DNA from: Eledone cirrhosa
Lineage: Eukaryota
Length of the DNA: 64,000 nt
Assembly: GCA_964016885.1 (NCBI GenBank)
Contig: OZ024742.1
Coordinates: forward strand, 302,250,001 to 302,314,000
Direction of reading: 5' to 3'
A model generated the notes under the pieces. The model was not told the DNA's origin and ran no database searches. It saw nothing but the letters and a program-made list of their open reading frames with translations. A program made the translations under genes and the position numbers. Within the stretch, counting starts at the first letter, position 1. The number at the start of each line of letters is the position of its first letter. This document shows positions 1 through 64,000 of this stretch, in pieces.

Positions 1-381
<381 letters not shown>

Positions 382-689
382 TATACATAAAATCATGCAT
401 ACATGCAAGTATAATCCATTAATGGAACTGTAAAAATATAGAAGGAAAAATAAGATAAAATGTTGGAGATGACAGGAGGTTATATATGTAGCATGTTCGC
501 GGTTAGAGTGATAATGTATGTCAAACTATAGAGGTACTTATAAAGTGGATGAGTGATGAGCTGAGAGATGAATGGATGAGAATATTGCATTAATAGGTTA
601 TGAGAAATTATGAGCTTTTAGGTTATTTCAAAAGTCTGTTTTGTACGTTTAGTTGTGCATGTTGTACGTTGGTGTTTCCATGAAGAGAG

Positions 690-1310
690 TAAGTAATTTT
701 TCAAAATGCAAATAGCTCCTGAATATTTCACTTTTGATGTTGAGGCATTCTTTAGAACATTTTAAACTTTGGAGTATGCCACTTTTCTCGCCGGGACAAA
801 GCCCACATTTCTTCGATCCGTTGATATATAGATTGGGCTTTCCTACTATTCTTCATCTTATTTTATGGGAGTCTACCTTTGTCCTTTAATCTCCATACAT
901 ATTTCAGTAAGGCAGCCACTGATTTCATTTCAGGATGTCTGAAGGTTCAAACACGCGAGTAAAACCTTTATTTAAACCTGTCATCTACCACACCCACATA
1001 TCATTATATGCTCATTGTTTGGTTGGCGTTATCAAGTATAGCTTCAACATTATATATTATCAAGCTTACGTTACAAGCCTGTTGCAGTGGGTATTCGTCC
1101 TTTATCCTACACCAGTGTTCGGGTTGTTCATTGAGTCTATATATATCTTGCAGTTATCATTGACTTTATGGAAAGGTCACATGGATAACTGATTGCGATT
1201 GAGTGCTTACTGAAGATCCTACTCTACCTGTGATGTGGAGAGAAATGCATGTCTATTAATTTAAGTAAATTTTTTTTTTACCTACATTAGTTTTGTTCCG
1301 AAATCTATTT
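690..1310 (-). pseudogene. Degenerate PLE RT-thumb / GIY-YIG endonuclease fragment
   Basis: Minus-strand translation with stops and shifts: KTNVGKK..LIDMHF, YVG..DRFK*RFYS, L.KYVWRLKDKG, KKCGLC; parallels the PLE ORF at 11.8-12.4 kb. Confidence 0.75.
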
Positions 1311-1429
1311 TACTCGTACACATGGAACGATAAAAAGCAAAGTCAACTCTGGTTGGAATTGAACTCAGAAGGTAAAGAGATGTAAATAAACACCGCAAGG
1401 TACTTTAATTGTCGTTCCATCGATTGTGT

Positions 1430-1740
1430 CAATTCTGAACAGCAACAGCGACAACTAACACCATCAACAACAAATATCCCCCCCCCCCCACTAATATCAG
1501 CACCAGCAGCAGCAGCAACACCATCACCACCAGCACCAGCACCATCACCATCACCACCACCAGCACCACCAGCACCACCACCGCCGCCGCCGCCGCCACA
1601 ACCAGCAGCAGCACCACCACTAGCAGCAGCACCACCACCACCAGCACCGCCACCACCGCCACCACTACCACAACTATCACCTGCAGCAGCACCAGTACCA
1701 CCACCACCACCACCACCACCACCACAACAACAATTAACAC
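1430..1740. repeat. (CCA/GCA/CAA)n trinucleotide low-complexity tract
   Basis: Directly visible; gives spurious poly-G/poly-V ORFs. Confidence 0.9.
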
Positions 1741-2051
1741 TAACAAACCACATATATAAACAACTAAGAAGTAGTTCATATAATCAAATAACTGTCTTTG
1801 ATGATTTTTCTGCACAACAAACACTTTTTCCTATTATGTCTACTTTGGCGTGCATTATACTTCAGATCTCTCAATCACTCTAGTATACACCCGCTTCCAC
1901 TCCTCCACACAGACACTTTATATCTGCTTAGTATTGACAGTTGCAAGAATGAGTACTCAATACCATGCTAGTGATGAATATAATTTTTATTCAGGAAAAG
2001 TTTGAGTTTATTTAATCTTGATTTTCTCTTTTGTATAACCACAACCACCAC

Positions 2052-2540
<489 letters not shown>

Positions 2541-2541
2541 A

Positions 2542-2620
<79 letters not shown>

Positions 2621-2622
<2 letters not shown>

Positions 2623-2800
2623 CGAGGGAGGTGTGGTAAGGAACCAAATGGACCATAACGCACCAGAGTACTCAATACTTAGGGTAATAGGAAAATGTTT
2701 AACCCCGACGGCAGAGCTAAAGCCGTTTCGACGGCTATTTTTGGAGTCCAGAAATAGCCGCCGAAACGGCTTGAGCTCTGCTGTCGGGGTTAAACATTTT

Positions 2801-2805
<5 letters not shown>
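2621..2805 (-). mobile_element. Short fold-back element, family A copy 1, inserted in (TA)n
   Basis: Hairpin 2687-2805 centred on CGGCTATTTTTGGAGTCCAGAAATAGCCG; tail TATTGAGTAC on minus strand; homologous to 6770-6968. Confidence 0.75.
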
Positions 2806-2858
<53 letters not shown>

Positions 2859-2905
2859 AAGGAAAAGCGAAGTAGTTTCAGATGTTCAAGTCCTTTAATA
2901 ATAAT

Positions 2906-2979
2906 GCTGTGATATATATTTCAATGACGACACTGGCCACACTGTTCTGTGTGCGAGTGTCGTGTCATCATCAGACAGC
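2906..2979 (-). ncRNA. Type I hammerhead ribozyme (inverted copy)
   Basis: Reverse complement of the motif at 3861-3934. Confidence 0.8.
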
Positions 2980-3860
2980 TTGCTACATAACAAGGTTGTT
3001 TCCGAGGCAATCCAAATTGAATCGACATGGGAACGGATGAAGTTCGTGCTTTTGGGTTTTTCATCCGTTCCCTTGTGAGTACCAATTCACCCCCACCGGT
3101 CTGCGCAAGCGCATGTCCGAAGGAAGTTGACCATTAGTCACCGCAGATTTCAACGAAATTCGCTATCAGTTCACCCTCTCAGCCAAAACAATGGCCCACC
3201 TATGCCCTACCAAAGTCTACTGCTACCCATCACTACTGTGGCAGTCAGCCGAAAGCCAGAGGAGATGGGAGGGTGTTAGTTTTTATAGGTCATAATACTA
3301 CCTTTCACTAAGCGTTGACAATAAGACTGACCATCAACTCATAAGGGAAAATAAACTTAATTCTAGGTACTATGGTTTTACATTGTAAGTTAAGAGTGAG
3401 AGTTGGAAATAAAAATTAAAAATTAAAATCCTAAATCAAATATCAGAGATTATAAATTAAACAATTAAAAATTAAAAAATTCTAAATTCAAAAATGTTTC
3501 AAGTGATAATTCGGATTGAGTAAAAATATAGATTGAAGTGAGTAAATAATATGGAGGGAGATGTTTAAGTAATAAGTTCTGAGAGGGATTCTAGTGTCAC
3601 AGTTACTCTATCCACATATTGAACGACAGTGCCGTACATTATAACGGAGGGCAAACTACATGGTTCAAGGCATTAGTCAATCTGTTACACGGTCATAATT
3701 TCTATCATATGGAACAAAATCAAAGAAAAACAGTACACAAAAGAAAAGAAAAGAACAGAACCAATTAGGGAACGGATGAAAAACCCCAAAACACGAACTT
3801 CATCCGTTCTCATGTCGATTCAATTTGGATTGCCTCGGAAACAACCTTATTATGCAGCAA

Positions 3861-3934
3861 GCTGTCTGATGATGACACGACACTCGCACACAGAACAGTG
3901 TGGCCAGTGTCGTCATTGAAATATATATCACAGC
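3861..3934 (+). ncRNA. Type I hammerhead ribozyme
   Basis: GCTGT-CTGATGA-[TGAC(AC)GACACT..AGTGTCGTCA stem II]-GAAA-TATATA-TC-ACAGC; stem I GCTGT/ACAGC, palindromic stem III, AUC cleavage triplet. Confidence 0.85.
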
Positions 3935-5162
3935 ATTATTATTAAAGGACTTGAACATCTGAAACTACTTCGCTTTTCCTTATTCGATATTTACTCCGTC
4001 ACTCCTATGTGGAAAAAGTACGCTGAGTGCTTGAATTGAATTGCATCAATATTTACCCTAACAATTTAGCTCCGATTAGTTGAGCGTTCTATGATGTAAC
4101 CGATATGGTGGAGAAGAGAGGAACCAACCAAGAGCTACCCCGGAAATTCCCTCTACCATGGGGATGAAAACCCCTGACACTGGACGGGCGTAATAGTAAC
4201 TTTCGGCAGGATAAATACGCGGAAACAAAAAATAAGATAAATCCCTATTTTCCTGCACCAAATCGCATTTGAACGGAAGCCCCCTCAATTCAATCTATAC
4301 ATGGACAGATGGACAATCATATGGATCATTTTGCATATATGTACTCTGTGTTTTTGCATTTATTCACTATTGGTTCTGTTCTTTTCTTTTCTTTTGTGTA
4401 CTTTATGTCTGTTTTTCTTTGATTTTGTTCCATGTGATGGAAATTATGACAGTGTAACAGATTGACTAATGCCTTGAACCATGTAGTTTGCCCTCCGTTA
4501 TAATGTACGGCACTGTTGTTCAATATGTGGATAGAGTAACTGTGACACTAGAATCCCTCTCAGAACTTATTACTTAAACATCTCTCTCCATATTATTTAC
4601 TCACTTCAATCTATATTTTTACTCAATCCGAATTATCACTTGAAAAATTTTTGAATTTAGAATTTTTTAATTTTTAATTGTTTAATTTATAATCTCTGAT
4701 ATTTGATTTAGGATTTTAATTTTTAATTTTTATTTCCAACTCTCACTCTTAACTTACAATGTAAAACCATAGTACCTAGAATTAAGTTTATTTTCCCTTA
4801 TGAGTTGATGGTCAGTCTTACTGTCAACGCTTAGTGAAAGGTAGTATTATGACCTATAAAAACTAACACCCTCCCATCCCCTCTGGCTTTCGGCTGACTG
4901 CCACAGTAGTGATGGGTAGCAGTAGACTTTGGTAGGGCATAGGTGGGACATTGTTTTGGCTGAGAGGGTGAACTGACTGCGAATTTCGTTGAAATCTGCG
5001 GTGACTAATGGTCAACTTCCTTCGGACATGCGCTTGCGCAGACCGGTGGGGGTGAATTGGTACTCACAAGGGAACGGATGAAAAACCCAAAAGCACGAAC
5101 TTCATCCGTTCCCATGTCGATTCAATTTGGATTGCCTCGGAAACAACCTTATTATGTAGCAA

Positions 5163-5236
5163 GCTGTCTGATGATGACACGACACTCGCACACAGAACAG
5201 TGTGGCCAGTGTCGTCATTGAAATATATATCACAGC
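5163..5236 (+). ncRNA. Type I hammerhead ribozyme (tandem copy)
   Basis: Same sequence as 3861-3934, about 1302 bp downstream. Confidence 0.85.
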
Positions 5237-5364
5237 ATTATTATTAAAGGACTTGAACATCTGAAACTACTTCGCTTTTCCTTATTCGATATTTACTCCG
5301 TCACTCTATGTGGAAAAAGTACGTTGAGTGCTTGAATTGAATTGCATCAATGTTTACCCTAATA

Positions 5365-5447
<83 letters not shown>

Positions 5448-5473
5448 GTAATCTGAGTTTTTCGAATATTAAT

Positions 5474-5660
5474 AATTGTTTCTACGTTTGGCACAAGGCC
5501 AGCAAATACTCAGTGCATTACTGGTACTTTATTTTATCGACCCCGTAAGGATGAAAGGCAAAGTTAACCTCGGCGGGATTTGAACTCAGAACGTAAAGGG
5601 CCGTAACTCTATGCTGTAAAGCATGTTGTCTGACGCTCTACCGATACTAACAATTCACCA
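5474..5660 (-). mobile_element. tRNA-derived SINE (abundant family; further copies ~14095-14280+, 17940-18075-, 19110-19257-, 21628-21818-, 22875-22985-, 27195-27640+, 28520-28822+, 31035-31170-, 39251-39436-, 39816-40004+, 52085-52710+, 60700-61115-)
   Basis: A-box-like TGGCAGTATCGG, B box GAGTTCAAATCC, conserved core GCCTTTCATCCTTACGGGGTCGATAAAATAAAGTACCAG, tail GGCCTTGTGCCAAAAGTAGAAACAATT. Confidence 0.9.
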
Positions 5661-5774
5661 CAATCGAATATTAATTATAATATTCGATTCGTTTGCAATT
5701 ATGAAGCCTCTTTTAAAGCCATGTCAGTAGAATAACCCCGTCATTCTTACTCTTGTGTTGGCATATAAACAGAA

Positions 5775-5819
5775 CTGGTGACATTAATGTTGCTGGGTGA
5801 TTACCCTTCATCAGTACAG
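5775..5819 (-). ncRNA. Degenerate minimal hammerhead
   Basis: CTGATGA-AGGGTAATCACCCA-GCAA(GAAA mutated)-CATTAATG-TC-ACCAG on minus strand. Confidence 0.55.
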
Positions 5820-5969
5820 TATACTGCTTACCTGACAATTGTTAGAGCTAGTGAAAATATATGATATTTTCTAAAATTTACAGTGACTGATCGGCCTGAT
5901 TTGCATATTAGCAGACTGCCTGATCAGTCAGATCTGCATATTAGCAGACCCATATATATATATATATAT

Positions 5970-6050
<81 letters not shown>

Positions 6051-6100
6051 CACAGCTGATACATAAATGTAGGTATGCATACGTACACACACAAGCACCG

Positions 6101-6203
<103 letters not shown>

Positions 6204-6224
6204 ATATATATATACATATACATA

Positions 6225-6640
6225 TGTACGTATGGGTTTTATCGAACATTAATAATAATATTTGATTCGTTTGTAAAGTTGTGCCGTGCCGATGACAAAT
6301 ATTCATCCGTTTGTTCAACACTGGCATTGAGGAACAATCAACATGTTTCTGGGTCATTATCCTTCATCAGGACTGTATACCTCTGCCAGTCTGTTGAACG
6401 GTCAGCCGTAACTCGCTCGGTATGCAAATGAGGCTTCTCAGCAGATGTGTACATAAGAAAATACTATATATTTTCTATAGTTCAACAGATTGGCAGAGGT
6501 ATAGAATCCTGATGAAGGGTAATGACCCAGAAACATGTTGATTGTTCATCAATGCCAGTGTTAAAGAAACAGATGACATTTTATCATCGGCACGGCGTCG
6601 AATATTATTTTTAATGTTCAATAATAACTTATACGTACAT
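6225..6640. mobile_element. Older inverted-pair element with two hammerheads (6336-6374 minus, 6505-6543 plus)
   Basis: Arms ~6225-6399 and ~6480-6640 are diverged reverse complements; each carries CTGATGA-AGGRTAATGACCCA-GAAA-CATG-TT-GATT. Confidence 0.75.
6505..6543 (+). ncRNA. Minimal type I hammerhead ribozyme
   Basis: AATC-CTGATGA-A-GGGT-AATG-ACCC-A-GAAA-CATG-TT-GATT; stems I and II pair, palindromic stem III. Confidence 0.8.
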
Positions 6641-6672
6641 ATGTATATGTGTGTGTGTGTATATATACATAT

Positions 6673-6732
<60 letters not shown>

Positions 6733-6742
6733 ACGTATGCAT

Positions 6743-6769
<27 letters not shown>

Positions 6770-6773
<4 letters not shown>

Positions 6774-6965
6774 GGAACGAGTAGGACCCCGACGGCTGAG
6801 CTCAAGCCGTTTCGACGGCTAATTCTGGCGTCCAGAATTAGCCGTCGAAACGGCTTGAGCTCAGCCGTCGGAGTCCTACTCGTTCCTATTACCCACTCTA
6901 CTACCCTAAGTATTGAGTACTTTGGTGCGTTATGGTCCACCTGGTTTCTTACCACATTTCCTTCG

Positions 6966-6968
<3 letters not shown>
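6770..6968 (+). mobile_element. Short fold-back element, family A copy 2, inserted in (TA)n
   Basis: Hairpin 6771-6888 centred on CGGCTAATTCTGGCGTCCAGAATTAGCCG followed by GAAAC; tail ACTC..TATTGAGTAC. Confidence 0.75.
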
Positions 6969-7030
<62 letters not shown>

Positions 7031-7159
7031 AATGAAAATGTTATACACGTAACTCATATGCGCGACCATAGGTGTCGGGGTAGGTCCAGGTATGGAAAAT
7101 TTTGTCGAAGCTCCCGATGGGAGGTCAGTATTAGAACGGCTCCTCCGTTACACAGTGAT

Positions 7160-8222
7160 TAACTGGCTGGGTGGTTCGGTTGCTGGCTGGTTGGCTGGTT
7201 GGCTGGTTGGCTGATCAGTTGCTGGTTGGCTGGTTGGCGGGCTGATCAGTTGGCTGTTTGGCTGGTTGGCGGGCTGATCAGCTAGTTAGCTGGCTGGTTG
7301 GCTGTTTGGTTGGCTGGCTGGCTGAATGGTTGTCTGGTTGGCTGGCTGGGTTGGATGGTTGGCTGGCTGGGGTTGGCTGGTTGGCTGTCAGGCTGGCTGA
7401 TTGGATGGCTGGATGGTTGGCTGTTTGACTAGCTGGTTGGCTGGCTGGCTGGCTGTTTCGTTGGCTGTTTGGCTGGCTGGTTGGCTGGTTGGTTGGCTGG
7501 TTAGTTGGCTGTTGGGCTGGCTGGTTGGCTGGCTGGTGGGCTGGTTGGTTGGCTGGCTGGTTGGCTGGTTGGTTAGCTGTTTCGTTGGCTGTTTGGCTGG
7601 CTGGTTGGCTGGTTGGTTGGCTGGTTGGTTGGCTGTTTCGTTGGCTGTTTGGCTGGCTGGTTGGCTGGTTGGTTGGTTGGCTGGTTGGCTGGTTGGTTGG
7701 ATGTTTCGTTGGCTGTTTGGCTGGCTGGCTGGCTGGTTGGTTGGCTGTTTCGTTGGCTGTTTGACTAGCTGGTTGGCTAGCTGGTTGGCTGGCGGGTTGG
7801 CTTGTTGGTTGGCTCTTTCGTTGGCTGTTTGGCTGGCTGGTTGACTGGTTGGTTGGCTGTTTGGTGGCTGGTTGGCTGGCCAGTTGGCTGGTTGGTTGGC
7901 TGTTTCGTTGGCTGTTTGGCTGGCTGGTTGGCTGGCTGGTTGGATGTTTCGTTGGCTGTTTGGCTGGCTGGCTGGCTGGCTGGTTGGTTGGCTGTTTCGT
8001 TGGCTGTTGGGCTGGCTGGCTGATTGGCTGGTTGGTTGGCTGTTTGACTAGCTGGTTGGCTAGCTGGTTGGCTGGCGGGTTGGCTTGTTGGTTGGCTCTT
8101 TCGTTGGCTGTTTGGCTGGCTGGTTGGTTGGCTGGCTGGTTGGTTGGCTGGCTGAATGACTGGCTGGCTGGTTGGTTGGCTGGTCGGCTGGTTGGTTGGC
8201 TGGTTGGCTGGCTGTTTGACTG
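7160..8222. repeat. (TGGC/TGGT)n tetranucleotide-derived satellite
   Basis: Directly visible; gives spurious W/L/A/G ORFs. Confidence 0.9.
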
Positions 8223-8309
8223 TTAAGCTAACAGACGATGGTTGTCAACTGGATATCCCATGGGGGAGGGGGAGGCGGAGGATAAAATAACAATAAGCTG
8301 ATCCCGACC

Positions 8310-8405
8310 AACTGACGCTCTGTCACGAGCGACACGTATCGCCATGTTGTTCCAGCTACGATGAATTAACGCCTGACAAACCCCGGAAGCAACCGATTGG
8401 TGATG
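8310..8405 (-). promoter_or_regulatory. Candidate promoter / first exon
   Basis: CCAAT (8396-8400 minus), ETS CCGGAAG (8383-8389), YY1-like AACATGGCG with ATG at 8345, possible donor GTCAGT after MAIRVARDR; CpG-rich non-repeat patch. Confidence 0.4.
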
Positions 8406-8560
8406 ACAAAACTAATGTTATTTTGAGCATGACAAATGTCACCTCTAAATTGTCGTCTGCAACAATACTAGCTTGAAACGAACCTTTCTCCTGCTCCATG
8501 TTCTCATGAAGACTCCAGTATGTACAGTGCAACGTATGTGTTTAGTAAATCGCGAAGACG

Positions 8561-8617
<57 letters not shown>

Positions 8618-8638
8618 ATCCCCATATCTCTCTCACTC

Positions 8639-8713
<75 letters not shown>

Positions 8714-8882
8714 CAATATCATACATATTTCATATAATGAATATATATTAATATGTATGTGTGTATGTGTATATATATATATATGTATATATATGTATAT
8801 ATATATACACACACACACATACAGAAAAAATGAATGGAATAACAACAACACCCAAACAAACAACACTGACCTAAGAGAAGTA

Positions 8883-8913
<31 letters not shown>

Positions 8914-9608
8914 ATACACAAGCACAATAACAACAAACACACATAAACACACACTAGTAAACTAAGATAGAATACATTAACCAATACACAGTCACCCAAA
9001 CAAGAACACAGATCCAACAAAACACTATACACACACGCAAACGCATGCGCAGAGAAGACAAAAAAATAAACAAATAAATAAATAAATAAACAGACTAAAT
9101 AAAGATGGCGTAAGCATACAATGCAACGGGAGGAAACATAATAGCACCACTGACGATGTTGCAGATGTGCAACGAAAGAACTTTGATAGACTATATATAT
9201 GTATTTGTGTCTATATTGTATCTGTATTTTTGACCGTTGGTCAGTCAATGGCAACATTGTGGACCGAATAAATTAAATTAACCGATATAAAAGACACAGA
9301 AGCGAAAACCAACAAATACAGTGAGTGTGTTCTGTTATTAATTCTGGCAATACTATTACACAAATATGACCCTCCCCAAGTATAACAATATTTGTTTCGA
9401 CACACGATTTCATATAAAAAAACCTCGGAAAACTAATATATATATATTTATTAAAATAACAGATTAAAGTTTAAGCAAAGAATCGCTGCTTTGACCCTTA
9501 ACGGGATCTTCTGAAACTCTATTTATATATATTTATATATATATATATTTATATATATTTATCCTTATCGAGCCTTCTTTGGATTTTAGTCTTCAAATTT
9601 ATTATTAT

Positions 9609-9691
<83 letters not shown>

Positions 9692-10064
9692 GTGTATATG
9701 CAGTGGCGGACTGGCCAGATTGCCAGGTTGCCCAATGGCAAGTGGGCCCCAGAGGGCCCACGGTAGCATTGGAAGAGCCCACTGTAGCATTGCAGGGCTC
9801 ACTGTAGTATTTTAGGGGCCAATGCTTTGCTTTAAAAAAATAGCTGAAAGAATAAAATAAAAAAAAAGTAAATAAAACAATTAAGGAAAGCATTTGGTCA
9901 ACCAATTCCACAGGGAATTACCAGAAACCAAAATATACGATAGTGCAAATACCTGGAATCAGTGGTTGTACATTCTACTAAATCTAAAGCTTAGTGTATT
10001 CATTCATGCATGCAAACATACATATATAGACACACTCACACAAGCATATATATATATATATATA

Positions 10065-10126
<62 letters not shown>

Positions 10127-10337
10127 TATATCTATGTACATTAAATTTAGCTCTGGTACTTACAAAGAGCACTCTTCACTCCTATGACTTTTTCAATTTT
10201 CAACGGAAACTTCAATACTTATACAGCTCCCAAGGGAATGATTGTAGCATATTCTACATTTTTATGAGATTGGCACCTTCCAGCCCTTTTAAAGTCGAGC
10301 ACTCTTTAGTCAATAGGATTTTAAACCAATACCGAAC

Positions 10338-12461
10338 ATGGATACATATCCTTTGGATTACTCTATCAAGAATATCCCAACAACTTCTAACACTTCCTAC
10401 ACGAAAATGCTGATAGACAAAGTAGAGAAAGTTGTTAAAAGAATGAGATGGAAAGCTTTGATTCTCGATGGACACTTTAACACGGAACATTTTGATATCA
10501 AAACTCATAAATACCCGCAAAGAGTAAAAAATATGACCGCTTTTGAACTAGACTTAGTTAATTTAATCAACAATATCAATTTTCGTAAGTACTCTAATCC
10601 TTTTCAATCTAAACTATCTAATGATATTTCAATATTCAAATCTTCTAAAAATAAGTTCATTTTCTCCGACAAAACTAAAAACTTATACGAAGTTAATAAT
10701 AATTTACATGACCAACTCTTAATAGATAATATCACCTCTGAATACCAAATAGCTAATATAAACACGTATAATAATATAAATAAGGAAGCTAAAGAATTAG
10801 CTAGTTCTTTAAAAATAGATAATAGGACAGAAAAACTTGCTAAACGTAATGCCTATATCACCATTAAAGATCACAAACCTGACTTTATTAATCGTCCTAG
10901 TTGTAGATTAATCAACCCTGCTAAGACTGATATCGGTCTTGCTAGCAAACATTTTTTAAATAATATAAACACAGATTAGAAGTAAGTCTGAATTACTCCA
11001 ATGAATAAATAGCTCTTCCGTAGTACATTGGTTTAATAATATTAAAGATAAAAATAGTTCTAGATTCACCCAATTTGATATTGTAGATTTCTACCCGTCT
11101 ATCACTCAGCCTCTTTTAGCGAAAGCCTTAAATTTCGCTAGAAAGTTTACCAATATTTCTGATATTGAAGAGAATGTCATCTTGTATGCTAGAAACACTC
11201 TACTCTTTACTGATGACACTTGGGTAAAAATATCTAACCCAGAGAACCCATTCGATGTCTCAATGGGTTCTTTTGACAGTGCTGATGTTTGTGATTTAGT
11301 CGGCCTATTCCTCCTACACACACTTAAAGAAAAATTCCCTAACCATATTTTTGGGCTTTATCGCGACGATTGTCTAATACTTTGCCATACCACCATAGGC
11401 CATAACTTAGATAGATTAAGGAAAGACTTAATAAAAACCTTCGCTAGTTTTAATCTTAAAATTATTATTAACACTAACCTTTCCAATGTTAATTTTCTAG
11501 ATATAAACCTAGATCTGCCTACTGCTTCTTATAAACCATACCACAAACCCAATGAAAATTTAAAATATATAAATAAAGGCTCTTGCCATCCTCCTATAGT
11601 TTTTAAAAACCTTATCCCTAATATTAGCCGTAGGATCTCCACCCTCTCTTCCTCAGAAGCTATTTTCAATAAGGCATCCCCCTACTATAATAAAGCCCTT
11701 CAAAATAGCGGATTTAGCGAACCGATTAAGTACATACCCAACAATACTAACTATTTTAAACATAATAATAGGAAAAGAAAAATAATCTGGTTCACATCCC
11801 CTACTCTCTAGCAGTTAAAACTAATGTAGGCAAAAAATTCCTAGAGCTCTTAGATAAACATTTCCCTAGAACACATAGATACTCTAAGATCTTCAATAGA
11901 AACTGTTTCAAAATTAGCTACTCCTGCGGTCCCCCTATTAAATCTTATATCATCAATAAGAAATCACCCAGAGAACATCAAAATTGCTCCTGTAGAGTCA
12001 AAAGTGAATGCTCATTACAAGGTAAATGCAACACCAAAGCCATTGTATATGCGGCTAAAGTGACAACCATCAGCAACAACCTACCAGCCACCAGCGAGCG
12101 ATATGTGGGTATGACACAAGACAAATTCAAAACGCGTTATTACTCACATGTCGCATCTTTCCTACATCCAGAAAAAAGATTTACAACAGCTCTGGCTAGC
12201 AGAATATGGGATTTGAAAGACCAAGGTAACCAATATAAATTGGATTCGTCAATTTTGAAACAATCTAAAGAATATGCAAGAGGAACAAGAAGATGCACAC
12301 TCTGCATAAGTGAAAAATATTTGATTTTACGGAACCTTAAATCACCAAAAACCTGCCTAAATACAAAAACAGAAATTTTTACCAGTTGCCCACACATGAA
12401 ATCACACTTGCTTTCCAGCTCATATAAACTTAACTCACTTTCAGATACTTATCCTTCATAA
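10338..12461 (+). pseudogene. PLE reverse transcriptase + Cys-rich linker + C-terminal GIY-YIG endonuclease, disrupted
   Basis: YSIKNIP..KRMRWKA, KDHK..CRLINP, FDIVDFYPSI, MGS, GLYRDD, NFLD, CSCRVKSECSLQGKC, IVY..YVG..FKTR..H, CTLCISEK; frameshifts near 10975 and 11800 and a TGA near 11002. Confidence 0.92.
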
Positions 12462-13611
12462 ACTCTTGTTCTTCCCTTTCCTTAAATTATCCTCTTTACA
12501 GAATTCTCTTTCTGATTTACTTTCATTTTTAACTTTATTTTCATTTTTATTTTTATTTTCACTTCACACCCACAAGTGACCCCCCCCCCCCCCACTACTT
12601 TTTGATTCACTTACCTAATATCTTCAAATTCCACACTTTATTTCTTTCACTACCTGATATCACTTGTCACTTGCGTTTTCAACTCCAGATATATCCTGTT
12701 GTTTCGCAGCCGCTTTTATATTTGTATTTCTTTCTTTCATATGGCTGGTCTATAATTTGTATCTATGCGTGTGAGTGTGTATGCGCCTCCGTGTGTGTGC
12801 GTGTGTGTCTATATGTGTGAGCATGTATGTTTTTATATCTATATTTTATACGAGTGTGTATATGTGGGTGAACGTATGTGTATAAGTACGTGTATATATA
12901 TATATATATATATATGTATATGTATGTATGTGTGTGTGTGCATATGTGTATATATATAGTCGCGTACGTGTGCTTAGATATACGTGTGCCGATATATGTA
13001 TATATATGTGTGCTTCGTGTGTATGTATGTACGTATGCATGCGCTTTTGCCTGTACGTATTCATATATATATATATATATTTATATGTATGTGTGCGTAC
13101 GTGCGAACCTATGTTTGTTTTCTTTTTCTCTAGTGTTAATTTATAATTGATAACCCCTCCCTCTTACTTTCTTTTTGATTTAAACAAAATTTTTTTCTTT
13201 CTCATATATTGTTTCATTTTTATATGTATCGAATATGACACTCTTTTTGACTAATACACTCCCTTCCCTTTTTATCTAAATGATCGTGCGTGTGTGTTTA
13301 TACGCGTGCTTTCATACTTGTATGTGTATATATTTAATACCTAAATCTGGATGTACATTATTTTTCAACTTATATTATATACGTATTGGTCACACATACA
13401 CTATTATGCTTGCCCTCATATACGCACTTACGCACACACACATTTTCACTATACACATGCATTTGTACATACACACATATGTACATTTGTGAGTGAATAT
13501 AAACTATATTTCCTTATTTTTTTTTATATATCTCTTGCTTTGTTTTTTTTTGCCCGTTAAACTCTTGGCTTTCTTGAGGAGATTTTTCAAATATTTCACT
13601 ATGTTTTAAAT

Positions 13612-13690
13612 TGCCTTGTCCGATGAACGAATGAGGACGTTTTTCGTATTCGTCTTATTCGGGAAACCTCTGGTAATGAGGTAATTAAAT
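13612..13690 (+). ncRNA. Hammerhead-like motif of the PLE 3' end (variant core)
   Basis: CCGATGA-[CGAATGAGGACG..CGTCTTATTCG]-GAAA-CCTC(TGGTAAT)GAGG-TA; stem I weak. Confidence 0.6.
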
Positions 13691-13785
13691 TGTATTGTTT
13701 ATTATACATTAAATTTAACTCTGGTACTTACATAGAGCACTCTTCACTCCTATGACTTTTTCAATTTTCAACGGAAACTTCAATA

Positions 13786-13854
<69 letters not shown>

Positions 13855-13880
13855 AAAATTTCGCTCTACATGGCTGAATA

Positions 13881-14315
13881 CAATAAATGTAATCTGAGTT
13901 TTTCGAATGTTAATAACATTCGATTCGTTTGCAATTATGCAAACAAGCCTTAATTTTATAGCCATGTCAGTAGAATGAACCCTTCATTCTTGCTCTTGTG
14001 TTCGCATGCCAACACAAGAGCAAGAATGAAGGGTTCATTCTACTGACATGGCTATAAAATTGAGGCTTGTTTGCATAATTGCAAACGAATCGAATGGTGA
14101 ATTGGCAGTATTGGTAGAGGGTCGGACGCCATGCTTTCCAGCATAGTTACGTCCCTTTACGATCTGAGTTCAAATCCCGCCGAGGTTGACTTTGCCTTTC
14201 ATCCTTACCGGGTCGATAAAATAAAGTACCAGTAATGAACTGGGTAATTGCTGGCCTTGTGCCTAAAGTAGAAACAATTATTAATATTCGAAAAACTCAG
14301 ATTACATTTATTATA
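13881..14315. mobile_element. Fold-back element (same family as ~5440-5880) with SINE inserted in the right arm
   Basis: 13881-14003 is the reverse complement of 14011-14094 plus 14279-14313 once the SINE is removed. Confidence 0.75.
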
Positions 14316-15964
14316 TAAATATATATATATATTTATATACTTACATACGGACTACTGACCAAATAATATTTGGTATCAATGGGTTAAAGACATCTGTCAA
14401 ATCAATTAGTGGTGAATATATAGAAAGATAGATACACACACACGCACATACACACAGAGACACACACTCACACACACACACACATATATTGAGTGAGAGT
14501 GAAAGACCAAAAGTCATTATTGAGAGTCTCTGGATTTCGCAAAATGCATAATATTTTTTATTGGAGAAGGTAAGATATTTTTCCGCAAAAATTTGATTGC
14601 ACTGTTTTGTTTCCACTTCTGTATTTTTCGAAAATGTTATTTACTCATTATAAAAATTAAATGATACCATTCTATCTACCAACCAATATTTTTAGACCCA
14701 GTCCGCCACTGTGCATATGTGTATCAGCAAGAGTAACAGCAACATGAGCAACAACAACAAAAACAATATCAACATCAACAATAATGACATCAGCATCATC
14801 AGCATCATCAACATCTACTACAGCAAGACCGACACAGATGAAATAAAAATAAATATAACTAAACCACACTAAGTGTAGGGAAAGTATTGAGTTTGGTCCA
14901 GAATATTAAATCTGACAGTGTACGTTCCAGAATTATGAGGCTATCAACAAAAGAAAAGGAAGAGAACCATCGTTTGCAAATGTATTAATAGAGGAGAAAG
15001 GCCGCTACCCTTCTCCGGGCGAAACAATAATATGTATCTCTCAACTTTTCGTACTGGTCTTATATTTGTGGCGTCGCCTGACGAAAATTTGTATCAGTGA
15101 TGTGCTGCCTAACAGGGACTTGTTAAGACTGATGGCAATGGTGGAGGGATTTTGGGAAGGGATTGACATGAAATCATCCCCTCAAGCAAACAAAATTAGA
15201 ACAATATTGGAGTTCTAAGCAATGGCCAAACCAGAAAATAGGACCAGCATCCCGGACTATTTCCAGTTCGAAGAGCGATACGGGTTATGGTAGAAGGCAG
15301 AAAGCCGAGGTGCTACGTTAAGGGTACAAGTATCTGTGGAATTTTTATGCCTTTGCAGTTTTGTCCGTGGCATGCAGCTGAAACACAGCCCCGCCCTAAA
15401 CATAGAGCCTATCACCCTCTTTCCTTTCTTCCGTGGCCTGATAGTCTTTGCTTTTCCCCTCCCTTTCCTCTCATTTATGGCATTTATAGTCCTTTCCTCT
15501 ATTTTCCTTTACAGTCAGATCTTCCCCCCTTTTTACCACTTCCCCCTCTGTTGATTACTTAATTTTGTTTTCATCTTTTTTTTTCATATTTCCATCATTG
15601 TATTTTGTCTATAAACATATTTGTAAAATCGAAACAAAAACAAAAACAAAAACAAAACAAAAAACGAAACCAAAACAAAACAAAACGAAACAAAAACAAC
15701 AACCAAAAAAACTTAATATCTATCAACGATAAAAATAAATTAATATACTTTGTTACTTGTACATTAATTTCATGAGCTGGTTGTTCTATTAAGCTAACAA
15801 CTAGAACAGTCATCGTAGAAACTGGTGGAAGTCCATTCCATTCTACATGGGCTCATTAAACCAAAAGAAATATTGACAGCAAAATTAATTATATTTTCAC
15901 AAACAAAATAGATGATATAATATTCGGTGTAGTGTAACGTATTATTAATTTAAGGGAGATTTTA

Positions 15965-16455
15965 GATGGTGTGTTTCGATCTGTTAGTCTGTTCGATTAT
16001 CTATGTATCGATGGTGTATTTCGATCTGTTAGTCTGTTCGATTATCTATGTATCGATGAGGTATTTCGATCAGTTGACCTGCTGATTATCTATGTATCGA
16101 TGGTGTATTTCGATCAGTTGATCTGTTCGATTATCTATGTATCGATGATGTATTTCGATCAGTTGATCTGTTTGATTATCTATGTATCGGTGAGGTATTT
16201 CGATCAGTTGATCTGTTCGATTATCTATGTATCGATGATGTATTTCGATCTGTTAACCTGTTCGATTATCTATGTATTGATGGTGTATTTCGATCAGTTG
16301 ACCTGCTGATTATCTATGTATCGATGGTGTATTTCGATCAGTTGATCTGTTCGATTATCTATGTATCGATGATGTATTTCGATCAGTTGATCTGTTCGAT
16401 TATCTATCAACTGATGATGTATATCGATCAGTTGGCTTGCATGATTATCTATGTA
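15965..16455. repeat. 44-bp minisatellite, ~11 copies
   Basis: Unit GTATTTCGATCAGTTGATCTGTTCGATTATCTATGTATCGATGGT-like; period 44 (16061 to 16105). Confidence 0.9.
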
Positions 16456-16881
16456 TGAATGTAACGGGTATGTCCGCTAGAAGGAATTTCAGAAGGACTG
16501 AGATGAAGTCCGTCACCAAAAATGTAGATCTTAATATTGACCCCTATTGAGAAGTATTAGTGTTTGTTATAATTTGGTCCCAATAAAAAAACCTCTGCTT
16601 GTGTGACAGATGGCAGTTTCTCATTTTTTTATATAGCACCTTCTCAATATCTTCTCTCTGTCAGATCATTTGAACGATTTACTCATTGAATTAACGTATA
16701 AAGTGACTGAGTATTCCATAGGCATGTGTACTTTTATCGAAATTCTCAAGTAGAATGAGCGTAACACAGTGAGACCATACTCCTACTTTGAATTACGGGT
16801 ACAATCCACCGGACGGATTTTAATACGGTTTTCATTTACCGACTGTAAGGCAGGTTATCGTATAAGACACACTACATGCAT

Positions 16882-17013
<132 letters not shown>

Positions 17014-17744
17014 TGGAGCTGTTTTTATTTACACTGATGCAGTAACACGGTTGGGAGTTCAATTCTTCTTAAGAGACGGAAGACGGCAATAGTAAACTGT
17101 ATCGATGTGTTGCTTAAAATCACCATTCGAGGGCTACATCTTCAGCAGTTCTTATAACCAACAGAATCATGGTACTCACTGGCAATGTCACCTCTTGGAG
17201 GTTACTTCTCCAGAAGAAGAACAGCCAGCAGAGTCATGGTGCTGTCTGACAATGTCACTACTTGGTGACTACTTCTGTAGCAGTTCTCGTTACAGACAGT
17301 TTTCGTTTACCCACTGTCAACCAGGTTATGGTAAAAGATGCCACAGGACCTCATGGTTGCGAAACGACCGCCTTAACCCCACACCCACACCCACACCCAC
17401 ACACGCACACACAGACACACACAGACACACACACACACACATACACACACATATATATATATCTTGCTGTGTACACATATATAGATATCAAACTATACAC
17501 ATGCACATAGGAGTCCAATCTAACTCTCATATATGTGTAACTTAAATATTTAATTTTTTAAATATTTTGTTTATAGTAACACATAAATGAGTCACAGATT
17601 TATGCATATTCAGATATATTCACTCTATAATGTTTTCATACGCTTTTGTACATATATACACATAAATACTCGTACATATACAGTATACCTAATTGTATAT
17701 AAATACACACGTATATGAGTAGTATCCACAACACATACATATAG

Positions 17745-18075
17745 TATGGTTTGGTCCCGTAACTCCCGACAGAGTCGAAGGAGTGCCGTATTAACACACG
17801 GCGTTTCTTGGGCATTTTAAGCCTGACGGAGCCCACCCCTCTCCAGGCCTGAGTACAGCAGGTTTCTTCCAAAGAAAGATAGAAAGTGAGAAAGAGGAAA
17901 TGAGAAAGATATATAGAGGAAGAATCGATCCCAGTACTAGACTGGTACATTTTTTATCGACCTCGAAAGGATGAAAGGCAAAGTTGACCTCATCGGGATT
18001 TGAACTCAGAGAGCCGTAACGAATACCATAAAGTATTCTATCCGACGTTCTAATGACTCTGTCAATTCGCCGCCT
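17745..18075 (-). mobile_element. SINE variant with different 3' module (second copy 18915-19257)
   Basis: Same tRNA head/core as the main SINE, joined to a shared ~200-bp tail. Confidence 0.7.
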
Positions 18076-19652
18076 TACACATACAAATACAGACACACCA
18101 AAGCACTTGTTTACGTACAAACACACGGCTTTGCAGTTAAACCAACATAACACACACATACATACAGATACACTTATTTATGTATAAACGCACACACGTA
18201 CACGTTCACGTACTCATACCACACAAACATATAGTCATACTTGTTTACATACAAAAACATAGTTATGTACACAGTTATGCCCCCACAGCACTCATACACA
18301 CAGTTTGAGAAAGTGAATGAGACAGCTATCGAGAGAGAGAGAGAGAAGATTACAGAGAAAAAGCAACAACTAAAAAGGTGCAGTTAGAGATAACGATGTA
18401 GTGATATCATCGGACATGGCGTGTGACATTCGTGACACCAACACTCACATATTAACACAATTGGATCCTGTTGTTATTAGTATTATTATCATTATTATTA
18501 CTCAACTATTAAAAACCTGGTTAAGACACTAATACGGAAAAAATAAATTGAAAGAATATCTCTGGAAGAAAGGAAGACTTTTACACCAGAGCCAAATTTT
18601 TGTCAAACGAAGAGTTAACATCAATGTCTCTTTCGTGAATTTACAATTTGAGACCTCCATATTTGATAATGTATTATAGAGGGAATGGAATTTGAACACT
18701 TTTAATCTCTTGGTGCCATCAATGGTGAAGAGAATGTCTTTTGACCGCCTTGAACCAGTATAGTGTTAAAATGAAGTAGAAAGATGGAGGTGAAAAATTG
18801 AATATTACTTGTTAGTTTGGATATAAAGGTGTAAATGGTGATACCGATGAAGTTCTGTACAACCAATCTAGAAGATGACTGTTCGTACCTGATCCGGACA
18901 CTTCAGTGTATGGTATGGTATGGTCCCGTAACTTCTGATAGAGTCGTAGGAACACCGTATTGACATACGGCGTTTCTTGAGCATTTTAAAGCCCGGCGGA
19001 GTCCATCCCTCTCCAGGTCTGAGTACAGCAGATTTTTTCCAGGGAAAGATAGAAAGTGAGAGAGAGAGGAAATTAGAAGGCGATTTAGAGGAAGAATCGA
19101 GCCCAGTACTAGACTGGTACTTTTTTTTTTATCGATCTCGAAAGGATGAAAGGAAAAGTTGACCTCGGCGGGATTTGAACTCAGAGATCAGAGAGCTGGA
19201 ACAAATACCATAAAGCATTCTATCCGATGTTCTAACGACTCTGTCAATTCGCCGCCTATACACTCCAATGTACCTATGGCTAAAGCATAAAACTCAACAG
19301 CCCAGTTCCTTTAGCTGTAGTTAAGTAATTAATACATGCAGCATATATTCCAGTCCTCAGTCATCTGAATTCAAATCCCTTCGAGGTTTAAATTTCATTC
19401 TCTTGGGGTTAATAAATCAAAGTACCAGTTCAGAGATGTGGATTGGTAGAATTGTTATAGCAGCACAAGAGAATACCTACTACTACTGCTGCTGCTGTTA
19501 CTGCTGTTGCTACTGGTGTCTAGTGGTGGGGATGGGGATGATAGTGGTCCTGGGGCAGAAATAACTTCCATTGAAATCAAATTCTTGGGAGAGAACATCT
19601 TTCTGTGCACTACTGTTGCTGCTACTGCTGCTACTGCTGCTGCTGATGATGT

Positions 19653-19719
<67 letters not shown>

Positions 19720-19741
19720 TTCACAACAACAACAACAACAG

Positions 19742-19815
<74 letters not shown>

Positions 19816-20056
19816 GCTACTACTACTACTACTACTGGATAGCAATGTAGCAATGTTTTGTAAAAACTTAAGAAGAGTCAGTGTGGAAATGGTTGAATAA
19901 TTAAAGAACCATAATAGGAAAAAAGTAGAACTGAGAGGCTTTATTGATGGTTTTTATATTCTTGGAGAACAATGAAATATTGAAAGCATACATCTTTATA
20001 TATATCTTCCCCACCCCACACATAGACATACGGGTACGTGTATATATATATATATA

Positions 20057-20741
<685 letters not shown>

Positions 20742-20750
20742 ATATGTATA

Positions 20751-20818
<68 letters not shown>

Positions 20819-21427
20819 CATATAATTATATAAACGTATATAAATATACACACATAGATACGTATATAACGCACTCACACACATACCTACAGGTAAATAC
20901 ACAGGTAAATGACGTATGTTCACTAAACATACGTCAACAAAAAAACACAAAGTACACATATACACACCTTACATACGTGCAAACACGCATACACACACAA
21001 ACACAAAATACACATGTGTATTTACCTGTACGTATGTGAACATATGTGGTTTTACCTGCCGGTATGTATGTGCGTGCGTTATATACGTATTTATGTGTGA
21101 ATATTTCTATACGTTTATATAATTATATGTATACACACACACACACACACATATATATATACCTGCTATATCAAGCATTAACCTAATATATACCTTCCAT
21201 TGGAGACGCAGGACATGGCAGCGATAATGAGGGACAGAGACCGCTGGAGATAACTCGTCCATGCATCTCGGGAATTTTACCCGCCCTAGAATATATATAT
21301 ATATATATATATTAAAATAACAGATTAAAGTTTAAGCAAAGAATCGCTGCTTTCACCCTTAACGGGATCTTCTTTGGATTTTAGTCTTCAAATTTATTAT
21401 TATTACTATATATATATATATATAAAT

Positions 21428-21610
21428 AAGTGGTTACACAACAGTTAGTTCACCATACCGAGAACAATTGTTTCACCTTAGCGGATCCGATAAGGTGAAA
21501 CAATTGTTCTCGGTATGGTGAATTAACTGTTGTGTAACCACTTCTACCTAACTCGTTCCATGGACTGAGTGCTCTACCTCTACAGATATTACCTTCCAGT
21601 GACCTACCAC
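21428..21610 (+). mobile_element. Short fold-back element in (TA)n
   Basis: Hairpin 21428-21543 centred on CCTTAGCGGATCCGATAAGG followed by GAAA-CAATTG-TT; tail ACTC..CTGAGTGC. Confidence 0.75.
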
Positions 21611-22454
21611 TATATATATATAGTAATAATTGTTTCTACTTTTGGCACAAGGCCAGCAATTAACCAGTGTATTACTGGTACTTTATTTTATCGACCCCGT
21701 AAGGATGAAAGGCAAAGTCAACTTCGGCGGGATTTGAACTCAGAATGGCAAGCGCCGTAACTCTTTGCTGCAAAGCATGGCGTCCGACCCTCTACCGATA
21801 CTGCCAATCCACCGCCCATATATATAGTAATAATAATAAATTTGAAGACTAAAATCCAAAGAGGGCTCGATAAGAATAAATATATATCAAATATATAAGA
21901 ACCGTAGAGAAAATATTTATTAAAATAACAGATTAAAGTTTAAGCAAAGCGATTCTTTGCTTAAACATTAATCTGTTATTTTAATAAATAAATATATATC
22001 TAGCAGTTCGTCCCTCAGAGGCCACTGGTTCACTGCCCTTAAACACGCTGTGACATCTCTCTCCCACGTGTAGTTGGACGGCCGCTTTAAAAATTCTCTT
22101 AGTGTTGTCTGAAATGTATAGCCTAATACACGCTGATGAACCTGGGTTATTTCATTTCCGTCAACAACTACTGGCGAAACAGATCACTTTGGATTTGTAC
22201 GTGCGTTACATAGTTATAGAGGTATTTATTTATGCTTTAATTTATATTTTTAATTATCGTGTCTATATTCTGCCTTTCATAGGTTATAGATTCCATACAC
22301 TAGTGGTTTTTCCCTGTTTTATTGATGGCGCACTGTATCTCTCTCTAGTGTGTTACCTTTTCAACATATTGTATTTTAAAGCGCCCAGGATTTCTTCTCC
22401 TTTGAGCACATTATTTACAGGGAACGGCGAGAGTCTATGGCTCCGTTGATGTAT

Positions 22455-22530
<76 letters not shown>

Positions 22531-23199
22531 TATGTGTATTTGGTGTATACGTTCGTATGTGTGCGCGTACAGGTGTCGCGTGGGTTTATGTATGTGTGCG
22601 CGTGTTTATGTGTACATGCTTGTATATGTATGCATGGCGGGTGTTTTCGCGTATGCATGTGCATGTACGTATATGGATGCGTGTATGTATATATTTAATT
22701 ATTATTGTTTTCAATAACCTCTGTCATTTTTGTTCTACTAATTTATTTACTTTATTCTTAACTCTGAAGCCGAGAATCACTCAGTTTCCCAAATAGAATA
22801 TTAGTCTACGACTTCATTTATACCATAAACGTGCTTTTGTCTTTGCGTGTAATTGTTCTCACCGCTCCACATAATTGTTTTTATTTTAGGCACAAGGCCA
22901 GCAATTACCCAGTACATTACTGGTACTTTATTTTATCGACCCCGTAAGGATGAAAGGCAAAGTTAACCTTGGCCGGATTTGAACCGCTCCACATAATGAC
23001 GTATTATCTTCTCTTTTTTGTCCGTTTATTGCCAGGGAACGTCGTCACGAACCAAAGTATCGTCTTCCTGTTTTCCTTCGGTTGCAACGTTTTTCGAAAT
23101 ATATACTTCTGCGTTCACAGATTGATTTTCTTAGTTTTAGAAGATCCCGTTAAAGGTGAAAGCAGCGATTCTTTGCTTAAACTTTAATCTGTTATTTTA

Positions 23200-24210
<1,011 letters not shown>

Positions 24211-24223
24211 TATATATATATAC

Positions 24224-24480
24224 GAAGGCACGTGGCTTAGTGGTTAGAGTGTTGAGCTCACGATCGGATCTGGCGATGTGTCTTAGGCAAGGCTCTTTAT
24301 TTCACGTTAGTCCAGTCCACTCTGCTGGAAAAAGATTAGTTGCGACGAATCGGCCTTTCCCTTTACCTTGGACGGCATCAGTAAAATAGGGAGACTGGAA
24401 TGCATGAGCGACTGCTGGTCTTCCCCAAAAAGCATATTGCTCGGGCGTGTGTCTCGGTGGGGAACTTTCTAGGTGTAAAT
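24224..24480 (+). mobile_element. Second tRNA-derived SINE family (related fragments ~37500-37560, 61140-61350, 61570-61700)
   Basis: A box GTGGCTTAGTGG; central GTGTCTTAGGCAAG..CTTTATTTCAC block. Confidence 0.6.
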
Positions 24481-25826
24481 AATGATATATTTATGATGAT
24501 GACGATGAGAAGGATGAAAACAAGGATAGCTGACAGTGTAAAGAAAAGTCGTACAGGATTTAGGACAAATGAGGTTCTGTGATAGTTAAGTTATGAGGCC
24601 CCTAACATTTGAAAAAGTCATCGCAAAACATTTTTTGTCAGGGAGAGGGGCCCTGTACTTGAGCACACCTAAGCAGATGGTAAATCTGGCACTGTAAATA
24701 AGCACCAGCATCATCATTTTCGTCATCGTCATCCTCGTCGTCTTTGTCATCGCACACACATGTACGATTGTTTCTGTACACTTTGCCAAGTGACCCTTTT
24801 AATTATATCACCAATACCTTTAAGAAAACTAACTCTAGCATTTAGAAGCAAAGAAATAACAATCTGACTAAATAGATAAAACTTTCGTTTTATGTGAATC
24901 ATACATTTAAGGTCATAAAATAATTTTTCCCCATTTCAGATTTAAGTCTAGAAAAAGTGAAACAACAGACTCTATAAAAAATATTTTGAATTCCATTATT
25001 TGTAACATTAAATCCGGTCACGTCTCCTCCATTATAGAATAATAAATTATCTTATCAAGCGGTCCAATAATATGTGCATCATATTTCGCCGCTTATAAGA
25101 CGCTCCGATGCATTAGACACATCCCAATCTAGAGGTTAATAATAACAAAATATTAAATAAATAAGAAATGAGTAATACCAATGAATATTTACTCCACTGA
25201 AATTTAACCTTATTTCAGCTTGAAAACCTCCCTAATTTTGACGAATTCTTCTCAAACCAGGATGGAACACTAAATTTAAATAAAATAGTTGTAATTTTGG
25301 ATAAAGAAATAAAGTTTGATTTATGGGAAGATTAAAACGTAGAATAGGCCTAGTGATTACCTGCTAAATACCTTATGTTTGTTTGAAATATCACTCCAAT
25401 GTTATAACTTCAAACGTAGACCTTTTACTTATAGAACGCAGAGTGGTTTTCAGAGGTGAAAATGCACCTAATGAGCCGCAAAATATGGTAACGATCACAT
25501 TTGTAAATGAATGTAACTTGATGTAGTAGAGTCGTAATGTCTATAACCAAATCCATTCTCCAGAAAAATTTCGAATTCGATAGAGGTTCTATTGGAATTT
25601 GTGATTTTGATATTAACATTATTATGCATGTTAGATAACCCTTAATACTTTACGATAATTCTTTTTGTGTTTACACGTTGTTAGGTTTTGTTTGATGTAA
25701 TAAAGAAGTCTAGATGTGGTCTACTAAATGCCATGTGCCAAAAATTCTAATTTAATTGAAGTTGCCCTATAAAGAAGGAATGGATACAAAGAAATAATTT
25801 AAGTTCCATTACAGAATTTATATGCA

Positions 25827-25951
<125 letters not shown>

Positions 25952-26478
25952 TATATATATACTACTAATAGCGTCTTTGACTTTCGATGTATTAAAACAG
26001 TTCGATCACATATTCAGGAATTCAGGATCGATGATATTGAAATCAGAACAGTTTGGCTTCTAAACGATTTCCCGCATCTCTTGCACTGCATTCAATGGAC
26101 TGATGTGTGTCATGTAAAGGCCGATGGGTTTAATTGTGTTTTTATGTCAAATAAAATTCAAAGAGGTAAAAGGCCTTTGGATTTTATTTGATTTTCTGCA
26201 TTGCATTAAATTCTTCTTTTTTATAACTATATTTTAAAGCTATTTTAGCATTTTTTTTGTTTCTTAAGGAGAATATAATTATAGCAAAATCTCGAAACGT
26301 TCTCCCTATCACCTCAATACTTCCCTGTTGTAGACATAGATTATTTGTATTATTTTGTTTAGTTTCTGCCATTTAAATTAATTTCAGCTGAATGCAGCAA
26401 ACTCAGTTATAGTCACAGCTTTCAACATCACATACATGAAAGGCGAGCTGCTGTCTATTTATAACGTGTGTGTGAGTG

Positions 26479-26534
<56 letters not shown>

Positions 26535-26591
26535 CATATAAATATATATGTATATTTATATATATATATAAACACACACACACACGCACAC

Positions 26592-26671
<80 letters not shown>

Positions 26672-26747
26672 ATATAAATATATATATGTATATTTTTATA
26701 TATATATATAAACACACACACACACGCACACATTTATATATATATAT

Positions 26748-26952
26748 AGTTTTAATATAGATGAGATTCTACAGGACTAGAACTGTTTCATTCTTTAGAA
26801 ATCATCAGGAAGCAGTGTGAGATTCCTGATGATTTCTAAAGAATGAAACAGTTCTAGTCCTGTAGAATCTCATCTATATTAAAACTTTTATACTCTGCAA
26901 TGTATTGAGTACCTTACTTACTGTGGTTACCTCCGATTCAACCCGGAATAAC

Positions 26953-26953
<1 letters not shown>
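26748..26953 (+). mobile_element. Fold-back element with head-to-head hammerheads in (TA)n
   Basis: 26748-26811 is the reverse complement of 26823-26886; tail ACTC..TATTGAGTAC. Confidence 0.8.
26818..26872 (+). ncRNA. Type I hammerhead ribozyme
   Basis: TGAGATTC-CTGATGA-T-TTC(TAAA)GAA-T-GAAA-CAG(TTCTAGTC)CTG-TA-GAATCTCA; 8-bp stem I, GUA cleavage triplet. Confidence 0.85.
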
Positions 26954-27000
<47 letters not shown>

Positions 27001-28358
27001 ATATATATATATACATATATATAAATATAAACATGTATATATATATACATACACATACGCATATGTATATGTAAATGTATATGTTTGAGTGTGTCTGTGT
27101 GCTTATTTTATAGGTTTGTGTAATAAACGCACTGTTTACACAATCAAAATAATATTTGTTAATAGTAGCGACTGTTTATTTGGAAGTTTCACCGAAACCG
27201 GTAGAGGGTCGGACGCCATGCTTTGCCGCATAGAGTTATGGCCCTTTTACGTTCTGAGTTCGAATTCCGCTGAGGTTAACTTTGCCTTTCATCCTTACGG
27301 GGTCCATAAAATAAAGCACCAGTAATACACAGGGGTAATTGTTGACCTTGTGCCAAAAGTAGAAACAATTATTATTAACAAATATTATGTTTTGCAGCAT
27401 ATAGTTATGACCCTTTACGTTCTAAGTTCAAATCCCGCCGAGGTTAATTTTTGCCTTTCATCCTAACGGGGTCGATAAAATAAAGCACCAGTAATGCACT
27501 GGGGTCGATTTAATCGACTTTCCTCTCCCCACCAAATTACTGGCCTTGTGCCTAAAGTAGAAATCATTAATATATATCGGTAGAACGTCAGTAATACACT
27601 GAGATAATTGCTGGCCTTGTGCCAAAAGTAGAAAAATTATTACTGTAAATTATTACTGTTAATGTTTATTTTTTGTTGTGGACACAGCATGGCCGAATGG
27701 TTACGAAGTTCGTTTCACAATCATTAGACCTCGGGTTCGATTCCACTGCTTTACATCTTGGGTAAATATCGTTTACCATAGCTTCGGGTTGACCCATACC
27801 TTGTAACTGAAATTAGGTTGACGGAAACGGCCTGGAAGCCTATCGATTGGGCTGTACCTGTAATTCAAAGGGCCAGCCTTGTCACACACTGTGTCAAACT
27901 GTTCTGTTTATCGAACAACTGAAACGTTCATCGTTGAATCCGACAGAGGTCCATTTCAATTCTAAAATTGATACAACTCAACCTGAATATTTCACTTGAG
28001 TTCTTAATTCCGCTTGACATAAATAACGACCGGTATAAGATATGTCTATAGCCAGAATAATAGAACTATTTATCCTCTGTTGAAGCGATAAAAATCATTG
28101 AAACGTGCTCAGGTAAACTCTTATATGTTTTTCTGTGTAGCGATGGAATAATAGAAAGTGTGTTACATCTCATTCTTTTCACAGCGGAGCTTCTAAATAC
28201 ATACACGCACACACGCACGCACACACACACAAACGCGCGCGCACATACACACACACACACACACGTATATATAAACTGAACTCTCATGGGACTTTGATTC
28301 TATGAAAAGTTTACATTTTTGTATTCACATTTATAGGGACTTACACAAATACACACAT

Positions 28359-28406
<48 letters not shown>

Positions 28407-28408
<2 letters not shown>

Positions 28409-29926
28409 GGTGCGTTCAATGAGTTGTGAGAAAATATATGAAAATATTTATTTCATTAACAAACAAAAGCACACAACTATAACAAAGTCATATGCGTATT
28501 ATTTTTCAATATATACGCTGTTAACTTTGCCTTTCATCCTTACAGGGTCGATAAAATAAAGTACCAGTAATGTACTGTGTAATTGCTGGCCTTGTGCCAA
28601 AAGTAGAAACAATTATTTTTCAATATATAAGGGGCGGTGGATTGGCAGTATCGGTAGAGGGTCGGACGCCATGCTTTGACGCATAGAGTTACGGCCCTTG
28701 CCATTCTGAGTTCAAATCCCGCCGAGGTTAACTTTGCCTTTCATCCTTATGGGGTCGATAAAATAAAGTACTAGTAATGCACTGGATAATTGCTGGCCTT
28801 GTGCCAAAAGTAGAAACAATTATTTTTCAATATATGAACCATTTTGATCGGCAATTTTTTCTATCAGTATACCAGTTCATCAGACGCACTTTTGAAGAAA
28901 TCGGCCCCTGATTACTAAGGAAATCAGTAACCTCTGAATGGAGGTTATACTGACTTGCAAAATCTTTACCACACAAATATTTCTCCAGTAATAGTCACTG
29001 GGATCCAAACCAAGGCTGTACGGAAGATGTTTAATCAACTCCAAGCCAATGTGAAGAATTCGCTGCATTGTTTGAGCATTTTTGTGAATTGGTGTGTCAT
29101 CCTGCAGAAGCGAAATTGGAACATTTCTCTTCTTACTCCCTGTTTTTCTCTAATTAATAGTAATTAGAATTTACTGAGACACCTCTATATGCAAAATCAA
29201 TTTGCACAACGCCCTGGCAATCCTAGAAAACTATGAGCATCCATGTACGTTGGTGACTTGTTCCATATCTCAATTGTCTTGATGCAGTTTCACCTAAAAA
29301 TTTCCATTCCTTAGAGTATCGTTTTGATCCAGGAAGTGGAGTTTCATCAATGGAGACAATATTTTCAATAAATTTTGAACCATACTCATTCAGAATGTTG
29401 AAGTTGCTTTTACATTCCCGATGTCGATTGTCACACATTTCACATGTCAAAACTTTGGCACGAATCTTGAACACAGCTTTCGAATTCCACAATATCCCAA
29501 AATGTGATTAACTTGTCCGACGTTGATGAAAAGAAAACTCTCGGATTGTAATTTTTCACCCAGGAAGGGTCGCCTCTTCTTCAATTTCAATTGCTCTGCT
29601 CCACGTTTCATCATAAAAACAAAACAAAAAACATAGACGTTCTTCCAGCTTTAGAATATCCAACCCAACAGTAAATTGTTGTGTGCTTGTTGAAGCGCCT
29701 CGATTATTTCTTTTGGCGATTGCTGACTCAGCATCAGAAATTTATTAACGCTGCGATATTCCATATTATGTACCATTTTTTAAAACCACGAACTGAAAAA
29801 ATTGTGAACAAAATTGAGGAATTAATAAGAAAGCCGTTTTTTTTATCTATAAGGCTTTAAGGAAAATTTTTTTTAAATTTGGCATTTTTTCCATATATTT
29901 TCTCATTATTTATTGAACACACCATA
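28407..29926 (-). mobile_element. Decayed mariner transposon with SINE insertions
   Basis: TIRs TATGGTGCGTTCAAT.. / ..ATTGAACACACCATA; remnants IVSIDET and PYSLGLDPSDYY (YSPDLAPSDY-like). Confidence 0.85.
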
Positions 29927-30117
29927 TAGACACATTCGATTCTGCATATATGCACAGATACACATACATTCATATACATGCACCTATGCATACCTACCTA
30001 CCTACTTACATACATAAATACATACATGTATACAGCCATATATCCATACATATGCATACATATGCATAACATACGTACAAGCCCCCATATATATATACAC
30101 ATATATATATCAGCATC

Positions 30118-30187
<70 letters not shown>

Positions 30188-30203
30188 CATACACAAATAC
30201 ATT

Positions 30204-30246
<43 letters not shown>

Positions 30247-64000: not shown

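What the first reader, a model, noticed from the sequence alone, without database searches (positions are those of the whole stretch)
2856..5362. Young 1.3-kb ORF-less unit bounded by two identical hammerheads, plus an inverted 5' copy
Predicted cleavage sites at 3929 and 5231 would release a ~1302-nt monomer with no coding capacity. The architecture (tandem terminal repeats plus inverted 5' segment) mirrors PLE insertions. The palindromic TATATA stem III suggests dimeric cleavage between tandem copies. Arms differ by only scattered substitutions, so the insertion is recent. This is the best single candidate here for a complete non-autonomous element.
Basis: partly seen in the sequence, partly recalled or inferred. 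Interest (0 to 1): 0.72.

Follow-up and report, generated by a model that had tools for sequence, protein, structure and literature searches.

The report
Large ribozyme element riding Hydra retrotransposons
This is one of hundreds of copies of a 1.3-kb non-coding jumping element that carries a predicted self-cutting RNA motif and the same two fixed ends and twin hairpin motifs as this animal's Hydra-type Penelope retrotransposons, whose enzyme likely copies its RNA, probably as a circle, into both sides of a cut TA repeat.

Summary
Three identical 74-nt hammerhead motifs are present (two direct, cut sites 1302 nt apart; one inverted), there is no ORF, and both ends lie in (TA)n. The unit is a dispersed family: 600 exact hits to a 21-nt ribozyme word, unit length 1.22-1.32 kb. 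An older sister lineage (72-77% identical) is equally long and ORF-less, so this is a long-lived non-autonomous element, not a decayed ORF. Copies end at +56 or +132 after the cut; 62 of 65 classifiable two-armed insertions have one of each (64 after re-inspection), and both arms are closest kin. Each end lies about 7 nt before one of two matching hairpin motifs that an intact 894-aa Hydra-clade Penelope-like element in this genome also carries, making Hydra enzymes the likely mobiliser. Caveats: the ribozyme lacks the G10.1-C11.1 pair and is predicted to misfold; cleavage, circles and expression are untested; this copy is mid-aged (about 2% between arms). The scan reported the same two-armed footprint and twin hairpins earlier on other families of this genome; this family was not among them. 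New variant of a known kind; interest 0.52.

The parts
2803..2854 (.). Left (TA)n target microsatellite
   Evidence: sequence
2855..3765 (-). Inverted, 5'-truncated arm ending outward at the short end (+56 after the cut); reverse complement of 4369-5287
2906..2979 (-). Third hammerhead motif, identical to the other two; predicted cut after 2911
3767..4061 (+). 5' direct repeat (pseudo-LTR-like partial tandem copy)
3861..3934 (+). Hammerhead motif 1, type I, palindromic stem III, U.U at 10.1-11.1; predicted cut after 3929
3930..5231 (+). One complete 1302-nt ORF-less unit, cut site to cut site
3993..4028 (+). Hairpin motif 1 (ACTC ... 2-nt bulge ... GAGT), +64 to +99, 7 nt past the short end
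   Evidence: structure predicted, an alternative local hairpin folds as well
4068..4086 (+). Hairpin motif 2 (GCTC ... GAGC), from +140, 7 nt past the long end; present only in internal copies
4090..5068 (+). Non-coding interior, pyrimidine-rich in the middle, poorly conserved between lineages; no homology to PLE ORFs
5070..5113 (+). Strong predicted hairpin upstream of the ribozyme, kept with base changes in the old lineage; the inversion junction of this copy falls at its start
5163..5236 (+). Hammerhead motif 2; predicted cut after 5231
5288..5362 (+). 75-nt 'tail' between short end (+56) and long end (+132), with hairpin motif 1 at 5295-5329; the right arm ends at the long end
5363..5444 (.). 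Right (TA)n target microsatellite
   Evidence: sequence

Best explanation
The locus is one insertion of a dispersed, ORF-less 1.3-kb element family whose copies end at two fixed points beside twin hairpin motifs shared with Hydra-clade Penelope-like retrotransposons, and it is likely mobilised in trans by a Hydra-type reverse transcriptase-endonuclease. Shown: family, constant length, (TA)n targeting, two fixed 3' ends, one of each per two-armed insertion, close kinship of the two arms, shared motifs with an intact Hydra element. Inferred: the enzyme (likely a dimer) cuts (TA)n, docks on hairpin 1 and hairpin 2 of one RNA, primes cDNA from each DNA end about 7 nt upstream of each hairpin, reads through the ribozyme site, and the two variably truncated cDNAs are joined head to head by short overlaps. 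Further inferred, with less certainty (about 0.5): the template is the hammerhead-cut, re-ligated 1.3-kb circle, because hairpin 2 is never copied into a terminal arm, so purely linear copying would lose most of a unit at each long-end start, yet the lineage has kept tandem full units over more than 20% divergence.
For: Family: 19 of 133 matches cover at least 1276 of 1302 nt at 94-100% (40 of 2359 candidates scored); 600 and 163 pattern hits, controls 0. Length: 29 of 30 distinct SINE-free young cut-to-cut units are 1219-1315 nt; two old ones 1326 and 1389. Ends: of 119 loci, 65 two-armed with both ends classed: 62 long+short, 2 long+long (both long+short on re-inspection), 1 short+short; P=1e-15 under independent choice; 29 of 30 in the set picked only by the ribozyme word. 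One template: 31 loci, arm-to-arm 2.0% against 5.0% median to other loci; 52 private alleles shared in 16,433 nt against 5 in 216,556 nt of random pairs; tandem units 19 in 12,198 nt. No pile-up of 5' ends at the cut site (6 of 174 in the first 12 nt, none at +1), 60 of 87 junctions overlap. Partner clade: intact 894- and 893-aa ORFs, 98.8% identical, with RWK, DKT, CxCx5C, CxxC, CxH and no CCHH as Craig 2021 defines Hydra; ends +54 and +148-153, hairpins at +61 and +160, ATG at +208; ribozyme-plus-short-tail alignment score 42 against 21.7+-3.5, 0 of 500 shuffles. Termini 69-91% conserved between lineages, interior down to 9-38% in places.
Against: No RNA-level evidence. The ribozyme core is non-canonical and predicted to misfold; in the one PLE reconstituted in vitro, ribozyme cleavage was not needed and uncut RNA was the main template (PMC11167929). 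The Hydra family found shares only short motifs with the unit (no blastn hit of note) and its long end is +150, not +132, so it may not be the actual partner. At this locus the arms share no private allele, and 3 of the 6 differences between the direct repeats fall on sites polymorphic in the family, which fits two templates or mutable sites. Hairpin 1 has a competing local fold, and its descriptor test is modest (8 clusters against 7, 6, 5 for microsatellite-like runners-up). 20 two-armed loci had one end that could not be classed.
Confidence: 0.72

Rival explanations
1. Same Hydra-driven two-armed insertion, but the template is an uncut linear multimer read through from tandem source loci (or monomers joined by template jumps); the ribozyme is weak or vestigial and no circle exists.
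For: Non-canonical, predicted misfolded ribozyme; PAc in vitro data (PMC11167929); a read-through template explains the absence of 5' ends at +1 equally well; a few tandem differences recur at polymorphic sites.
Against: Linear copying shortens the array each round; the longest arm seen has three ribozymes (L022) and would need a still longer source, not seen among 119 loci; catalytic positions and the self-complementary stem III are kept across lineages; tandem units share private alleles.
Confidence: 0.35
2. The unit is the non-coding remainder (leader plus long 3' UTR) of a Hydra element that lost its ORF; an autonomous parent with nearly the same ends exists or existed. This concerns origin and is compatible with the best explanation.
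For: Hydra leader plus 3' UTR totals about 1,450 nt, close to 1,302; same order of ribozyme, hairpin 1, hairpin 2; similar pyrimidine-rich middle.
Against: The interior's match to the Hydra UTR is compositional: score 59 against 57 for the reversed UTR. No ORF-bearing copy of this family was seen upstream of the ribozyme in 119 young and 30 old loci.
Confidence: 0.45
3. The copies are passive debris: truncated pieces of autonomous PLEs or a DNA fold-back element (MITE) with terminal inverted repeats.
For: Inverted arms look like long terminal inverted repeats; most copies are 5'-truncated.
Against: Arm lengths vary from tens of nt to more than a unit, the outer ends are unequal, tandem junctions are precise, and the ORF-less unit itself has subfamilies from 98% to 72% identity at constant length.
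Confidence: 0.04

Closest known systems
Metazoan non-LTR retrozymes (Cervera and de la Pena 2020, PMC7229834, passages and Discussion read; Li, Clavereau and Pollet 2026, bioRxiv 10.64898/2026.07.22.740005, parts 1-3 of 5 read)
   Same: Non-coding, tandem-capable unit with a type I hammerhead per unit, low GC, proposed PLE mobilisation; Li et al. tie them to PLE pseudo-LTRs.
   Different: Unit 1.3 kb against about 220-400 nt in the tested coral, mussel and axolotl cases and 51-972 bp in Li et al. (whose repeat finder was capped at 1000); mostly dispersed partial tandems with inverted arms, at most three ribozymes in a row here; minimal, non-canonical ribozyme; circles not shown.
Hydra clade of C-terminal EN+ Penelope-like elements (Craig et al. 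2021, PMC8557442, passages and section 11 read)
   Same: (TA)n targeting, hammerhead in the terminal repeat, partial tandem plus inverted 5'-truncated copy, tail on one end only; ribozyme layout and twin hairpin motifs match the local Hydra family.
   Different: No ORF; tail 75 nt rather than 30-40 nt; only short motifs alignable to the Hydra family found.
Poseidon PAc of Anolis (Frangieh et al. 2024, PMC11167929, main text read)
   Same: Two internal reverse-transcription start sites downstream of the hammerhead define the tail; both DNA strands cut and extended; predicted dimer.
   Different: Autonomous; the paper saw no strand difference in start site and names one AC-rich stem-loop, whereas here each insertion uses one site per side and each site has its own hairpin motif.
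Non-autonomous Chlamys elements such as MRC1 (Craig et al. 2021, passage read) and pLTR-flanked captured sequences in Adineta (PMC3846280, passages read)
   Same: Non-coding or foreign sequence mobilised in trans through PLE terminal sequences.
   Different: Other clades; most Chlamys lack hammerheads; Adineta cases are single events, not a long-lived family.

Membership tests
Non-autonomous Penelope-like element | No RT/GIY-YIG coding capacity | tested here: met
   longest frame 74 aa, within shuffled range; no tblastn match to 72, 16 and 12 local retroelement frames
Non-autonomous Penelope-like element | Partial tandem forming pseudo-LTRs, inverted 5'-truncated copy, one-sided tail | tested here: met
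Non-autonomous Penelope-like element | Dispersed copies with fixed 3' ends and variable 5' truncation | tested here: met
Non-autonomous Penelope-like element | Terminal sequence shared with an autonomous partner | tested here: inconclusive
   motif-level match to a Hydra family; no partner with near-identical ends found
Non-autonomous Penelope-like element | Mobilisation in trans by a PLE protein | not testable with these tools
   needs an in vitro or cell assay
Non-LTR retrozyme | At least two tandem units each with a type I hammerhead | tested here: met
   two direct motifs here; up to three in L022
Non-LTR retrozyme | Canonical core including G10.1-C11.1 | tested here: not met
   U.U at this position in young and old lineages; the local Hydra ribozyme has G-C or G.U there; no Rfam hit
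Non-LTR retrozyme | Short monomer (hundreds of nt) | tested here: not met
   1.22-1.39 kb; Cervera 2020 mentions lengths to over 1000 nt only in its Discussion
Non-LTR retrozyme | Self-cleavage and circular RNA in vivo | not testable with these tools
   no wet assay; no RNA run available
Hydra clade (for the candidate partner L346/L347) | RWK, DKT, CxCx5C linker, CxxC and CxH, no CCHH, C-terminal EN, hammerhead, (TA)n target | tested here: met
   motifs read in the 894-aa frame against Craig 2021 section 11; weak BLASTP to a Neptune-like RT, E=8e-5; no Pfam hit; no tree built
MITE / DNA fold-back element | Equal terminal inverted repeats and fixed length | tested here: not met
   unequal ends and freely varying arm lengths

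The most novel reading that the evidence does not exclude
A 1.3-kb, protein-free circular RNA replicon, the largest animal retrozyme-like unit in the papers read here, has parasitised Hydra-clade retrotransposons for a long time; a dimeric Hydra enzyme grips two hairpins on one circle and copies it into both ends of a cut TA repeat, which explains the one-sided tail, the inverted arm and the regeneration of tandems in Penelope-like elements.
Probability: 0.35. Interest if true: 0.78.

Novelty: new variant of a known kind. Interest (0 to 1): 0.52.

Why it matters
How Penelope-like elements make their tandem and inverted insertions with a tail on one side is called an open problem by Craig et al. 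2021, and PLE mobilisation of retrozymes has been proposed but not shown. This family gives a countable rule (one short and one long end per insertion, both arms from one template), candidate cis-signals (twin hairpin motifs) and a candidate intact enzyme in the same genome, so the model can be tested in vitro. It also extends animal ribozyme parasites beyond the 1-kb cap of existing searches. If confirmed, two short hairpins plus a ribozyme would be enough to have about 1 kb of arbitrary RNA written into TA repeats.

Tried and rejected
Pfam PF26215 is not in the library; PF01541 was used instead and returned mostly Neptune-like and Poseidon-like elements whose tails do not match (50 loci). 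A 2.9-kb gap inside an old unit on C7 was not the missing ORF but a nested unrelated two-armed PLE. A family sharing stems I and III (L223, L228, L234; 25 loci) showed no linked ORF. Similarity of the interior to the Hydra 3' UTR was rejected as compositional. A tRNA-derived SINE sits at +6 after the cut in 34 of 207 junctions with differing 5' joints; I considered template switching at a cleaved RNA end but rejected it, since 14 of 115 ATTATTATT clusters in flanking DNA are filled likewise. A-to-I editing at +122 as a source of differences between tandem copies: no enrichment of G at terminal ends (57 of 88 against 36 of 49 internal). A short reading frame after hairpin 2 is not kept in frame between lineages (sequences). 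No RNA holder listed; three contig sets of unknown type from one study were laid and add nothing on expression. Lunse et al. 2017 is not held and is known here only through a review passage (PMC6765202). bioRxiv supplements of Li et al. were not seen and could list long families. No paper describing twin hairpins or a strict short-plus-long rule turned up; subscription journals are largely not covered. The organism was not determined; earlier AI notes call it octopus-like.

Full report
Observation. The window is AT-rich animal DNA from a 3.0-Gb assembly (G000, C3). Between two (TA)n tracts lies a 2.5-kb element: an inverted arm (2855-3765, reverse complement of 4369-5287), then a forward part (3767-5362) made of a 295-nt repeat, an interior and a second copy of the repeat 1302 nt further on. 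Each repeat and the inverted arm hold the same 74-nt type I hammerhead motif, with predicted cuts after 3929, 5231 and, on the minus strand, 2911. The longest frame is 74 aa, within the shuffled range; 14 of 56 frames scanned against Pfam gave nothing over a cut-off, and Rfam gave nothing.

Family. A search with the unit scored 40 of 2359 candidates and gave 133 matches, 19 of them nearly full length at 94-100%. A 21-nt word of the ribozyme occurs 600 times exactly and a 22-nt word near the 5' end 163 times with at most one mismatch; reversed controls gave 0. I examined 119 loci: 39 best hits, 20 chosen by the 5' word, and 60 of the 69 not yet fetched C1 loci from the first 100 listed ribozyme hits. 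Of 37 cut-to-cut intervals, three held a SINE, one was a 26-nt duplication and one was a duplicate locus; of the 30 young ones left, 29 are 1219-1315 nt and one, in a complex locus, 1408; two old-lineage units are 1326 and 1389. The best-hit set is biased towards full length, but the distance from the 5' word to the cut is also tight (57 rows, 1007-1105). An older sister lineage, 72-77% identical to the window unit and 78-91% among its own copies, is equally long and without a long frame. Identity between lineages is 83-91% in the first 200 nt, 69-86% in the last 250 nt and falls to 9-38% in parts of the middle. The non-coding unit has therefore been propagating as such, with selection on its ends.

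Not a decayed ORF. tblastn of 72 frames from 50 GIY-YIG loci gave only scattered short hits (best E 0.006 on a 1.5-kb target, 24% identity); 16 and 12 frames from Hydra loci gave none at E 0.05 and 0.1. No PLE ORF was seen joined upstream of the ribozyme in the loci examined (part of the output was cut).

Insertion footprint. 3' ends cluster at about +56 and +132 after the cut, nearly always against (TA)n or (TC)n. Of 119 loci, 34 are one-armed, 20 two-armed with one end outside both classes, and 65 two-armed with both ends classed: 62 have one short and one long end, 2 scored long-long and proved long-short on inspection (a neighbouring relic in L043, an interrupted arm in L117), and 1 is short-short with one end not at a TA tract. 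Independent choice would give this with P about 1e-15; in the set chosen only by the ribozyme word it is 29 of 30. A tail on one end only is a known PLE trait (PMC8557442, PMC3846280), and in the anole element PAc the tail lies between two reverse-transcription start sites (PMC11167929). Here the tail is 75 nt and the pairing is nearly strict. In 31 loci with at least 200 nt of overlap the two arms differ by 2.0% on average against 5.0% to other loci and share 52 private alleles in 16,433 nt (5 in 216,556 nt for 290 random pairs); tandem units in 25 loci share 19 in 12,198 nt. Both arms thus come from one RNA or one source locus; these data cannot separate the two, and later gene conversion could add to the signal. 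The window copy is a weak example: no private shared allele, and 3 of 6 differences between its direct repeats are at polymorphic sites. Its 2.0% arm divergence equals the family mean; the youngest loci are at 0.3-0.9%. Inner junctions mostly overlap by a few bases (60 of 87), and 5' ends do not pile up at the cut (none at +1; 6 of 174 within 12 nt), so the template was continuous across the ribozyme site.

Cis-signals and partner. Earlier AI notes suggested looking for a shared hairpin and for Hydra-type elements. Comparing three unrelated families in the first 7 kb of the window showed a common motif, ACTC, a variable inner helix, a 2-nt bulge, GAGT. Among 96 four-mers, ACTC ranked first for this descriptor near TA ends (8 sequence clusters, mean 1.6, runners-up 7, 6, 5), a modest margin. 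One family carrying it proved to be an ORF-bearing element with a young subfamily holding intact 894- and 893-aa frames that are 98.8% identical. It has the motifs that define the Hydra clade. Its ends are at +54 and +148-153, and all five two-armed loci among the eight fetched by protein match have one of each. It carries the first motif at +61 and a second, GCTC ... GAGC, at +160, then ATG at +208. The unit has the same pair at +64 and +140, each 7 nt past an end, and the second motif is kept in 54 young and 9 old copies. The ribozyme and short tail align to the Hydra ones better than 500 of 500 shuffles. Beyond this nothing aligns, and the resemblance of the interior to the Hydra UTR is compositional, so a Hydra-clade partner is likely but this family need not be it.

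Ribozyme. Base changes within and between lineages favour a symmetric stem II register homologous to the Hydra ribozyme, which puts U.U at 10.1-11.1, where PLE ribozymes usually have G-C (PMC4209133). The free motif folds best with its core sequestered (-25.3 kcal/mol); the active fold is -15.3 with stem III as a hairpin and -18.7 without it, and the stem III palindrome adds -3.2 as an intermolecular duplex, -2.2 in the old lineage. Catalytic positions are nearly invariant in about 200 copies (part of this stretch was selected for). A weak, dimer- or protein-assisted ribozyme is the expected state, as reported for PLE ribozymes; activity is untested.

Mechanism. Shown: the footprint, the motifs and their positions. 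Inferred: a Hydra-type protein cuts (TA)n, binds the two hairpin motifs and primes one cDNA from each DNA end, at +56 and +132; both run through the ribozyme, stop at variable points and are joined head to head. A logical point favours a circle: hairpin 2 lies beyond the long end and is never copied into a terminal arm, so in this locus it exists only after the first ribozyme. An uncut transcript could start a long arm only there and would copy 295 nt of unit sequence; a full-length long arm needs either a longer tandem source or the cut and re-ligated monomer. Since the lineage has kept tandem units over more than 20% divergence, something regenerates them; a circle is the simplest, jumps between cut monomers or unseen long sources are the rivals. 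I put Hydra-type mobilisation at about 0.72 and the circle at about one half of that.

Relation to what is known. It works like a non-LTR retrozyme and files as a non-autonomous PLE; it fails two usual retrozyme traits (short monomer, canonical core) and the circle is untested. I found no paper on twin hairpins or the strict end pairing. The scan's own notes report both on other families of this genome; a look-up by this sequence and by place found nothing. Verdict: real, a new long variant of a known kind, valuable mainly as a test system; interest 0.52.

Noticed in passing
window 2168-2540: Two-armed mini-element of another family (138-nt arms) with a short end much like this unit's and hairpin motif 1 at about 2470-2500.
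   Followed up: partly
window 2622-2803 and 6771-6968: Two copies of a very abundant two-armed mini-element family with hairpin motif 1 and unequal ends in (TA)n; seen in many fetched loci.
   Followed up: partly
window 5477-5659 (- strand): Copy of a 184-nt tRNA-derived SINE (ARAGORN at relaxed setting calls tRNA-Trp) that targets ATTATT sites; the same SINE sits at +6 of this element in 34 of 207 junctions, three in tandem in L147.
   Followed up: yes
window 5787-5824 and 6283-6596: Further hammerhead-like motifs in a two-armed element (117-nt arms) and an older relative.
   Followed up: no
window 26826 and 38950: Two more hammerhead motifs of other families; both families also carry hairpin motif 1 in other loci (L086, L043).
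   Followed up: partly
window 7150-8000 and beyond: Long GGTT/GGCT-rich minisatellite.
   Followed up: no
L346:1413-5490, L347:1990-6060: Young Hydra-clade PLE family with intact 894/893-aa frames, a long low-complexity insert between RT and EN, and a 1.24-kb 3' UTR; many copies give identical search scores.
   Followed up: partly
L082:4809-7622 and L083, L086, L089, L090, L092: Young Neptune-like PLE family with long open frames, a 3' UTR over 1 kb and two ends, without the ACTC hairpin motif and with an atypical ribozyme core.
   Followed up: partly
L268:2100 to L265:1500 (C7): A 2.9-kb two-armed PLE of another family nested in the internal TA tract of an old unit.
   Followed up: partly
L223, L228, L234, L301-L325: Old decayed family sharing stems I and III with this ribozyme; no linked ORF in 25 loci.
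   Followed up: partly
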